Source: an uncultured Thermoleophilaceae bacterium (GTDB lineage Bacteria; Actinomycetota; Thermoleophilia; Solirubrobacterales; Thermoleophilaceae). From it: a stretch of 64,000 nucleotides of DNA. A program made the translations under genes and the position numbers. The notes under the pieces were generated by a model, which was not told the DNA's origin, made no database searches, and saw only the letters and a program-made list of their open reading frames with translations. This document shows positions 1 to 64,000 of the stretch, in pieces. How positions within the stretch are numbered: position 1 is the first letter of the stretch; every line of letters begins with the position of its first letter. The stretch covers positions 155,057 to 219,056 of the forward strand of contig CAWKDV010000003.1 in the NCBI GenBank assembly GCA_963848495.1, read 5' to 3'.

Positions 1-1
1 G

Positions 2-124
2 CAGGTGGCGGACCCCTACAACCGCATCTTCGAGTCGCACGAGGGCAACAACGCCTCGGCGACGTTCATCAGCCTCCCTTCGGGGAAGGTGCTGGGGCAC
101 CGCGTGGCGTTCTCACTGCCGTAG
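2..124 (+). CDS. 3' end of an unidentified CDS (partial, runs in from the window edge)
   Basis: Open frame from the edge to TAG at 122-124 with G/C-dominated third codon positions. The tail reads ...GKVLGHRVAFSLP. No family recognised. Confidence 0.35.
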   Translation, partial: QVADPYNRIFESHEGNNASATFISLPSGKVLGHRVAFSLP

Positions 125-1030
125 CACCACCTTGCCCGTGATCCTCCGCTCGCGCAGAGCGGCCAGCGCCTCGCGCAGGTCCCCCACCTCGTAGGTCTCG
201 CGCCTCACCTCCAGGCGCCCGTCATCCACCATGCGCGCCAGCGCGCCGAGGTCTTGGCCGAAGGTCTCCTCCCCGGTCGCGTAAACGTAGAACCCGATCA
301 GCCTGCCGAGCGGCGCCCCGCTGAAGTCGTTGAACATCAGAGGCGTGGGCTCGCGGCCGCCGGCCAGGCCGTAGGCCACCACGGCGCCGCCGGGCGCGAG
401 CCGGTGGATAGCGTCGCGCAGCAAGCCGCCGCCGACGCCGTCCACCACCAGGTGGAAGCGGTCGATCTCGCCGCCCAGCTCGGTCACGACCGCGTGCGCG
501 CCGAGCGCCCGGGCCAGCTCCACGCGCGCCGGCCCGCTGACCAGCGCGGTGACGTCGGCGCCCGCCGCGCGTGCAAGCTGCACCGCGAACTCCCCCACGC
601 CGCCTGTCGCGCCGGTGATCAGCACGCGCCTGCCGAGCAGCGCGCCGCCGCAGCGCAGCGCGCGCAGAGCGGTGAGGCCCGCCACGGGCAGCGCCGCGGC
701 ATCCTCGAAGCTCACCCCGGCGGGCAGCTCGGCGAGGCGGTGGCTCGGCACGGCCACGAGCTCGGACCAGGCGCCCCCGTCCGCCAGGCCCACGACGCGC
801 GCGCCGGCGGGCGGGCCGCTGCCGTCGGCCGCCTGGGCCTCCACCACGCCGGCGTGATCCTGGCCCGGCAGCCAGCCCTCGGTGCGTTCCGGGAGCAGCC
901 TCAGCTCGCCGCGGTTCACCGCCATGGCGCGCACGCGCACGAGCGCGTCGTGGTCGCCCGGCTGCGGATCCGGCAGCTCGCGGCGGTCGAGACCGCCCGG
1001 CGCCTGCGCATCCGTGACGTAGCCGAGCAC
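113..1030 (-). CDS. NADPH:quinone oxidoreductase-like zinc-type (MDR) alcohol dehydrogenase family protein
   Basis: The C-terminal ~300 aa of the 528-aa ORF show an MDR pattern (VLITGATGGVGEFAVQLA Rossmann motif, ...RITGKVVLR tail). The upstream part of the ORF is Arg/Gly-rich junk. GTG at 1030 gives 305 aa. Confidence 0.8.
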   Translation of the reverse strand: MLGYVTDAQAPGGLDRRELPDPQPGDHDALVRVRAMAVNRGELRLLPERTEGWLPGQDHAGVVEAQAADGSGPPAGARVVGLADGGAWSELVAVPSHRLAELPAGVSFEDAAALPVAGLTALRALRCGGALLGRRVLITGATGGVGEFAVQLARAAGADVTALVSGPARVELARALGAHAVVTELGGEIDRFHLVVDGVGGGLLRDAIHRLAPGGAVVAYGLAGGREPTPLMFNDFSGAPLGRLIGFYVYATGEETFGQDLGALARMVDDGRLEVRRETYEVGDLREALAALRERRITGKVVLRQ

Positions 1031-1096
1031 GCCGGGAGTGTTGCACCAGATCTTGCAGCGGTAAGAGCTGCACCCGGGTTGGGCGAAGAACACCGT

Positions 1097-1714
1097 GTGC
1101 AATCCCTCCTGCGCACACTGCTGGCCGCTGCCGTGCTCGCGGCCTTCCCCTCCGCCGCGCTGGCCTCGAACGGCGGCGCGACCCCGCCCGAGGGCGACGG
1201 CATGACGCCCGTCAGCGGCGGTGTGACCCCTGGCTCGCTGCCGCTTCCGGCGCCACCGTCCCCCACGCCTGCACCCACGCCCTCGCCCACGCCGGGTCCG
1301 ATGGCCACCGGCAGCGTCGCGCTGTTCGGCGCGATCGCCCGTGCGCCCGAGGGGGCGCCGCCCGTGATCGCGGCCGCCGTGGCCGCCGCCAACCGCCTGC
1401 GCCACAAGCCCTACCGCTTCGGCGGCGGGCACAGGAGCTTCAGCGACTCGGCCTACGACTGCTCCGGCGCGGTCAGCTACGTACTGCACGGCGCCGGCCT
1501 GCTCGAGTCGCCGCTCGACTCGACCGGCTTCAAGCACTGGGGCCAGGCCGGCAAGGGCGCGTGGATCACGATCTACGCGAACAAGAGCCACGCCTTCATG
1601 GTCATCGGCGGCATGCGCTTCGACACGAGCGGCCCCGGCCCCCCGGGCCCGCGCTGGCGCGCGCTGCCCCGCTCGCTCCACGGCTTCGTGGTGCGCCACC
1701 CCGCCGGCCTGTAG
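1097..1714 (+). CDS. Secreted NlpC/P60 (C40 peptidase)-like protein with Pro-rich linker
   Basis: GTG start is followed by a signal-peptide-like VQSLLRTLLAAAVLAAFPSAALA, then a PAPPSPTPAPTPSPTP linker. The catalytic-Cys context YDCSGAVSYVLH is typical of NlpC/P60. Confidence 0.7.
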   Translation: MQSLLRTLLAAAVLAAFPSAALASNGGATPPEGDGMTPVSGGVTPGSLPLPAPPSPTPAPTPSPTPGPMATGSVALFGAIARAPEGAPPVIAAAVAAANRLRHKPYRFGGGHRSFSDSAYDCSGAVSYVLHGAGLLESPLDSTGFKHWGQAGKGAWITIYANKSHAFMVIGGMRFDTSGPGPPGPRWRALPRSLHGFVVRHPAGL

Positions 1715-1858
1715 GGCCCGGTCGCGACCGGACGCCGGCCTGGATTTCCACCGCTATGCGGTGACTAGGCAGGACGGCGCGTATGAGACCGGCTTCGGGC
1801 CGCCCTTATTGCCCAAACGAGGGAGGGCGAGGGAGTCGGCGCGGTGCCCGTCGCCGGG

Positions 1859-4096
1859 CTAAAGAAGGTCGGCGATGCGCTGAGCCGCCTTGGCGGCGCC
1901 GTCGGCCTCGACATCGCGGTATGCGACTTCGCGGTCGATCTCCTCGGCGATCGCCGCGGCGATTTGCGCTGGCGGGCAGTCATCGAAGTCCATGCGCCTA
2001 CCCGCGCCGTAGCGCTCGAGCCGGTGGGCGACGTGAAAGTTCTGCTCGAAGTGGTGGCGCAGCGGGAAGTACAAGAACGGGCGCTTGTGCGCGGTGAGCT
2101 CCATCGCAGTGGTGAGTCCACCTTGCACCACCGCCAGGTCGCAGGCGCCGAGGTGGCGGTAGAGGTTGTGGACGTAAGGCACCACCTCGAGCCCGGCGTG
2201 CGAGGGCAGCCAGGCGGGGTCGATGCGCGGTCCCGCCACGACGATCATGCGTAAAGTCGGGACGCGCTCTCTGGCCTGGGGAAAGGCTGCGATGACGCGC
2301 CGGAGGAGGTCCGCGCCGACACCCGAACCTCCCACTGTGACGATGCAGACGCGCTCGTCGTCGCCGTATCCGAGCTGGGCGCGCAGGTTGCCGCGGCCCG
2401 CCGCGTCAGAGGGGTCGAAGCCAGTGACGTACCCCGTGAAGTCGAAGTGGCGCTCGGTCCAGTCGCGAATCGTCGGTAGCTGGGGCCCGAGCCGCTCCGG
2501 GACGATGTCCTCGGGGTTCCCGACGAACAGAGCCCTGTCGCGGACCTCAGGGTGGTGGGCGATGTGGTCGACCATGTCGGCGTTGTAGTCGGCGGTTAGG
2601 AACCGCTCGTGCTCGCTGCTGTCGCGCATCGGTAGGAAGCCGACGAAGTCGGTCAGCCACACGAATGGCGCGCGCTTCTCGCTCGGGTTCTCGTGCAGGT
2701 AGTAATCGAGCTCCCATGCCTCGTCCCCGATCCACAACTCGTAGCGTTGGTCGCGCACGACGTCGTGGAACAGCATGAAATTGGCGGCGAGGATCTCGTC
2801 CATCCGTCGCAGCGCCTGAAAGCAGTGCAGGTCGTGCTCGGCTGACTCCGATTCGATGTGGCGCGACTCGTTGGCCAGATGCCGGCTGGCGGGATGGATC
2901 TGCTCGCCTTCTGCTTCAAGCACGCGGGTTACCGGGTCCTGGGCGAGCCAGTCGATCTGGAGGTCGGGATGCAGACAGCGCAGCTCGCGGGCGATTGCGA
3001 CGTCTCGCTGCGCGTGGCCGAGTCCGATCGGCGAGGAGATGTATAGGGCGCGCGGGCGGCCGTCGGGCCGGTAGACGGTGGGGTCTGGCCGAGTCCGCCG
3101 TCGCCCGAAGGTGTCCTCGCAGAAGTCGCGTAGGGCAAGGTTGACCTGCACCGGCTTGCGAGCGTGCGGAAAGTGTCCGGCGCTCCTGACCAGCTCCAGC
3201 CTCCCTCGAGCTAGACGCGCCAGCGCGCGGCCGTCGCGCAATGGCGTGATCCGGTCGCGGTTACCGTGGATCACGGACACCGGACAGTCGATGCTCTCCG
3301 CAAGTGCGCGGAGCGTGCGGCGATCGCCGAGCGACTCCCCACGTGCCGTCGCGATCAGCGTTTCGGGATCGGTGTCCAGTGCCCATCCGACACCGTCCTC
3401 GATCGCCTTGGTCGAGTGCGGCTCAGGAAGACATCGCGAGATGAACCACTCAGCGAACTCCGAGTAATCCTGCCTCCAGTGCTCGGCGTTCATCCGCCCC
3501 CACCAGCGGTACACGCCGGGCTTGTCGAACGACCATGCGACGTGCGGATTCAGCAGCACCGACCAGTGGGACGGTGTGTACGGGAACATCGGAGCGATGA
3601 ACGCCGCGCCGGCGACTCGCTCGGGAGCCAGCCGCGCGAGCTCGAGCAGGAACTGCGCGCCCCGCGAGAGGCACACCATCACGGCGCGCGGCGTGCCGCT
3701 CGCGTCCATCACTGCCAGGCAATCGCGGGCGAACTCGACGGGCCGATAACGGTGTGGATCCCGGCAGCGATCCGAGCGTCCGTTGCCGAGGCCATCCATC
3801 GCCAGCACCCGAAAATGCCGCGCGACATACGGGATCTGCATCTTCCAATGGCGCGAATGAATCAGCGACCACGTCGGCATGAGGAAGACGGTCTCATCGC
3901 CGTCGCCATACACCTCGTAGAACAGTCGCTGACCGGCGCGCTCAACGAAGCCCTCCGCATCGGGACAACGAGCTCGGCTCTGCTCTCCCCCGCGACCAGT
4001 TGGAAAACTGGCGTCCCTTCTGGCAAGCGGCTCGGTGATCGCGTTCACGCCTAGCCTCCTCGAGTGAATTAAGTCAGCATCGCTCGCCGCGAGCAA
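1859..4096 (-). CDS. Fusion protein: N-terminal alpha/beta hydrolase plus C-terminal GT1/MGT-like glycosyltransferase
   Basis: Residues ~50-330 look like an alpha/beta-hydrolase fold (VFLMPTWSLIHSRHW, MDGLGNGRSD, SAGHFPH). Residues ~350-745 look like a GT-B glycosyltransferase (SSPIGLGHAQRDVAIAREL, VTVGGSGVG, QGGLTTAMEL). The exact start is uncertain. Confidence 0.7.
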   Translation of the reverse strand: MLAASDADLIHSRRLGVNAITEPLARRDASFPTGRGGEQSRARCPDAEGFVERAGQRLFYEVYGDGDETVFLMPTWSLIHSRHWKMQIPYVARHFRVLAMDGLGNGRSDRCRDPHRYRPVEFARDCLAVMDASGTPRAVMVCLSRGAQFLLELARLAPERVAGAAFIAPMFPYTPSHWSVLLNPHVAWSFDKPGVYRWWGRMNAEHWRQDYSEFAEWFISRCLPEPHSTKAIEDGVGWALDTDPETLIATARGESLGDRRTLRALAESIDCPVSVIHGNRDRITPLRDGRALARLARGRLELVRSAGHFPHARKPVQVNLALRDFCEDTFGRRRTRPDPTVYRPDGRPRALYISSPIGLGHAQRDVAIARELRCLHPDLQIDWLAQDPVTRVLEAEGEQIHPASRHLANESRHIESESAEHDLHCFQALRRMDEILAANFMLFHDVVRDQRYELWIGDEAWELDYYLHENPSEKRAPFVWLTDFVGFLPMRDSSEHERFLTADYNADMVDHIAHHPEVRDRALFVGNPEDIVPERLGPQLPTIRDWTERHFDFTGYVTGFDPSDAAGRGNLRAQLGYGDDERVCIVTVGGSGVGADLLRRVIAAFPQARERVPTLRMIVVAGPRIDPAWLPSHAGLEVVPYVHNLYRHLGACDLAVVQGGLTTAMELTAHKRPFLYFPLRHHFEQNFHVAHRLERYGAGRRMDFDDCPPAQIAAAIAEEIDREVAYRDVEADGAAKAAQRIADLL

Positions 4097-4243
4097 GTGG
4101 TACGACCGAGCCTACGACTGCCCGGTCGCCATCGCCTCAGGGGGGCACCTGGTGTTCTCGCCCAAACCCGGAGCGAAAGCGGGCCGCCTGTCATCGACTT
4201 GACTGTGAGCTCCAAAGGTCGCCCCCAACGGTAGCCTCGGCGG

Positions 4244-4821
4244 GTGTTCGACCACGTCGCCATCGCCGTCTCGGACCTGGCCGCGTCCGAGCGTTTCTAC
4301 CGCATCGTGCTCTCCGTGCTGGGCGTCGAGCCCAGCCACGCGGACACCGAGCTCGTCGAGTGGGAGGACTGGGACATCGGGCCCACCGACCGCGAGCACG
4401 CGGTGACCCGCGGCCTGCACATCGGTTTCCGCGCGCCGACCCGCGAGGCCGTGGACGCCTTCTGGCAGACGGGGATCGACGCCGGCTTCCGCGACGACGG
4501 CGCGCCCGGACCGCGCGCGATCTACGGACCCGACTACTACGGCGGCTTCCTGCTCGACCCGGACGGCAACAGCGCCGAGGCCGTGCACAACGAGCGGTCG
4601 AGCCCGGCGCCCCCCGGCCGAGTCGACCACCTGTGGATCCGCGTCGCCGACCTCGAGGCCTCCAAGCGCTTCTACGCGACGATCACGCCGCCGCGCTCGC
4701 CGCCGGATACGAGGACCACGGCGGGCCCGGCGAGCGCGCCGTCTACCACCCGGGCTACTACGGCGCGTTCGTCCTCGACCCCGACGGGCACAACGTCGAG
4801 GTCGTCAACCACAATTGCTGA
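4244..4821 (+). pseudogene. Two-domain VOC (glyoxalase/bleomycin-resistance) family gene with an out-of-frame internal deletion in domain 2
   Basis: Domain 1 is intact ([12 protein letters not shown]...[17 protein letters not shown]). Domain 2 starts in the same frame ([21 protein letters not shown]). Its conserved end ([40 protein letters not shown], stop 4821) is in the frame of the 4360 ORF. About 40-50 aa of the domain core are missing, and the frames switch near 4680-4690. Confidence 0.5.
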
Positions 4822-4828
4822 GCGTCGG

Positions 4829-5275
4829 CTACCTCGCGCAGGTCGTGCAGCTGCCGTGCAGCACGATCTCGTGGTCCGAGACCTCGAACGGCACCCGCTT
4901 GCTGAGGTCGTGGATCGTCTGCTCGAGCTCCTCGTCGGCGAACGGGACCAGGCGGCCGCAGCGGTCGCAGACGAGGTGGTGGTGATGGCCGTGCTCCCCG
5001 CGGCTGGCCTCGTAGCGCACCACGCCCTGGCCGGTCTCGACGCGCTGCACGAGCCGCAGCCGCTCGAGCTGGTCGAGGATGCGGTAGATGCTGGCGCGGC
5101 CCACGGCGCGGTCGCCGTCCCGCAGCGCGTCCTCGATGTCGAAGGCCGACAGCGCGCAGTGCTCCCGGTCGAGCAGCTCGAGTACGGCCTTGCGGGCCGC
5201 GCCGCGCCGGTAGCCGGCGGCCGCAAGCTGGCTCGCGGCGTGCTCCGCCCAGGTGTCCTCGCCGCTGTGCCTCAC
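4829..5275 (-). CDS. zur: Fur-family metalloregulator, probably Zur
   Basis: Fur-family winged helix plus HHHHLVC..C and C..C metal sites (GHHHHLVCDRCG, HGSCTTC). The GTG start overlaps the stop of the upstream permease (GTGA). It is the last gene of the ABC-3 metal uptake operon. Confidence 0.8.
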   Translation of the reverse strand: MRHSGEDTWAEHAASQLAAAGYRRGAARKAVLELLDREHCALSAFDIEDALRDGDRAVGRASIYRILDQLERLRLVQRVETGQGVVRYEASRGEHGHHHHLVCDRCGRLVPFADEELEQTIHDLSKRVPFEVSDHEIVLHGSCTTCAR

Positions 5276-6105
5276 GCGTTCGATTCTATGGTCGGGCGAC
5301 GGCGGCCTTTCAGGATCACCGCCGCCAGGTAGGCCGCCACGGCCACGAAGACGATCGCCGAGCTGGGCGGCAGCGGGTGGATCGCGTAGCTGAGCGTGAG
5401 GCCGATCCAGGTCGAGCCGACGGCGATCGCCGCCGAGGAGGCCAGGCCGGCCCACGGGTTCGCGCTGAGCAGGTAGGCGGCGCCGGCGGGCGCGGCCAGC
5501 AGGCCGAGCAGGAGCATCGCGCCGACAGCCTGCGTGCCCTCGCCGGCCACCACTCCGAGCAGCACCAGGAACGCGAGGCCGAGCCGCCGCACCGGCACCC
5601 CGCCGCCCTCGGCCACGCCCGGGTCGACCGAGGAGAACAGGAGCGGCCGCGCGATCAGGAGCAGCGCAACGACGGTCGCCGCGCCGATCGCCGCCGCCAG
5701 CCAGGCGTCGCCCGCCGACAGCCCGAAGATCGACCCGAAGAGCACACGCACGCCGGCCGCCCCGTTGCCGTTGCCGCTGGAGCTCGTGGTGAAGATCGAC
5801 AGGAAGAGCACGCCGAGGCCCAGCACCCAGGCGAACACCGAGCCGATCACGGCGTCGTCCGCCCGCGCCCGGTCGCCGGCGGCGCCCATGCCCAGGGCGA
5901 CCGCCAGGGTCGCGGCGAAGAGACCCAGGCGCAGGTCGATGCCGGCGGCCGCTGCCGCCAGCGCCCCGGTGAACGCAACGTGGCTGAGCGCGTCGCCCGC
6001 GAAGACCTGCGTGCGCAGCACGAGGAAATAGCCCACGAGGCCGGAGGCCAGCGCGATGAAGGTGCCGGCAAGGAACGCGTTGCGCATGAACTCGTGGCCG
6101 AGCAT
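5272..6105 (-). CDS. Metal ABC transporter permease (ABC-3 family, ZnuB/MntD-like)
   Basis: Polytopic hydrophobic protein of 277 aa, paralogous to the adjacent permease, in operon with a TroA-like binding protein and an ATPase. Confidence 0.85.
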   Translation of the reverse strand: MLGHEFMRNAFLAGTFIALASGLVGYFLVLRTQVFAGDALSHVAFTGALAAAAAGIDLRLGLFAATLAVALGMGAAGDRARADDAVIGSVFAWVLGLGVLFLSIFTTSSSGNGNGAAGVRVLFGSIFGLSAGDAWLAAAIGAATVVALLLIARPLLFSSVDPGVAEGGGVPVRRLGLAFLVLLGVVAGEGTQAVGAMLLLGLLAAPAGAAYLLSANPWAGLASSAAIAVGSTWIGLTLSYAIHPLPPSSAIVFVAVAAYLAAVILKGRRRPTIESNA

Positions 6106-6915
6106 CAGCGCCCCACGAGCGCCCGCCAGGCCCGCGCCAGCACGTAGGCGCCGAACGACAGCGACGTGACGTAGAAGCCGACGGGGTAGACGGAGTAGTA
6201 GGCGATCCAGAGGCCGATCCAGGTCACCGCCAGCGCGATCGCGAGCGATAGCGCCAGGCTGAGCCCGGGCCGCTGCGTGAGCACCTGGGCGGTGGCGGGC
6301 GGCGTGACGAGCAGGGCGAACACGAGCAGCGCGCCCGTGATCTGGCTGGTGGCGGCCACGGCCAGCCCCAGCAGAACGAGAAAGCCGGTGCCGAGCAGGG
6401 CGACCGGCACGCCGCCGGCGCCGGCCACCTCGCCATCCACGGAGGCGAAGAAGAGCGGGCGGCCGATGGCCACGAGCACGGCCACCACCACGGCCGCCGC
6501 CGCGGCGAGCACGAGCACCTGCCCGTCGGTGATGCCGAGGAAGGTGCCGAACAGGAGCGAGTCGAGCCCGTTCAGGAGCCCGTGGTAGAGGCCGACGAAC
6601 AGGAAGCCGCAGCCGAGCGCCACGGCCTGGACCGCGCCGATGGCGGCCGACTCCTCGCTGAGGCCGCCGGCGCCGCCGTCCCCCGAGACCCGCGAGAGCA
6701 CCAGCCCACCGGCCATGCAGGCGCCGAAGTAGCCCACGAAAGCGGGCGCGCCGGCCAGCGCCGCGGCCGCCGCGCCCGGGAACGCGATCACCGACAGGGT
6801 GTGACCCGCGAACGTCTGGCGGCGCACGACCATGAACCAGCCGATCAGCGAGGCGATCACAGCGACCAGCGTGCCGGCCAGCAGCGCGTTGACCATGAAG
6901 TGGTAGCGAAAGAGG

Positions 6916-6926
<11 letters not shown>
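6105..6926 (-). CDS. Metal ABC transporter permease (ABC-3 family, ZnuB/MntC-like)
   Basis: Polytopic protein of 273 aa with an ABC-3 type N-terminus (FMVNALLAGTLVA). Its 1-nt stop/start junction with the next permease suggests translational coupling. Confidence 0.85.
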
Positions 6927-7742
<816 letters not shown>

Positions 7743-7746
<4 letters not shown>

Positions 7747-8624
7747 CGCCCCAGCGCCTGGTCGATTTCGAGGAGCTGCCGCGCCTGCCACTGCTGGAAG
7801 CTGGCCGAGGCCGGCGTGAGCGTCTCGGTGACGGTGGCGACCGGGATGCCGGCGGAGCGCGCCTCACTCGTCAGACGCTGCACGTCCGGCGTCGAGTTCT
7901 GGCTGTTGTAGACCCACAGCCTGATCTGCCCGTCGCTGATCTGGCGGTCCACCGTGGTCTTGTCGGCGGCCGTGGGCTCGGTGCCCTCGCTCACCGCGTT
8001 CAGCAGCCCGGACGGCGTGACCAGCCGCAGACCGAGGCTCTGCGCCAGCGGCTCGAAGATGCTCTCCGACGCGCCCACCGGCGTGCCGGCGAAGCGCTCG
8101 CGGATCGACGCGATCAGCGCCCGGTAGCGCGCGAGGCCCTGCGTCTCGAGCTTCGTCCTCTGCGCCCGGTAATAGGCGGCGTGCCTCGGGTCGAGCCGCT
8201 CATAGTCGGCCTCGAGCCGGTCGATCACCCGCTGCACGTCGCCCGGCGAGTACCAGCGGTGAGGATTGCCGCCGCTCCGAACGCCCACAAGCTTGCCCAC
8301 GTCGAGCACCACCCGGCCACCGACCGGGTTGGCGTCGAGCAGCTTCGGCGCCCACGGGTCGTAGCCCACGCCGTTGACGATCGCCAGCTTGGCGATCGCC
8401 ATCCGCCGCGCGTCGGCGGCGGTGGGCTCGTAGTCGTGCGGATCGGTGGCCGGCTCGTGGACGATGCTCGTGACCTGCACACGGTCGCCCCCGAGCTGAG
8501 CCGCCAGGCTGCCCCAGAAGTTCTCTGCGGCCACGACCTGGAGCTTGTGCGGATCGGCCCCGACGGCGCTCGTGCAGCCCGCCACGGCCAGCGTCAGGAG
8601 CAGCGCGATGAGGAGCTTGGCCAT
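7743..8624 (-). CDS. Metal ABC transporter substrate-binding lipoprotein (TroA/ZnuA family)
   Basis: Lipobox LAVAGCTS and a cluster-9 binding-protein pattern (DPHDYEPT, NPHRW). First gene of the operon. Confidence 0.85.
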
Positions 8625-8637
8625 GGCCGGCCAAGCC

Positions 8638-8662
8638 TAACAAAACGAGACTGGTTCTCGTT
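8638..8662 (-). terminator. Hairpin plus U-run after the DsbA-like gene, also placed 20 nt upstream of the znuA-like start
   Basis: The minus-strand RNA reads AACGAGA-ACCAG-UCUCGUU followed by UUGUUA, a 7-bp stem. The same 7-5-7 palindrome could also be an operator. Confidence 0.4.
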
Positions 8663-8663
8663 A

Positions 8664-9452
8664 TTAGGTCTTCGGCTGGACCGCGGCGATCGCCTTCTGG
8701 AACTGCGAGTAGCTCGCGTTCCCCACGATCGCCTGCGACGGGAACTTCGGCCCCTTCACGACGAACGACGGCGTCGAGTTGAAGCCAAGGGTGGCGGCGG
8801 CTGACTGATCGGCGCCCACCTGCGCCTCGAGGGCCGCGTCGCTGCGGTCCTTGGTCCAGGTGGCGAAGTCGAGGCCCGGAATCGATTTCGCCAGGTTGTT
8901 CAGGAAGTCGCTGGTGACGTAGCCCGAGCCCTCCGGGCCCTGGTTGCGGTAGAACAGCTCGACGTAGTTCCAGAGCTTGTTCTGCTTGCCCCCGGCCAGC
9001 GCCGCCACGGACTGCGTCTTGAAGGTGCTGACGTCGCCGGTGGCCGTCTGCAGGTTGCGGAAGACCATCTTCACCTTGCCCGAGCGGATCTCGTTGGCCA
9101 CGAGCTGGTTGAAGGTCGACGTGGCGAAGTCCCGGCAGATCGGGCACTGCAGGTCCGCGTACTCGGTGATCGTCACCGGCGCGCTGGCCTGGCCGAGCGT
9201 GGTGCCGGACTGCGGGATGCCGGTGAGCTCGGCCGTGACCGCACGGGCACCGGCCTCGCCACCCGCCGTGTTCTTCGACTTGCCGCCGCCCGAGCCGACC
9301 GCGATCACGATCGCCACAACGGCCACGGCAGCGAGCAAACCGCCGCCGAGCATGTAGATGCGCCGCTTGCGCGACTGGGCAGCCGCCGCCGCTGCCTCGC
9401 GCGCCTGCCGCTCCGCGCGCAGCTGTGCGCGCTTGCCTGTTCGGCTCGACAT
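8664..9452 (-). CDS. DsbA-family thiol:disulfide oxidoreductase, membrane anchored
   Basis: N-terminal TM segment and the thioredoxin active site CPICRDF. Paralogous to the next gene. Confidence 0.8.
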   Translation of the reverse strand: MSSRTGKRAQLRAERQAREAAAAAAQSRKRRIYMLGGGLLAAVAVVAIVIAVGSGGGKSKNTAGGEAGARAVTAELTGIPQSGTTLGQASAPVTITEYADLQCPICRDFATSTFNQLVANEIRSGKVKMVFRNLQTATGDVSTFKTQSVAALAGGKQNKLWNYVELFYRNQGPEGSGYVTSDFLNNLAKSIPGLDFATWTKDRSDAALEAQVGADQSAAATLGFNSTPSFVVKGPKFPSQAIVGNASYSQFQKAIAAVQPKT

Positions 9453-9482
9453 GGCCCTGATGCTAGAGAACGGGCGGGCCGT

Positions 9483-10190
9483 TCATCCCCGCAGGGCCGA
9501 ATCGATCTGTTTCTCGAAGTCGCCGAGCGAGGACGGGTGGATCCTCACCGGCTGCTGCCCGGTCCTCCCGAGCAGGAACGAGGGCGTGGACTTCACGCCG
9601 AAGCGCGAGGCCTCGGACTTCGCCTCGGCCAGCAGCGCGGCGACCTGCGGGCTGGCGGCGTCGCGGCCCACGCGCGCCACGTCCAGTCCCGCCGCGGTGG
9701 TCACGCCGCGCAGGAACTTGCCGCGCACGTAGCCCGAGTTCTCGCCGCCCTGGTTGGCGTAGAAGACGTCGACGAACTGCCAGAGCCGGTTCTGGAGCGA
9801 GGCGGCGCCGGCCGCACGGGCGGCGATCACGGAGTCGGCGCCGATGAAGTCGAGGTTGCGGAAGACGATCCGCAGCTTGCCCGCGCGCACGTAGCGCTGC
9901 ACGAGCTGCGGCCACTGCTTGCGCGAGAAGTCGCGGCAGAACGGGCACTGGAGATCGGCGAACTCGGTGAGCGTCAGCGGCGCAGCGGGATCGCCGAGCG
10001 CGAGCCCCTGCTGCGGGATCCCGGCGAGCAGCGTGTTGGCCGTGCGGGCGTCGGCCGCGAGCTTCTGCGGGCTCGGCGCCTTTGTCGAGCGGCTGAAGCC
10101 GATGGCGATCAGGAGCACGATCAGCACGACCACCGAGCTGGCCCCGGCCAGCCAGATCCCGCGCCTGCGCTGCTCGCTCACCGAAGCCAC
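9483..10190 (-). CDS. DsbA-family thiol:disulfide oxidoreductase, membrane anchored
   Basis: N-terminal TM segment and active site CPFCRDF. Shares blocks such as FRNL, LW.FV..FY.NQG.E.SGYV with 8664-9452. Confidence 0.8.
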   Translation of the reverse strand: MASVSEQRRRGIWLAGASSVVVLIVLLIAIGFSRSTKAPSPQKLAADARTANTLLAGIPQQGLALGDPAAPLTLTEFADLQCPFCRDFSRKQWPQLVQRYVRAGKLRIVFRNLDFIGADSVIAARAAGAASLQNRLWQFVDVFYANQGGENSGYVRGKFLRGVTTAAGLDVARVGRDAASPQVAALLAEAKSEASRFGVKSTPSFLLGRTGQQPVRIHPSSLGDFEKQIDSALRG

Positions 10191-11227
10191 GCCGCCGACT
10201 CGCGCCTGACCAGCTCCACCAGGTTGCCGAGCGCGAGGTTCACGTCCACGAGGTGGAGTCCCCAGCGCGGCCCCAGAGGGTCACCCACCACGGGACGCCC
10301 TCCCGGGTTGACCGCGTCCACCTGCAGCCAGCTCGCGCCGCCGGCCTGGGCGCAGTGGGCGCGGTAGAGCGCGGGGTAGGTGACCCACGGCGTGGAGACC
10401 TGCTGCGCGGGCGTCGACAGGAAGAAGGGTTGGAGCGTGGCCGTGCCACCGCCCGGCGCCGCGGGGTTCACGCACAGGTACCGCATGCCGGTGTTGCCGA
10501 AGATGCGGCCGAACAGCGCGTCGGCCGGAGGCATCTGGTCGAAGCTCGAGTAGGCCACCACGCAGCCGGTCTGCGTGAATGAGCGGCAGGCCGGCACGTG
10601 CTTGAAGCTGCCCCCTACCCCCCTGCCGGCCGGCACCTGCACCGCCGTGCCCGGCAGCAGCGCCGAGATCAGCCGCCGCCGCACGGACGGCTTGGGATCC
10701 ACCTCCGCCGCGATCAGCCGCACGAGCATGAACGACCCCTGCGAGTGGCCGATCAGCACGACCCCCCGGCCGTGGTTGTAGCGCCGCAGGTAGTCGCGCC
10801 ACGCCGCCGTGAGGTCGCCGAGAGCGATGTCGCGGGCGGCGGGCGTGACGGGGCCCACCTCGCCGAAGATCGCGGCGCGCGTGAGCTGCCGGTACATCGG
10901 CGCGAAGACGCGGCAGACCTGGGAGAAGCGCGAGGCCTGGATCGTGGCCACCGCCCGCTCCTCCGGGTCGATGCTCAGCGTCGCGTTCACCGTCTTCTGG
11001 TTGCTGACCGTCGGATAGACGTAGAAGCAGTCGACGGGCGGGGTCCTCCGGCTGGGGAAGCGCACGACCTTGCGCGCTCCCTGCGCGTCGATCGAGGTGG
11101 CCGTGCCGCTCGTGACGCACGGGTTGGCCCGCGTCCCGGGACGGCAGAGCCAGATGGTCTTGTGCGCCTGGGCGTCGGTCGCGCCGAGCGCGAGCAGGGC
11201 CGCGGCCAGCACCAGCAGCCTCTTCAT
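10178..11227 (-). CDS. Secreted DUF3089-type alpha/beta hydrolase (lipase-like)
   Basis: ATG at 11227 gives the signal peptide MKRLLVLAAALLALGATDAQA. Nucleophile elbow GHSQGS and the FAPMYRQ block as I recall for DUF3089. The longer 443-aa ORF extension is low-complexity. Confidence 0.7.
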   Translation of the reverse strand: MKRLLVLAAALLALGATDAQAHKTIWLCRPGTRANPCVTSGTATSIDAQGARKVVRFPSRRTPPVDCFYVYPTVSNQKTVNATLSIDPEERAVATIQASRFSQVCRVFAPMYRQLTRAAIFGEVGPVTPAARDIALGDLTAAWRDYLRRYNHGRGVVLIGHSQGSFMLVRLIAAEVDPKPSVRRRLISALLPGTAVQVPAGRGVGGSFKHVPACRSFTQTGCVVAYSSFDQMPPADALFGRIFGNTGMRYLCVNPAAPGGGTATLQPFFLSTPAQQVSTPWVTYPALYRAHCAQAGGASWLQVDAVNPGGRPVVGDPLGPRWGLHLVDVNLALGNLVELVRRESAAWLR

Positions 11228-11266
11228 CAAGGCGGAATCTAGCGGCCGTGCCGTACCCTCCGGCCC

Positions 11267-11917
11267 GTGGACCTGGGCCCCGTCGAGATCCGAGTGCTCG
11301 GCTGCCTCCTGGAGAAGCAGCGCACGACGCCGGACGCCTACCCGCTGACGCTCAACGGGCTGCGGCTGGCCTGCAACCAGAGCACGAATCGCGACCCGGT
11401 GGTGGACTACGACGAGCCGGAGATCCGCCACGCCCTGGAGCGGCTGGCGCGCCGGCGCCTGGTGCGGCTGGCGAGCGGGCACACCACCCGCGCCACCAAG
11501 TACCGCCACCTGCTCGACGACACGCTGTCACTGGACGACGCCGGCCTCGCCCTCCTCGCCGTCCTGATGCTGCGCGGCCCGCAGACGCCCGGCGAGCTGA
11601 AGCAGCGCACCGAGCGGTTGCACCCCTTCGCCGACCTGGCCGCGATCGAGAGCGGCCTCGACGCGCTGGCCGAGCGCGGTTTCGCCCAGCGGATCGGCCG
11701 CCGCCCGGGCCAGAAGGAGGACCGCTACCGGCATCTGCTGGGAGCGGACGAGGACGGCGACGAGCCGGCGGCCGAAGGCGCTCCCCAAGCCGCTCCCGAA
11801 GCGGCCCCGCGGCCCTCGCTGCCGGACCCGCTCGAGCAGCGCGTGGAGGCGCTCGAGCGCCAGCTGGGCGAGTTGCGCACCGAGCTCTCCGAGCTGCGCG
11901 AGCAGCTGGGCGGCTGA
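11267..11917 (+). CDS. YceH/DUF480 family protein
   Basis: The N-terminus VEIRVLGCLLEKQRTTPDAYPLTLNGLRLACNQSTNRDPV closely matches the YceH family pattern. Confidence 0.8.
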   Translation: MDLGPVEIRVLGCLLEKQRTTPDAYPLTLNGLRLACNQSTNRDPVVDYDEPEIRHALERLARRRLVRLASGHTTRATKYRHLLDDTLSLDDAGLALLAVLMLRGPQTPGELKQRTERLHPFADLAAIESGLDALAERGFAQRIGRRPGQKEDRYRHLLGADEDGDEPAAEGAPQAAPEAAPRPSLPDPLEQRVEALERQLGELRTELSELREQLGG

Positions 11918-12036
11918 CCGCACGCCAAGACTGCAGATAACCCCAGGGCAGGTTCGCCGGGGTGCTCCATTGGCGCACGAGCGCCCGAGACCGATGCTGC
12001 ATCCAGATGGATTTCAACCCGAATGGAGGCACGCAA

Positions 12037-14313
12037 ATGAGGCCGAATCTCGCGGAGCGCGCCGGCAGGTGGAGCGCCGCACACTGGAAGACCGCAACGT
12101 TCGGGTGGCTTGCGTTCGTGGCGATCGCGTTCGTTCTCGGGAACGCGCTCGGCGTGGTGAAGCTCACCGATACCGAGCAGGCCACCGGTGAGACCGCCCG
12201 CGCCGAGCGGATGCTCAACGGGGCGGGCTTCGCCGACCATGCCGGCGAGACCGTGCTGGTCCAGAGCCACAGCAAGACCGTCTCGGACCCAGCCTTCAAA
12301 CAAACCGTCAATCGCGTCGTGTCGAAGCTCGAGACGCTGCCGACGGTGAGAGACGTCCGCTCGCCGCTCGCGCAGGGCCGCGAGGGTCAGCTTTCCGCTG
12401 ACCGCCACTCGGCCCTCGTGCAATTCTCGATCAGCGGCTCCTCAGACACCGCCGACACGCGCGTCGAGCCGGTGCTGAACGAGGTCGCAAAGCTGCAGCA
12501 GGCCTCGCCCGGCTTTGTCGTGAGCGAGTTCGGCGACGCGAGCGCCAACCACGAGCTTGGCAAGGCGATCGACAAGGACCTCTCGCATGCCGAACAGCTG
12601 TCCGTGCCGGTCACCTTCCTCGTGCTGCTGTTCGCCTTCGGCGCCTTCGTGGCGGCCGGCATCCCGGTGCTGCTCGCCTTCTCGGGCGTGCTGGGCTCGT
12701 TCGGCCTCGCCGCGGCGATGAGCCACCTCTTCCACGCCTCGGACGCCACCAACTCGGTGATGCTGCTGATGGGCATGGCGGTGGGAGTGGACTACTCGCT
12801 CTTCTACCTGAAGCGCGAGCGCGAGGAGCGCCGCAACCGCGAGGCGCAGGACGCCCTCGCCCGGGCGGCGGCCACCTCGGGCCGGGCCGTCCTGATCTCC
12901 GGCGGCACGGTGATGATCGCCATGGGCGGCATGCTGTTCGCCGGCAGCAAGGTGTTCAGCTCGCTCGGCATCGGCGCCCTGCTGGTTGTGCTCACCACGA
13001 TGGTGGGCTCGCTCACGGTGCTGCCGGCGCTCCTCGGCAAACTGGGCGACCGCGTGGAGCGCGGCGTCCTCGCCGTCCTCGCGGCGCTGGTGCTGCGGCC
13101 GCTGCGCCGCTTCGGCCAGCCGCGGCCGCTCGTCTGGCTGCGCGACCGCCGGACGCTGCTCCGCCGCATGAAGGGCGACCGCGAGACCTCGCGGCTCTGG
13201 TCCGCGATACTGCGTCCGGCGCTGCGCTTCCCCGCCGTCGCGGCGGTGGTGGCGGCGGCCGGCCTGATCGTGTTGGCCACGCCGGTGTTCGGCATGCATC
13301 TCAAGCAGCTCAGCTTCAACGACCTGCCGCAGAACATGCAGATCGTGAAGAGCTACGAGAAGGTGCAGTCCGCCTTCCCCGGCGCGCAGATCCCGGCCGT
13401 GGTCGTGGTGAGGGCGAACGACGTGCGGGCGCCCGAGGTGCAACAGGCGATCGCCGGCATGCAGCGCGACGCGCTCGCCTCGCACCAGATGTTCGGCCCC
13501 GTCGACACCAAGGTGAACTCGGCCCACACGGTCGAGCGCGTTGAGATTCCGCTCGCGGGCGACGGCGAGGGCAAGACCTCGGTCGCCGCGCTGAAGACGC
13601 TGCGTGAGCGGGTCATCCCGGCCACGATCGGCACGGTGCCGGGCGTGGACTACGCGGTCACCGGCCAGACGGCGGGCGACCACGACTGGACCCAGACCAC
13701 CAAGCACCACGCGCCGATCGTGTTCGCGTTCGTGCTCGGCCTGGCGTTCCTGCTGCTTCTGCTGACCTTCAGGTCGGTTGTGATCCCGCTCACGGCGATC
13801 GCGCTCAACCTGCTGTCCGTGGGAGCGGCCTACGGCGTGCTCGTGTGGATCTTCCAGGAGGGCCACCTCCAGGGCCTGCTGGGCTTCCACTCGAGCGGCG
13901 GCATCGTCACCTGGCTACCGCTGTTCCTGTTCGTGGTCCTGTTCGGCCTCTCGATGGACTACCACGTGTTCATCGTGAGCCGGATCAAGGAGCTCGTGGA
14001 CCGCGGCGTGCCCACCGACGAGGCCGTCTCACGCGGCGTCGCCACCACCGCCAGCACGGTCACGTCGGCGGCGGCGGTGATGGTGGCGGTGTTCGCCATC
14101 TTCGCCACGCTCACCAGCCTGGACCTGAAGCAGATGGGCGTCGGGCTCGCCGTGGCGGTGCTGATCGACGCGACCGTGATCCGCAGCGTCCTCCTGCCGG
14201 CGACGATGAAGCTGCTCGGCAAGTGGAACTGGTACCTGCCCCGCTGGCTCGACTGGCTGCCGAAGGTGCGCGGCGAGCGGGCCCCCGGACGGGCGATCCC
14301 GGAGCTCGGGTGA
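12037..14313 (+). CDS. MMPL-family (RND superfamily) membrane transporter
   Basis: Two repeated halves, each with a periplasmic loop and a 5-6 TM bundle (GVDYSLFYLKRERE, GLSMDYHVFIVSRIKE). ATG at 12037 is preceded by GGAGG. Confidence 0.85.
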   Translation: MRPNLAERAGRWSAAHWKTATFGWLAFVAIAFVLGNALGVVKLTDTEQATGETARAERMLNGAGFADHAGETVLVQSHSKTVSDPAFKQTVNRVVSKLETLPTVRDVRSPLAQGREGQLSADRHSALVQFSISGSSDTADTRVEPVLNEVAKLQQASPGFVVSEFGDASANHELGKAIDKDLSHAEQLSVPVTFLVLLFAFGAFVAAGIPVLLAFSGVLGSFGLAAAMSHLFHASDATNSVMLLMGMAVGVDYSLFYLKREREERRNREAQDALARAAATSGRAVLISGGTVMIAMGGMLFAGSKVFSSLGIGALLVVLTTMVGSLTVLPALLGKLGDRVERGVLAVLAALVLRPLRRFGQPRPLVWLRDRRTLLRRMKGDRETSRLWSAILRPALRFPAVAAVVAAAGLIVLATPVFGMHLKQLSFNDLPQNMQIVKSYEKVQSAFPGAQIPAVVVVRANDVRAPEVQQAIAGMQRDALASHQMFGPVDTKVNSAHTVERVEIPLAGDGEGKTSVAALKTLRERVIPATIGTVPGVDYAVTGQTAGDHDWTQTTKHHAPIVFAFVLGLAFLLLLLTFRSVVIPLTAIALNLLSVGAAYGVLVWIFQEGHLQGLLGFHSSGGIVTWLPLFLFVVLFGLSMDYHVFIVSRIKELVDRGVPTDEAVSRGVATTASTVTSAAAVMVAVFAIFATLTSLDLKQMGVGLAVAVLIDATVIRSVLLPATMKLLGKWNWYLPRWLDWLPKVRGERAPGRAIPELG

Positions 14314-15959
14314 GCATGGTGGGAGCGATCCTGCGGCCACTCGGGCAGGCGCGGACCTACAGGGCGCTGGCGTTCTTCGCCAGCGCCCTGGCCCTGGCCG
14401 GCCTCTGGCTCGCCTTCCTGATCACGGGCTGGACGCTCGTCGCGGTCGTGTCGATCACGCCGCTGATCGTGCCGGCGATGATCGCTCTCGGCTACGCCAC
14501 TCGCGGCGTGGCATGGGCCGAGGCGGGCCTCGCTCGTCACCTGCTCGGCGCCGACATCACGCCGCCCCGGCCGAAGATGGGCGGGCGCGGCTTCTGGGCG
14601 CGAGGCTGGGCGGTGGCCACCGACCTCGCCTTCTGGCGGGCGCAGGCGTACCTCGTGCTGCGCACGACCCTGGGCTTCGGCCTCGCCATCGCGTTCGTCA
14701 CGGTGCTGGCCGTGGGCTTCGGGCTGGTGTTCGCGCCCGCCTGGTACTGGGCGGCCAAGGATGGGATCGACGTCGGCATCTGGCACATCCACACGCTGCC
14801 CGGTGCGCTGGCACTCATCCCGGTCGGCGTCGCCGTCCTGATCGCCGCCGCCCACCTCGTCGCCCCGGTCGCTGGCCTCTGGCGTACGCTCTCCTCCACT
14901 CTGCTCGGCGAGTTCGAAGTACGCGCACCGACCCTCGATTACGCCCGCGCGACGCGCAGGCGCGCGGTGATCATCCATGCGCTGGTCGTGGGCGGGCTGA
15001 ACCTCGTCCTGATCCTGATCTGGGCGCTGACCTCTCGCGGCAACTTCTGGCCCGTCTGGACGATCCTCGCGCTCGGCCTGCCGCTCGGCATCCACGCCTG
15101 GATCACCTGGGTGCTGGCCCGGCCGGAGGTCTGGCGCCGGCGGCACCTCAATGAGGCCTTCGGCATCCACACCGGCGTGTGGGTGTGCCTCAACGTCTTC
15201 AACATCGGCGTCTGGGCCGCCAGCTCGCGCGGCTACTTCTGGCCCGTCTGGACGATGCTGGCCGCCGCGATTGCCCTCGGCGCACACGCCGCCGCGCTGC
15301 TCCTGTCCAAGCGCGACAACGAGGCGCTCACCGAGCGCATCTCCACCCTCGAGACCTCCCGCGCGGGCGCGGTGGACGTGCAGGAAGCCGAGCTGCGGCG
15401 CATCGAGCGCGACCTGCACGACGGCGCGCAGGCGCGGCTCGTCGCGCTCGGCATGAGCCTGGGCATGGCCGAGCAGAAGCTGGCCGCCGACCCCGACGCC
15501 GCTCGAGCGCTCCTCGAGGAGGCGCGCACAGGCGCGGGCGAGGCGCTGCGCGAGCTGCGCGACCTGGCCCGCGGGATCCACCCGCCGGTGCTCGCGGATC
15601 GCGGCCTCGCCGCGGCGATCCAGGCGCTCGCCGCCGCCAGCCCGATAACCGTGTCGGTGGCGGTGGACACCCCCGAGCGGCCCAAGCCGCCTGTCGAGAG
15701 CGCCGCCTACTTCGTCGTGGCCGAGTCGCTCGCCAACGCCGGCAAGTACGCCCGTGCCACGCACGTCGACGTGCGCGTGACGCGCGTCGGCGACGTGCTG
15801 TCGGTCACGGTCACGGACAACGGCGTGGGCGGCGCCGACCCCGCCGGCGGCGGCCTGAGCGGGCTCGGCCGGCGCGTCGAGGCGCTGGACGGGACGCTCA
15901 GGGTCGCCAGCCCGCCGGGCGGGCCGACCACGATCCGCGCCGAGCTCCCATGCGGGTAG
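14310..15959 (+). CDS. Sensor histidine kinase, NarL/HisKA_3 type, with multi-TM sensor region
   Basis: GTG overlaps the MMPL stop (GTGA); an alternative ATG is at 14316. Repeated TM pairs carry SRGNFWPVWT / SRGYFWPVWT. H-box ERDLHDGAQARL, followed by an HATPase_c-like C-terminus. Confidence 0.85.
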   Translation: MSMVGAILRPLGQARTYRALAFFASALALAGLWLAFLITGWTLVAVVSITPLIVPAMIALGYATRGVAWAEAGLARHLLGADITPPRPKMGGRGFWARGWAVATDLAFWRAQAYLVLRTTLGFGLAIAFVTVLAVGFGLVFAPAWYWAAKDGIDVGIWHIHTLPGALALIPVGVAVLIAAAHLVAPVAGLWRTLSSTLLGEFEVRAPTLDYARATRRRAVIIHALVVGGLNLVLILIWALTSRGNFWPVWTILALGLPLGIHAWITWVLARPEVWRRRHLNEAFGIHTGVWVCLNVFNIGVWAASSRGYFWPVWTMLAAAIALGAHAAALLLSKRDNEALTERISTLETSRAGAVDVQEAELRRIERDLHDGAQARLVALGMSLGMAEQKLAADPDAARALLEEARTGAGEALRELRDLARGIHPPVLADRGLAAAIQALAAASPITVSVAVDTPERPKPPVESAAYFVVAESLANAGKYARATHVDVRVTRVGDVLSVTVTDNGVGGADPAGGGLSGLGRRVEALDGTLRVASPPGGPTTIRAELPCG

Positions 15960-16609
15960 TGATCGCCGAAGACCTGGCGCTCTTGCGCGACGGCCTCGAG
16001 CGACTGCTGCGCGACAACGGCTTCGACGTGGTTGCCGCGGTGGCCGACGCCCCCTCTCTGATCGAGGCGGTGGCCCACCACAAGCCCGACATCGCGGTGG
16101 TGGACATCCGCCTGCCGCCCGACTTCCGCGACGAGGGCCTGCGCGCCGCCCTCGAGCTGCGCCACAACCACCCGGACACGGCCGTGCTGATGGTGTCCCA
16201 GTACGTCGAGCAGACCTACGCGGCGGAGCTGCTGGCCGAGGGCCGCGGCGGCGTGGGCTACCTGCTGAAGGACCGCATCATGGACGTGCGCGACTTCGTC
16301 GACGCCGTGCAGCGAGTGGCTCGCGGCGGCACCGCGCTCGACCCCGACGTCGTGGCCCAGCTCGTGTCCCGCAGCGGCGACGACGGCCCGCTCTCCGAGC
16401 TCACCCCGCGCGAGCGCGAGGTGCTCGGCCTGATGGCCGAGGGCCGCTCGAACGCCGGCATCGCCGAAGCGCTGGTGCTCACGGTCGGCGCCGTGGAGAA
16501 GCACATCGCCAGCATCTTCGGAAAGCTGCGCCTGCACCAGTCGGACAGCGACCACCGGCGGGTGCTGGCGGTGCTGGCGTATCTGCAGGGGACAGTTCCT
16601 AGTTCTTAG
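15950..16609 (+). CDS. LuxR/NarL-family response regulator
   Basis: Receiver domain (MRVVIAEDLALLRDG...VVDIRLPP) plus a LuxR HTH (LTPREREVLGLMAEGRSNAGIA). Overlaps the kinase stop by 10 nt. Confidence 0.9.
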   Translation: MRVVIAEDLALLRDGLERLLRDNGFDVVAAVADAPSLIEAVAHHKPDIAVVDIRLPPDFRDEGLRAALELRHNHPDTAVLMVSQYVEQTYAAELLAEGRGGVGYLLKDRIMDVRDFVDAVQRVARGGTALDPDVVAQLVSRSGDDGPLSELTPREREVLGLMAEGRSNAGIAEALVLTVGAVEKHIASIFGKLRLHQSDSDHRRVLAVLAYLQGTVPSS

Positions 16610-16678
16610 TGCCTAGTGCCTAGAGAGGTGGGCTGCGTCGTTCTCTAGGCACTGGTCACTAGCCACTAGGCACTAGGA
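16594..16678. repeat. CTAG-rich palindrome built from phased heptamers (CCTAGTG / CACTAGG units); probable bidirectional terminator
   Basis: Left arm is CCTAGTT CTTAGTG CCTAGTG CCTAGAG. Right arm is CTCTAGG CACTGGT CACTAGC CACTAGG CACTAGG. The core stem is CCTAGAGA/TCTCTAGG. It fills the whole gap between convergent genes and reaches into the last codons of the response regulator. Confidence 0.6.
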
Positions 16679-16679
16679 C

Positions 16680-16967
16680 CTACTCCACCAGCCGCTTGAG
16701 CATCTCGCGCAGCCGCGGGGTCTCCTTCAGCGCGGCTCGCAGGCCCTCGAACGAGTCCTCGCCGTCGATCATCATCGGGCTGCGCTGGAAGCGCCCGTCC
16801 AGGTTGTAGTAACAGAAGCGGATGCCGTGCCAGCCGGGATGGCCCTCGAACTCGAGCAGCTGGATCGCAGGCTCCGTGTGCTTGCCGGTGTAGGCCGCCT
16901 CCTCGACGATCTGGCCGCCTCCCCAGTGGAAGTTGAACTCGCGCGGGACCTCTCGCTGGCCGGGCAT
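16680..16967 (-). CDS. Hypothetical protein (95 aa)
   Basis: ATG start, strong G/C at third positions, non-repetitive sequence (FNFHWGGGQIVEEAAYTGKH...). No family recognised. Confidence 0.55.
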   Translation of the reverse strand: MPGQREVPREFNFHWGGGQIVEEAAYTGKHTEPAIQLLEFEGHPGWHGIRFCYYNLDGRFQRSPMMIDGEDSFEGLRAALKETPRLREMLKRLVE

Positions 16968-16996
16968 GTGACTCCTTTCGACGTGCTGCCGCGACG

Positions 16997-17377
16997 TTAC
17001 GGCAGCGGCACCAGGTCCGGCTCCACGAAGGCCGCGCGCGCCTCGTCGCTGAAGAGCAGCTCGCGGCTGTAGTGGGCGCTCAGGAGGTCGCGCCGCAGGA
17101 GCTGGGGATGTCGCTCCAGGAAGTCGGCGAACTCCGCGCTTCCGCTCTCCATGGTCAGGTGGCCCACCACGCGTGCCCAGCCCACCGTGAGCGTCTCGTG
17201 GTACTTGCCGGGGGCGCCCAGCTTGGCCGCCAGCGCGCGGATGCGGCGGGCGCCCTCGACGGCGCCCTCCACCCCGCTCCGGCGGGCGTAGGCGAACGCC
17301 ATCCGCACGTGGTCCTCGTGGCTGAACCCCTCGAGCGTCCCGGCCTCGAAGCGGGCCAGGAAGTCGTCGTCGGTCAT
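16997..17377 (-). CDS. Hypothetical protein (126 aa), co-transcribed with a MarR regulator
   Basis: Start overlaps the MarR stop (ATGA). Coding-like composition. No family recognised. Confidence 0.6.
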   Translation of the reverse strand: MTDDDFLARFEAGTLEGFSHEDHVRMAFAYARRSGVEGAVEGARRIRALAAKLGAPGKYHETLTVGWARVVGHLTMESGSAEFADFLERHPQLLRRDLLSAHYSRELLFSDEARAAFVEPDLVPLP

Positions 17378-17790
17378 CGCTCCGCCGCCTCGTCGAGCGC
17401 CGCGAGTACGTCGTGGAAGCCCTTCGCCGAGCGCGCGGACACGCCGGCGAGCGCCGCCTCCTCGAGCGCCCGGAAGGCCTCCCTGACCCGCGCGGCGGCC
17501 ACCCGGCCGTCGCCGGTGAGGGAGACCCTGAAGGAACGCCTGTCGTGCGGGTTGAGCTGCCGCTCCACCAGGCCGCGGCGTTCGAGCCGGTCGAGCACGC
17601 CGGTCAATGTCGAGGCTCGCTGGCCGGTGGCGCGCTGGAGCTGAGCCACGGTGGCGTCCTCGTCGAGCTGAGCGAGAGCGTTCACCTCGCCGTGGCTCAG
17701 GCCGAGGTCAGCCAGATCGCGCCCGAGCTTCTCCAGAACGCGGTGGACCGTCGCCTCGAGCGCCGAGATCAGGTTCGCCGTCACGACCAT
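17374..17790 (-). CDS. MarR-family transcriptional regulator
   Basis: Winged-helix MarR pattern (LSHGEVNALAQL..., VERQLNPHDRRSFRVSLT). Confidence 0.85.
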   Translation of the reverse strand: MVVTANLISALEATVHRVLEKLGRDLADLGLSHGEVNALAQLDEDATVAQLQRATGQRASTLTGVLDRLERRGLVERQLNPHDRRSFRVSLTGDGRVAAARVREAFRALEEAALAGVSARSAKGFHDVLAALDEAAER

Positions 17791-18898
17791 ACGGTATCGA
17801 ATATTTCGATTTCGTAGTAGTGGTCTCGGCGGACGGATTTGCTTCCAGCTGCCAGGCGTAGGTCTCCTCCATCGGCCGCACCCACAGCTCCTCCACCGTC
17901 AGCTTGACCGTGACGATGATCGGGACTGCCACGAGCAGCCCGGCGAAGCCGAACAGGCGGTCCACGGCCAGCACGCCCACCGCCACCAGAGCCGGCGGAA
18001 GCCTCACCGCGCGCGACATGACGAGCGGCGAGAGCAGGTCGCCCTCGACGAAGTGGGCTACGAGATACAACCCGGCGACGAGGAGCGCCTTGCCAGGCGA
18101 GACGGTGACCGCATACGCGATCGCCGGCACGGCGCTGACCAGCGCGCCGAAGTAGGGAACCACCGTGGCGAGCGCGGTCAGCGTGGCGAACACGACCGCG
18201 TAGTTGAGACCGATCAGCTCGAGCCCGGCAAAGGTGAGGACCCAGAGCGCCGCCATCGCCACGACCAGCCCGCGCAGCCAGCCGACGTACGCCGCGGCCA
18301 GCCGCTCGAAGAGGCGCACGAGATCGGAGCGCTTCGGCGGCGGGGCCAGACGCAGCAGCCCGCCGACCAGCGGCTCCGGGCGGATGGCGGTGAACACGGC
18401 AGTGAGGAGCACGGCGACCGCGGTGGTCACGATCCCGGCCACCGTGGCGCCAACCTGCGTGGCCGGGCCGAGCAGCTTCTGAGGATGGCGGGTGTATCCG
18501 TTGACCCACTTCTGGAGGCTCGCGCCGAAGCTGGTGTGCGAGTTCGGGTTCAGCTTGTGCTGGAGCGACTGCACGGTTGCGGGCAGCCCCCTCACCAGCT
18601 CGCGGCCCTCGTTGATGAAGCTAGGCACGAGCAGGGCGATCACTCCGCCCAGGACCGCGAGCGCCAGGATCAGCGTCAGCGGAACACCGACGAAGCGCGG
18701 CACGCGCACCCGCTCGAGCCAGGTCGCGACGCGCGCCAGCGGGATGGCGATGATGACTACCAGCAGCACGAGCAGCAAGAGGCCGATGACCTGGGGGAAG
18801 ACCAAGACCAGCGCGACGAGAACGAAGACCAGGAACACGGTTCGCACCACCAGCGCCGGCACCCAGGCGCGCGGCCGGTCCTCGCTCGCGTGATACAC
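17708..18898 (-). CDS. AI-2E family transporter (PerM/UPF0118)
   Basis: Polytopic protein with an AI-2E-type core (VPYFGALVSAVPAIAYA, GDLLSPLVMSRAV). The last ~35 codons lose G/C at third positions and overlap the MarR start by 83 nt, so the functional C-terminus is probably shorter than the ORF. Confidence 0.75.
   Translation of the reverse strand: MYHASEDRPRAWVPALVVRTVFLVFVLVALVLVFPQVIGLLLLVLLVVIIAIPLARVATWLERVRVPRFVGVPLTLILALAVLGGVIALLVPSFINEGRELVRGLPATVQSLQHKLNPNSHTSFGASLQKWVNGYTRHPQKLLGPATQVGATVAGIVTTAVAVLLTAVFTAIRPEPLVGGLLRLAPPPKRSDLVRLFERLAAAYVGWLRGLVVAMAALWVLTFAGLELIGLNYAVVFATLTALATVVPYFGALVSAVPAIAYAVTVSPGKALLVAGLYLVAHFVEGDLLSPLVMSRAVRLPPALVAVGVLAVDRLFGFAGLLVAVPIIVTVKLTVEELWVRPMEETYAWQLEANPSAETTTTKSKYSIPYGRDGEPDLGARGDGPPRSGEARARSG
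17796..17810. promoter_or_regulatory. Perfect palindrome ATCGAA-TAT-TTCGAT, candidate MarR operator
   Basis: A 6-3-6 inverted repeat in a locally AT-rich patch, ending 6 nt upstream of the MarR ATG (17790). Confidence 0.45.
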
Positions 18899-18950
18899 GC
18901 CGCTGTCCTACCCGGCGCCAACCGTTCGATGCCGCGCGTTTTGCGCCAGG

Positions 18951-21119
18951 GTGGCGCCGGGTACGCAGCGACCCAGTGCGCCCCGGCTGATCCTCCTGCT
19001 CGCCCTGGCCGTCTCCGGTTGGTGCACCTGCGGCAGCGCGCTGGCGGGCACGGCGGCGCCGGGCGCGCCGAGCAGCCCGCCCGACTGGGCGCCGGCAAAC
19101 AAGGACGGCTTCGGCACCGCCACCGGCACGCAGAGCAAGGTCTGGTACACGCTCCAGAACGGCGAGCTGACCGAGGTCTACAACCCGAACCTCGGCACTC
19201 CGAGCGTGCGCGACCTGCAGTTCATCGTCTCGGACGGGAAGACCTTCGCCGAGCGTGAGACCGCTGCGACGCGCCACCGCCTCCGCCTGGCCGACCCCCG
19301 CAGCCTCACCTACACGCAGATCAACACGGGCCGGGACTACCGGCTGACCAAGACCTACGTGACCGACCCTACGCGCAGCACCCTGCTCGTGAAGGTCCAC
19401 TTCCGGTCGCTCACGGGCAAGCGGCTCAAGCTCTACGTGCTCTACGACCCGTCGCTCTCGAACGACGGCAGCGATGACTCCGGCACGACCTCGGGGAGCA
19501 CGCTGCTCGCGTCGGACGGCTCCACGGCCAGCGCCCTCAGCGCCTCCCCCGCCTTCAAGCGCAGCTCCAACGGCTATCTCGGCACGAGCGACGGCTGGCA
19601 GGACCTGAAGGGCGACTTCCACATGGACTGGACCTACCCCTCCGCGCCCAAGGGCAACCTGGTGCAGACGGCGCAGACCAGGCTCACCGGCCTGCGCGGA
19701 AGCCGCGACATGACGCTCGCGCTCGGCTTCGGGGACACGACGAAGGCCGCGTCCGCCGCGGCCGGCGGATCGCTGAGCGACGGCTTCGGCGAGATCTCGT
19801 CCGCCTACGCCGCCGGCTGGCACCGCTACCTCGCCGGGCTCAGCCCCGAGCCGGCAAGCGCCAAGCCGTTCGGCCCGGAGTACGACGTCTCGCTGATGAC
19901 CCTGGCCGCCCACGAGGACAAGACCTACCGCGGCGCGTTCATCGCCTCGCCCACGATGCCCTGGGTCTGGGGCCAGGGGCTCGAGCAGCCCGTGTCGGGC
20001 GCCTACCACCTGGTCTGGGCGCGCGACCTCTACCAGATCGCGACAGGGCTGCTGGCAGCCGGCGACCGTGCCGCCGCCGAGCGCGCGCTCGGCTACCTGT
20101 TCGACCGCCAGCAGAAGGCCGACGGCTCGTTCCCGCAGAACACGACAGTCGACGGCACGCCGCACTGGGGCAGCCTCCAGATGGACGAGGTCGGTGACCC
20201 GATCCTGCTCGCCTGGCAGCTCGGCCGCACGGACTCGGCCACCTACTCGGCCCACATCAAGCCCGCCGCCGACTTCATCGTGGCCAACGGCCCCTCCTCC
20301 CCCGAGGAGCGCTGGGAGAACCAGGCGGGCTGGTCGCCGGCCACGATCGCCGCCGAGGTGGCGGCCCTGGTCTGCGCCGCCGACATAGCGCGCCACAACG
20401 GCGACACGGCCTCGGCCGACAGGTACGACGCGATCGCGGACGACTGGCAGAAGAACGTCGACGCCTGGACCGCCACGACCAACGGCCCGTACTCGCCGAA
20501 GCCCTACTACCTGCGCCTGACCAAGGACGGCAAGCCGAACGCGGGCACCCCCTACTCGGTCGGGGACGGCGGCCCGTCGGCGGCGGACCAGCGCTCGATC
20601 GTGCACCCGAGCTACCTGGAACTGGTGCGGCTCGGCCTCAAGGCGCCCGACGACCCGACCGTGCTCAACACGATGTCGGTGGTCGACTCCAAGCTCGGCG
20701 TCTCCACGCCGAACGGCACCTTCTGGCATCGCTACGAGTTCGACGGCTACGGCGAGACGCGCGACGGCGGCCCCTGGAACACGAGTGACCCGGACACGTT
20801 CGGGACGACCGGGCGGATCTGGCCGATCTTCGCGGGCGAGCGAGGCGAATACGAGCTGCTCGCCGGCCGCTCGGCCGGTTCACAGCTGGCGGCTCTCGCC
20901 GGCGCCGCCAACGACGGCTACCTGATCCCCGAGCAGGTGTGGGACGACAACCCGCCGTCGGGACAGCCCGGCTTCCAGCGCGGCGAGGGCAGCTTCTCGG
21001 CCACGCCGCTGGCCTGGTCCCACGCGCAGTTCGTGAGGCTCGCCTGGTCGATCCAGGCGGGCCACCCGGTGGAGCAGCCGCGGATCGTGGCCTGCCGCTA
21101 CAGGGCAGCCTGCAAATAG
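18951..21119 (+). CDS. Secreted GH15 glucoamylase/glucodextranase-like glycoside hydrolase
   Basis: Signal-like N-terminus, then a glucodextranase-type N-domain (KVWYTLQNGELTEVYNPNLGTPSVRDLQF). The (alpha/alpha)6 catalytic region carries WARDLYQ and ERWENQAGWSPATIA. Confidence 0.8.
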   Translation: MAPGTQRPSAPRLILLLALAVSGWCTCGSALAGTAAPGAPSSPPDWAPANKDGFGTATGTQSKVWYTLQNGELTEVYNPNLGTPSVRDLQFIVSDGKTFAERETAATRHRLRLADPRSLTYTQINTGRDYRLTKTYVTDPTRSTLLVKVHFRSLTGKRLKLYVLYDPSLSNDGSDDSGTTSGSTLLASDGSTASALSASPAFKRSSNGYLGTSDGWQDLKGDFHMDWTYPSAPKGNLVQTAQTRLTGLRGSRDMTLALGFGDTTKAASAAAGGSLSDGFGEISSAYAAGWHRYLAGLSPEPASAKPFGPEYDVSLMTLAAHEDKTYRGAFIASPTMPWVWGQGLEQPVSGAYHLVWARDLYQIATGLLAAGDRAAAERALGYLFDRQQKADGSFPQNTTVDGTPHWGSLQMDEVGDPILLAWQLGRTDSATYSAHIKPAADFIVANGPSSPEERWENQAGWSPATIAAEVAALVCAADIARHNGDTASADRYDAIADDWQKNVDAWTATTNGPYSPKPYYLRLTKDGKPNAGTPYSVGDGGPSAADQRSIVHPSYLELVRLGLKAPDDPTVLNTMSVVDSKLGVSTPNGTFWHRYEFDGYGETRDGGPWNTSDPDTFGTTGRIWPIFAGERGEYELLAGRSAGSQLAALAGAANDGYLIPEQVWDDNPPSGQPGFQRGEGSFSATPLAWSHAQFVRLAWSIQAGHPVEQPRIVACRYRAACK

Positions 21120-21652
21120 CGCGGCGCCGGACTCTCCTCGTCGGCGCGCAGCACCACGATCTCCCCGGGAGCCTGCTCGAGCAGCCAGGCCACGTCCTCG
21201 GCGGAGAAGCCGGAGCTGTTGCGCGTGGCCGCAGGCACGACGAGCCGGTCGTAGCGCTCCTCCGCCAGCAGCCGCCGCAGAGCGTGGCGAGGCGAGCGCC
21301 CCGTCTCGATGCGCGAGTCCACCGGCACCCCCATCCAGGCGGCGCGCTGCTCGATCGCGTCGAGCAGGGGCATCGCGGCCTCGCACTCGCGCGGGAGCGG
21401 CGCCTCGAGCGAGAGGTGGAGGGGCACCGTGACGACGTAGACGGGCACGAGCGTGGCTCCCTCCGCGCGCGCCAGGCGCAACGTGGCGTCGAGCGCCGGG
21501 CGCGACACGGTGTCGCCGAGGAAGGGGAACAGGATCCGCCCGGCGGGCGGCGTGATGCGGTTCGGCGCCTTCTCCGGATGGCGCCAGCGCAGCGCCAGTA
21601 CGACGAGGCCGGCCACGACGAGGACGGCGACGACTATCAGGACCACGATCAC
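21098..21652 (-). CDS. Membrane-anchored universal-stress-protein-like protein, last gene of the kdp operon
   Basis: The GTG start overlaps the stop of the KdpD-N gene (GTGA). One TM segment (VIVVLIVVAVLVVAGLVVLAL), then a Usp-like fold (ILFPFLGD..., LVVPA, GEIVVLR). Confidence 0.65.
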   Translation of the reverse strand: MIVVLIVVAVLVVAGLVVLALRWRHPEKAPNRITPPAGRILFPFLGDTVSRPALDATLRLARAEGATLVPVYVVTVPLHLSLEAPLPRECEAAMPLLDAIEQRAAWMGVPVDSRIETGRSPRHALRRLLAEERYDRLVVPAATRNSSGFSAEDVAWLLEQAPGEIVVLRADEESPAPRYLQAAL

Positions 21653-22761
21653 GCCGGCTCCTTTCCGTTCGTGCGCTGGGTGCGGTCGGTGACGATGCGG
21701 ATGTCCACACCGGGCATGTGCTCGAGCAGCTTCTCCGGCAGCGACACGCCGAAGCGGCGCAGGCCGGCGGCGGAGCGCGGCTTGCCGATCAGCACGTAGG
21801 TGGTGCCGCGCTCGGCGCCCACCCGCCCGGCCGTCTCCGCCACGTCGCGGCCCTCCTCGACGATCAGGTGCGCGCCGAGGGCGGCCGCCAGCTTGCGCAG
21901 CGCGGCGAGCTGCTCCTGCTCGTCCCCATTCGGCGACGAGCCGGGCTTCTTCACGTAGAGGAGGTCGAGCTCGGCGCCGAGCCGCTGCGCCGAGCGCCAG
22001 GCGCGCCGCGCCAGCCGCTGCGACGACGGGCGCGCGGCCACGAGCGCGAGGAGGCGCTCGCCGACGGCCTGGGACGACGCCCCGGCCACCCGGTCCTCGC
22101 GGGTGCTCGCCGGCTCGGGGACGATGCGCTTGGCCTCGACGTCCTCCGCCACCTGGCGCAGCGCCACCTCGCGCAGCGCCGCGAGGTTCTCCAGCTTGAA
22201 GAAGTTGTTGAGCGCCGCTTCCACGCGCGCCTGCGGGTAGACCTTCCCCTCCTGGAGGCGCTGGATGAGCGCCTGCGGAGTGAGGTCCACGAGCACGACC
22301 TCGTCGGCGGTGGCGAGCACGGAGTCCGGGAAGGTCTCGCGCACGCGCACGCCGGTGAGCTCGGCCACCTGGTCGTTGAGGCTCTCGAGGTGCTGCACGT
22401 TCACGGTGGAGAAGACGTCGATGCCGGCGGCCAGCAGGTCCTCGATGTCCTGGTAGCGCTTGTCGTGCTCTAGACCGGGCGGGTTCGTGTGGGCGAGCTC
22501 GTCGACGAGACAGAGCTCGGGCGCCCGCTGCAGCACGGCGGGCAGGTCCATCTCGTCGACCGAAGCGTCGCGGTAGGCCACCCGCCGCCGCGGCACGGTC
22601 TCGAGGCCGGCCGCCATCGCGATGGTCTCCGGCCGCTCGTGCGGCTCGAGGTAGCCGAGCACGACGTTGCGGCCCGCCGCCGCCTCGGCGTGGCCCTCCT
22701 GGAGCATGCGGTAGGTCTTGCCGACTCCGGCCGCCATGCCCAGGAAGATCTTGTAGCTCAC
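21649..22761 (-). CDS. Stand-alone KdpD N-terminal sensor domain plus Usp domain (no kinase domain)
   Basis: MSYKIFLGMAAGVGKTYRML...ELAHTN...STVNVQHLESLND matches the KdpD N-terminal P-loop-like domain, followed by a Usp-like region. The ORF ends without TM, GAF or HisKA parts. Confidence 0.85.
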   Translation of the reverse strand: MSYKIFLGMAAGVGKTYRMLQEGHAEAAAGRNVVLGYLEPHERPETIAMAAGLETVPRRRVAYRDASVDEMDLPAVLQRAPELCLVDELAHTNPPGLEHDKRYQDIEDLLAAGIDVFSTVNVQHLESLNDQVAELTGVRVRETFPDSVLATADEVVLVDLTPQALIQRLQEGKVYPQARVEAALNNFFKLENLAALREVALRQVAEDVEAKRIVPEPASTREDRVAGASSQAVGERLLALVAARPSSQRLARRAWRSAQRLGAELDLLYVKKPGSSPNGDEQEQLAALRKLAAALGAHLIVEEGRDVAETAGRVGAERGTTYVLIGKPRSAAGLRRFGVSLPEKLLEHMPGVDIRIVTDRTQRTNGKEPA

Positions 22762-23255
22762 CAGTTCGCCTCTTCCGGCGCTGCGTTGAGACGCTCGCTC
22801 GCCTCAATGATCGCGGCTGCCAGCTCTTCCCGGCTGCCCAGCCCGAACAGCGGCCGCTCGGGATCCGTGAGCAGCAGCACCGCCTGGGCCATGCCCTGCG
22901 GGCGCACCGGCCCGCCGTCGCGCAGCCGCTCCGCCAGGTCGGCGAGCAGTGGGCGTGCCGCGCGCACGTTGCGGCGGTTGACGGGCACCGCGGCGCTGAA
23001 GAGTGGGCGGCGGCTGAGCGCCCCGCGGAGCAGGTCGTCGATCGAATCGGCCACCACGCCACGAGTGCGCTTGGCGGTGAGCTGGCCCGCGCGGAGCGCC
23101 AGCTCCCGGCTCGCGACCGACGAGGCGCCGTTCGCCAGCGCGCGCGTCAGCCGGTCGCGCGACCACCAGACGCGGGTTCTGAGGCCGAAAGCGCGAAGCC
23201 GGCCAAGGCCGACTTCGGTTGCCTGCAGCTCGCCGATGCGCGGGACGGCTTCCAT
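22758..23255 (-). CDS. Hypothetical protein (165 aa), kdp-embedded family, copy A
   Basis: Starts 2 nt after the kdpB stop and overlaps the KdpD-N start by 4 nt. Alignable over ~120 aa with 28591-29010. Confidence 0.65.
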   Translation of the reverse strand: MEAVPRIGELQATEVGLGRLRAFGLRTRVWWSRDRLTRALANGASSVASRELALRAGQLTAKRTRGVVADSIDDLLRGALSRRPLFSAAVPVNRRNVRAARPLLADLAERLRDGGPVRPQGMAQAVLLLTDPERPLFGLGSREELAAAIIEASERLNAAPEEANW

Positions 23256-23257
23256 CG

Positions 23258-25321
23258 CTAGGCCCCGAACACCCCGTGGATCAGCAGGTCGAGCAGCTTG
23301 ATACCGAGGAAGGGCGCGATCAGCCCGCCCAACCCGTAGATCAGCAGGTTCCGCCGCAGGAGCACGGTGGCGCCCACCGGCCGGTAACGCACGCCCCGGA
23401 GCGCCAGCGGCACGAGCAGCGGAATGACCAGCGCGTTGAAGACGACCGCGGAGATGATCGCCGACTGCGGCGTGCCCAGGTGCATCAGGTTGAGCTTGTC
23501 GAGCGGCCCCGTGCTGTGTCCGCTGGCCGCGTAGGTCGCCGCGAACATCGCTGGCAGGATGGCGAAGTACTTGGCCACGTCGTTGGCGATCGAGAAGGTG
23601 GTCAGGGCACCGCGCGTGATCAAGAGCTGCTTGCCTACCTCGACGATCTCGATCAGCTTCGTGGGGTTCGAGTCGAGGTCGACCATGTTGCCCGCCTCGC
23701 GCGCAGCCTGGGTGCCGGTGTTCATGGCCACGCCGACGTCGGCCTGCGCCAGCGCCGGAGCGTCGTTGGTGCCGTCGCCCGTCATTGCCACCAGCCGGCC
23801 GTCGTCCTGCTGCTTCTTGATCAGCTCGAGCTTGGCCTCGGGCGTGGCCTCCGCGAGGAAGTCGTCGACTCCCGCCTCCTCGGCGATCTTCGCCGCGGTG
23901 AGGCGGTTGTCGCCCGTGATCATCACGGTGCGGATGCCCATCGCCCGCAGCTGCTCGAAGCGGTGGCGTATGCCCTCCTTGATCGTGTCCTTCAGGTACA
24001 CGACGCCGAGCACCTGGTTGTCGCGCGCCACGGCGAGGGGCGTACCGCCCTCGCGGCCGATGCGGTCGAGCTCCGGCCTGAGCTCCGGCGGCGCCTGGCC
24101 GCCGTCGGCGGACACCCAGGTGAGGATCGCGTCGCCGGCGCCCTTGCGCAGACGCGTGCCGTCGAAGTCCACACCGCTCATGCGCGTCTCGGCGGTGAAT
24201 GGGACGAAACGCGCCTCGAGCTGGTGCAGGTCGTGCTCGCGCACGCCGAAGGACTTGGCGAGCACGACGATCGAGCGTCCCTCGGGCGTCTCGTCGGCGA
24301 GCGACGAGAGCTGCGCCGCCTCGGCCAGCTCCTGCTCGCTCACGCCCGGCATCGGTATGAACGCGGCGGCCTGGCGGTTGCCGAGCGTGATCGTGCCTGT
24401 CTTGTCGAGCAGCAGCACGTCGACGTCCCCGGACGCCTCCACCGCGCGGCCCGAGAGCGCGAGCACGTTGCGGCGCACCAGCCGGTCCATGCCGGCGATG
24501 CCGATGGCCGACAGGAGCGCGCCGATCGTGGTGGGGATCAGCGCTACCAGCAGGGCGATGAGCGTGGTGACCGACAGCGTGGTGTCCGAGTAGAGCGCGA
24601 ACGGGCGCAGCGACACCACCACCAGCAGGAAGACGAGCGTCAGGCCGGCGAGCAGGATGCCGAGCGCGATCTCGTTCGGCGTCTTGCGCCGCTCGGCGCC
24701 CTCCACGAGCGAGATCATGCGGTCGAGGAAGCTCTTGCCGGGCTCCTGGGTGATCTCGACGACGATCCGGTCGGACAGCACCCGCGTGCCGCCGGTCACC
24801 GCCGAGCGGTCGCCGCCCGCCTCGCGGATCACCGGCGCGGACTCGCCCGTGATCGCCGACTCGTCCACCGAGGCGATGCCCTCGACCACGGTGCCGTCGC
24901 CGGGGATCAGCTCACCGGACTCGACCACCACCATGTCGCCCCTCTCGAGCTCGCTCGCCGGCTTGGTCGCGCCGTCGGTCATGCGCGCCGTGGTCTCGGT
25001 GCGCATCGCGCGCAGAGTGGCCGCCTGGGCGCGGCCGCGCCCCTCGGCCAGGGCCTCCGCCAGGTTGGCGAACACGACCGTCAGCCAGAGCCAGATCGCC
25101 ACGCTGAACGTGAACCACGAGGGCTCGTGGCCGCCACCGAGCGGCTTGCCGCCGAAGAGCTGGATCAGCCAGGCGACGGTGGTGATCACGGCGCCGATCT
25201 CGACGACGAACATCACGGGGTTGCGGAGCTGGATGCGAGGATCGAGCTTGCGGAAGGAGTCGATCGTGGCGGGAACCAGGATCGAGCGCTCGAACAGCGA
25301 CTTCGACTTGCGTTCGCTCAT
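23258..25321 (-). CDS. kdpB: K+-transporting P-type ATPase subunit B
   Basis: [11 protein letters not shown] phosphorylation site, [22 protein letters not shown], and the KdpB-specific tail [17 protein letters not shown]. The ATG overlaps the kdpC stop (ATGA). Confidence 0.95.
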
Positions 25322-25905
25322 TTGGCCAGCCTGTCCAGGGCGAGGTTCAGCCCGAGGACGTTGACGCCGGGCTCGCCCAACAACCCGAGGAAGCGTCCGT
25401 CCGTGTTGTCCTTGATCAGCTTCTGCACCGTGCCGAACGGCAGGCTGCGCACGGCCGCGATGCGGTGCGCCTGGATCGCGGCGTTGGCCTGTGAGATCTG
25501 CGGGTCGACGCCGGAGGCGGAGCTCGTCACGGCATCGACGGGGACGTCGTGGGCCGTCAGACCGGGGTCGAAGGGCCGCTCGAGCCTCAGGTACGACTGC
25601 AGGCTCGCCCTGAAGGTGTCCCGCGCGTCCTTGCTGTTCGGCCCGAGGTTGGTGAAGGCGCTGGCCGCGGCGTTGTACTTCGTGAGGGTGGAGGGCCGCC
25701 CCTGGAAGTAGCGCTTGTCGCCCTTGAAGTCCTGGCCAATCAGCTTCGAGCCGACGAGCTTGCCGTTCACGGAGACCTTCTCGCCGTTGGCGCGCCCGTG
25801 GAAGGCGACCTGCGAGGCGCCGGTGACCACCAGCGGGTAGGCGAGCCCGCACAGCACGGTGATGACGAGGACGGCGAGGACGGATGAGATCAGGTCGCGG
25901 CGCAT
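25318..25905 (-). CDS. kdpC: K+-transporting ATPase subunit C
   Basis: Single N-terminal TM, then GSKLIGQ.F....[15 protein letters not shown] and [10 protein letters not shown] blocks colinear with E. coli KdpC as I recall it. Confidence 0.9.
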
Positions 25906-25906
25906 G

Positions 25907-27658
25907 TCAGAAGAGCTGGTTGGTCAGGCCCTGCACGACGGGACCGAGCAGGAGCGCGGGGAAGAAGGTCAGGGCGCCGACGAGGACGATCACTCCGATC
26001 AGCAGCACCACGAACGTCGGCGTGTCGGTGCGCATCGTGCCGGGGCCGGCCGGGTGCACCTTCTTGCCGGCGAGCGCGCCGGCCACGGCGAGCACGAGGA
26101 TGATCGGCGCGAAGCGCGCGAACACCATCGTCAGCCCGCCCATGATGTCGGCGAGCTTCACGCCGTGGGCGCCCACGTTGCCGGCGTTGGGCTGGATGTA
26201 GCCCGTGTAGCCGGCCCAGGCCGAGCCGTTGTTGTTGGCCTGCGACAGGTAGGCGTAGAGGTTCTCGGAGAAGCCGTTCGGGCCGCTGGCTGAGATCGAC
26301 TGCCGCCCGGCCGGGCTGGCGATCGCGGCGCTGGCGGTCATCAAGACGGTGAGGGGGGTGAACAGGGCCGCCAGCGAGACGAGCTTGATGTCCCGCGCGC
26401 CGATCTTCTTGCCGAGGTACTCGGGCGTGCGGCCCACCATCAGGCCGCCGATGAAGACCGACAGGAGGACGAAGATCAGCATCGAGTAGAGCCCGGTGCC
26501 GACGCCGCCGAAGACCACCTCGCTCATGCCGAGGTTCGAGAAGGGCACGGCGCCGCCGATCCCCGTCAGGGACTCCATCGCCCCGTTCACGGCGCCGCAA
26601 GATGTGACGGTTGTGATCGCGGCCCAGAGGCCGGTGTTCGCGATCCCGAAGCGCTGCTCCTTGCCCTCGAGGTTGCCGCCGGTCGAGCCGTGGAAGCTGT
26701 GGGTGCTGACGCCGGCCAGGTGCTGCGCCGGTGTGCCGTGCTGCTCGGCGGTGTAGATCACCGCGACGCCGATCACGAACAGGATCAGCATCGCCGAGAA
26801 GATCGCCCAGCCCTGCCGGCGGCTGCCGACCATGCGACCGTACGTGTACGTGAGCGAGGCCGGGATCGCCAGGATCGCCAGCATCTCGATGAAGTTGGAG
26901 AAGCCGGTGGGGTTCTCGAACGGGTAGGCCGAGTTGGCGTTGAAGAAGCCGCCGCCGTTGGTGCCGAGCTCCTTGATGATCTCCTGCGAGGCCACCGGCC
27001 CGAACGGGATCGACTGCGTGCCGCCGACCAGCGTGTGCGCGGTCGCATAGCTGGCGAAGTTCTGGATCACGCCCTGCGAGACGAGCACGAGCGCACCGAC
27101 GATCGAGATCGGCAGCAGGATGTAGAGGTTGGTCCTGATGAAGTCCTGCCAGAAGTTGCCGAGGCTCTTGCCGCCGCGCGCCCGGATGCCGCGGATCAGC
27201 GCGACCACCACGACGATGCCCACCGCGGCCGAGACGAAGTTCTGCACCGCCAGTCCGGCCATCTGGCTGAAGTAGGTCATCGTCGTCTCGCCGCCGTAGT
27301 ACTGCCAGTTCGTGTTGGTCACGAACGACGAGACGGTGTTGAAGGTCACGTCCCAGGTGCCCGAGTGGAAGCCCTGCGGGTTCCACGGGTGCAGCGTCTG
27401 GGTGCGCAGGATCACGTAGAGCGCGAGCCAGAACAGCCCCGAGAAGACGAGCAGCGTGCGCGCGTAGCGCTTCCAGTCCTGCTCCTCCTCCGGATCGACG
27501 CGGATCAGGCGGTAGATCAGGCGCTCGACGGGCGCGACCACCGGCGTGAGGAACACGCGCTCCCCCGAGAAGACCTTGGCCATGTAACCGCCGAGCAGCG
27601 GCACGATGGCCGTCAGCACGACCAGGAAGAGGACGATCTGGAGCCAGCCCTGGGGCAT
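25907..27658 (-). CDS. kdpA: K+-transporting ATPase subunit A
   Basis: 583 aa. KdpA hallmarks FVTNTNWQYYGGE and NGGGFFNANSAYPFENP. Confidence 0.95.
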   Translation of the reverse strand: MPQGWLQIVLFLVVLTAIVPLLGGYMAKVFSGERVFLTPVVAPVERLIYRLIRVDPEEEQDWKRYARTLLVFSGLFWLALYVILRTQTLHPWNPQGFHSGTWDVTFNTVSSFVTNTNWQYYGGETTMTYFSQMAGLAVQNFVSAAVGIVVVVALIRGIRARGGKSLGNFWQDFIRTNLYILLPISIVGALVLVSQGVIQNFASYATAHTLVGGTQSIPFGPVASQEIIKELGTNGGGFFNANSAYPFENPTGFSNFIEMLAILAIPASLTYTYGRMVGSRRQGWAIFSAMLILFVIGVAVIYTAEQHGTPAQHLAGVSTHSFHGSTGGNLEGKEQRFGIANTGLWAAITTVTSCGAVNGAMESLTGIGGAVPFSNLGMSEVVFGGVGTGLYSMLIFVLLSVFIGGLMVGRTPEYLGKKIGARDIKLVSLAALFTPLTVLMTASAAIASPAGRQSISASGPNGFSENLYAYLSQANNNGSAWAGYTGYIQPNAGNVGAHGVKLADIMGGLTMVFARFAPIILVLAVAGALAGKKVHPAGPGTMRTDTPTFVVLLIGVIVLVGALTFFPALLLGPVVQGLTNQLF

Positions 27659-27748
27659 CTAGAAACGCTCCCCGCGGACCAGCGCGTAGACCAGGTAGAT
27701 GAAGACGACGGCCGATACGGCGAGGCCGAACGCGTCGGCCCCGCTCAT
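27659..27748 (-). CDS. kdpF: K+-transporting ATPase subunit F (29 aa), below the ORF-track length cutoff
   Basis: Manual translation gives MSGADAFGLAVSAVVFIYLVYALVRGERF. The TAG stop abuts the kdpA ATG. A single TM with the ...Y.L..P/GE.F ending typical of KdpF. Confidence 0.8.
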   Translation of the reverse strand: MSGADAFGLAVSAVVFIYLVYALVRGERF

Positions 27749-27825
27749 ATCCGCTCCAACAGGTTGAGGCTGAAGATGAGGATGGCGAAGGCCGCCACTC
27801 CCATCGCAATCGCCAGTGCATCCAT
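27745..27825 (-). CDS. Candidate 26-aa hydrophobic micro-protein coupled to kdpF
   Basis: Manual translation gives MDALAIAMGVAAFAILIFSLNLLERI. Its TGA overlaps the kdpF ATG (ATGA). G/C-rich third positions. No family recognised. Confidence 0.4.
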   Translation of the reverse strand: MDALAIAMGVAAFAILIFSLNLLERI

Positions 27826-27885
27826 CACGACTTCGATGATGGGATGCGCGGCGTTACGGCGGCATAGAGATTCGGCCGCCCGGTA

Positions 27886-27891
27886 TGTCAA
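27886..27891 (-). promoter_or_regulatory. TTGACA -35-like hexamer in the 78-nt kdpE / kdp-structural-gene spacer
   Basis: The minus strand reads TTGACATACCGGGCGGCCGAATCTCTATGCC about 60 nt upstream of the micro-ORF ATG. The -10 element is not clear. Confidence 0.3.
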
Positions 27892-27903
27892 TCGCGGTAC
27901 AGC

Positions 27904-28569
27904 TCAGGCTTCGATGCGGTAGCCGACGCCGGGATCGGTGTGGATCAGCTCCTTGCCGACCCTGGAGCGCAGGCGCGCGATCGTCGTCCGCAGAACCTGT
28001 GTGTCGTCGGCGTAGCCCGGTCCCCAGACCTCGCTCAGCAGGGTTCGGTGTGTCATCAGCCGGCCCCGGTTCACAGCCAGCACGCGCAGCAGTTCGAACT
28101 CGGTCTTCGACAGATGGAGCTCCTCACCGTCGCGTGTGACGCGGTGTCCGGCGAGGTCGATGATCAGCCCGTCGGCGTCGATCATCGGGTCCTGCGCGGC
28201 GCCGCGCACACGGCGCAGGGCCGCCTTGAGGCGAGCGATCAGCTCCGGTGGGCTGAAGGGCTTGGTCACGTAGTCGTCCGCGCCGGCGTCGAGCGCTCGC
28301 ACCTTCTGCTGCTCCTCCCCCACGGCCGAGAGCACGATGATCGGCATCTCGCTCCACTCGCGCAGGCGCCGGCAGACCTCGATGCCGTCGATGTCGGGCA
28401 GCAGCAGGTCGATGATGGCCGCGGCCGGCGTGTGCAGCGCGGCGGCGTCGAGCGCCTCCTCGCCGTTGGCCGTGGCCACCACCTCGAAGCCCGCGTCGCG
28501 GAGGACGACCTTCAGGGCCCGCAGGATCTGCAGCTCGTCGTCGCAGATCAGGACGCGCTCGCCGGCCAT
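27904..28569 (-). CDS. kdpE: OmpR-family response regulator KdpE
   Basis: Receiver domain (VLICDDELQILRAL..., DLLLPDIDG) plus an OmpR winged helix (LSKTEFELLRVLAVNRGRLMTHRTLL). Lies in the kdp locus. Confidence 0.85.
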   Translation of the reverse strand: MAGERVLICDDELQILRALKVVLRDAGFEVVATANGEEALDAAALHTPAAAIIDLLLPDIDGIEVCRRLREWSEMPIIVLSAVGEEQQKVRALDAGADDYVTKPFSPPELIARLKAALRRVRGAAQDPMIDADGLIIDLAGHRVTRDGEELHLSKTEFELLRVLAVNRGRLMTHRTLLSEVWGPGYADDTQVLRTTIARLRSRVGKELIHTDPGVGYRIEA

Positions 28570-28590
28570 CGAATGCGAAGCGTATTCGCG

Positions 28591-29010
28591 CTAGTCGAGC
28601 CCTGCGATCGCCGCTCGCGCCGCCCCGGCGAGCATGCGCGCCGAACCGTCGGAGACGTACAAGGGCCCGCTCGGATCCTCGATGAGGCGGGTCGCCCGAG
28701 CGACGCCGCGGGCGTCGACATCCGGGTCCGACCTCAGGCGCCCGGCGAGGTCGAGCAGCAGCAGGCGAGTCTGGATGATCGCCTCGCGATCGAGACGTGG
28801 AGACTCGCTCGGCAGCGGGTGCTCGTAGGCCATCCCGACGAGACCGACGAGCGTGTCCGCGAGACGCGACCTTGCTCTGCGGTCGCACAGCTGATCTGCA
28901 CGGAGTTGGAGAGCCGGGTCAGCGGAGACGTCGGCGCCTTCTGCGAGCCGGTGGTCGAGGGCGGCTCGCCGGCATTTCACCAGGAAGCGCATCGCGGTCG
29001 TGGAACCCAT
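28591..29010 (-). CDS. Hypothetical protein (139 aa), kdp-embedded family, copy B
   Basis: Lies between the KdpD-type kinase and kdpE. Shares the pattern R..L...LA.GA......L.LRA.QL...R.R..LAD.L......P.....P..R..I...R..L.DLA.RLR....V...G.A.A..L..D...PL with 22758-23255. An alternative ATG is at 28992. Confidence 0.6.
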   Translation of the reverse strand: MGSTTAMRFLVKCRRAALDHRLAEGADVSADPALQLRADQLCDRRARSRLADTLVGLVGMAYEHPLPSESPRLDREAIIQTRLLLLDLAGRLRSDPDVDARGVARATRLIEDPSGPLYVSDGSARMLAGAARAAIAGLD

Positions 29011-29090
29011 CTCTGCACACGAGTATTCCCCGACCCGTGTGACAGCCGCGTGACAATTCGCAGGCTGGTTGTAGAGATCGTGTAACGGCG

Positions 29091-30470
29091 CTAAGCCGGC
29101 ACCGGCGGCGCCTCGGGAAGCGGCAGCTCGATCAGGAAGCTCGCGCCCTGGCCGGGCAGGGACTGTGCGCGCAGGCGGCCGCCGTTCGCCTCCACGAAGC
29201 CGCGTGCGATCGCAAGGCCGAGCCCCGAGCCCGGCGTGCCGTCGCCGTCCACGCGGTAGAACGGCTCGAAGATGCGCTCGAGCTCCTCCTTCGGGATCCC
29301 GGGCCCGCGATCGCTGACGCGCAGCAGCACCCGCTTGCCGGACACGTGCGCGCGCACCGACACCGGCCGGCCACCCGAGTAGCGGATGCCGTTCTCGATC
29401 AGGTTCCCGAGCGCACGCTCGAGCTGCGCCGAGTCGACCTCGAGCAGCGGCAGGTCGGGATCGAGCTGCACGTCGAGCTCCCCGCCGGAGAGGCGGACCC
29501 CCGCCGCCGCGGCCTCCACCACCTCGTCGAGCGAGCACCACTCGCGCCGCGGCTCCGCCGTGCCCGCCTCGAGCCGCGACAGGTCGAGCAGGTCGTCCAC
29601 GAGGCGGGCGAGCCGCTCCGTCTCGCCGGCGATCACAGCCGCCATCTCGGTGCGGTCCTCCTGGCTCACCGTCGCGGAGCCGATGCCGGCTGCGGCCGTG
29701 CGAATCGCCGTGATCGGCGAGCGCAGGTCGTGCGACACGGCGCGCAGCAGCGCCGTCTTCATAACGTCGCTGCGGCGCAGGGCGCGTGTCTCCACCACCT
29801 GCTCCTCGAGCCGCTCGCGCCGGCGCGAGGCGGCGACCAGCGCGGTGAGCGCTGGCACCACCCGCTGCCCGAGCTGCTCGCGCCGGGACTCCGGTGTCTC
29901 GCGCGGCACCAGCAGGGTGCCGACCCGCTCGCCGTGGTCGACCAGCGGAATCGCCGAGCGGCGCTCGTCGCCGTCGACCCAGTCGAGCACCAGCTCGACC
30001 TCCCCCACTCCCATCGCCTCGGCGATACGCCTGCCCGCCCGGCGCAGCGCCTGGTCGCGGTCCGTGCCGCCGAGCAGCAGCCGCGCCAGGTCCGCGGCCA
30101 GGTCGGCCTCGCTGCGGCGCTCCTCGGCCTCGATCGCGCGCTCGCGGGCGAGGCTGGCCAGCGTGCTCGTCACCACCGCGGCGGCGAAGTACACGACTAG
30201 CGCGACCCAGTTCTGGGGGTCGGCGATGGTGAAGCGGCCGGTGGGCGGGATGTGGAAGAAGTTGAAGGCCGCGGCGCTCGCCAGCGAGGTCAGGACCCCG
30301 AGCCAGAGGCCCCAGCGACTCGACACGAGCAGCACGCCGATCAGGTAGAGCACGCCCGTGGAGACGGCCGGCACGACCTGGCGCAGCGGATAGATCAGCG
30401 CCGTCGTGACGGCGACGGAAAGGGCCGCGGCCAGCAGGCCGACCGTCTTCGAGCGATTGGCCGATTCCAT
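29091..30470 (-). CDS. kdpD: KdpD C-terminal half: DUF4118-type TM domain, linker and HisKA/HATPase kinase (no N-terminal KdpD/Usp domains)
   Basis: ATG at 30470. The TM block NFFHIPPTGRFTIADPQNWVALVVY is typical of KdpD. H-box LRAVSHDLRSPITAI; G-boxes SDRGPGIP and GSGLGLAIA. Confidence 0.85.
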   Translation of the reverse strand: MESANRSKTVGLLAAALSVAVTTALIYPLRQVVPAVSTGVLYLIGVLLVSSRWGLWLGVLTSLASAAAFNFFHIPPTGRFTIADPQNWVALVVYFAAAVVTSTLASLARERAIEAEERRSEADLAADLARLLLGGTDRDQALRRAGRRIAEAMGVGEVELVLDWVDGDERRSAIPLVDHGERVGTLLVPRETPESRREQLGQRVVPALTALVAASRRRERLEEQVVETRALRRSDVMKTALLRAVSHDLRSPITAIRTAAAGIGSATVSQEDRTEMAAVIAGETERLARLVDDLLDLSRLEAGTAEPRREWCSLDEVVEAAAAGVRLSGGELDVQLDPDLPLLEVDSAQLERALGNLIENGIRYSGGRPVSVRAHVSGKRVLLRVSDRGPGIPKEELERIFEPFYRVDGDGTPGSGLGLAIARGFVEANGGRLRAQSLPGQGASFLIELPLPEAPPVPA

Positions 30471-30503
30471 ACTGGAATCAAGGGTAAGCCGCCGATCCTT
30501 AGG

Positions 30504-31289
30504 ATGCCGGGCGTGCCGCGCGAGATCCGCTCCTGGCTGATGGACATGGACGGCGTGCTGGTGCACGAGGAGCACGCGATTCCGGGCGCCGACGACTTCC
30601 TGCGCCGCCTGCGCGAGACCGAGACGCCGTTCCTCGTTCTCACCAACAACTCGATCTACACGCGCAGGGACCTCGCGGCGCGCCTGCGCCTCAGCGGCAT
30701 CGACGTGCCCGAGGAGTCGATCTGGACCTCCGCGCTTGCCACGGCGAGCTTCCTGCAGGATCAGCGGCCGGACGGCAGCGCGTTCGTGATCGGCGAGACC
30801 GGCCTCACCACCGCGCTGCACGAGGCCGGCTACACGCTCACCGAGCGCAATCCCGACTACGTGGTGCTCGGCGAGACGCGCACCTACAGCTTCGAGCGCA
30901 TCACCCAGGCGATCCGGCTGATCGGCGAGGGCGCGCGCTTCATCGCCACCAACCCGGACCCCACCGGCCCGGCGCCGCAGGGCCCGCTGCCGGCCACCGG
31001 GTCGGTGGCCGCGCTCGTGAGCCACGCCACCGAGGTGCAGCCCTACTTCGTCGGCAAGCCCAACCCGCTGATGATGCGCACGGCGCTCAACACGATCGAC
31101 GCGCACTCCGAGAGCACGGCGATGGTGGGCGACCGCATGGACACCGACATCGTCTCCGGCCTCGAGGCGGGGCTCGAGGCGATCCTCGTGCTCACCGGCA
31201 CCACCACCCGCGAGATGGCGGAGCGCTATCCCTATCGCGCGTCGCGGATCGTCGACTCGGTGGCCGACCTGGTCGGCGAGCTGGGCTAG
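30504..31289 (+). CDS. HAD-IIA family hydrolase (NagD-like)
   Basis: Motif I MDMDGVL, LTNNS, GKPNP and GDRMDTDI motifs. Divergent from the kinase gene. Confidence 0.8.
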   Translation: MPGVPREIRSWLMDMDGVLVHEEHAIPGADDFLRRLRETETPFLVLTNNSIYTRRDLAARLRLSGIDVPEESIWTSALATASFLQDQRPDGSAFVIGETGLTTALHEAGYTLTERNPDYVVLGETRTYSFERITQAIRLIGEGARFIATNPDPTGPAPQGPLPATGSVAALVSHATEVQPYFVGKPNPLMMRTALNTIDAHSESTAMVGDRMDTDIVSGLEAGLEAILVLTGTTTREMAERYPYRASRIVDSVADLVGELG

Positions 31290-31690
31290 GCGTCCTCAGT
31301 CGCAAGCGGCTCGACCGGCAGGCCGGCCGCCCGCCAGGCCTGGAAGCCGCCGTCGAGGTCGGTGGCGTTCGGGTAGCCGATTTCCTGCAGCACCGCCGCG
31401 GCAAGGCTCGACTGGTAGCCCTCGTTGCACATCACGACCAGCGTGCGGTCGAAGCGCCTCCCCACCCGCGCGTCGTACCCCTCGGACGCGGGGTCGCAGC
31501 GCCACTCGAGCACGTTGCGCGGGAAGTGGATCGCCTCCGGCACGACGCCGTCCTCCGCCCGCTGGTTGTCGGAGCGGATGTCGATCAGGAGCGCGCCGCC
31601 GGCCGCCGCGTCACGCGCCTCCTGCGGTCCGACGCGCCGCAGCCCGGCGCGCGCCTCGGCGAGCAGGTCGTCGATCGTCTTCCGGCTCAT
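31286..31690 (-). CDS. Rhodanese-domain sulfurtransferase-like protein
   Basis: Single rhodanese fold with active-site loop VVMCNEGYQSS. The ATG overlaps the upstream stop (ATGA). Confidence 0.75.
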   Translation of the reverse strand: MSRKTIDDLLAEARAGLRRVGPQEARDAAAGGALLIDIRSDNQRAEDGVVPEAIHFPRNVLEWRCDPASEGYDARVGRRFDRTLVVMCNEGYQSSLAAAVLQEIGYPNATDLDGGFQAWRAAGLPVEPLATEDA

Positions 31691-32670
31691 ACGACGCGAT
31701 GGTAGGAGTCGGGGTCGGTGACGCCCTCGGTGGCGATTACCAGCGGGCGGCTTCCCAGCTCCCCGCAGGCGGCCAGCGCGGCGAGCGGCGCGGCTCCGCA
31801 CTCCCCGATCGCGTGGCCGAGCGCGGCGAGCTCGCGCAGCGGAGCCGCGAGCTCCTCGTCGCCGACCGTGACCGTGGCGTGCAGGCCGTCGCGCAGGGCC
31901 GGCCAGGCGACGGCCGACGGCCGTGCGCAGTCGAGCCCGGCCATCGCCGTGCCCGGCGTCTCGATCGTCACGGGCTCGCCCGCCTCGAGCGACGCCGTCA
32001 CGCAGGCGGCGGTGACCGGCTCGACGCCCACCACCGGCACCGGGGACGACAGGTGAGCGGCGAAGCTCACCGCCGCGGCGGCGAGCGAGCCCACGCCCAT
32101 CGGCACGAGCAGGAGATCGAATCGCTCGCCGGCAAGCTCGCGAAAGAGCGTGGAGTAGCCGTCGATCGCCCAGCCGCCGCGCACATCAGCCGGGTCGTAC
32201 GAGACATCGGCGACGTTCGCGGCGCCAGGCTGCTCGCCCGCCTCCCAGGCGGCCGCCACGGCGTCCTCGTAGTCGCCGTCCGTCCGCACCACCTCGGCGC
32301 CCTCCGACGCGATCGCCTCGGCGCGGGCCGGCGCCGCCCGCGCCGGCAGGAACACGCGGCAGCGCAGTCCGCGCCACGAAGCCGCGCGCGCAACGGCTCG
32401 GCCATGGTTGCCGGCGCTTGCGGCCACGAGCGTGTGCACGTCCGGCCGCTCGCGCAGCGTCCGCTCCACAGCCCAGGACGCACCCAGGATCTTGAACGCC
32501 GGCAGGCCGCAGCGATTCGACTCGTCCTTGACCAGTGCTCCGCCCACCTCCCAGACTGGCGTCGGCTCATAGCCCGGCAGCGAGCGGTGGAAGGCCAGGA
32601 TCTCGTCGCCGGACGGCGGCGGGGGCACGCTCTCGAGGCGGCGGTGGGGATTGACGAACAGCCGGCTCAC
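31687..32670 (-). CDS. PLP-dependent enzyme, diaminopropionate ammonia-lyase-like (Trp-synthase-beta fold)
   Basis: PLP-lysine context GLPAFKILGASWAV and the SAGNHGRAVA block. The GTG overlaps the upstream stop (GTGA). Confidence 0.65.
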   Translation of the reverse strand: MSRLFVNPHRRLESVPPPPSGDEILAFHRSLPGYEPTPVWEVGGALVKDESNRCGLPAFKILGASWAVERTLRERPDVHTLVAASAGNHGRAVARAASWRGLRCRVFLPARAAPARAEAIASEGAEVVRTDGDYEDAVAAAWEAGEQPGAANVADVSYDPADVRGGWAIDGYSTLFRELAGERFDLLLVPMGVGSLAAAAVSFAAHLSSPVPVVGVEPVTAACVTASLEAGEPVTIETPGTAMAGLDCARPSAVAWPALRDGLHATVTVGDEELAAPLRELAALGHAIGECGAAPLAALAACGELGSRPLVIATEGVTDPDSYHRVV

Positions 32671-33803
32671 GCGCAGAACTCCGCCGCCAGGGCGGTCAGC
32701 ACGCGCGCGCAGGCGATCGTGTCCGCCACGCTGACCCACTCCTCGGCGCCGTGCGCGCCCTCGCCGCCCGGGCCGAACAGCACGGTGGGTATTCCGGCAG
32801 CGGCGATGAAGGCGGAGTCCGCCCAGTAGCTCGCACCGCCGATCGGCGGCGGCTCGCCGAGCACGCCGGCGGCGGCGTCGCGCACCACAGCGACGAATGG
32901 GTCGGCGGCGTCGATCTCGAACGGCTCGCGCACGAGCAGCGTGCGCTGGGCGGCGACAAGCTGCGGGTCGGCGGCGCGGCAGCGGTCGAGCAGATCGGCC
33001 AGCTCGCCCTCCGCGTCGGCGCCGGTGTCGCCCGGCAGCGTGCGCCGCTCGAGCCCGATCGTGCAGCGGTCCGGGTAGGTGGACAGTTCGAGGCCGCCCT
33101 CGATCAGCGACGCGTGCACGGAGCCGGGCCCGAGCAGCGGGTGCTCGCGGCCGCGCAGCCGGGCGTCGAGCTCGCCGATGCCGGTGAGGATCGGGCCGCT
33201 CTTCACGATCGCGTCGACACCGAGGTGCGGGCGGGAGCCGTGTGCGGCGCGGCCGCTGACCTCCACCTCGAGCCAGACGAAGCCCTTGTGCGCTGTGGCG
33301 AGCTGCATCTCGGTGGGCTCGGTGACCACCGCGCCGTCGGCGCTCAGCGTCTCCAGCGCCTCCCTGACGCCGAGGCTCGCGTGCTCCTCGTCCGCCACCG
33401 CGGCCACCACCACGTCACCGCGCAGGCCGAGCGAACCGGCGTCGCGGCAGGCCACGAGCGCCGCCGCCACGCCCGCCTTCATGTCGTAGGCGCCGCGGCC
33501 ATGGAGGCGGTCGCCGTCGATGCGCGGTCGCTGGGGATCGCTCATCCCCTCCACTCCGACGGTGTCGATGTGACCGCACAGGAGCAGCGTCCGGCCGCCC
33601 CCGCTGCCGCGGCTGCGCACCACGGCGCTCGGCCGGCCCGGGGTGGCCTCGAGCAGCGAGGCGTCGAGCCCGGCCGACGACGCCCAGTCCACGATGAAGC
33701 CCACTATCTCGGCCTCGCCCGCCCCTCCCGGCACGAGCGACGGGTTCACCGAGTCGATTGCGACGAGCCGCTCGAGCAGCCCGGCCGCGTCCTCGGCGCT
33801 CAA
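32667..33803 (-). CDS. M20-family metallopeptidase (ArgE/DapE/ACY1 type)
   Basis: LLCGHIDTV, GRGAYDMKAG and ADEEHAS metal-site motifs. Confidence 0.8.
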   Translation of the reverse strand: MSAEDAAGLLERLVAIDSVNPSLVPGGAGEAEIVGFIVDWASSAGLDASLLEATPGRPSAVVRSRGSGGGRTLLLCGHIDTVGVEGMSDPQRPRIDGDRLHGRGAYDMKAGVAAALVACRDAGSLGLRGDVVVAAVADEEHASLGVREALETLSADGAVVTEPTEMQLATAHKGFVWLEVEVSGRAAHGSRPHLGVDAIVKSGPILTGIGELDARLRGREHPLLGPGSVHASLIEGGLELSTYPDRCTIGLERRTLPGDTGADAEGELADLLDRCRAADPQLVAAQRTLLVREPFEIDAADPFVAVVRDAAAGVLGEPPPIGGASYWADSAFIAAAGIPTVLFGPGGEGAHGAEEWVSVADTIACARVLTALAAEFCA

Positions 33804-34168
33804 TCGCCCGTCGGCACGACGCCGGCCGGCTCCACCATCAGGATCGCCGTGCGCTCCGGCGCCCGCGTCCGGTGCACGACCCGCTTCGGCACCGTGTAGC
33901 CCTGATGCGGGCCGAGCACCACGGTCCTCCCGTCCTCGAAGTCGAGCAGCAACTGCCCCTGGAGCACCAGGAAGAACTCGTCCTCGGTGTCGTGCTTGTG
34001 CCAGTGGAAGTCGCCCTCGATGATCCCCAGCCGCACGACCGAGTCGTTGACGGTGGTGAGCGTCTGGTTGAACCAGGGCTCGTGCGCCGCGATCTCGGCC
34101 GGGATGTCGATCAGCGTCGAGTGGCCGTACTTGTCGTCGAGGTTGATCGTGTAGTCGTCGCTGCTCAT
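33800..34168 (-). CDS. Cupin-domain protein
   Basis: 122 aa. Cupin motif G.FHWHKHDTEDEFFLVLQG...H. ATG preceded by AAGGAG. Confidence 0.7.
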   Translation of the reverse strand: MSSDDYTINLDDKYGHSTLIDIPAEIAAHEPWFNQTLTTVNDSVVRLGIIEGDFHWHKHDTEDEFFLVLQGQLLLDFEDGRTVVLGPHQGYTVPKRVVHRTRAPERTAILMVEPAGVVPTGD

Positions 34169-34231
34169 CTTCTGCTCCTTGGCGCGTCGGCGCTCTTCAG
34201 AGCGCCGCCGGGCGGTCGACCCTCCGGGGTG

Positions 34232-34603
34232 ATGGCTCGCATCCTGCTGGTCGACGACGACCCGGACATCCGCGACATGTTGACGTTCAAGCTCGCCAAT
34301 GCGGGCTTCGAGGCCTTCGCGGAGGCCGACGGGGAGACCGGGCTGGCGGCGGTGCACGAACTCAAGCCGGACCTGCTGCTGCTGGACTGGATGATGCCGC
34401 GACTCACGGGGCCCGAGGTCTGCCAGCGGCTGCGCGAGGATCCCGAGACGGCGCAGCTGCCGATCATCCTCCTCACCGCTCGCGCACAGGAGGCCGACAT
34501 CCAGCGCGGCTTCGCCACCGGCGCCGACGACTACATCTCCAAGCCCTTCAGCCCGCGCGAGCTCGTGAGCCGGGTCAACGCGCTGCTGGCGCGCGCCGGG
34601 TAG
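34232..34603 (+). CDS. Single-domain (CheY-like) response regulator
   Basis: MARILLVDDDPDIRDML...LLLLDWMMP...ISKPFSP. No output domain. Confidence 0.85.
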   Translation: MARILLVDDDPDIRDMLTFKLANAGFEAFAEADGETGLAAVHELKPDLLLLDWMMPRLTGPEVCQRLREDPETAQLPIILLTARAQEADIQRGFATGADDYISKPFSPRELVSRVNALLARAG

Positions 34604-34610
34604 CCGCGGG

Positions 34611-35684
34611 ATGACTCTCGCGGGTGGCTTCAGCGCCGCGCTCGTGGCGGTCACCGTGCTGCTCGTGCTCCTGCTGCTCGCCACCGCCGCGCGCAAGGCC
34701 CTGCGCAACGCCGCCGAGCGCCGGCGGGCGCGCCTCGAGCGCGTCGTGCGGCCGGCGCTGATGCGCTACCTGGCCGACGACGAGCCCGATCCCGCCGGCC
34801 TCGACGTCGCGGGCCGCGCGGCCGGCCGCTCGCTCGACACGCTCGCCGCGGGGCTCCTTCCCAAGCTGCGCGGCGAGGACCGCGACACGCTCGCTGGGGT
34901 GCTGACCGAGCGCGGAGCGATCGCGCGCGCCCGCCGCCGCACGCGACTGCCGGGCGCCGTCAGGCGCGCCCGCGCGGCGGAGCTGCTCGGAGCAGCCGGC
35001 GATGTGGACTCGGTCGGCGACCTGCGGCGCCTGCTGCAGGACAAGAGCCCCGACGTGCGGGCCGCCGCGGCGCGCGCGCTCGGCAAGCTTGGCGACGCGC
35101 AGGCAGTGCCCGGTCTCCTCGCCGCCCTCGAGGGCCCGCGCGCCGTCCCCACCGGTGTCGTGACGATGGCGCTGCTCCACGTCGGCCCGAGCGCCGTCGG
35201 AGCCCTCCGCGAGGGCCTCGGCCGCGACCGTCCCGCCGCTGTTAGGCAGGTGTCCGCCGAGCTGCTGGGCCGTCTCGGCGCCACCGAGGCCGTGGACGAG
35301 CTGATCACGATGCTCTGGGGTGACCCCGATGCCGGCGTGCGCGCCTGCGCCGCCGGCGCGCTCGGCCGGATCGGGCTGCCGCGAGCGTCCGGCTCGCTGA
35401 TCGCCTGCATCACGGACGACGACTCGCGCCTCGTCTGCGAGACGGCGATCGGCGCGCTGGGCCTGCTCGGCGGGGAGGACGGAATCGCGGCGCTCGACGC
35501 CGTGCTGGTCTGCGGGGACCACGGCTTCGCCCGCCGCGCGGCCGATGCCCTCACCCACTGCGGCCCGCGCGCGTTCGCCCTGCTCGAGCGGGCGGTGCTC
35601 GCCGGCGGACCGGGCGCGCTCGAGGCCCGCGAGGCAGTGCACCGGTGCGTGCTCGCCGGCAACCCGCACGCGAGCGCCGCCTAG
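34611..35684 (+). CDS. Membrane-anchored HEAT-repeat protein
   Basis: An N-terminal TM segment, then about 6 PBS-lyase/HEAT-like repeats (D..VR.AAA.ALG..G...AV..L...L). Confidence 0.7.
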   Translation: MTLAGGFSAALVAVTVLLVLLLLATAARKALRNAAERRRARLERVVRPALMRYLADDEPDPAGLDVAGRAAGRSLDTLAAGLLPKLRGEDRDTLAGVLTERGAIARARRRTRLPGAVRRARAAELLGAAGDVDSVGDLRRLLQDKSPDVRAAAARALGKLGDAQAVPGLLAALEGPRAVPTGVVTMALLHVGPSAVGALREGLGRDRPAAVRQVSAELLGRLGATEAVDELITMLWGDPDAGVRACAAGALGRIGLPRASGSLIACITDDDSRLVCETAIGALGLLGGEDGIAALDAVLVCGDHGFARRAADALTHCGPRAFALLERAVLAGGPGALEAREAVHRCVLAGNPHASAA

Positions 35685-35692
35685 GTGACGCC

Positions 35693-37114
35693 GTGATCAG
35701 GGACGCCGTCAGCGGCTTCAACTGGTTCGTGCTGGGCTACTTCCTCGTGCTCAACTCGGGCTATCTCGTGCTGATCGCGCTGGCGTCCGTCGACGTCACC
35801 CGCTGGCTGCGCCGGCTCGGCTTCGCCGGCCACGACGACATCTTCGCCAACCCGCTCACGCCCGCAGTGTCGGTGCTCGTGCCGGCCTTCAACGAGGAGC
35901 TGTCGATTGTCGACAGCGTGCGCGCGATGCTCGGCCTCAAGTACCCCGAGTTCGAGGTCGTGGTGGTCGACGACGGCTCGACCGATGCGACCTTCGAGCG
36001 GCTGTACGAGGCGTTCGACCTGGTCGAGACCTGGCGAGCCGTGGCCGACGACGTGCCGGCGATCGGTGAGGTGCTGTCCACTCACGTCCCGGGCGGCGGC
36101 GGCCCCCTCGTCGTCGTGCGCAAGGTGAACGCCGGCCGGCGTTCCGACCCGCTCAACGTGGCGATCAACGTGGCCCGCCACCCGCTCATCTGCATGGTCG
36201 ACGCGGACTCCCTGCTCGAGCAGGACGCCCTGCTGCGCGTGGTCAAGCCGTTCATCGACGATCCGCGCCGCGTGGTGGCGGCCGGCGGCGTGATCCGCGC
36301 GGCCAACGGCTCGCGCGTAGAGAGCGGGCGCGTGGTCGAGCCGCGGATGCCACGCAGGTGGCTGGAGCGCGTCCAGGTGCTCGAGTACCTGCGCTCGTTC
36401 CTGCTCGGCCGCACCGGCTGGTCCCGCGTCGGCGGCCTCCTGATCATCTCCGGCGCGTTCGGCGTCTTCCGCCGCGACGTGGTCGTGGAGGTGGGCGGGC
36501 TCGACCTCACCACCGTCGGCGAGGACGCCGAGCTCGTGGCCCGCATCCACCACCGCCTGCGCCGCGAGGGGCGCGACTACAGGATCACGTTCGTCGCCGA
36601 GCCGGTCTGCTGGACCGAGGTGCCCAGCACCGGGCGCGTGCTCGCCGGACAGCGGACGCGCTGGTCGGAGGGCCTCGCCGAGGTGCTGTGGCGTCACCGC
36701 GGCATGGTCGGCAACCCGCGCTACGGGCGCATCGGGCTGCTCGTCCTCCCCTACTACGTCGCGTTCGAGCTGCTCGGCCCGATCGTCGAGCTGTTTGGTG
36801 TGATCGCGGTGGCGCTGGCGTTCGCGCTGGGGATGGCCAACCTCTCGTTCGCTCTGCTGTTCGCGGCGGTCGCGTTCGGCTACGGGGCCTTCGTGTCGGT
36901 GTCCGCACTCGCCGTCGAGGAATTCTCGTTCCACCGCTATCCGCGCTGGAGCGATCTGGCTGTCGGTGTGGCGGCCGCCGCGCTCGAGAACGTCGGCTAC
37001 CGGCAGCTGCACGCCTGGTGGCGGCTGCGCGGCCTCGTCCGGGCGCTGTCCGGGCGCGAACACGCCTGGGGCGTGATGACTCGGGCCGGATTCGGGGGTG
37101 TTAGGGTTCCCTAA
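35693..37114 (+). CDS. Processive family-2 glycosyltransferase (PgaC/cellulose-synthase-like)
   Basis: N- and C-terminal TM segments. VLVPAFNEE, VVVDDGSTD, DADS and the QxxRW motif (GQRTRWSEG). Confidence 0.8.
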   Translation: MIRDAVSGFNWFVLGYFLVLNSGYLVLIALASVDVTRWLRRLGFAGHDDIFANPLTPAVSVLVPAFNEELSIVDSVRAMLGLKYPEFEVVVVDDGSTDATFERLYEAFDLVETWRAVADDVPAIGEVLSTHVPGGGGPLVVVRKVNAGRRSDPLNVAINVARHPLICMVDADSLLEQDALLRVVKPFIDDPRRVVAAGGVIRAANGSRVESGRVVEPRMPRRWLERVQVLEYLRSFLLGRTGWSRVGGLLIISGAFGVFRRDVVVEVGGLDLTTVGEDAELVARIHHRLRREGRDYRITFVAEPVCWTEVPSTGRVLAGQRTRWSEGLAEVLWRHRGMVGNPRYGRIGLLVLPYYVAFELLGPIVELFGVIAVALAFALGMANLSFALLFAAVAFGYGAFVSVSALAVEEFSFHRYPRWSDLAVGVAAAALENVGYRQLHAWWRLRGLVRALSGREHAWGVMTRAGFGGVRVP

Positions 37115-37115
37115 C

Positions 37116-38132
37116 GTGAACCCGCGCCAGTCCCTGTCCGGCGGCTTCGGAAACCGTACCTGGATCGTGTTCGCCGCAGTCCTCGGCGGCCTGCTCGCTT
37201 ACGCAGCGCTCACCGCGCGGGGTGGCGTGCCCGACCCCACCGCAAGCCAGCACCTCAGCCACGGCGCGGTGATCCTCGACAGCGGGCTGCTCGTCCTGCG
37301 CGAGGGGCTCGAGGCGGTGCTGGTGCTCGCCGCCGTCACGGCCAGCTTCCTCGGCGCCAACCAGGCGCGCCGCCGCCCCGTGGCCGCCGGCGCCGGCCTC
37401 GCCTTCGGCTTCACGGTGCTCACCTGGTTCGCCGCGGTCTGGTTCATCGGCTCGCTCGGCGCGCCCGGGCTCGACATCCAGGCCGCCACCGGCCTGCTGG
37501 CTGTGCTCGTGCTGCTGGTGGTGATGAACTGGTTCTTCCACCGCGTCTACTGGACCGGCTGGATCGCGCACCACCACGGCCGCCGCCGGCGCCTGCTGGA
37601 ACGCGGCGGCAGCGGCGTCACCGCCGGGCTGCTGCTGCTCGGCTTCACCGCCGTCTACCGCGAGGGCTTCGAGGTCATGATCTTCCTGCAGAACCTGCGC
37701 ATCAAGTACGGCGCCGGCGTCGTGCTCGAGGGCGTGGCGATCGGCCTGGCGCTCACCACCGTCGTCGGCGTGCTCACGTTCGCCGCCCACCACAAGCTGC
37801 CCTACAAGAAGATGCTCGTGCTCACGGGCGCGCTGATCGGCTTCGTGCTCGTCGTGATGGTCGGCGAGAGCATGCAGGAGCTCCAGCTCGCGGGCTGGAT
37901 CCCCACCACCAACCTCGGCTTCACGCTGCCCGGCTGGATGGGCCTGTGGCTGGCGATCTTCCCGACCGTCGAGACCCTGGCCGCGCAGGCCCTTGCGGCG
38001 GGCGCGGTGATCGGCTCATACCTGCTGGCGGAGCACGTCCGTGTGCGGCGGCCGCTGCGGCGGGGCGAGCAGCCAGCGCGACGGCCGGACCAGGCGCCGG
38101 GAGGGGCTGAGCCGCTCGCCGGCCTCGGTTAG
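37116..38132 (+). CDS. FTR1/EfeU-family iron permease
   Basis: Two REGLE-type motifs (REGLEAVLVL, REGFEVMIFL) in a 7-TM pattern. The GTG lies 2 nt after the GT2 stop. Confidence 0.75.
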   Translation: MNPRQSLSGGFGNRTWIVFAAVLGGLLAYAALTARGGVPDPTASQHLSHGAVILDSGLLVLREGLEAVLVLAAVTASFLGANQARRRPVAAGAGLAFGFTVLTWFAAVWFIGSLGAPGLDIQAATGLLAVLVLLVVMNWFFHRVYWTGWIAHHHGRRRRLLERGGSGVTAGLLLLGFTAVYREGFEVMIFLQNLRIKYGAGVVLEGVAIGLALTTVVGVLTFAAHHKLPYKKMLVLTGALIGFVLVVMVGESMQELQLAGWIPTTNLGFTLPGWMGLWLAIFPTVETLAAQALAAGAVIGSYLLAEHVRVRRPLRRGEQPARRPDQAPGGAEPLAGLG

Positions 38133-38211
38133 GCGTCCGCGCACGTCGGCTTTGCCTGAGCGTCTACGACGGCAATGAGGGTGGCCCCAAACGAAGCTTG
38201 CGCGCACAAGC

Positions 38212-38250
38212 GTCAGGTCCTAGGGGGTCTATGTGCCCCTGGGACCTGAC
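38212..38250. terminator. Strong hairpin between convergent genes (bidirectional terminator candidate)
   Basis: GTCAGGTCCTAGGGG-GTCTATGTG-CCCCTGGGACCTGAC: a 15-bp stem with one G-U pair and a 9-nt loop. Confidence 0.6.
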
Positions 38251-38281
38251 GGTAGATTCACCTGGACGCTTGGGCCGGCCT

Positions 38282-38392
38282 TTATTGATGTCGTTTCGAC
38301 ATCCAGAGGATCCAGAGGGTCAGCACCAGCACCGGCCCGAAGAAGATGGGCAGGTCCACGAGCACGTGGCCCATGTGCGCGAAGGGGATCAT
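38282..38392 (-). CDS. Candidate 36-aa single-TM micro-protein coupled to the upstream membrane protein
   Basis: MIPFAHMGHVLVDLPIFFGPVLVLTLWILWMSKRHQ. The ATG overlaps the stop of 38389-40233 (ATGA). Confidence 0.5.
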   Translation of the reverse strand: MIPFAHMGHVLVDLPIFFGPVLVLTLWILWMSKRHQ

Positions 38393-40233
38393 GCGGGCGT
38401 CACCACCTCGCCGCGGGCGTGGCGGCCACGCTGCGTGGCGCGGGCCGGCGTCTCCGCCGAGCGCTCGCCGGCGGTCGTCTCGAGGCGGCGCAGGCCCAGG
38501 CCGAGCGCGACCAGCCAGAGGGCCACGATCACGAGCAGCAGCAGGTAGGCCGGCAGCGCTAGCCAGGTCGAGCCGCCCACGGCCTCCCGCTGCAGCACCT
38601 TCTTGTCGCGCACGAACGCGCGCGTGAAGCTGTCGCGGGCGGGCACGGCCTTGGCGGGGATCGCCGGGTCGGCCGGCAGGTAGATCGGCACGGCGCGGAC
38701 GCCGCGGCCGTTCTCGAGCCGCAGCATGGTCTTCCACTTGCCGTAGACGGGAAGCGCCTTGGTGGTCTGGTAGACCCCCTCGGCCACTCGGTGCAGGCGG
38801 TCAACCACCAGGCCGCCGCCCTGCCACGAGGTCACCGTGAGCCAGTCCGAGTGCTTCGCCGCGCTGGCGGGCGACAGCCTCACCGTCGCCGCGACGGTGC
38901 GCTTCGGCGCCGGCGCGACGGTCCGCAGCGTCACCGCGGCGCTGGTCGGAGCGCCGCTGTTCATCGGCATCGGGAACGCGATGCAGAACAGCACGCCGAT
39001 CGCGACGGCCGGCAGCAGCCAGCGCGGCGCCGGCCGGCTGACGCGCTCGTCGGAGACGAGCGCCCGGCCGACGTAGCCGCCGATCACGCCTGCCGAGACC
39101 GCCGCCAGGAGGCCGAGGATCGCCGCCTCGGGCAATAGCGCCGACGGCCACGGGAGCGGCATCCAGACGTGCGACCAGGCCCACTCGGCGGCCAGCCCGA
39201 ACGTCCCGATCAGCAGGCCGGAGACCGCGCCGAGCGTGAGCGGCCGGTCGCGCGGGATGCGCGCGGCGGCGAGCTCGACGAGGATCGCCTCGGCGATGTA
39301 GAGCGGGAAGTGCGGCGTGGTGGCGCCGATGCCGGGGCCGATGATCAGCGTCAGCAGGCCGCGGATGAACAGGAAGGACGCCACCGCCTGCAGCGCCCCG
39401 AAGCGCCCGATCCGGATGCGCGCGGCCACCAGGCCGATGCCCGCGGCGATCATCAGGAGGATGGGCTGGAAGACGAGCTGGAACTGCGGGACGCCGTAGT
39501 CGAACTCGCCCTGCAGGGTGGACAGCCCGATCAGGAAGGAGCCCGCCGCCATTGCCGTCCGCACGCGCAGGAACAGCTTCGAAGGGGCGCCCCGGCCGGC
39601 GGCCGCGCGCTGTCCCTCGACGAGCAGCACCCACACGCCGAGCGTGGCCAGCGAGGCGCCGCCCACCATCAGCACGTGCGTCGGTCCCCAGAGCGTCACG
39701 TCCTGGCCGAAGAGCGTGTGCCAGACGTCGTCGAGCGGGAAGCCCGAGAGGGCGAAGCCGCCGCAGAGGAAGATCAGGAGCCCGCCGAGCGGTGCCCGCC
39801 AGCCGTCGGCGATGCGCACCGAAGTGGGCACGTTCTCGCCCGTGCCGAGCACGATCGCGGTGAAGCCGCCGAGTGCGATCCCGAACAGGCCGATCAGGAT
39901 CGGGTAGTGCGCGGCGGTGCCGAACGGGCCGGGATCGCGGCCGGTGTCGATGTGCTTGGCCACGTCCCAGTAGAAGCCGAAGACGGCGATCATCAGCGAG
40001 CCGCCGGTGATCGCGGACGGCAGCGCCGCCCAGCCGGGCAGTCCGCTCACGCGCTCGCTGAAGCCGGCGGCCCGGCCGAGCCATGTGATGCGCCCGGAGC
40101 GGTGCGACATCGCCACCCAGATCACGAGCGCGGTGAGCGCCATCGCGACGCCGGTGCCCCAGAGGACGTCGCCGATCGGCGCTCCCTTGGCCGGCTCTGA
40201 GCCGGATGCGGCCAGCAGCAATTCCGCCGTCAT
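38389..40233 (-). CDS. Large polytopic membrane protein of unknown function with a C-terminal extracytoplasmic domain
   Basis: 614 aa, about 12 hydrophobic segments, conserved-looking polar blocks (FYWDVAKHIDTGRDPGPFGTAAHYP, DDVWHTLFGQDVTLWGPTH), then a soluble ~150-aa region and a final TM. No family recognised. Confidence 0.65.
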   Translation of the reverse strand: MTAELLLAASGSEPAKGAPIGDVLWGTGVAMALTALVIWVAMSHRSGRITWLGRAAGFSERVSGLPGWAALPSAITGGSLMIAVFGFYWDVAKHIDTGRDPGPFGTAAHYPILIGLFGIALGGFTAIVLGTGENVPTSVRIADGWRAPLGGLLIFLCGGFALSGFPLDDVWHTLFGQDVTLWGPTHVLMVGGASLATLGVWVLLVEGQRAAAGRGAPSKLFLRVRTAMAAGSFLIGLSTLQGEFDYGVPQFQLVFQPILLMIAAGIGLVAARIRIGRFGALQAVASFLFIRGLLTLIIGPGIGATTPHFPLYIAEAILVELAAARIPRDRPLTLGAVSGLLIGTFGLAAEWAWSHVWMPLPWPSALLPEAAILGLLAAVSAGVIGGYVGRALVSDERVSRPAPRWLLPAVAIGVLFCIAFPMPMNSGAPTSAAVTLRTVAPAPKRTVAATVRLSPASAAKHSDWLTVTSWQGGGLVVDRLHRVAEGVYQTTKALPVYGKWKTMLRLENGRGVRAVPIYLPADPAIPAKAVPARDSFTRAFVRDKKVLQREAVGGSTWLALPAYLLLLVIVALWLVALGLGLRRLETTAGERSAETPARATQRGRHARGEVVTPA

Positions 40234-40276
40234 GGTGATCCCCTCGGTTCGTTGCCACGCGGGCCCCTGCCCGCTT

Positions 40277-40328
40277 CAAGACGATTATTACACGGTTTGG
40301 TGGAACATTAAACCCTGTAGTCGTCTTG
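40277..40328 (-). terminator. AT-rich imperfect palindrome directly after the liv operon stop
   Basis: CAAGACGA ... TCGTCTTG (8-bp arms, ~36-nt spacer with partial further pairing), next to the livF-like stop codon at 40330. Confidence 0.4.
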
Positions 40329-40329
40329 G

Positions 40330-41067
40330 TTACGGCGAGCCCTGCGAGGGCGCGGCGGCCGCCTGCTCACCGAAGTAGCTGGCGCGCAGCAGGTCGCGGT
40401 CGGCGCGCAGCACCGAGGCCTTGTCGTGCAGCACGATCTGGCCGTGCGAGAGCACGCAGCCGCGGTCGGCGATGTCGAGCGCGAGCTGCACATGCTGCTC
40501 CACGAGCAGGACGCCGCAGCCGGTCTCGGCCGCGTACTCGCGCACGACCGGCAGGAGGCGCTCGACGATCAGAGGCGCGAGCCCGAGGCTCAGCTCGTCG
40601 AGCAGCAGGAGCCGCGGATGCCGCGCCAGCGCGCGCCCCACCGCGAGCATCTGCTGCTCGCCGCCCGAGAGGAGCCCGCAGCGCCGCTCTTGCAGCTCCC
40701 CCAGCGCCGGGAAGTAGCGGTAGGCGGCGTCGGCGTCGAGCCGCTCGCCGCGGCTCCCGAGGCGGAAGTGCTCCGCCACCGTGAGCCCGAAGAAGACGCC
40801 GCGGTTCTCCGGCACGTGCGCGATGCCGAGGCGCGCGCGCTTGCTGATCGACATCCCGGCGAGGTCGCCGCCCCCGAAGGAGATCCTCCCCGCCATCGGC
40901 TTGACCACGCCCGAGATCGTGCGCAGCGTGGTGGTCTTGCCGGCGCCGTTGGCCCCCAGCAGAGCCACCACCTCCCCCTCTCCCACGCTCAGCTCGAGGT
41001 CGCGGATCACCGCGGCGTCCTCGTAGCCGGCGGTGAGCGCCTCGATCTGCAGGACCGGTGTGCTCAC
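40330..41067 (-). CDS. livF: Branched-chain amino acid-type ABC transporter ATP-binding protein (LivF family)
   Basis: GANGAGKTT, LSGGEQQML, LLLLDELSLGLAP. GTGA overlap with the upstream ATPase gene. Confidence 0.8.
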   Translation of the reverse strand: MSTPVLQIEALTAGYEDAAVIRDLELSVGEGEVVALLGANGAGKTTTLRTISGVVKPMAGRISFGGGDLAGMSISKRARLGIAHVPENRGVFFGLTVAEHFRLGSRGERLDADAAYRYFPALGELQERRCGLLSGGEQQMLAVGRALARHPRLLLLDELSLGLAPLIVERLLPVVREYAAETGCGVLLVEQHVQLALDIADRGCVLSHGQIVLHDKASVLRADRDLLRASYFGEQAAAAPSQGSP

Positions 41068-41822
41068 GCGGTGAGCTCCTTCGCCGCGCTGCCGAGGTAG
41101 GCCTCGACCACGCGCGGGTCGCGCCGGACCTGGTCGGGCGGGCCGGACGCGATCAGCTTGCCGAACTCGAGCACGTGGACCTGGTCGCAGATGCTGAGCA
41201 CGAGGCCCATGTCGTGGTCGATCAGGAGCATCGAGCTGCCGCCGTCGGCGAGCGCGCGCAGCCGCCGGCCGAGCTCCTCGCTCTCGGCGGTGTCGAGCCC
41301 GGCGGCCGGCTCGTCGAGACACAGGAGCCGCGGCTCCATCACGATCGCCCGGGCAACGCCCACCAGCTTGCGCTGCCCCTGTGAGAGGTCGCCCGGCATG
41401 AGCCCCGCCGCCCATGTCAGCTCCACCAGCTCGAGCGCGCGATCGACCGCGTTCTGTGCGGCGGTGGACTCCTTGAACAGCTCCTTCACGACCTCCCACG
41501 CCGACGGCCTGTGTGCGGCCACGGTGAGGTTCTCGCGCACGGTCAGGTCGTCGAACAGCTCCGTGCTCTGCCAGGTCCGGGACAGGCCCAGCGCCGAGCG
41601 CTCGTGGGGCCGCAGCACCGTGAGATCGTGGCCGTCGAGCTCGATCCGGCCGGCGCAGCGCACGAAGCCTGTGATCGCGTCGACGAAGGTGGTCTTGCCG
41701 GCGCCGTTCGGCCCGATCAGGCCCACGAGCTGCCCGCTCTGCACCTCGAGGTCGACGTCAACCAGCGCGTGCACGCCGCCGAAGCTCACCGACACGCCCT
41801 GTGTGGCCAGCACCGCGCTCAC
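41064..41822 (-). CDS. livG: Branched-chain amino acid-type ABC transporter ATP-binding protein (LivG family)
   Basis: GPNGAGKTT, LSQGQRKLVGVARA, LLCLDEPAAGL. GTGA overlap with the permease stop. Confidence 0.8.
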   Translation of the reverse strand: MSAVLATQGVSVSFGGVHALVDVDLEVQSGQLVGLIGPNGAGKTTFVDAITGFVRCAGRIELDGHDLTVLRPHERSALGLSRTWQSTELFDDLTVRENLTVAAHRPSAWEVVKELFKESTAAQNAVDRALELVELTWAAGLMPGDLSQGQRKLVGVARAIVMEPRLLCLDEPAAGLDTAESEELGRRLRALADGGSSMLLIDHDMGLVLSICDQVHVLEFGKLIASGPPDQVRRDPRVVEAYLGSAAKELTA

Positions 41823-43819
41823 GGCTCGGCCGCCGCGGTGGAGGTCGTGGGCTTGCGACTGCGGTCGAACAGCTTCTGGCCCTTGCCGGAGGGCCCGGCC
41901 CGGCCGCGGTGGAGCCATTTGTAGAAGGCGCCGGCCACGCCCTCCGGGTGCTGGATCAGCGTGAAGATCAGGATCACGCCGCCGAACAGCAGGAACCAGT
42001 TGCCGTTGATCCCGAGCCACTTGTCGAGGGCGTGCGGGAACAGCGCCTGCGTGGAGATCAGCCCGGCGAACACGGCGCCGGACACGAGCGTGATGCCGCC
42101 CGCGTAGGCGAAGGCGATCAGGCTGAGCGCGGTGACGGCGTCGAAGCGGTCCGCGCTGACCGAGCCGAAGTTGTAGGCGTAGAGCGAGCCCGCCATGCCG
42201 GCGATGAACGCGCTGATGCCGAAGGCGATCAGCTTGACGTTGCGCACATCCACCGCCGAGGCGGCGGCGGCGCGCTCGTTGGAGCGCACCGCGAGCATCC
42301 GCTGCCCCAGGTTGCCGCGCCGCATCGACGCGACCAGCAGGCACAACGCCACGGTGACCGCCAGGGCGAACCAGCCGAACACCGGGCTGGGCAGGCCCCC
42401 GTCGAGACCCCGGAACGCCGAGCGTGGTCCGAGGTCGAGGCCGAACAGGTGCGGCTCGCGCACCGGCGAGCCCGTGTCGCCCCCGCCCCAAGTCTGGTTG
42501 ACGAAGCCGAAGTTCGAGATCGCGACGGCGGCGCCCAGCGTGACCACCGCGAGGGCCACGCCCCGCACGCGCAGCGCGGACGCCGCGGTGATGAGCCCGA
42601 GCAGCACCGCCACCGCCGCGCCGGCGAGCGGCGCCAGCGGAAAGCCGATCCCGGCGTCCACCCCCATGTGCGACACGGTGAAGCCGGCCGCCCCCGCCAG
42701 GGCGAGCTGCACCACCGAGATCTGGCCCACGAAGCCGGTGATGACCACGAGCGACAGCGCCATCACCGTCCCGATCAGCGAGTTGATCAGCGCCTGGCGG
42801 AAGTCGAACGGCAGGACGATCAGCGCGACCGCGACGACGAGCGAGAAGACGATCGCGGGCAGCATCAGGTTGTTGGACCGCGGGGCCTCCGGCATCCGCT
42901 GCTCGACCAGCTCGCCGCGACCGGGGATTCTCGCCCCGCGCAGGAACATGGCGGCGACGATGATCAGGAAGGCGATCAGCTCCTTGACTCCCGGCAGCGG
43001 CACGCCGTGGTCGGTCGGGAACCAGGTCTTCGTGGAGAAGTAGTCGATGAGCGAGTTGATGATCCCGATGCCGAGCCCGGCGGCGCAGGCGATCCAGAAC
43101 GACGTGAGCCGCGCCAGCAGCGCGGCCGCCAGCGCGGGCACCACCTGGAGCGGCAGCGAGACGGTGTCGAGCTGCGTGATCGAGGCTGCGAGCACCCCGA
43201 TCCCCCCGGCCACCACGCTGGCGAGCAGCGTGTTGGCGAGCGACAGCTCGTTGGCCGACAGACCGCCGAGCATCGCCGACAGCTCGTTCTCCGACACCGC
43301 CCTGGTGGCGAGACCGAAGCGCGTGAAGCGGTAGGCGAGGGTCAGGCCGATCGCCAGCGCGATCACGATCCCGGCGAGGATGAAGCGGTCCTCCGGGATG
43401 ATCGAGCCGAAGACCTTCACGGTGGCGCTCGGCAGCACGGACGGCTCGGGCTTCTGCGTGGTGCCGAAGGCGAGCAGCATCGACGCCTGGGCGATCAGCA
43501 GCACGCCGAGCGACGAGACGAGCTTCGCCAGCGGCGAGGCGTTGCGCAGCGGCCGGAACGCCACGAGCTCCATCAGCGTGCCGATGATCAGCGTGATCAC
43601 CAGCGTGAGCAGCAGCGCCGGCGCCGTGGCGAAGTGCACGCCGCCGTACTCGCCGCTCCGCAGGGACCAGTACGCGTAGCCGGACAGCATCGCGACCGCC
43701 CCCGTGGCGAGGTTGATGATTCCCGAGCCTCGGTAGGTCAGCACGACGGCCAGCGCGATCCCTGCGATCAGCGCTCCGGAGCCGAGGCCGAGGAGTACGA
43801 AAAGCAGAATTTGTTGCAT
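41819..43819 (-). CDS. Fused LivH/LivM-type ABC transporter permease
   Basis: 666 aa, two permease modules in one polypeptide. The N-terminus MQQILLFVLLGLGSGALIAGIAL is typical of LivH. Confidence 0.8.
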   Translation of the reverse strand: MQQILLFVLLGLGSGALIAGIALAVVLTYRGSGIINLATGAVAMLSGYAYWSLRSGEYGGVHFATAPALLLTLVITLIIGTLMELVAFRPLRNASPLAKLVSSLGVLLIAQASMLLAFGTTQKPEPSVLPSATVKVFGSIIPEDRFILAGIVIALAIGLTLAYRFTRFGLATRAVSENELSAMLGGLSANELSLANTLLASVVAGGIGVLAASITQLDTVSLPLQVVPALAAALLARLTSFWIACAAGLGIGIINSLIDYFSTKTWFPTDHGVPLPGVKELIAFLIIVAAMFLRGARIPGRGELVEQRMPEAPRSNNLMLPAIVFSLVVAVALIVLPFDFRQALINSLIGTVMALSLVVITGFVGQISVVQLALAGAAGFTVSHMGVDAGIGFPLAPLAGAAVAVLLGLITAASALRVRGVALAVVTLGAAVAISNFGFVNQTWGGGDTGSPVREPHLFGLDLGPRSAFRGLDGGLPSPVFGWFALAVTVALCLLVASMRRGNLGQRMLAVRSNERAAAASAVDVRNVKLIAFGISAFIAGMAGSLYAYNFGSVSADRFDAVTALSLIAFAYAGGITLVSGAVFAGLISTQALFPHALDKWLGINGNWFLLFGGVILIFTLIQHPEGVAGAFYKWLHRGRAGPSGKGQKLFDRSRKPTTSTAAAEP

Positions 43820-43885
43820 CAGACTCCCGCAGTATCGGACCGGCGGGGCCGCTCAGGCCTGGCGACCCCGCCGATCACGTTGGCG

Positions 43886-45226
43886 TCAGCCAGTCGCGCC
43901 GGGCGGCTGCAGCCACGACGCCGCCTTGGTGAACTTGTTCTGCCCGCCGTACGAGAAGAACTGGGTGCGGTCGTTGCAGATGGCCGGTGCGTCCGGGTAC
44001 TTGCCGCACTTGACCTGCGGAGCGCCCAGCACCAGTGGACCGGTGAACGCCTTGGCTTTGTCCAAGAAGGCTGCGGTCGTGAAGTTGTCCGCACCGACCT
44101 CATTCAGGAACTTCACCGTGGTGAGGACGTCCGCGAACGTGACGATCACCCACGGGTCGGGCGCCGTCTTCACTCCGTACTGCTGCGTGACCTTCATGTA
44201 CGGCGGCATGCCGGGGTCGGTCGGGTCGCCGAACAGCGAGCTGGCGATCGCGTAGGTCCAGATCGGGTAGTCCCCGCCCAGGCCCTTCTGCACCAGCGGG
44301 TTGAGGCAGAGCGGCGCCGACACGATCTTCTTCGCGTCGGTGATGCCGAGCTGCTTCAGCGCCTTGGCCTGGTTCACGCAGCCCGAGGCGTCGCTGTAGG
44401 GGATGACCATGTCGGCGGTCTGCGCGCCGGCGGCCGTGAGCGGACCGACGAGGTCCGTCTGACCCTGCGCGTAGCCGACCTTCTTGACCTTCACGCCGGC
44501 GTCGGTGAGGCCCTTGTTCAGAGCGGCCGCGCCGTCGGTGATGCCCGGGATGTTCGGGTAGACCAGTGCGGCCGTCTTCGCGTGGAGGACGTCCTTGGCG
44601 TAGGTGCCGAACGGCCCGAGGACCTTGGTGGCGTCGCCGAACAGCACCACGGCGTTCTTCTGAACGGTGTCGACTGGCGTGACCGCCACGCCGGTGACGA
44701 CAGGCTTCTTGCCGCCGATCGTGGAGAAGAACGACTGGATGCCGATCGCTATGCCGCCCGTGTCGATCGCCGTGACCGACTTGTCGTTGCCGAGCTTCTG
44801 GCCACAGGTGGTGCCTTCCTCCTCGGCCGACTTGATGAAGCACTTCTTGAGCGCGATCGGATGGCCGCCGATGCCGCCAAGCTGGTCGTTGACGACCTTC
44901 ACGGCGAGGTCGGCGCCGTCGGTGGCGGCGGGGCCGATCGAGGTCTGGCCGCCCTGCTGGTTGACCCAGCCGATGTAGATCGGCGACATACTCGGGTCGG
45001 CCTTGCCGGCGGTGCCGCCCGTGTACTTGACGTAGTCGGTGACCGACTCCGCGCCGGCGCCGCCCGTCCCAGCGCCACCTCCGGCGGCCGCGGTGCTCGC
45101 GCCACCTGCCGCGGTGCTCGCATTGCTGGTCGAAGACTTCGACTTGCCACCGCACGCGCTGACGGCTACCGCCAGCGCGATGATCGCGGCTATGAGAAAA
45201 CCGACCCTCCGAGCCTGCGTAACCAC
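43886..45226 (-). CDS. ABC transporter substrate-binding lipoprotein (LivK/Leu-Ile-Val-binding family)
   Basis: Lipobox AVSACGG, a low-complexity linker, then a type-I periplasmic binding-protein pattern. Confidence 0.75.
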   Translation of the reverse strand: MVTQARRVGFLIAAIIALAVAVSACGGKSKSSTSNASTAAGGASTAAAGGGAGTGGAGAESVTDYVKYTGGTAGKADPSMSPIYIGWVNQQGGQTSIGPAATDGADLAVKVVNDQLGGIGGHPIALKKCFIKSAEEEGTTCGQKLGNDKSVTAIDTGGIAIGIQSFFSTIGGKKPVVTGVAVTPVDTVQKNAVVLFGDATKVLGPFGTYAKDVLHAKTAALVYPNIPGITDGAAALNKGLTDAGVKVKKVGYAQGQTDLVGPLTAAGAQTADMVIPYSDASGCVNQAKALKQLGITDAKKIVSAPLCLNPLVQKGLGGDYPIWTYAIASSLFGDPTDPGMPPYMKVTQQYGVKTAPDPWVIVTFADVLTTVKFLNEVGADNFTTAAFLDKAKAFTGPLVLGAPQVKCGKYPDAPAICNDRTQFFSYGGQNKFTKAASWLQPPGATG

Positions 45227-45299
45227 TACCCCTCCTCTTCCTCGTCTGGGATCGGACGGGGCCCGCGGGCGAGCCGCCCGTCACGCGGGGCGGATTTAA

Positions 45300-45326
45300 C
45301 CGTATCGTTCGCTATCTTGTCAACAA
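45300..45326 (-). promoter_or_regulatory. Promoter/operator-like box TTGTTGACAAGATAGCGAACGA, copy 1
   Basis: Contains TTGACA and a TTGT-NN-ACAA near-palindrome. 18 of its first 22 nt are identical to 48462-48483. Lies in the divergent gap between the binding-protein gene and the GntR gene. Confidence 0.5.
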
Positions 45327-45381
45327 TCTTTGAGACGATCTCCCGGGTGCCGTTGCGCCCCCGGATACGCTCCCTCAGCGC

Positions 45382-46041
45382 ATGAGCACGACGCAGCGAC
45401 GGTTACACGAGGAAGACGGCTACCACCGGCTACGGGACGCGATCGTCAGCGGCGAGCTGGCCCCCAACCAGCGGCTCGTCGAGGCCGACATGAGCACCGC
45501 CTTCAAGCTCCCCCGTGCCGCCGTCCGCACCGCCCTCGTGAGGCTCGAGCACGACGGTCTCGTGGAGCGCGAGCCGCACCGCGGCGCGCGCGTCCGCCTG
45601 GTCTCCGAGCAGGAGGCCGTGGAGATCCTCCAGGCCCGCGCGGCGCTCGAGGGCATCGCGGCCCGCCAGGCCGCCGCGCGCATCACGCCGGAGGGAGCCG
45701 CGGAGCTGCGCGCCGTGCTGGACGGCCAGCGCGAGGCGCTCGACCGCGAGGACCTCATGGGCGCCTCCGACGTCAACGCCATGCTCCACGCGAAGATCGT
45801 CGAGCTGTCGGGCCACGACACCGCCCAGCGCCTCATCCGCTCGCTGAACTCGCAGCTCGTGCGCTTCCAGTTCAGGACGATCCTGATCCCGGGCCGCCCG
45901 TCGCAGTCGCACGCCGAGCACACGGCGATCGTGGAGGCCGTCGTGGCGGGGCGGGCCGACGACGCCGAGCGCGCGATGCGCACCCACCTGGACAACGTGG
46001 CGCACGCGCTAGAGCGCTCGCACGAGCGGGACGCCCGCTAA
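45382..46041 (+). CDS. GntR-family transcriptional regulator (FadR/FCD subfamily)
   Basis: GntR winged helix (YHRLRDAIVSGELAPNQRLVEADMSTAFKLPRAAVRTAL) plus an all-helical FCD-like C-domain. Confidence 0.85.
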   Translation: MSTTQRRLHEEDGYHRLRDAIVSGELAPNQRLVEADMSTAFKLPRAAVRTALVRLEHDGLVEREPHRGARVRLVSEQEAVEILQARAALEGIAARQAAARITPEGAAELRAVLDGQREALDREDLMGASDVNAMLHAKIVELSGHDTAQRLIRSLNSQLVRFQFRTILIPGRPSQSHAEHTAIVEAVVAGRADDAERAMRTHLDNVAHALERSHERDAR

Positions 46042-46050
46042 GGCGGGCGC

Positions 46051-47217
46051 TTACACGCCCCACAGCTCGCGGCTGGCGATCGCGGCGCCCTCCGCCAGCG
46101 CGCCGAGCTTGGCCCACATGATCGTCGGGTGCACGCGCTGGATGAACGGGCCCTGCGCGAAGCCGCAGTCGGTGCCGCCCATCAGGTTGTCGCGGCCGAC
46201 GAGCCTGCCCAGCCGCGTGAGCCGCTCCGCCACCAGCTCCGGGTGCTCCACCACGTTGGTCGAGTGGCTGATCACGCCCGGCACGAGCACCTTGCCGTCG
46301 GGCAGCTTCAGGTCCTCCCACACCCGCCATTCGTGCTCGTGGCGCGGGTTGGCCATCTCCACGAGGTAGTGGCCGGCGTTCACCTCGAGCACGATGTCGA
46401 GGATGTCCTCCGCCGGCACGTCCCCGACGTGGGGAGCGTTGAAGCTGCCCCAGCAGATGTGGTAGCGGATGCGCTCCGCGGGCAGGCCGCGCAGCGCGTG
46501 GTTGAGGATCTCGACGCGTGACTTCGCCCAGCGCCGGTAGTCCTCGAGCGTGCCCGGCGGGACCATGATGTCGAACATCCAGGGGATGAATGCGTCGTCC
46601 ACCTGGAGCGTGAGGCCGGCGTCGAGGATCAGCCTGTACTCCTCGCGCAGCGCCTCGGCCACGGCGTAGAGGAACTCCTCCTCGCTCGAGTAGACGTCCT
46701 CCCAGCCGATTCCGAACACGCTCGCGGGGGCCACGACCGGCAGGAAGGCGCCCGCCACGTCGGCGCCGTCCAGCGCCTGGAGCAGGTTCTCGATGTCGAC
46801 CCTCACGGCGTCCTGCCCCGAGTAGGAGACCGGGCCCGCGCAGAACCAGCCGCGCTGGTCCGCGGGGTCGAAGCCCTGCGACCCCGCGTATTCGGCCCAG
46901 AACTCCGGGAACAGGCGGGCGTCGTTGGTGGGCGGCAGCCCGGCGTCCGCCGGCACCTCGCCGCGCTCGACCCCCGCGAGGCGAGTGTTGATGTAGGCGT
47001 TCCAGAGGATCGGCTTGCCGAACTCGCCGTCGCTCACCACGTCGACGCCGGCCTCGGACTGCTGCCCGACGACATCGGCGACCGACTCCCGCAGGCAGCG
47101 CTCGAAGGCCGCCTCGTCGTAGGGCTCGCCGTCGTGCTGCGCGCGCAGGAACGCGCGCAGCTCCGGCGGGCGGATCAGGCTGCCCGCGTGCGTGGTGAGG
47201 ATGCGGCCTGCGCTCAA
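46051..47217 (-). CDS. Cobalamin-independent methionine synthase (MetE C-terminal domain)-like protein, paralog 2
   Basis: ILTTHAGSLIRPPEL..., SDGEFGK, ICWGSFNAPH and GGTDCGFAQ motifs. The TTG start overlaps the stop of paralog 1 (TTGA). Confidence 0.75.
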   Translation of the reverse strand: MSAGRILTTHAGSLIRPPELRAFLRAQHDGEPYDEAAFERCLRESVADVVGQQSEAGVDVVSDGEFGKPILWNAYINTRLAGVERGEVPADAGLPPTNDARLFPEFWAEYAGSQGFDPADQRGWFCAGPVSYSGQDAVRVDIENLLQALDGADVAGAFLPVVAPASVFGIGWEDVYSSEEEFLYAVAEALREEYRLILDAGLTLQVDDAFIPWMFDIMVPPGTLEDYRRWAKSRVEILNHALRGLPAERIRYHICWGSFNAPHVGDVPAEDILDIVLEVNAGHYLVEMANPRHEHEWRVWEDLKLPDGKVLVPGVISHSTNVVEHPELVAERLTRLGRLVGRDNLMGGTDCGFAQGPFIQRVHPTIMWAKLGALAEGAAIASRELWGV

Positions 47218-48434
47218 GCCGCGGCCTTCGCCCCCCACAGCCGGCGCGTGGCCAGCTCGCAGCCCTCGGACAGCGCGGCGAGCTTCGCCCACTGGATCTC
47301 GGGGTGCACGCGCCGCACGAAGGCGCCCTGCGCGAAGCCGCAGTCGGTGCCGCCGAGCACGTTCTCGCGGCCGACGACCTTCGCCAGCCTCGTGAGCCGC
47401 TGAGCGACGAGCTCGGGGTGCTCGACCACGTTCGTGTGGTGCGTGACCACGCCCGGGATCAGCTTGCGGCCCTCGGGCAGCTTCACGTCCTCCCAGATCT
47501 GCCACTCGTGCTCGTGCCGGGCGTTCGACTGCTCCATGGCGTAGTGGCCGGCGTTCACGCGCAGGACCATGTCGATCACGTCCCGGAGCGGCGGGTCGTA
47601 GACGTGCGGGCCGTGCCAGCTTCCCCAGCAGATGTGGTACCGGATGCGCTCCTCCGGGATGCCCTCGAGCGCGTGGTTGAGCGCGTCGACGCGCAGCTCC
47701 GCCCAGCGCCGGTAGTCCTCCCACGATCCGCCCAGCGACATGATCGAGTCCGCCTCGTGCATCAGCACGGCGTCGTCCACCTGCACCAGCAGGCCGTTGT
47801 CGACGATCGTCTTGTACTCGTCGTGCAGGGCGTCGGCCAGCGCGAAGACGAAGTCTTCCTCGCTGTCGTAGTACTCGTTCTCGAGCCAGTAGGCGCTCGC
47901 CGGCGCGACGACCGGCAGGAAGCCGTCCACCACGTCGTGACCCTCGAGCGCGGACTTGAGGTTGTCGATGTCCCGCTGCAGCAGCGCGGTGTCGTACTTG
48001 ATCGGGCCGGTGCAGAACCACTTCATGCCCTCGGGCGGCGCGTCAGGGTCGATCTCCACGTCGCCGCTGCCCTGGCTCTCGCGGTTCTCGTGCTCGAACT
48101 CCTTGTCGAGCTCCTCGTAGAAGCCCGGGAAGTGCTGGCGGTCGCGGCTCGGCGGCAGGATGCTCGTGCTGTCGAGCTGGACCATGCGCGGCTCGAGCCC
48201 GCTCACCCGCTCGTAGAGGTAGGTGATCCAGGTCGACTTGCCCATCTCCCCGTCGTTGGGGATGTCGATGCCGGCCTCCACCTGGCGGCGTACCGTGTCG
48301 TTCACCGACTCCTGCAGCGTGCGCTGGTAGGCGTCCTCGTCGTAGGAGGCGCCGCTCTCCTTGGCCTTCAGGAACTCGAGCAGCTCAGGCGGGCGGATCA
48401 GGCTGCCGGTATGAGTGGCAAGGATGCGGTCCAC
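47214..48434 (-). CDS. Cobalamin-independent methionine synthase (MetE C-terminal domain)-like protein, paralog 1
   Basis: ILATHTGSLIRPPEL..., NDGEMGK, ICWGSWHGPH and GGTDCGFAQ. GTG at 48434 is preceded by GGGAGGAG. Confidence 0.75.
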   Translation of the reverse strand: MDRILATHTGSLIRPPELLEFLKAKESGASYDEDAYQRTLQESVNDTVRRQVEAGIDIPNDGEMGKSTWITYLYERVSGLEPRMVQLDSTSILPPSRDRQHFPGFYEELDKEFEHENRESQGSGDVEIDPDAPPEGMKWFCTGPIKYDTALLQRDIDNLKSALEGHDVVDGFLPVVAPASAYWLENEYYDSEEDFVFALADALHDEYKTIVDNGLLVQVDDAVLMHEADSIMSLGGSWEDYRRWAELRVDALNHALEGIPEERIRYHICWGSWHGPHVYDPPLRDVIDMVLRVNAGHYAMEQSNARHEHEWQIWEDVKLPEGRKLIPGVVTHHTNVVEHPELVAQRLTRLAKVVGRENVLGGTDCGFAQGAFVRRVHPEIQWAKLAALSEGCELATRRLWGAKAAA

Positions 48435-48461
48435 GTCTCCTCCCAACGTCTGTCGCCGATT

Positions 48462-48488
48462 TTGTTGACAATCTAACGAACAAGTGAG
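48462..48488 (+). promoter_or_regulatory. Promoter/operator-like box TTGTTGACAATCTAACGAACAA, copy 2
   Basis: Same 22-mer family as 45300-45326. Lies in the divergent gap between MetE-like paralog 1 and the PPOX-class gene. Confidence 0.5.
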
Positions 48489-48554
48489 TAGAGCGCAGAG
48501 CACAGAGCGCTGAGCGCGGCAATGGCGCTCTGCCCTCCGCGCTCTGCGCTCTAC
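48488..48554. repeat. Palindrome built from phased heptamers (AGAGCGC / GCGCTCT units)
   Basis: GT AGAGCGC AGAGCAC AGAGCGC TGAGCGC ggcaatg GCGCTCT GCCCTCC GCGCTCT GCGCTCT AC. The outer 14 bp pair perfectly, each arm has four 7-nt units, and the loop is 7 nt. Confidence 0.6.
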
Positions 48555-48588
48555 CTCTGCATACAGGCCGTGAAGAAAGGCTTAACAG

Positions 48589-48981
48589 ATGAGTGACTTC
48601 CCGAGCTCCCACGCCGACCTGCTCGACTCCGACGTGGCCACGCTCGCCACGATCAATGCTGACGGCAGCCCGCAGCAGACCGCGGTGTGGTTCCTGCACG
48701 ACGACGGCGAGCTCAAGACGTCGCTGAACACGGCGCGGCTCAAGACGAAGAACATGCAGCGCCGCCCGCAGTGCAGCCTGCTGCTGCTCGATCTCGCCAA
48801 CCCCTACCGCTACCTCGTGGTCCGGGGCAGCGCCCGGATCGAGCCGGACGACGACTACGAGTTCGCCGCCCGGCTGTCAGCGAAGTACGGCGGCGTCGAG
48901 TTCTGGGAGCACGACAACCCCGGCGAGCGCCGGGTGATCGTGACGATCGAGCCCTCGCGCGTGTACGCCCGCGGCGACTAG
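48589..48981 (+). CDS. PPOX-class (pyridoxamine 5'-phosphate oxidase fold) probable F420/FMN-dependent protein
   Basis: 130 aa. VATLATINADGSPQQTAVWF..., LLLLD..NPYRYLVVRG pattern. Confidence 0.7.
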   Translation: MSDFPSSHADLLDSDVATLATINADGSPQQTAVWFLHDDGELKTSLNTARLKTKNMQRRPQCSLLLLDLANPYRYLVVRGSARIEPDDDYEFAARLSAKYGGVEFWEHDNPGERRVIVTIEPSRVYARGD

Positions 48982-50378
48982 ACGGTGGCCTTCGTGCGCC
49001 AGCCCTCGGCGTACGACGTCCGCGGCACCTCGGAGTACGGGCAGGGGCTCACCACGGCGCGGATCTCCGCCTGCCGGTGGCGCTCCACCACGGGCTTGGC
49101 CGAGCCGCCATTCTCCTCGCCCCACACGAGCACCAGCTCGCTGCCGATCGGGATGTCCACGTCGACCATGCCGAGCGACAGCATCGAGCGCTCGTTGTAG
49201 CTGTAGCCCGAGAACATCGAGAAGCCGACGACCTCGTCGCCGTGCATCAGGCGGTCGTAGGGCCAGGTCGAGTAGTTCGACAGCGGCAGGTCGATGTACT
49301 TGACCGGATCGCCCTTCTCGAACAGCGAGCCCATCGCCTGCTCCACGTCGTCGCCGTTCCAGGCGAGCGTGACCTTGCGGCGCTTGGGCTCGTCCGCGAT
49401 CGCCTCGAGCGCCTCGCGCCCGATGAAGTCGTGGTCGAACTTCACGAACGGCCAGTAGCCGAGGTCGTGCGGCGTGAGGTAGTAGTCGGAGATGTCGTCC
49501 GAGTAGAAGCTGCCGCCGAGCGAGCCGGTGCCCTCGTAGCCCTGCGCCGGCAGCCACTCGCGGTAGGCCTTCATGTCGTCGCCCGTGAACACCGCCGGCA
49601 GCGGACACGGGATCCAGCCGGACTCGAGCGTGTTGGTCGCGTAGACGCGCGAGCCCACCTGGCGCAGGCCGAACTCCTCCCCCGCCTCGACGATCGCGGC
49701 CTTCACCTCGGCGCCCTCCTCCCAGGAGCCGAACAGCTCGAGGCCCGGGGCGCCCGACATGCCGTGATGCAGGGCGCGCACCCGGTGGCCGCCGATCTCG
49801 ATCCAGCCGAGGTTGAAGAACTTGATCTCCGGCAGGTTGCCGCCGGTGGCCTTGTCGAGCACCTGCATCGCCGTCGGGCCCTGCACCTGGTAGCGGTACA
49901 GCTCTCGGCGGCCGCTGGGGTTCACCGCCGTGCGCTCGTCGCGCTCGCAGCGCACGTCGTAGCCGCCGGTCTCGGCGTGGTACTGGACCCAGTTGTGGGC
50001 CGACGGCCGCCCCACCAGCCGCACGGTGTTCTCCTCGTGGAAGAACAGGATGCCGTCGCCGATGACGTAGCCGTCCGAGTTGCAGACGACGAGCTGCTTG
50101 GCCTTGCCGACCTCGAAATTGGCGAAGGTGTTCACGCCGACGTCCGACAGCAGCCGGATGACGTCAGGCCCCTGGATCGTGAGATCCGTCATGTGGTGCG
50201 ACTGGTCGAACAGCGCGCAGGTGGTCGCCCAGGCGACCTGCTCGTCGCGCCAGTTCGAGAACTCAGCCGCTACCGCCGGGTAGACGTACGGGCCGATCTG
50301 CGAATTGCGCGCCATTTCGACCGCGCTGCCGATCGCCTGCAGTCGCTCCTCCAAGCTCTTCTGGCTCATCTGGTGCAC
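48978..50378 (-). CDS. Aminomethyltransferase (GcvT-fold) family protein, LigM-like tetrahydrofolate-dependent aryl O-demethylase candidate
   Basis: 466 aa. Blocks NSQIGPYVYP..EFSNWRDEQ, FDQSHHM, LESGWIP.PLPA.FTGD.MKAYREWLP and KVTLAWNGDD match my recollection of LigM-type demethylases. metF is adjacent. An alternative ATG is at 50369. Confidence 0.65.
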   Translation of the reverse strand: MHQMSQKSLEERLQAIGSAVEMARNSQIGPYVYPAVAAEFSNWRDEQVAWATTCALFDQSHHMTDLTIQGPDVIRLLSDVGVNTFANFEVGKAKQLVVCNSDGYVIGDGILFFHEENTVRLVGRPSAHNWVQYHAETGGYDVRCERDERTAVNPSGRRELYRYQVQGPTAMQVLDKATGGNLPEIKFFNLGWIEIGGHRVRALHHGMSGAPGLELFGSWEEGAEVKAAIVEAGEEFGLRQVGSRVYATNTLESGWIPCPLPAVFTGDDMKAYREWLPAQGYEGTGSLGGSFYSDDISDYYLTPHDLGYWPFVKFDHDFIGREALEAIADEPKRRKVTLAWNGDDVEQAMGSLFEKGDPVKYIDLPLSNYSTWPYDRLMHGDEVVGFSMFSGYSYNERSMLSLGMVDVDIPIGSELVLVWGEENGGSAKPVVERHRQAEIRAVVSPCPYSEVPRTSYAEGWRTKATV

Positions 50379-51243
50379 CCTCCTCCTTCTGCCGGGGCAG
50401 GCTCGTGGCGGTGGTGTACCCGCCGCGGGCGCGATGCTCTCGCTCCCACTCGTAAGTGTCCACGAGCTTGTTGAACGTGTAGTAGTGGAACCCGGCGATG
50501 CCGAGCGCCGGGTCTTCGAGGCAGGGCACGAGGCGGTCGAGCAGCTTGTCGCCCGCCGGCCCGGAGCGCCCGAGCAGGCGCCGGAAGAAGCCGTGCTGCT
50601 TGCGCAGGAACCGAAGCGACGGTCCCACCCCGATGCGCATCGAGATCTCCGCGAGGCGGCGGCGATCCACCACCCCCGGCATGCCCACGATCACCGGCAG
50701 CTCGAGGCCGTGAGCACGGGCGTGGCGGATCCAATCGAGCAGCGGATCGGCCTCGAAGCAGAGCTGCGTGGTGACGTAGTCGGCGAACGGCGCCTTGCGC
50801 TCGAGCGCCTCGGCAAGCGTGCGCTCGTCGATCGCCGGGTGGCCCTCGGGATAGGCGGCGATGCCGAGCGCCTGCGGGCGCAATGGGTGCGCCGCGATGT
50901 CCGGCAGCAGCTCGACGGCGGACGAGTAGTCGCCGTGCGCGTGCGGCGCGTCGCCGCCGATCACGAACGCGTCGTCGACGCCGATCTCCGCCATGTCGGC
51001 GAGCAGCCGGTCGAGGTGGTCGCGGTCGCGCACCATCCGCGCTGCGAGGTGCAGCGTCACCGCGTGGCCCAGCCCGCGGATGCGGCGGGCCACCTCGACG
51101 CTGCGGTCGGGGCCGTGCTTGGGCGAGCACGTGATCGTGAGCCGCACCGGGCTCGGGAGCTCGGCGGCCTCCTCCTCGCTGCGGCCGAGGGGAAGGATCT
51201 CGAAGCGCGCGAGCTGATCGATGGGCGATTGGGCGTCAGCCAC
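50263..51243 (-). CDS. metF: Methylenetetrahydrofolate reductase
   Basis: MTHFR-family pattern (ILPLGRSEEEA.., ITCSPKHG, AAYPEGHP, TQLCFE, GMPG). The ORF runs 116 nt into the next gene, and that tail looks non-conserved. Confidence 0.75.
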   Translation of the reverse strand: MADAQSPIDQLARFEILPLGRSEEEAAELPSPVRLTITCSPKHGPDRSVEVARRIRGLGHAVTLHLAARMVRDRDHLDRLLADMAEIGVDDAFVIGGDAPHAHGDYSSAVELLPDIAAHPLRPQALGIAAYPEGHPAIDERTLAEALERKAPFADYVTTQLCFEADPLLDWIRHARAHGLELPVIVGMPGVVDRRRLAEISMRIGVGPSLRFLRKQHGFFRRLLGRSGPAGDKLLDRLVPCLEDPALGIAGFHYYTFNKLVDTYEWEREHRARGGYTTATSLPRQKEEGAPDEPEELGGATAGDRQRGRNGAQFADRPVRLPGGSG

Positions 51244-51255
51244 TGGTCAACGCCG

Positions 51256-51285
51256 TTGTATACAGCGCCGGAGCTCTGTATACAA
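51256..51285. promoter_or_regulatory. Twin TGTATACA palindromes (TTGTATACAG-N10-CTGTATACAA), candidate GntR-type operator upstream of metF
   Basis: Perfect 10-bp inverted repeat with a 10-nt spacer, 13 nt upstream of the metF ATG. Each half is itself a GT-N-AC type palindrome and is AT-rich against a very GC-rich background. Confidence 0.55.
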
Positions 51286-51352
51286 CCCCCGCCCCCTGGA
51301 ATACCAACGGCCGCCGCGAGCACAGCCTGGCCCGCGGCGGCCGTTTCGGCAC

Positions 51353-51563
51353 TCAGCTGATCTTGTGCTTCCCCGCCTTCAGCACCTTCACGGTGCCGGA
51401 GCTCTCGGGCTTCGAGCAGCGGGAAGGTCTGGCCCACAGCCGGACCCTTGACCGGAACGCCCTGGACGGTGCCCTTCTTGTACGTCTGCTTGAACGTGTT
51501 GCCGGTGTTGCGGCCGAGCGTATAGCTCCCTTGTTCGAGTGGGCGCGTGAAGCGTAGCTGCAC
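51353..51563 (-). pseudogene. Small Lys-rich ORF whose coding signal changes frame near 51410
   Basis: G/C at third positions is strong in one frame for ...GSYTLGRNTGNTFKQTYKKGTVQGVPVKGPAVGQTFPLLE. It then moves to another frame for PESSGTVKVLKAGKHKIS-stop. No family recognised. Confidence 0.3.
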
Positions 51564-51633
51564 ACAGGTTGCATGCAAAGTGCCCGCAACGGGCCCCGCG
51601 CCGTGCGACCGGAACGCGGGGCCCGTGCTCCTC

Positions 51634-53023
51634 TTAGCGGGCAGGCCTTACGGGATGGTTCGAGACGAACAGCTCCTCGGCGTCGTAGCGCGACTTCACC
51701 TGCTGGAGCAGGCGGTAGGTCGTCGAGTCGAAGAGCTCGTCCGCGTCGGCGCTCGTCTCCGAGAAGTTGAAGTAGCCGTAGTCGGCCTCCCAGGGCTCGA
51801 GCGCCTGCTGGACGGCGCCCAGATCGCGCACGATCTGCTCGCCCAGCTCGGGGGTCATCGGCAGGCCGATGGCGAACATCGCGTAGTCGCCGTCGAGCGC
51901 CGACAGCGCGCCGTGCTCGGACGAGCGGCGGCCGAGCGCTCCGCCGAGCTGCCGCAGCTCCACGAACAGGAGCGACGAGCCGGACTCCGGCCCCGCCACG
52001 TCCACGATCGCCTCCACCGTCGCGGCGCTCAGCTCGGCCAGCATCATCCCGTCGCCGATGCCCGGCACCGGGTCCTCGGGGTCCTGGTGGAAGCGCGGCA
52101 GCTCGGAGGCCGGCAGCATGCCGAAGGTGTCGATCTCGGGACCGAGCTCGCGCAGCGGCCGGATCAGCTCGGCGCCGCTCGCCTCGTCGCCCTGGTAGAC
52201 GATCTCGACCACGGCGAGCGAGCGTCCGCGCAGCGGCTCGGGGATGTCGGGCAGCGGCGGCAGGCGCAGGATGCTTGTCGACGAGGTGGCGGTGTCGGGG
52301 GCGGTGTCGGCCCAGCGGCGGTAGCCGTGGAGAACGTCGGCGCTGCGCTCGATCGGGAAGATGAGCCAGCCGGCGTAGACCTCGGTGAGCGGGTAGAGGT
52401 CGAACTCGATCGCGGTCACCACGCCGAAGCTCCCGCCGCCGCCGCGCAGCGCCCAGAACACGTCGGAGTGGCGCTCGCGGTCGGCACGGATGTGCCGGCC
52501 CTGCGCGGTGACGAGCTCGATCGCCGTCACGCTGTTCGCCGCGAAGCCGTGGCTGCGCGCGAGCCAGCCGATGCCGCCGCCGAGCGTGTAGCCCACCACG
52601 CCGACGTTCGGCGAGGAGCCGTGCAGCGCCACGAGGCCGTGCTCGGCCGCGGGCTCGGTCACGTCGGTCCAGATCGCGCCGGCCTCGGCGCGCGCGCTGC
52701 CGCGCGACCGGGTCGATCTCCACGCCGCGCATCCGCTCGGTCTTCAGAAGAATGGTCTCGTCGAGCGCCTCCATCGCCACCGCGCCGTGCCCGGTGCCCT
52801 GCGCCGCGACACGCAGCCCGTTGTCCCGCGCGAACTTCACGATCTCGACGACGTCCTCGACCGACTCCACGAGCGCCACGGCGGCGGGCTCCTGGTCGGC
52901 TGCGAGGTTCCAGGCCTGCCGCGCTACGTCCCAGCTCTCGTCGACGGGGGTCACCACGTCGCCCGAGATGCGCGCGCGCAGGGCCTGGAGATCAGGCGCG
53001 GCGGTGAGGATCACAGGGTTCAT
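51634..53023 (-). pseudogene. FAD-binding PCMH-type (FAD_binding_4 / BBE-like) oxidoreductase interrupted by a 1-nt frameshift in a (GC)n run
   Basis: The N-terminal 110 aa are in the frame of the 53023 ORF (VVEIVKFARDNGLRVAAQGTGHG). The rest is in the frame of 51634-52662 (GYTLGGGIGWLARSHG, FWALRGGGGSFGVVT). The expected junction ...DPVAR.ARAEAGAIWTDVTEP is broken at GCGCGCGCGC around 52687-52697. Confidence 0.6.
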
Positions 53024-53225
53024 TGGGGCTCCTTGGTCTGGTCGTCAGTCCTTTTGAAAGACTGGCCTCGGAGCGCCGCTGTGCCAGTACGGGCTGCCAG
53101 CGAATGGCGGGTGCGGCTGGCCACCCGCGGCGGCCGGTTAACCCACTTGCGCCACGCATCCGGCTGATAGTTGACTCCGCAACCAACTGCTATCGTTGGG
53201 TGCACACTTGGGAGGAAGGAACGCG

Positions 53226-54155
53226 ATGAAGCTCGAGGGCATCCACCACGTAACTGCGATCACCGGCGACGCGCCCGCCAACGTCGACTTCTACACGCGC
53301 GTCTTGGGCCTGCGCCTGGTGAAGAAGACCGTCAACCAGGACGACCCCACCGTCTACCACCTCTTCTACGCCGACGAGAACGGCTCCGCCGGCTCCGACC
53401 TCACCTTCTTCGAGTACCCCGGCGCGATGCGCGGAACGGCGGGCGCGGGCATGGTGCATCGGGTGGCGTATCGGGTCGCCTCGCCCGAGGCGCTCGACTT
53501 CTGGGAGTTGCGCCTGCGCGGAGAGGGCATCGATGTCTCTCGCGGCGACGGCTCGCTCGTCTTCGCCGACCCCGAGGGCCTCGGCCTGGAGCTGGTCGTG
53601 GCGGACACGAGCGACGAGCCGCTGATCGCCGACCATCCCGAGATTCCCGCCGAGCTGGCCCTGCAGGGCTTCGATCACGTGCGCGCCTACACCGCCGATC
53701 CCGAGCGCAGCCGCGACCTGCTCGAGAACACCCTCGGCTTCGAGGACAGGGGCGACGGCAGCTTCGAGGCGCGCGGCGAGCGCCGCGGCGGCTTCATCCA
53801 CTACGACAGCTCGAGCGAGCGCGGCGTCCAGGGCGCGGGCACCGTCCACCACGTGGCCTGGGCCGCGCCGATGGACGAGCACGAGGCCTGGCGGCAGCGC
53901 GTGGCCGAGTCCGGCGCCCACCCCACGCCGGTGATCGACCGCTTCTACTTCCGCTCGATCTACTTCCGCGAGCCGAGCGGCGTGCTGTTCGAGATCGCCA
54001 CCCTCGGGCCGGGCTTCGCCACCGACGAGCCGGCCGAGCACCTGGGCGAGCGGCTGTCGCTGCCGCCGGCGTTCGAGCACCTGCGCGACCGCATCGAGCA
54101 GTCGGTCACCCCGCTGCCCGACCCGCGCGCGGGCTGGCGCGCAAAGACCGGTTAG
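53226..54155 (+). CDS. Ring-cleaving dioxygenase-like VOC family protein (two-domain)
   Basis: MKLEGIHHVTAITGDAPANVDFYTRVLGLRLVKKTVNQDDPTVYHLFY is the typical N-terminus of this family. ATG preceded by GGGAGGAAGG. Confidence 0.8.
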   Translation: MKLEGIHHVTAITGDAPANVDFYTRVLGLRLVKKTVNQDDPTVYHLFYADENGSAGSDLTFFEYPGAMRGTAGAGMVHRVAYRVASPEALDFWELRLRGEGIDVSRGDGSLVFADPEGLGLELVVADTSDEPLIADHPEIPAELALQGFDHVRAYTADPERSRDLLENTLGFEDRGDGSFEARGERRGGFIHYDSSSERGVQGAGTVHHVAWAAPMDEHEAWRQRVAESGAHPTPVIDRFYFRSIYFREPSGVLFEIATLGPGFATDEPAEHLGERLSLPPAFEHLRDRIEQSVTPLPDPRAGWRAKTG

Positions 54156-54165
54156 GGTTTCCCAA

Positions 54166-54331
54166 GCGACGACGCGAGCCCGAGTCGGCGCCGCGCGTCC
54201 CGGACGCGCGACGCTTCTCCGGGGTTACCCCGGGGGAAGGTGTGTCACCTAGGCATCGCATCGCATGCGCGCCACTGCTGCTCCGCGCAGCTAAGCGCAC
54301 GCACGACAGGAGCAGTCGGGCCGCTCGTCGC
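54166..54331 (+). ncRNA. Candidate structured RNA upstream of the reverse transcriptase (retron msr/msd-like placement, unproven)
   Basis: Long-range inverted repeats GCGACGACGCGAGCCCGA (54166-54183) and TCGGGCCGCTCGTCGC (54316-54331) give about 15 bp of pairing. They enclose two local hairpins (54192-54210, 54214-54239). A G follows the 5' repeat. The region ends 5 nt before the RT ORF. Confidence 0.3.
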
Positions 54332-54336
54332 ATGCC

Positions 54337-55638
54337 TTGAGCTACAGCCGCGTCAAGCGTGAGCAGATCGCCGCCGCGCTGGCGTCGGCCTTCCTGGCCG
54401 GCATGTGGGAGGTCGAGGAGATGGTGGCTCGCGGCGAGCAGACGCTCGAGCCGGCGCCGCCCTGGCTGCGGCGGCTGGCGCTGGGCGTGCACGCGAGCTA
54501 CCCGCAGATGCCAACCGACCGGCCGCGGGAGCTCGAGCGGCGCATCGCGCTGGCGCTGCGCGATCTCGTCACCCCCGCGCGCCCGCCGAAGATCCGCCAC
54601 TGGCTCCTGTTCGAGCAGGAGATGGCGCCGATGCGCTGGCCGGTGCCGGCGATCGCCACGAGCGGCGACCTCGCCGATCTCCTCGGCCTGACAGCCGGCG
54701 AGCTCGAGTGGCTGGCGGACCCGCGCGGGCTCGAGCGTACCGTCACCGCCGAGCGACTCCGCAACTACCGCTACGCCTGGCTGCCGCGCGCTAGCGGGCC
54801 GCCGCGGCTGATCGAGCGGCCCAAGGCGCGCCTCAAGGCGATCCAGCGCCGCCTCCTGCACGAGCTGCTCGACCTCGTGCCTTCGCACGACGCGGCCCAC
54901 GGCTTCCGTCGCGGCTTCTCCGCCCGCACCGCGGCGAGCCACCACACCGGACAGCCGGCCGTGCTGCGCTTCGACCTCGAGGACTTCTTCGCGTCGGTCG
55001 GGGCGGGCCGCGTCTACGGCATCTTCAGGACGATCGGCTATCCGGAGACGGTCGCCCACGCGCTCACAGGGCTGTGCACGAACGTGGCGCCGCGCGACGT
55101 CACGGCCGGCGCGCCGTATCTGCTCGCGAGGCGACTCGCGACACCACATCTCCCCCAGGGTGCCCCCACGTCGCCGGCGCTTGCCAACCTCTGCGCGTTC
55201 TCGCTCGATTGTCGGCTGCACGGGCTCGCGCTGTCCCTCGGCGCGCGCTACACGCGCTACGCCGACGACCTCTCGTTCTCGGGAGGCAAGCACCTGCTGC
55301 GCCGCGCGCCGCAGATCACCGAGACCGTTGCCGAGATCGCGCGCGAGGAGGGCTTCGCGCTGAACCGCGGCAAGACGCGCGTCACGCCTCGCTCGCAACG
55401 CCAGCTCGTCTGCGGCGTGGTGGTGAACGAGCGGCCCAACGCGGTGCGCCGCGAATACGACCTCCTCAAGGCCACGCTCCACAACGCGGCGCGGCGCGGT
55501 CCCGCGGCCGAGAACCGCGCCGGCGTGGCCGACTTCCGGGCACACCTGCTCGGCCGCATCTCCTGGGTCGAGTCGCTCAACCCCGCCCGCGGCGCCAGGC
55601 TGCGGGCGGCGTTCGACGCGGTCGACTGGGACGCCTAG
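54337..55638 (+). CDS. Retron-type reverse transcriptase with an N-terminal extension of about 100 aa
   Basis: Colinear RT motifs: PRLIERPKARLKAIQ, HGFRRGFSARTAASHH, VLRFDLEDFFASV, LPQGAPTSPALANL, YTRYADDLSFS, GFALNRGKTRV, QLVCGVVVNE, RREYDLLKATLHNA. Start is uncertain: TTG 54337, ATG 54403, or ATG 54421 with GGGAGG 8 nt upstream. Confidence 0.85.
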   Translation: MSYSRVKREQIAAALASAFLAGMWEVEEMVARGEQTLEPAPPWLRRLALGVHASYPQMPTDRPRELERRIALALRDLVTPARPPKIRHWLLFEQEMAPMRWPVPAIATSGDLADLLGLTAGELEWLADPRGLERTVTAERLRNYRYAWLPRASGPPRLIERPKARLKAIQRRLLHELLDLVPSHDAAHGFRRGFSARTAASHHTGQPAVLRFDLEDFFASVGAGRVYGIFRTIGYPETVAHALTGLCTNVAPRDVTAGAPYLLARRLATPHLPQGAPTSPALANLCAFSLDCRLHGLALSLGARYTRYADDLSFSGGKHLLRRAPQITETVAEIAREEGFALNRGKTRVTPRSQRQLVCGVVVNERPNAVRREYDLLKATLHNAARRGPAAENRAGVADFRAHLLGRISWVESLNPARGARLRAAFDAVDWDA

Positions 55639-56288
55639 CTCGGCGTGCCGAGGGTCTCGCGCTCGGTTCGAGCGGCCGCGCGGACCAGGTCCTGGACCGC
55701 CGACGAGGCCTTGGCCGGCGAGCCGGCGTCGAAGGGCGGCTGCGGGTCGTACTCGATGCCGAGCTGGATCGCCTCCGCCACGGTGGCGCCGGCGATGCGC
55801 GAGGCCAGCAGCAGGGCCATGTCGATGCCCGCCGAGACGCCGGCCGCGGTGATCACCTTGCCCTGCTCGACGAAGCGCGCCTGCACGGGCGTTGCGCCGA
55901 ACCGCCGCAGCGTCTCGACCTCGAGCCAGTAGGTCGTGGCCTCGAGGCCGTCGAGCACCCCGGCGGCCGCCAGCACGAGGGCGCCGGTGCACACGGAGGT
56001 GGTCCACTGCGAGCCGGCGTGCACGCCGCGCACCCAGTCGAGCATGTCGGGGTCGCTCATCAGCGCGCGGGTGCCGTAGCCGCCGGGGAAGACGAGCACG
56101 TCGGGGTCGGGCAGGTCGGCGAGGGCGACGTCGGCGGTGAGCGCGAGCACGCCCGTGTCGGTGCGCTTCGGCCCCGGCTCGGCGGCCACGAAACTCACCT
56201 CGGCGCCGGGAAGGCGCGACAGCACCTCGTAGGGGCCGATCGCGTCGAGGGCGGTCATGGAGTCGAACAGCGGGATGGCGATCTTCAT
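55635..56288 (-). CDS. DJ-1/PfpI family protein
   Basis: MKIAIPLFDSMTALDAIGPYEVL... with nucleophile elbow SVCTGALVLAAAG. Its stop overlaps the RT stop (CTAG). Confidence 0.85.
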   Translation of the reverse strand: MKIAIPLFDSMTALDAIGPYEVLSRLPGAEVSFVAAEPGPKRTDTGVLALTADVALADLPDPDVLVFPGGYGTRALMSDPDMLDWVRGVHAGSQWTTSVCTGALVLAAAGVLDGLEATTYWLEVETLRRFGATPVQARFVEQGKVITAAGVSAGIDMALLLASRIAGATVAEAIQLGIEYDPQPPFDAGSPAKASSAVQDLVRAAARTERETLGTPS

Positions 56289-57271
56289 CAGGCGGCCCTC
56301 TCGATCTTGCCGCCGCCGGTCGGGCGGAAGCGGTCGCGGTACAGGCCCGGGCTCACCCCGAGCCTCCTTCGGAACGAACGGCGCATGGTCTCCACGGTGC
56401 CGAAGCCGCAGCGGCGCGCGACCTCGTCCACCGCCTCGCGGCTCGACTCGAGCAGCGCCCGCGCGCGCTCCACGCGGAGCGCCTCGACGTAATGCGCCGG
56501 GGTCATCCCCACCTCGCGCTTGAACGCGCGGGCGAAGTTGCGCGGGCTCATGCAGGCGCGCTCGGCCAGCGCCGGCACCGACAGGTCGGCGTCGAGGTTG
56601 TCCACGAGCCAGGCCTGCAGGTCGCGCAGCGGCTCTCGCTGGGCGGGCTGGCTGGCCAGCGTCGCGCTGAACTGCGACTGGCCGCCGGGCCGGCGCAGGA
56701 AGAGCACGAGCCCCTGGGCCACCACGCGGGCCACTTCCGGCCCGTGGTCGTCCTCGAGCAGGCCGAGCGCGAGGTCGATCCCGGCGGTGACCCCGGCGGA
56801 GGTGTAGACCTTGCCGTCCCGCACGTAGATCGGATCGGGGTCCACGCGCACGTTCGGGTAGCGGCTCGCCAGCATGTCGCAGGACGACCAGTGCGTGGTG
56901 GCGCGACGGCCGTCGAGCAGCCCGGCGCGGGCCAGCAGGAAGGCGCCGGTGCAGACCGAGGCGACCCTGCGGCTGCGAGCGGCGCTGGCGCGCAGCCAGG
57001 AGACGAGCGCGCCGTCGAGCTCGGCCTCGAGCGCGGCGTCGCCGCCCGCGACGATCAGCGTGTCGATCGGCCCGTGGCAGTCGGCCAGCGTCGAGTGCAT
57101 CTCCACGCGCACGCCACTCGAGGTGCGCAGCGCCGGCTGCACCGCCACCAGCTCGATGCTGTAGCGCGCGCGGGTGAAGCGGTCGGCCACCGCGAAGACC
57201 TCGCTGGGGCCGAAGACGTCGAGCGCCTGGAAGTCGGGAAACGTGAGCAGAACGATGCGGCGAGTCCTCAT
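56288..57271 (-). CDS. GlxA-family AraC-type transcriptional regulator (DJ-1-like N-domain plus AraC HTH)
   Basis: SVCTGAFLLARAGLLDGRRATTHW, then the AraC HTH (MSPRNFARAFKREVGMTPAHYVEALRVERA). An alternative ATG is at 57280. Confidence 0.85.
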   Translation of the reverse strand: MRTRRIVLLTFPDFQALDVFGPSEVFAVADRFTRARYSIELVAVQPALRTSSGVRVEMHSTLADCHGPIDTLIVAGGDAALEAELDGALVSWLRASAARSRRVASVCTGAFLLARAGLLDGRRATTHWSSCDMLASRYPNVRVDPDPIYVRDGKVYTSAGVTAGIDLALGLLEDDHGPEVARVVAQGLVLFLRRPGGQSQFSATLASQPAQREPLRDLQAWLVDNLDADLSVPALAERACMSPRNFARAFKREVGMTPAHYVEALRVERARALLESSREAVDEVARRCGFGTVETMRRSFRRRLGVSPGLYRDRFRPTGGGKIERAA

Positions 57272-57380
57272 GGCGGGCATGATCGCCTGCGCGCGACTTG
57301 GCCGCAAGGACAACATGCGGACAATTTCTGCCACAGCCCGTGGCATGACCCACGCCTGACCTGGGTATCCCCGCTGCCGC

Positions 57381-59192
57381 ATGGCTGCAGAGGCATACCC
57401 CGAGGGCAACGGAGCTCGCCCGACCACGATCGAGACCGACGTCCCGGCGCGGATCGACCGGCTTCCCTGGGCGCGCTGGCACTGGCTGGTCGTGGTCGGC
57501 CTCGGCGCCGTCTGGATCCTCGACGGGCTCGAGGTGACGATCGTCGGGGCGATCGGCTCGCGCCTCACCGAGAAGGGCAGCGGCCTCACGCTCAGCGCCG
57601 GCCAGCTCGGCCTCGCCGGCACGATCTACGTGATCGGCGCCTGCACCGGCGCGCTCGTGTTCGGCTACCTCACCGACCGGCTCGGCCGCAAGCGCCTCTT
57701 CCTCGTCACCCTCGCGCTCTACCTCTGCGCGACCGTGCTCACGGCGTTCTCGTTCAGCCCGCTCTGGTTCTTCGTCTTCCGCTTCCTGACCGGCGCCGGC
57801 ATCGGCGGCGAGTATGCGGCGATCAACTCGGCCATCGACGAGCTGATCCCGGCGCGCGTGCGCGGCACGGTCGACCTCGTGATCAACGGCAGCTACTGGC
57901 TGGGCACGGCCGTGGGCGCTGCGCTCACCCTGGTGCTGCTCGACACGTCGCTGTTCCCGGCCAACATCGGCTGGCGCATCGCCTTCGGGGCCGGGGCGGT
58001 GCTGGGCCTCGGCATCCTGCTGGTGCGGCGCAACGTCCCGGAGAGCCCGCGCTGGCTGTTCACGCACGGTCGAAACGACGACGCCGAGCGGCTCGTGGAG
58101 GGCATCGAGCGCGAGGTCGAGCAGGACACCGGCGAGCGCCTCGAACGGGTGGACAAGACGATCACCGTCCGTGAGCGTGAGTCGGTCGGCTTCTTCGAGA
58201 TCGCCCGCACGGTGTTCACGAGCTACCCGCGCAGGACGGTCGTCGGGCTAGCGCTGTTCATCGGGCAGGCGTTCATCTACAACGCCGTGCTGTTCACGTA
58301 CGGCGACTTCCTGTCGACCTTCTACGGCACCTCGTCGGGCGCCACGCCCGCCTACATCATCCCGTTCGCGATCGGGAACTTCCTCGGGCCGCTGCTGCTC
58401 GGCCGGCTCTTCGACACGGTCGGGCGGCGGCCGATGATCGCGGGCTGCTACGTCGCGTCAGGCGTGCTGCTCGCGGTGATGGCGGTGCTGTTCAACAGCG
58501 GGTCGCTGACCGCCGGCACGCAGGTGCTCGCGTTCGTGGTCATCTTCTTCTTCGCCTCGGCAGGAGCGAGCGCGGCCTACCTGACCGTGAGCGAGATCTT
58601 CCCGATGGAGACGCGCGCGATGGCGATCGCGTTCTTCTACGCGGTGGGCACGGGCCTCGGCGGTGCAATCGGGCCCGTGCTGTATGGCCACCTGATCGAC
58701 AAAGCGCACCCCGCGAAGATGATGGTGGGCTTCCTGATCGCCGCGGGGCTGATGCTGTTCGGCGGCGTGATCCAGGCGCTGTTCGGGGTGGACGCGGAGC
58801 AGAAGCCGCTCGAGGAGGTCGCCGAGCCGCTCAGCGCCGAGGAGGGCGAGGCCAAGCCCGCGCCCGCCCGCCGGGCGCGTCAGCGCCGCTCGGCCATCAG
58901 CTGGTCGCCATACCAGATGACCTCCACCTGGTCGGCCGACGATCCGCTCCAGGCGCACGAGATGGAGCTGATTGCGGAGACGGTGCGCAACGGCGGCCGC
59001 ATGCACTGGCGGCAGATCGCCGAGCGGGCGGGCGCCCGGCGCTGGGGCCCAGGCCGCTTCCGGCGCGCCCTGCACTCGGCGGCCGACGCGGGCATGATCG
59101 TGCAGCCGGCGCGTGGCTGGTTCGAGCCGCCGGTGGCCCGCGGGGCGTGGCCCGAAACACCCGCGCCCGCCGAGGCGCGCGAACGCCGCTAG
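57381..59192 (+). CDS. MFS transporter (sugar-porter-like) with a cytoplasmic C-terminal extension of about 130 aa
   Basis: [13 protein letters not shown] and [13 protein letters not shown] motifs, 12-TM pattern, then a charged non-membrane tail from about residue 470. Confidence 0.8.
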
Positions 59193-59554
59193 AGATCGAT
59201 GACCCGCCGCTCATGGGTGCCGACGCCGATCGTCCGGTCAGCGTCGCGCACCTCCACGTCGAACCTGAGCTTCCTGTCGTCGACCACCTCGCGCAGCTCG
59301 GCCCTTACGCTGCAGCGCGTACCCTCCGTCGCCGCGGCCACGTGCTTCACGCAGACCTCGAAGCCGACCGTGCCCTTGCCATCGGGCAGCTGCTCCCGCG
59401 CCAGGGCGGTCGCGCAGCGCTCCATGCGGCTGATCATGCTCGGCGTGGACAGCACCGGCGCCGTGAGCGTGCCGCCCACGTCGGTGAGCAGCTCGCCCTC
59501 CACGACGAACTCGTCCTCGCGTGAAAGCCCCGGCTCGAGCGGCACGTCGGGCAT
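59189..59554 (-). CDS. Hotdog-fold thioesterase family protein
   Basis: 121 aa. Pattern ...[14 protein letters not shown]..., [13 protein letters not shown] typical of small hotdog thioesterases. The longer ORF extension was rejected. Confidence 0.55.
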
Positions 59555-59557
59555 CCT

Positions 59558-60145
59558 ATGCGGCCGATGGAGCTCGACCGAGACCCCCTGACGCAGTTCG
59601 CGGCCTGGTTCGCGGAGGCGGGCGAGGCCGGCATCCGGATGCCGGAAGCCGTGGCGCTTGCCACGGCGACGCCCGACGGCGCCCCGTCCGCTCGCATGGT
59701 GCTGATGAAGGGCTTCGACGAGCGCGGCTTCGTCTTCTTCACCAACTACGAGAGCCGCAAGGGCGGCGAGCTCGCCGCCAACCCGCGCGCCGCGCTGTTG
59801 TTCCACTGGGACGCCCTCGGCCGCCAGGTGCGGATCGAGGGACCGGTTGAGCGCACGAGCCGCGAGGAGTCCGACGAGTACATGCGCTCACGGCCGCCGG
59901 GGAGCCAGCTCAGCGCGCTCGCCTCGCCGCAGAGCCGGCCGGTCGAGAGCCGCGAGTGGCTCGAGGCGCGCGTGGCGGAACTGGCGGGCGCGGGCGAGCA
60001 GCCGCTCCCCGAGCACTGGGGCGGCTACCGGCTCAGGCCGGAGAGCTACGAGTTCTGGCAGCACCGCGACGACCGGCTGCACGACCGCATCGCGTACCGC
60101 CCTGCGCCGGGCGGCGGCTGGAAGCGGGAGCGACTCGCGCCCTAG
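59558..60145 (+). CDS. pdxH: Pyridoxamine 5'-phosphate oxidase
   Basis: [41 protein letters not shown] and WGGYRL.P...EFWQ.R..RLHDR hallmark blocks. Confidence 0.9.
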
Positions 60146-61821
60146 AACAACCCGACCGTCTTGCCGTCCGCGTCGATGTCGACGTTCAGCGCCGCCGGGC
60201 TCTTGCCGAGGCCGGGCATCTGCATGATGTCGCCGCACAGAGCCACCAGCCAGCCGGCGCCCGTGTAGGCGCGCAGGTCGCGCACCGGCACGGTGAAGCC
60301 CTTCGGCGCGCCACGGAGGGCGGCGTCCGCCGACAGCGACAGGTGCGTCTTGGCCATGCAGATCGGCAGCGACCCGAGGCCGTCCTCCTGGTACTGGCGG
60401 ATCTTGCGCTCCGCGTCCGGATAGAAGAAGACGTCGCTGGCGCCGTAGACCTGCGTGGCGATCTTGCGGATCTTGACGTCGATCGGGTCGTCGTCCTGGT
60501 AGGTGAGCATGAACTCGGACGGCTGCTCGCAGGCCTCGGCCACCGCCTCCGACAGGGCAGCGGCGCCCGCGCCGCCGTTCGCGAAGCCGTCGTTGATCTC
60601 TGCCGCCATCGCGCCGCCCTCCAGGGCGAGCGTCTTCACGAGCCCGACCTCCTCGTCGGTGTCGCCCGGCCTGCGGTTCACGGCCACCACGCAGGGCAGG
60701 CCGAAGCCGCGCACGATGTCGAGGTGGCGGTGCAGGTTGGAGGCGCCCTCCACCACGGCCGCGAGACCGCGCACGCGGTCCACGCGCGGGTCGTCGTCCA
60801 CGCCGCCGTGGTGCTTCAGCGCGCGCACGGTGGCCACGAGCACCACCGCGCTGGGGCGCAGGCCGCCCTTGCGGCAGACGATGTTGAAGAGCTTCTCCAT
60901 GCCCATGTCCGAGCCGAAGCCGGACTCCGTGATCACGTACTCCCCGACCTTCAGCCCGATCATGTCCGCCACCAGCGAGGAGTTGCCGTGGGCGATGTTG
61001 GCGAACGGGCCGCAGTGCATCAGGCAGGGCTGGCCCTCGAGCGTCTGGATCAGGTTGGGCTTGAGCGCGTCCTTGAGCAGCACGGTCATCGCGCCGGCAG
61101 CGCCGAGGTCCTCCGCCGTGACGGGCTTGCCGCCGTTGTAGGAGTGGGCGACCGTGATCGCGCCGAGCCGAGCACGCAGGTCGTGCAGGTCGCGCGACAC
61201 GGCCAGGATCGCCATCACCTCGGAGGCCGCGGTGATGTCGAAGCCGGTCTCGCGCGGGTAGCCGTTCGCGCGGCCGCCGAGACCGATGGCGATCTCGCGC
61301 AGCGCGCGGTCGTTCATGTCGAGCGCGCGGCGCCAGGACACGCGCAGCGCGTCGATCGAGTGGTCGTTCCCGTGCAGGATCGAGGCGTCGATCAGGGCCG
61401 CGAGGAGGTTGTTGGCAGCGCCCACCGCGTGGATGTCGCCGGTGAAGTGGAGGTTGAGATCCTCCATCGGTACGACCTGCGTCATGCCGCCGCCGGCGGC
61501 GCCGCCCTTGATGCCGAAGACGGGTCCGAGCGAGGGCTCCCGCAGGCACAGCAGCGGGTTCTTGCCGATGAAGCCGAGCCCCTGGGTGAGGCCCACAGCC
61601 GTGGTGGTCTTGCCCTCGCCCGCCTTCGTCGGCGTGACGCCCGCCACGCATACGAGCTTGCCGTCGGGCGCGTCACTGAGGCGCCGGGTCACTCCGAGCG
61701 AGACCTTCGCCTTGTAGCGGCCGTACGGCTCGTACTCCTCCGGCAACAGGCCGGCGCGCTCGGCGATCGCCTCGATGGGCTCGAGGACCGCGTCCTGCGC
61801 GATCTCGAGGCTGCTCTTCAT
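60142..61821 (-). CDS. fhs: Formate--tetrahydrofolate ligase
   Basis: 559 aa. [13 protein letters not shown]-loop, [14 protein letters not shown] and the [16 protein letters not shown] blocks. Confidence 0.95.
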
Positions 61822-61892
61822 CTAGCTCTCCTCTCGCTGTCGCGGACGCATGCGGTCCGCCCGAGCCATCCTAAACAAATTGGTTCAAAGCC

Positions 61893-62399
61893 TCAAACGC
61901 CCGACAGCGCCGGGATCCAGACCAGGCAGGGCGCGTCGCGGGCGAGAGTCTTCGCCGCCGAGCGCAGGCGGCGAGCGCCGACGCGCTCGGGGTCCGGGCC
62001 GAAGACGAGCAGCCCGGCTCGCCGCTCGGTGAGCAGCTCGACGAGCGCCTTGACCGGGCGCGGGCTCGAGATGCGCAGCAGCTCGGTTTTCAGGCCCAGC
62101 GCCGCCGCGCGGTCGGCCGTGGCGCGCACCGCGTCGAGGTCCTCCTCGTCAGGCAGCGTGGCCGCGCCGGGGCCGAGCAGCATGATCGTGGTGGGATACG
62201 GACGCAGCCGGAGCATGTTCGCCACGATCAGGGGACTGCCCGTTTCGAGGGCGCTGTCGAAGGCCATCCGCTCCGCGGCCGGGGTCACACGGGAGGCCAG
62301 CGTCCCAAGCACGACGGGCACACGCGCGCGCCCGTCGGCGGCTGTACCGCCGGTCCATTGGAGTTGCCGCTCCGACCGGCCAATAGTCAGTTGACTCAC
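61893..62399 (-). CDS. Usp-like (universal stress protein fold) protein
   Basis: 168 aa. Resembles the C-terminal part of 21098-21652 (...LLVFGPD..., APCLVWI). Confidence 0.5.
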   Translation of the reverse strand: MSQLTIGRSERQLQWTGGTAADGRARVPVVLGTLASRVTPAAERMAFDSALETGSPLIVANMLRLRPYPTTIMLLGPGAATLPDEEDLDAVRATADRAAALGLKTELLRISSPRPVKALVELLTERRAGLLVFGPDPERVGARRLRSAAKTLARDAPCLVWIPALSGV

Positions 62400-62472
62400 T
62401 TCGTTCCCGATGGTACAAAACGCTCTTCGGGGCTTGCACCAATTTGCTCAAACTCTTTGAGGGGGCTGCTGA

Positions 62473-63948
62473 ATGGCAACTGCCGTCGTCGAGGAACGCC
62501 AGCTGCTCAAGACTCTGCGCTGGTGGGACGGTTTCACGATCGCGCTCTGCAACCCGGGGTTCCTGCTCGGCTCGCTGGGCTACACGCTCGGCGTCTTCGG
62601 GGTCACCGGCTCGATCATCCTCTGGGGAATCTCCGCCTTCATCGGCGTGCTCCAGGCGTTCATCTACTCGGAGCCTGCGGCGATGTTCCCGGACCAGTCC
62701 GGCGGCATCTCGCTCTACGCGCACGAGGGCTGGCGCAAGTACACGACCCTGGTAGGCCCGATCGCCACCTTCGGCTACTGGATCGGCTGGTCGGTCGTGC
62801 TGTCGATCTTCGGCAAGATCATCGGCGACCTCATCACCGCCCGCTGGTTCCCTCACTCCACCTGGACGGTCGACGACGGCCCCGTCTCGCTCGGACTCCC
62901 CCACGTCATCGCCATCGGGGTGATCGTGCTCGTGTGGCTCTTCAACGTCTACGGCATCAAGCCGTTCGTGTGGCTCACCTACGTCTGCGCGGCCTGCCTG
63001 ATGGTCCCGCTGTTCGTCTTCATCGTCCTCCCCTACCTCACGGGCGACTGGCACTCCTCGAACATCCACTCCAGCTTCCCCGGCCCCTGGGGCGGCGTGA
63101 AGGTCGCTCTCGTCTACCTGTTCATCCTCGCCTGGTCGGCGTACGGCACGGAGATTTGTGCCACCTTCGCGCCCGAGTACAAGGACACGAAACGTGACAC
63201 GGCCATGGCCCTGCGCACCGCGTCGATCTTCGCGCTGCTCGTGTTCACGCTGCTGCCGCTGGGCCTTGGCGGCGTGACCGGCGCGCCGTCGGCCGACACC
63301 GCCGAGGGCGGCTTCTACGTGGGCGCCTTCCAGCAGATCGTCGGCCATACCTTCTCCAGCGTGTTCCTGGTCTTCCTGATCGCCAGCCTGGTGCTGTCGA
63401 TGGCCTCGTCCACCGGCGACGCCGGGCGAGCGCTGTTCGGCATCTCGCGCTCGGGCATGACGATCAGGGAGTTCGGCGTGCTCAACCGCTTCCACGTGCC
63501 CGGCCGCGCGATGACCCTGGACCTGGTCGTGAACGTGCTGCTCGTGCTCTTCATCTCGAGCAACCTGGCGATCCTCTACATGAGCAACATCGGCTACGTG
63601 CTCGCGCACGTCTTTGCGCTCAGCGGCGTGCTGCTGCTGCGCAAGGACAGGCCGAACTGGCCGCGCCCGATCAGACTGGCGAACGGCTGGCTGCTGATCG
63701 CGGGCTTCCTATGCGTGTTGAACTTCGTGTTCCTCACGGTCGGCGCGCTCGCGCCGAAGCTCAACGGCTACGGCACGTGGACGGACTTCTGGATCGGCGT
63801 GGGCGTCCTCGTCGGCTCGGTGATCCTGTTCGTGTTCCGCCGCATCGTGCAGGACAAGGAATCCGTCCACTTCCGCGAGGACCCGCCGACGATGCCAGAG
63901 GGCAGCGCCGAGGCGGAGCAGCTTTCACCCGTACCGGCGGCCCACTAG
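62473..63948 (+). CDS. APC-superfamily amino acid/polyamine permease
   Basis: 491 aa, 12-TM pattern, N-terminal LKTLRWWDGFTIAL..PGF typical of APC permeases. Confidence 0.8.
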   Translation: MATAVVEERQLLKTLRWWDGFTIALCNPGFLLGSLGYTLGVFGVTGSIILWGISAFIGVLQAFIYSEPAAMFPDQSGGISLYAHEGWRKYTTLVGPIATFGYWIGWSVVLSIFGKIIGDLITARWFPHSTWTVDDGPVSLGLPHVIAIGVIVLVWLFNVYGIKPFVWLTYVCAACLMVPLFVFIVLPYLTGDWHSSNIHSSFPGPWGGVKVALVYLFILAWSAYGTEICATFAPEYKDTKRDTAMALRTASIFALLVFTLLPLGLGGVTGAPSADTAEGGFYVGAFQQIVGHTFSSVFLVFLIASLVLSMASSTGDAGRALFGISRSGMTIREFGVLNRFHVPGRAMTLDLVVNVLLVLFISSNLAILYMSNIGYVLAHVFALSGVLLLRKDRPNWPRPIRLANGWLLIAGFLCVLNFVFLTVGALAPKLNGYGTWTDFWIGVGVLVGSVILFVFRRIVQDKESVHFREDPPTMPEGSAEAEQLSPVPAAH

Positions 63949-63966
63949 GGCCAGGAGGACAAGCGA

Positions 63967-64000
63967 ATGAAGACCATCGTCGTTGGCTACGACGACACGC
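63967..64000 (+). CDS. 5' end of a probable universal stress protein (partial)
   Basis: ATG preceded by AGGAGGA. MKTIVVGYDDT is the classic Usp N-terminus. Truncated by the window edge. Confidence 0.5.
   Translation, partial: MKTIVVGYDDT

What the first reader, a model, noticed from the sequence alone, without database searches (positions are those of the whole stretch)
54337..55638. Solitary retron-type reverse transcriptase with an unexplained N-terminal extension and no neighbouring effector
- **RT core:** The ORF carries the full ordered set of retron-style RT blocks: PRLIERPKARLKAIQ, HGFRRGFSARTAASHH (NAxxH-like), FDLEDFF, LPQGAPTSPALANL, YTRYADDLSFS, GFALNRGKT, QLVCGVVVNE (VTG-like) and RREYDLLKATLHNA. 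These are colinear with retron Ec86 RT as I remember it.
- **Missing effector:** Characterised retrons and DRT systems pair the RT with an effector such as an ATPase, HNH, TIR, NDT or TM protein. Here the RT sits between a ring-cleaving dioxygenase-like gene and a convergent DJ-1/PfpI gene whose stop overlaps the RT stop. That leaves no room for an effector. I see no integrase or island signature either.
- **Extension:** About 100 residues precede the usual retron RT start (MSYSRVKREQIAAALASAFLAGMWEVEEMVARGEQTLEPAPPWLRRLALGVH...). This stretch has coding-like G/C at third positions, but I recognise no motif in it.
- **Possible readings:** a fused novel effector or regulatory domain, an RT that works with a trans-encoded partner, or a non-defence role.
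Basis: partly seen in the sequence, partly recalled or inferred. Interest (0 to 1): 0.8.

Follow-up and report, generated by a model that had tools for sequence, protein, structure and literature searches.

The report
Stand-alone retron: promoter, ncRNA and RT

Summary
The ORF 54337-55638 (+, 433 aa) is a real, intact retron-type RT. It has a long closing a1/a2 helix, two opposing conserved G residues, an almost invariant GC hairpin and a 3' long hairpin. It is present upstream of the RT in 23 of 24 metagenome and genome loci and in 2 plasmid-record loci. Covariation is strong: 95.7% of cells are paired against at most 47% in slid controls, and 24 of 37 pairs show compensatory changes. A TANNNT -10-like element sits 11-14 nt upstream of a1 in 20 of 23 loci.

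No protein-coding neighbour is conserved across 25 loci, and no defence gene flanks the RT in the window. The ~100-aa N-terminal extension is translated (GC3 0.96), conserved family-wide and covered by two PADLOC retron RT profiles. It occurs only fused to this RT family, and it is a four-helix domain with no structural match.

This fits the stand-alone (msr-msd)-RT cassettes of retron RT clade 11 described by Mestre et al. 2020. The missing effector and the extension are therefore family traits, not anomalies. The function remains unknown. Verdict: new member of a known kind, of moderate interest.

The parts
54153..54158 (+). Putative -10 promoter hexamer TAGGGT (TANNNT type), 12 nt upstream of a1. 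It overlaps the stop codon of the upstream dioxygenase gene.
   Evidence: A TANNNT hexamer lies 11-14 nt upstream of a1 in 20 of 23 loci, while the surrounding sequence is not conserved. Its function as a promoter is inferred. The E. coli-type sigma-70 scan finds nothing here.
54166..54331 (+). Conserved structured ncRNA with retron msr-msd-like architecture. The whole element runs from the first base of a1 to the last base of a2.
   Evidence: Fold z-score is -3.8. The covariance model hit is 54157-54344, 147 bits, E 4e-29, and there is one hit per locus directly upstream of the RT in 23 of 24 loci, including 5 held-out loci. Weaker hits in Burkholderia and Tsukamurella end exactly at the RT start. 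Pair counts: 95.7% paired against at most 47% in slid controls, 24 of 37 pairs with compensatory changes, 0 of 500 shuffles reaching the observed values (on the independent MAFFT alignment). Codon-position GC is flat at 0.68-0.73, so the stretch is non-coding. There is no Rfam match.
54166..54183 (+). a1, the 5' arm of the closing helix (GCGACGACGCGAGCCCGA).
   Evidence: It pairs with 54316-54331. The outer helix is 96.9% paired with 7 of 10 pairs compensatory. The inner CCGA/UCGG helix is 95.7% paired and was not part of the trained model.
54184..54184 (+). Conserved G immediately 3' of a1, the candidate branching (priming) guanosine.
   Evidence: The G follows CCGA (CCAA in L012) in the aligned loci, read from the alignments. 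It opposes the conserved G at 54315. This matches the 'two opposing G residues' of retron consensus structures (Mestre 2020 Fig. 2 legend). The priming role is inferred, not shown.
54187..54215 (+). Hairpin 1. Its sequence varies between loci but the structure is conserved (msr-like stem-loop).
   Evidence: All 3 basal pairs covary and are 87% paired. The window-specific stem is 13 nt at 92% complementarity (I3).
54216..54236 (+). Hairpin 2, a nearly invariant 9-bp GC hairpin (UCUCCGGGG-UUA-CCCCGGGGG). It is the likely RT recognition element.
   Evidence: It occurs once per locus, always upstream of the RT, and is 98% paired. Independent compensatory changes are seen in Actinoplanes (C-G to U-A), in L021/L024, and in Burkholderia and Tsukamurella. 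The recognition role is inferred.
54238..54250 (+). Small hairpin 3 (AGGUG-UGU-CACCU).
   Evidence: It appears in the window's minimum-free-energy fold. Other loci have CCUG...CAGG at the same place, seen by eye. It was not tested formally.
54263..54302 (+). 3' long interrupted hairpin, the msd-like presumed template for cDNA.
   Evidence: Helices 5 and 6 are 94-97% paired, with 8 of 11 pairs compensatory, including many G-C to C-G swaps. The template role is inferred from retron architecture.
54296..54319 (+). Conserved sequence box CGCACGCACGACAGGAGCAGUCGG, running into a2. It includes the opposing G at 54315.
   Evidence: It is conserved across loci. Gene callers often mistranslate it as 'AHARQEQSG'.
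54316..54331 (+). a2, the 3' arm of the closing helix (UCGGGCCGCUCGUCGC). It ends 5 nt before the RT start codon.
54337..55638 (+). Retron-type reverse transcriptase, 433 aa, TTG start.
   Evidence: ORF, Pfam, PADLOC and NCBIfam results are. The AlphaFold2 model has pLDDT 92.8 and pTM 0.85. The top Foldseek and PDB sequence matches are all retron RTs.
54337..54636 (+). Family-specific N-terminal domain (aa 1-100): four helices (5-20, 26-36, 44-54, 63-76), pI about 10.
   Evidence: GC3 is 0.96 in frame. Conserved motifs are LAxAFLxGxW and DRPRELxxF. All 17 sequences inspected out of the 92 hits among 1.84 billion representative proteins are N-termini of RTs or RT fragments. The domain model has pLDDT 87 and no significant match in PDB or BFVD.
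54796..55392 (+). RT catalytic core (Pfam RVT_1, aa 154-352). It includes region X TAASH (54928-54942) and YADD (55258-55269). Region Y VCG lies just downstream at 55408-55416.

Best explanation
The locus is a compact, self-contained retron of the stand-alone type: its own promoter, an msr-msd-like ncRNA and the RT, with no effector gene.

**Proposed mechanism**
1. Transcription starts a few bases before a1, from a -10 element at 54153-54158 (inferred). It yields one RNA carrying the ncRNA (54166-54331) and the RT message.
2. The ncRNA folds with its ends paired (a1/a2), which places two conserved G residues opposite each other (shown computationally).
3. The RT, probably helped by its basic N-terminal four-helix domain, recognises the invariant GC hairpin (inferred).
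4. The RT primes from the 2'-OH of G54184 and copies the 3' hairpin region backwards from about 54315. This would give a short branched msDNA of roughly 50-70 nt (inferred from canonical retron biochemistry, not shown here).

**Family placement:** It matches what Mestre et al. 2020 call retron RT clade 11, which is mostly actinobacterial and has no associated protein cluster.

**Biological role:** The role is not established. The setting is chromosomal among metabolic genes, synteny with a 73%-identical relative is shared, and the family was not found in the phage or viral contig collections I searched. I therefore lean towards a vertically inherited RNP whose output is the msDNA-RT complex itself, rather than a mobile toxin-based abortive-infection module.
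For: **RT identity**
- PADLOC RT_other scores 567 bits over aa 5-432 and RT_outgroup ('retron') 535 bits over aa 8-431. The next best is RT_XIII at 301 bits, matching only from aa 102.
- All top structural and sequence matches in the PDB are retron RTs.
- YADD and the invariant H and G of regions X and Y are kept.

**ncRNA**
- Each of 23 of 24 loci has one hit directly upstream of the RT on the same strand, including 5 held-out loci.
- Burkholderia and Tsukamurella have weaker hits that end at the RT start.
- 95.7% of cells are paired against at most 47% in slid controls, 24 of 37 pairs are compensatory, and 0 of 500 shuffles reach the observed values.
- The junction CCGA-G ... G-UCGG is conserved.

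**Promoter:** TANNNT lies at -11 to -14 in 20 of 23 loci.

**No effector**
- An all-against-all ORF comparison of 19 loci finds only the RT conserved.
- Pfam-annotated neighbourhoods differ between lineages.
- The downstream ORFs are unrelated to each other.
- There are no PADLOC hits in the window flanks.

**Vertical, chromosomal setting**
- L001 shares the flanking genes (dioxygenase 89% identical, AraC 80%, DJ-1 77%, RT 72.5%, ncRNA 88.6% nt).
- G+C is flat across the locus.
- Viral contigs and phage records hold only other retron types, at most 35% identical and lacking the N-terminal domain.

**Literature:** Clade 11 is described as stand-alone and mostly actinobacterial, with its own ncRNA structures (PMC7736814; bioRxiv 10.64898/2026.05.14.725207).
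Against: - **No experimental data:** I have no evidence that this element or any close relative makes msDNA. The Khan et al. census reports only 'intermediate production from the rest' of the clades and does not single out clade 11.
- **Clade assignment is inferred:** I equate PADLOC RT_outgroup/RT_other with Mestre clade 11 from parallel naming, taxonomy and architecture. It was not shown by placement in the reference tree, and I could not run the published clade11-A and -B covariance models.
- **Short msd-like hairpin:** The msd-like hairpin is short and interrupted compared with many retrons.
- **No ribosome-binding site:** There is no obvious ribosome-binding site at the usual distance before the TTG start.
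- **Trans effector not excluded:** An effector encoded elsewhere in the genome cannot be ruled out from a 64-kb window.
- **Disrupted relatives:** Two relatives have disrupted RTs (L014 an in-frame stop, L017 a frameshift), so the element is dispensable in some lineages.
Confidence: 0.8

Rival explanations
1. The N-terminal four-helix domain is a fused effector or sensor. The protein would then be a single-gene RT-effector system, like the RT-TIR, RT-protease and RT-Toprim retrons but with the extra domain at the N-terminus.
For: - The domain is conserved under selection (GC3 0.96, invariant L20, G22, W24, R32, W43, Y55, D61, R64, L66).
- It is found only in this RT family.
- No other partner gene exists.
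- Fused effectors are known in types I-C, XI and XII (PMC7736814).
Against: - It is only about 95 aa of four helices. It has no structural similarity to any toxin, nuclease, protease or NTPase (best Foldseek E about 1, TM at most 0.44) and no Pfam, PADLOC or NCBIfam domain.
- Its pI of about 10 fits nucleic-acid binding better.
- It diverges beyond BLASTP recognition in Burkholderia and Tsukamurella relatives whose RT core is still 46-52% identical and whose ncRNA is retained. That pattern suits an accessory RNA-contact or scaffold module that co-evolves with its RNA.
Confidence: 0.12
2. It is a canonical defence retron whose effector is encoded elsewhere in the genome and acts in trans.
For: - Characterised retrons need an effector.
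- The window covers only 64 kb of a contig of at least 672 kb.
- Mestre et al. suggest that the Ec107-like stand-alone branch may have lost its associated protein.
Against: - No co-localised partner is seen in any of about 25 loci from several phyla. Known defence systems are almost always co-localised.
- The family is absent from the viral, phage and mobile contexts searched.
- The neighbours are ordinary metabolic genes, with no defence island.
Confidence: 0.1
3. It is not a retron in mechanism. The ncRNA would be a template for a DRT2-like or DRT9-like product, such as rolling-circle cDNA encoding a hidden ORF or homopolymer synthesis.
For: - Single-gene RT plus upstream ncRNA is also the layout of DRT2 and related systems. 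Their structures appear lower in the Foldseek list.
Against: - The internal length of the RNA varies from 130 to 140 nt with no mod-3 preference (9/8/6).
- The RT scores as retron by hundreds of bits, against 28.8 bits for Drt2 where the cut-off is 390.
- The a1/a2 helix with opposing G residues is the retron priming geometry.
Confidence: 0.03
4. It is a decaying relic with no current function.
For: - L014 has an in-frame stop and the weakest ncRNA score, and L017 has a frameshift.
- The neighbouring FAD-oxidase gene in the window is itself frameshifted.
Against: - The window ORF is intact with all catalytic motifs.
- More than 100 full-length homologues at 57-80% identity show strong coding constraint.
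- Compensatory changes in the RNA show selection on the structure.
Confidence: 0.03

Closest known systems
Retron RT clade 11 of Mestre et al. 2020 (stand-alone (msr-msd)-RT cassettes; 'clade11-A/-B' in the 2026 SPIRE survey; probably PADLOC RT_outgroup/RT_other)
   Same: - It has a retron-type RT with regions X and Y.
- A cognate structured ncRNA lies directly upstream.
- No associated protein cluster is present.
- Hosts are predominantly actinobacterial, with some Pseudomonadota and others.
- There are signs of vertical inheritance.
- The PADLOC profiles match over the full length, including the N-terminus.
   Different: - No difference was demonstrated.
- Formal tree placement and the published clade11-A and -B covariance models could not be run here.
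- The two papers I read do not discuss the N-terminal domain: a term search found no occurrence of 'N-terminal extension' in one or 'N-terminal' in the other.
Retron-Eco5 (Ec107)-like stand-alone retrons (branch of clade 2)
   Same: It is also an ncRNA-RT cassette with no recurrent accessory gene.
   Different: - It belongs to a different RT clade. PADLOC RT_Ec107-like scores 176 bits against 535-567 bits for the best profiles, and matches only from aa 137.
- It has no N-terminal domain.
- Its hosts are mainly Gammaproteobacteria and Bacillota.
Type XIII retrons (clade 10; RT plus HEAT/ARM-repeat and accessory proteins)
   Same: It is the closest typed RT profile (RT_XIII, 301 bits, aa 102-428). 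It also shows vertical-inheritance signals according to Mestre et al.
   Different: Type XIII has dedicated accessory proteins, and none is present here. The first ~100 aa of this protein have no counterpart in the RT_XIII profile.
Retron-Eco1 (Ec86), the structural reference (PDB 7v9u/7v9x)
   Same: - The RT fold is the same (Foldseek E 1.5e-19, target TM 0.80; 28% identity).
- The ncRNA logic is the same: a1/a2, a priming G, msr hairpins and an msd stem.
   Different: - Ec86 works with an NDT-type effector, and none is present here.
- Ec86 RT is about 320 aa and lacks the N-terminal four-helix domain.
- Ec86 is prophage-associated, whereas this element sits among chromosomal metabolic genes.

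Membership tests
Retron (general definition) | RT with the retron-specific region X (NAxxH, H most conserved) and region Y (VTG, G most conserved) and an intact YxDD | tested here: met
   TAASH (aa 198-202), VCG (aa 358-360) and YADD (aa 308-311) are present. The region X H, G360 and YADD are invariant in 52 homologues. The N and the T of the textbook motifs are substituted.
Retron (general definition) | Contiguous ncRNA with terminal inverted repeats (a1/a2), opposing G residues, msr hairpins and an msd stem-loop, upstream of the RT on the same strand | tested here: met
   The element spans 54166-54331. It co-occurs with the RT in 23 of 24 loci plus 2 plasmid-record loci.
Retron (general definition) | Production of msDNA, a branched RNA-DNA molecule primed from the 2'-OH of a G | not testable with these tools
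   This needs expression followed by PAGE, DBR1 treatment and sequencing.
Retron (general definition) | Closest relatives by sequence and fold are experimentally validated retron RTs | tested here: met
   All 14 PDB sequence matches and the top 18 Foldseek matches are retron RTs.
Mestre 2020 retron RT clade 11 (stand-alone) | Phylogenetic placement within clade 11 of the 1,928-RT reference tree | not tested
   The reference sequences are not on hand. As a proxy, PADLOC RT_other (567 bits) and RT_outgroup (535 bits) match over the full length, against 301 bits for the next profile. Equating these profiles with clade 11 is an inference.
Mestre 2020 retron RT clade 11 (stand-alone) | No specifically associated protein cluster or fused effector domain | tested here: met
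   Only the RT is conserved across 19 loci. Annotated neighbourhoods differ between lineages. No domain other than RVT_1 is found.
Mestre 2020 retron RT clade 11 (stand-alone) | Mostly actinobacterial hosts | tested here: met
   Hosts include Solirubrobacterales, Thermoleophilaceae, Conexibacteraceae, Actinoplanes, Blastococcus, Tsukamurella and Dietzia. A few are Proteobacteria, Planctomycetota or Verrucomicrobia.
Mestre 2020 retron RT clade 11 (stand-alone) | ncRNA matches the published clade11-A or clade11-B covariance model | not testable with these tools
   The models and their supplementary files are not held. Rfam has no matching family.
Typed tripartite retrons I-XIII | An effector gene adjacent to the RT, or an effector domain fused to it | tested here: not met
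NCBIfam retron St85 family RT (NF038233) | Score at or above the curated cut-off of 235 bits | tested here: not met
   The score is 173.5 bits.
DRT/UG/Abi defence RTs | Best profile match to a DRT, UG or Abi family | tested here: not met
   Drt2 scores 28.8 bits against a cut-off of 390. The top 25 PADLOC matches are all retron RT profiles.
Group II intron RT/maturase | Score at or above the TIGR04416 cut-off, and an intron RNA context | tested here: not met
   The score is 39.1 bits against a cut-off of 300. There is no Rfam group II intron hit in the window.

The most novel reading that the evidence does not exclude
Effector-less clade-11 retrons are not abortive-infection modules at all. 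Instead they would be domesticated, vertically inherited RNPs in Thermoleophilia and other Actinomycetota. Their clade-specific N-terminal helical domain would couple the msDNA-RT complex to a host process such as DNA repair, regulation or stress response, or would act as a new kind of built-in sensor or effector. This locus, with precisely mapped promoter, ncRNA and domain boundaries, would be a clean entry point to test that idea.
Probability: 0.2. Interest if true: 0.7.

Novelty: new member of a known kind. Interest (0 to 1): 0.35.

Why it matters
Characterised retrons work by holding a toxic effector in check. A large and well conserved lineage that keeps the RT and the ncRNA but never has an effector asks what a retron is for when it has no toxin. 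Mestre et al. raised this question in 2020, and I found no experimental answer in the literature I could search.

This locus adds no new category. It does give a fully delimited example: a -10 element, a 166-nt ncRNA with a candidate priming G, an RT, and a 100-aa N-terminal domain that is exclusive to the family and has no structural relative. That makes the question directly testable. For annotation, it also shows that gene callers often start these RTs too far upstream and translate part of the ncRNA.

Tried and rejected
- **Hidden conserved partner gene:** The same-strand downstream ORFs in L021 (251 aa) and L022 (243 aa) looked promising. They are unrelated to each other and absent elsewhere. 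AlkZ-like genes lie upstream in only 3 loci.
- **DRT2-like rolling-circle template:** There is no mod-3 length constraint.
- **N-terminal domain as a known fold:** Foldseek against PDB and BFVD gives nothing significant. Pfam, NCBIfam and PADLOC show no extra domain.
- **N-terminal domain free-standing or in other architectures:** Every one of the 17 hits I inspected, out of 92 among 1.84 billion representatives, is an RT or an RT fragment.
- **Rfam:** There are no hits at gathering threshold in the whole window. The permissive scan of the element gives only chance-level hits.
- **E. coli-type promoter and terminator scan:** It finds nothing. It is uninformative at 72% G+C.
- **Mobile or viral origin:** No member of the family is found in IMG/VR or in phage records. 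'Plasmid' hits are megaplasmids, chromids or chromosome-like records.
- **Literature on PADLOC RT_outgroup/RT_other:** The search was a dead end. The Mestre supplementary files are not held.
- **Source organism of the window:** No exact-protein contig is on record and no name is given.
- **My own error:** My first hand-typed structure string was off by one column. It was corrected.
Full report
**1. Observation**

Several results identify it as a retron-type RT.
- Pfam RVT_1 matches aa 154-352 at E 2e-17.
- phmmer against all PDB sequences returns 14 matches at E up to 1e-5, and all are retron RTs. The best is Ec86, with aa 153-384 aligned to Ec86 residues 56-270 at E 1e-32.
- A high-confidence AlphaFold2 model (pLDDT 92.8, pTM 0.85) finds retron RTs as its top 18 Foldseek matches: Ec86, Eco2, Eco7, Ec78, Ec83 and Eco8. 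Group II intron, DGR and DRT RTs follow.
- The catalytic YADD (aa 308-311) is intact. The region X variant TAASH and the region Y variant VCG keep their conserved H and G in 52 aligned homologues.

The neighbours are as described. A glyoxalase/dioxygenase-family gene ends at 54155. A convergent DJ-1/PfpI gene has a stop codon that overlaps the RT stop. Further out lie GcvT-like, MTHFR, FAD-oxidase, GlxA/AraC, MFS, PNPOx and thioesterase genes. None of the nine flanking proteins hits a PADLOC defence model. G+C is flat across the locus.

**2.

The 181 bp between the dioxygenase stop and the RT start is not spacer.
- **Fold:** It folds far better than shuffled sequence (z = -3.8). A long helix closes the structure, and its 3' arm ends 5 nt before the TTG.
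- **Related loci:** I fetched 18 loci from one-genome-per-species contigs and 6 more through exact-protein look-ups.
- **Alignment:** Aligning the upstream regions showed a nearly invariant hairpin CUCUCCGGGG-YNA-CCCCGGGGA, a conserved box GCACGCACGAC..GAGCAGUCGG, and complementary terminal arms.
- **Consensus structure:** RNAalifold predicts a closing helix, two 5' hairpins and a longer 3' hairpin.
- **Pair counts, MAFFT alignment (not fitted to any structure):** 94.6% of cells are paired against at most 52% when partners are slid by 1-3 columns. 21 of 34 pairs show changes on both sides. No shuffle out of 500 reaches the observed values.
- **Covariance model:** A model built from this alignment finds exactly one strong hit per locus (60-171 bits), always directly upstream of the RT on the same strand. 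This holds in 23 of 24 loci, including five that were not used for training. The window hit is 54157-54344 at 147 bits.
- **Pair counts, 23-sequence alignment:** An extra inner helix (CCGA/UCGG) that was not in the model is 95.7% paired and has compensatory variants. Overall, 24 of 37 pairs are compensatory.
- **More distant relatives:** In Burkholderia and Tsukamurella (RT core 46-52% identical) the best hit of the model again ends at the RT start codon. The 'invariant' hairpin is kept there through different base pairs.

The closing helix is flanked on its inner side by a conserved G on each strand (G54184 and G54315). This is the 'two opposing G residues' geometry of retron msr-msd transcripts (Mestre et al. 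2020, Fig. 2 legend).

Codon-position G+C is flat (0.68-0.73) across the element. It jumps to GC3 = 0.96 from 54337 onwards.

A TANNNT hexamer lies 11-14 nt upstream of a1 in 20 of 23 loci, in otherwise unconserved sequence. In the window it is TAGGGT at 54153-54158. That is the expected position for a -10 element firing at the start of the RNA. Its function as a promoter is inferred.

Rfam has no matching family.

**3. The 'missing effector' is a family trait**

An all-against-all comparison of every ORF of at least 90 aa in 19 loci finds only the RT, and shadow ORFs overlapping it, conserved in more than five loci. The Pfam-annotated neighbourhoods differ between lineages:

| Loci | Neighbours |
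|---|---|
| L019, L020 | AlkZ-like upstream, 6PGD downstream |
| L021, L024 | Luciferase-like (Bac_luciferase) oxidoreductase upstream |
| L022 | ABC transporter upstream |
| L105 (Burkholderia) | Osa protein upstream, H-NS downstream |
| L106 (Tsukamurella) | HTH regulator upstream, HAD hydrolase downstream, with polA and rpsA nearby |

Two same-strand downstream ORFs of similar size, in L021 and L022, looked like a possible hidden partner. They are unrelated to each other.

The closest relative is L001, with a 73%-identical RT. It shares the window's flanking genes at comparable divergence: dioxygenase 89%, AraC 80%, DJ-1 77%, and ncRNA 88.6% at the nucleotide level. This points to vertical descent in that lineage.

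IMG/VR contigs and phage records hold only other retron types, at most 35% identical and matching from about residue 100.

**4. The N-terminal extension is also a family trait, but of unknown fold and role**

- **Conservation:** More than 100 homologues of about 445 aa cover 94-100% of the query at 57-80% identity. Stop-to-stop alignments show conservation starting within a few codons of the TTG, with motifs LAxAFLxGxW, DRPRELxxF and WxVP.
- **Profile coverage:** PADLOC's RT_other and RT_outgroup ('retron') profiles align to aa 5-432 and 8-431. The typed retron profiles start at about aa 102-140.
- **Distribution:** Searching aa 1-99 alone against 1.84 billion representative proteins gives 92 hits, always at a protein's N-terminus. 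All 17 sequences I inspected continue into the RT or are truncated or frameshifted RT fragments. On this evidence the domain exists only in this RT family.
- **Structure:** It is predicted with confidence (pLDDT 87 when modelled alone) as four helices. It has no significant match in PDB or BFVD (best E about 1).
- **Properties:** It is basic, with a pI of about 10. It diverges faster than the RT core, because the Burkholderia and Tsukamurella N-termini cannot be aligned by BLASTP.

I read it as an accessory module that contacts nucleic acid or acts as a scaffold and co-evolves with the ncRNA. I do not read it as an enzymatic effector. That reading is an inference.

**5. Comparison with what is known**

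Mestre et al. 2020 (PMC7736814) divide retron RTs into 11 clades. They state the following about clade 11:
[quoted passage not shown] - It has its own ncRNA consensus structures.

A 2026 survey (bioRxiv 10.64898/2026.05.14.725207) treats clade 11 (A and B by ncRNA model) and the Ec107-like branch as the two untyped retron lineages. PADLOC's two extra profiles, RT_outgroup and RT_Ec107-like, parallel this split.

Everything tested here fits clade 11. Formal tree placement and the published covariance models were not available to me, so membership is well supported but not proven.

I found no experimental study of this clade. The Khan et al. census reports RT-DNA production by clade without singling it out.

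**6. Mechanism and rivals**

The best-supported reading (confidence about 0.8) is a self-contained retron.
1. A promoter drives one transcript.
2. The ncRNA folds with a1/a2 paired.
3. The RT recognises the conserved hairpin(s).
4. The RT primes from G54184 and copies the 3' hairpin into a short msDNA.

| Status | Element |
|---|---|
| Shown computationally | The RNA structure, its obligate linkage to the RT, the RT's retron identity, the absence of a conserved partner |
| Inferred | Promoter function, the priming G, the extent of the msDNA, the role of the N-terminal domain, the biological output |

Rival readings:

| Rival | Confidence | Main reason |
|---|---|---|
| N-terminal domain as fused effector or sensor | 0.12 | No fold support |
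| Effector encoded in trans | 0.10 | Cannot be excluded from one window, but atypical for defence systems |
| DRT2-like templating | 0.03 | No triplet constraint on RNA length; retron geometry |
| Decaying relic | 0.03 | Contradicted by coding and structural constraint, although L014 and L017 carry disrupted copies |

**7. Verdict**

The framing as a puzzling solitary RT is not. This is a new member of a described, effector-less retron lineage, complete with its ncRNA.

The residual interest lies in the unresolved biology of that lineage and in the orphan N-terminal domain. This locus defines both precisely enough to test. Interest is 0.35.

Noticed in passing
window ~51353-53023 (- strand), junction near 52680-52709: The FAD-linked oxidase gene upstream is split over two reading frames. 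A homologue from L006 aligns first in frame -2 and then in frame -3. This is either a frameshifted pseudogene or an assembly error.
   Followed up: partly
L014 6421-6423 (Blastococcus carthaginiensis): The RT homologue has an in-frame TGA inside the conserved RLRxYRY motif ('RHYR*RAV'). Its upstream ncRNA has the weakest model score of all loci (60 bits). It may be a decaying copy.
   Followed up: partly
L017 ~6143-6162: The RT homologue switches reading frame (tblastn frames 1 then 2), and its N-terminal domain is not recovered. This is a frameshift or a long-read assembly error.
   Followed up: partly
L008 4571-5752; L019 5496-6725; L020 6447-7679: An AlkZ-like gene (PF06224, DNA glycosylase family) lies just upstream of the ncRNA-RT cassette in three loci, in either orientation. 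It is not seen in the other loci. This may be shared synteny or a weak association with DNA repair.
   Followed up: partly
window 54153-54158 and 55635-55638: The cassette is packed very tightly. The -10-like TAGGGT overlaps the dioxygenase stop codon (TAG, 54153-54155), and the RT stop codon overlaps the stop codon of the convergent DJ-1/PfpI gene.
   Followed up: no
window 54294-54336; proteins P0121, P0122, P0136, P0139: Gene callers often start homologues of this RT too far upstream. They then translate the conserved ncRNA box into strings such as 'AHARQEQSG' or 'RTHDRSSR'. This is a recurrent annotation artefact in the family.
   Followed up: partly
window 54308-54337: There is no Shine-Dalgarno-like sequence at the usual 5-10 nt before the TTG start. 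The only AGGAG (54308-54312) is 25 nt upstream and lies inside the conserved ncRNA box next to a2. Folding of the ncRNA might therefore influence RT translation.
   Followed up: no
L105 (Burkholderia sp. FXe9 megaplasmid) 3776-6606: In the Burkholderia relative, the cassette lies between an 'Osa protein' gene and an H-NS family gene. This context differs from the metabolic neighbourhoods seen in actinobacteria.
   Followed up: no
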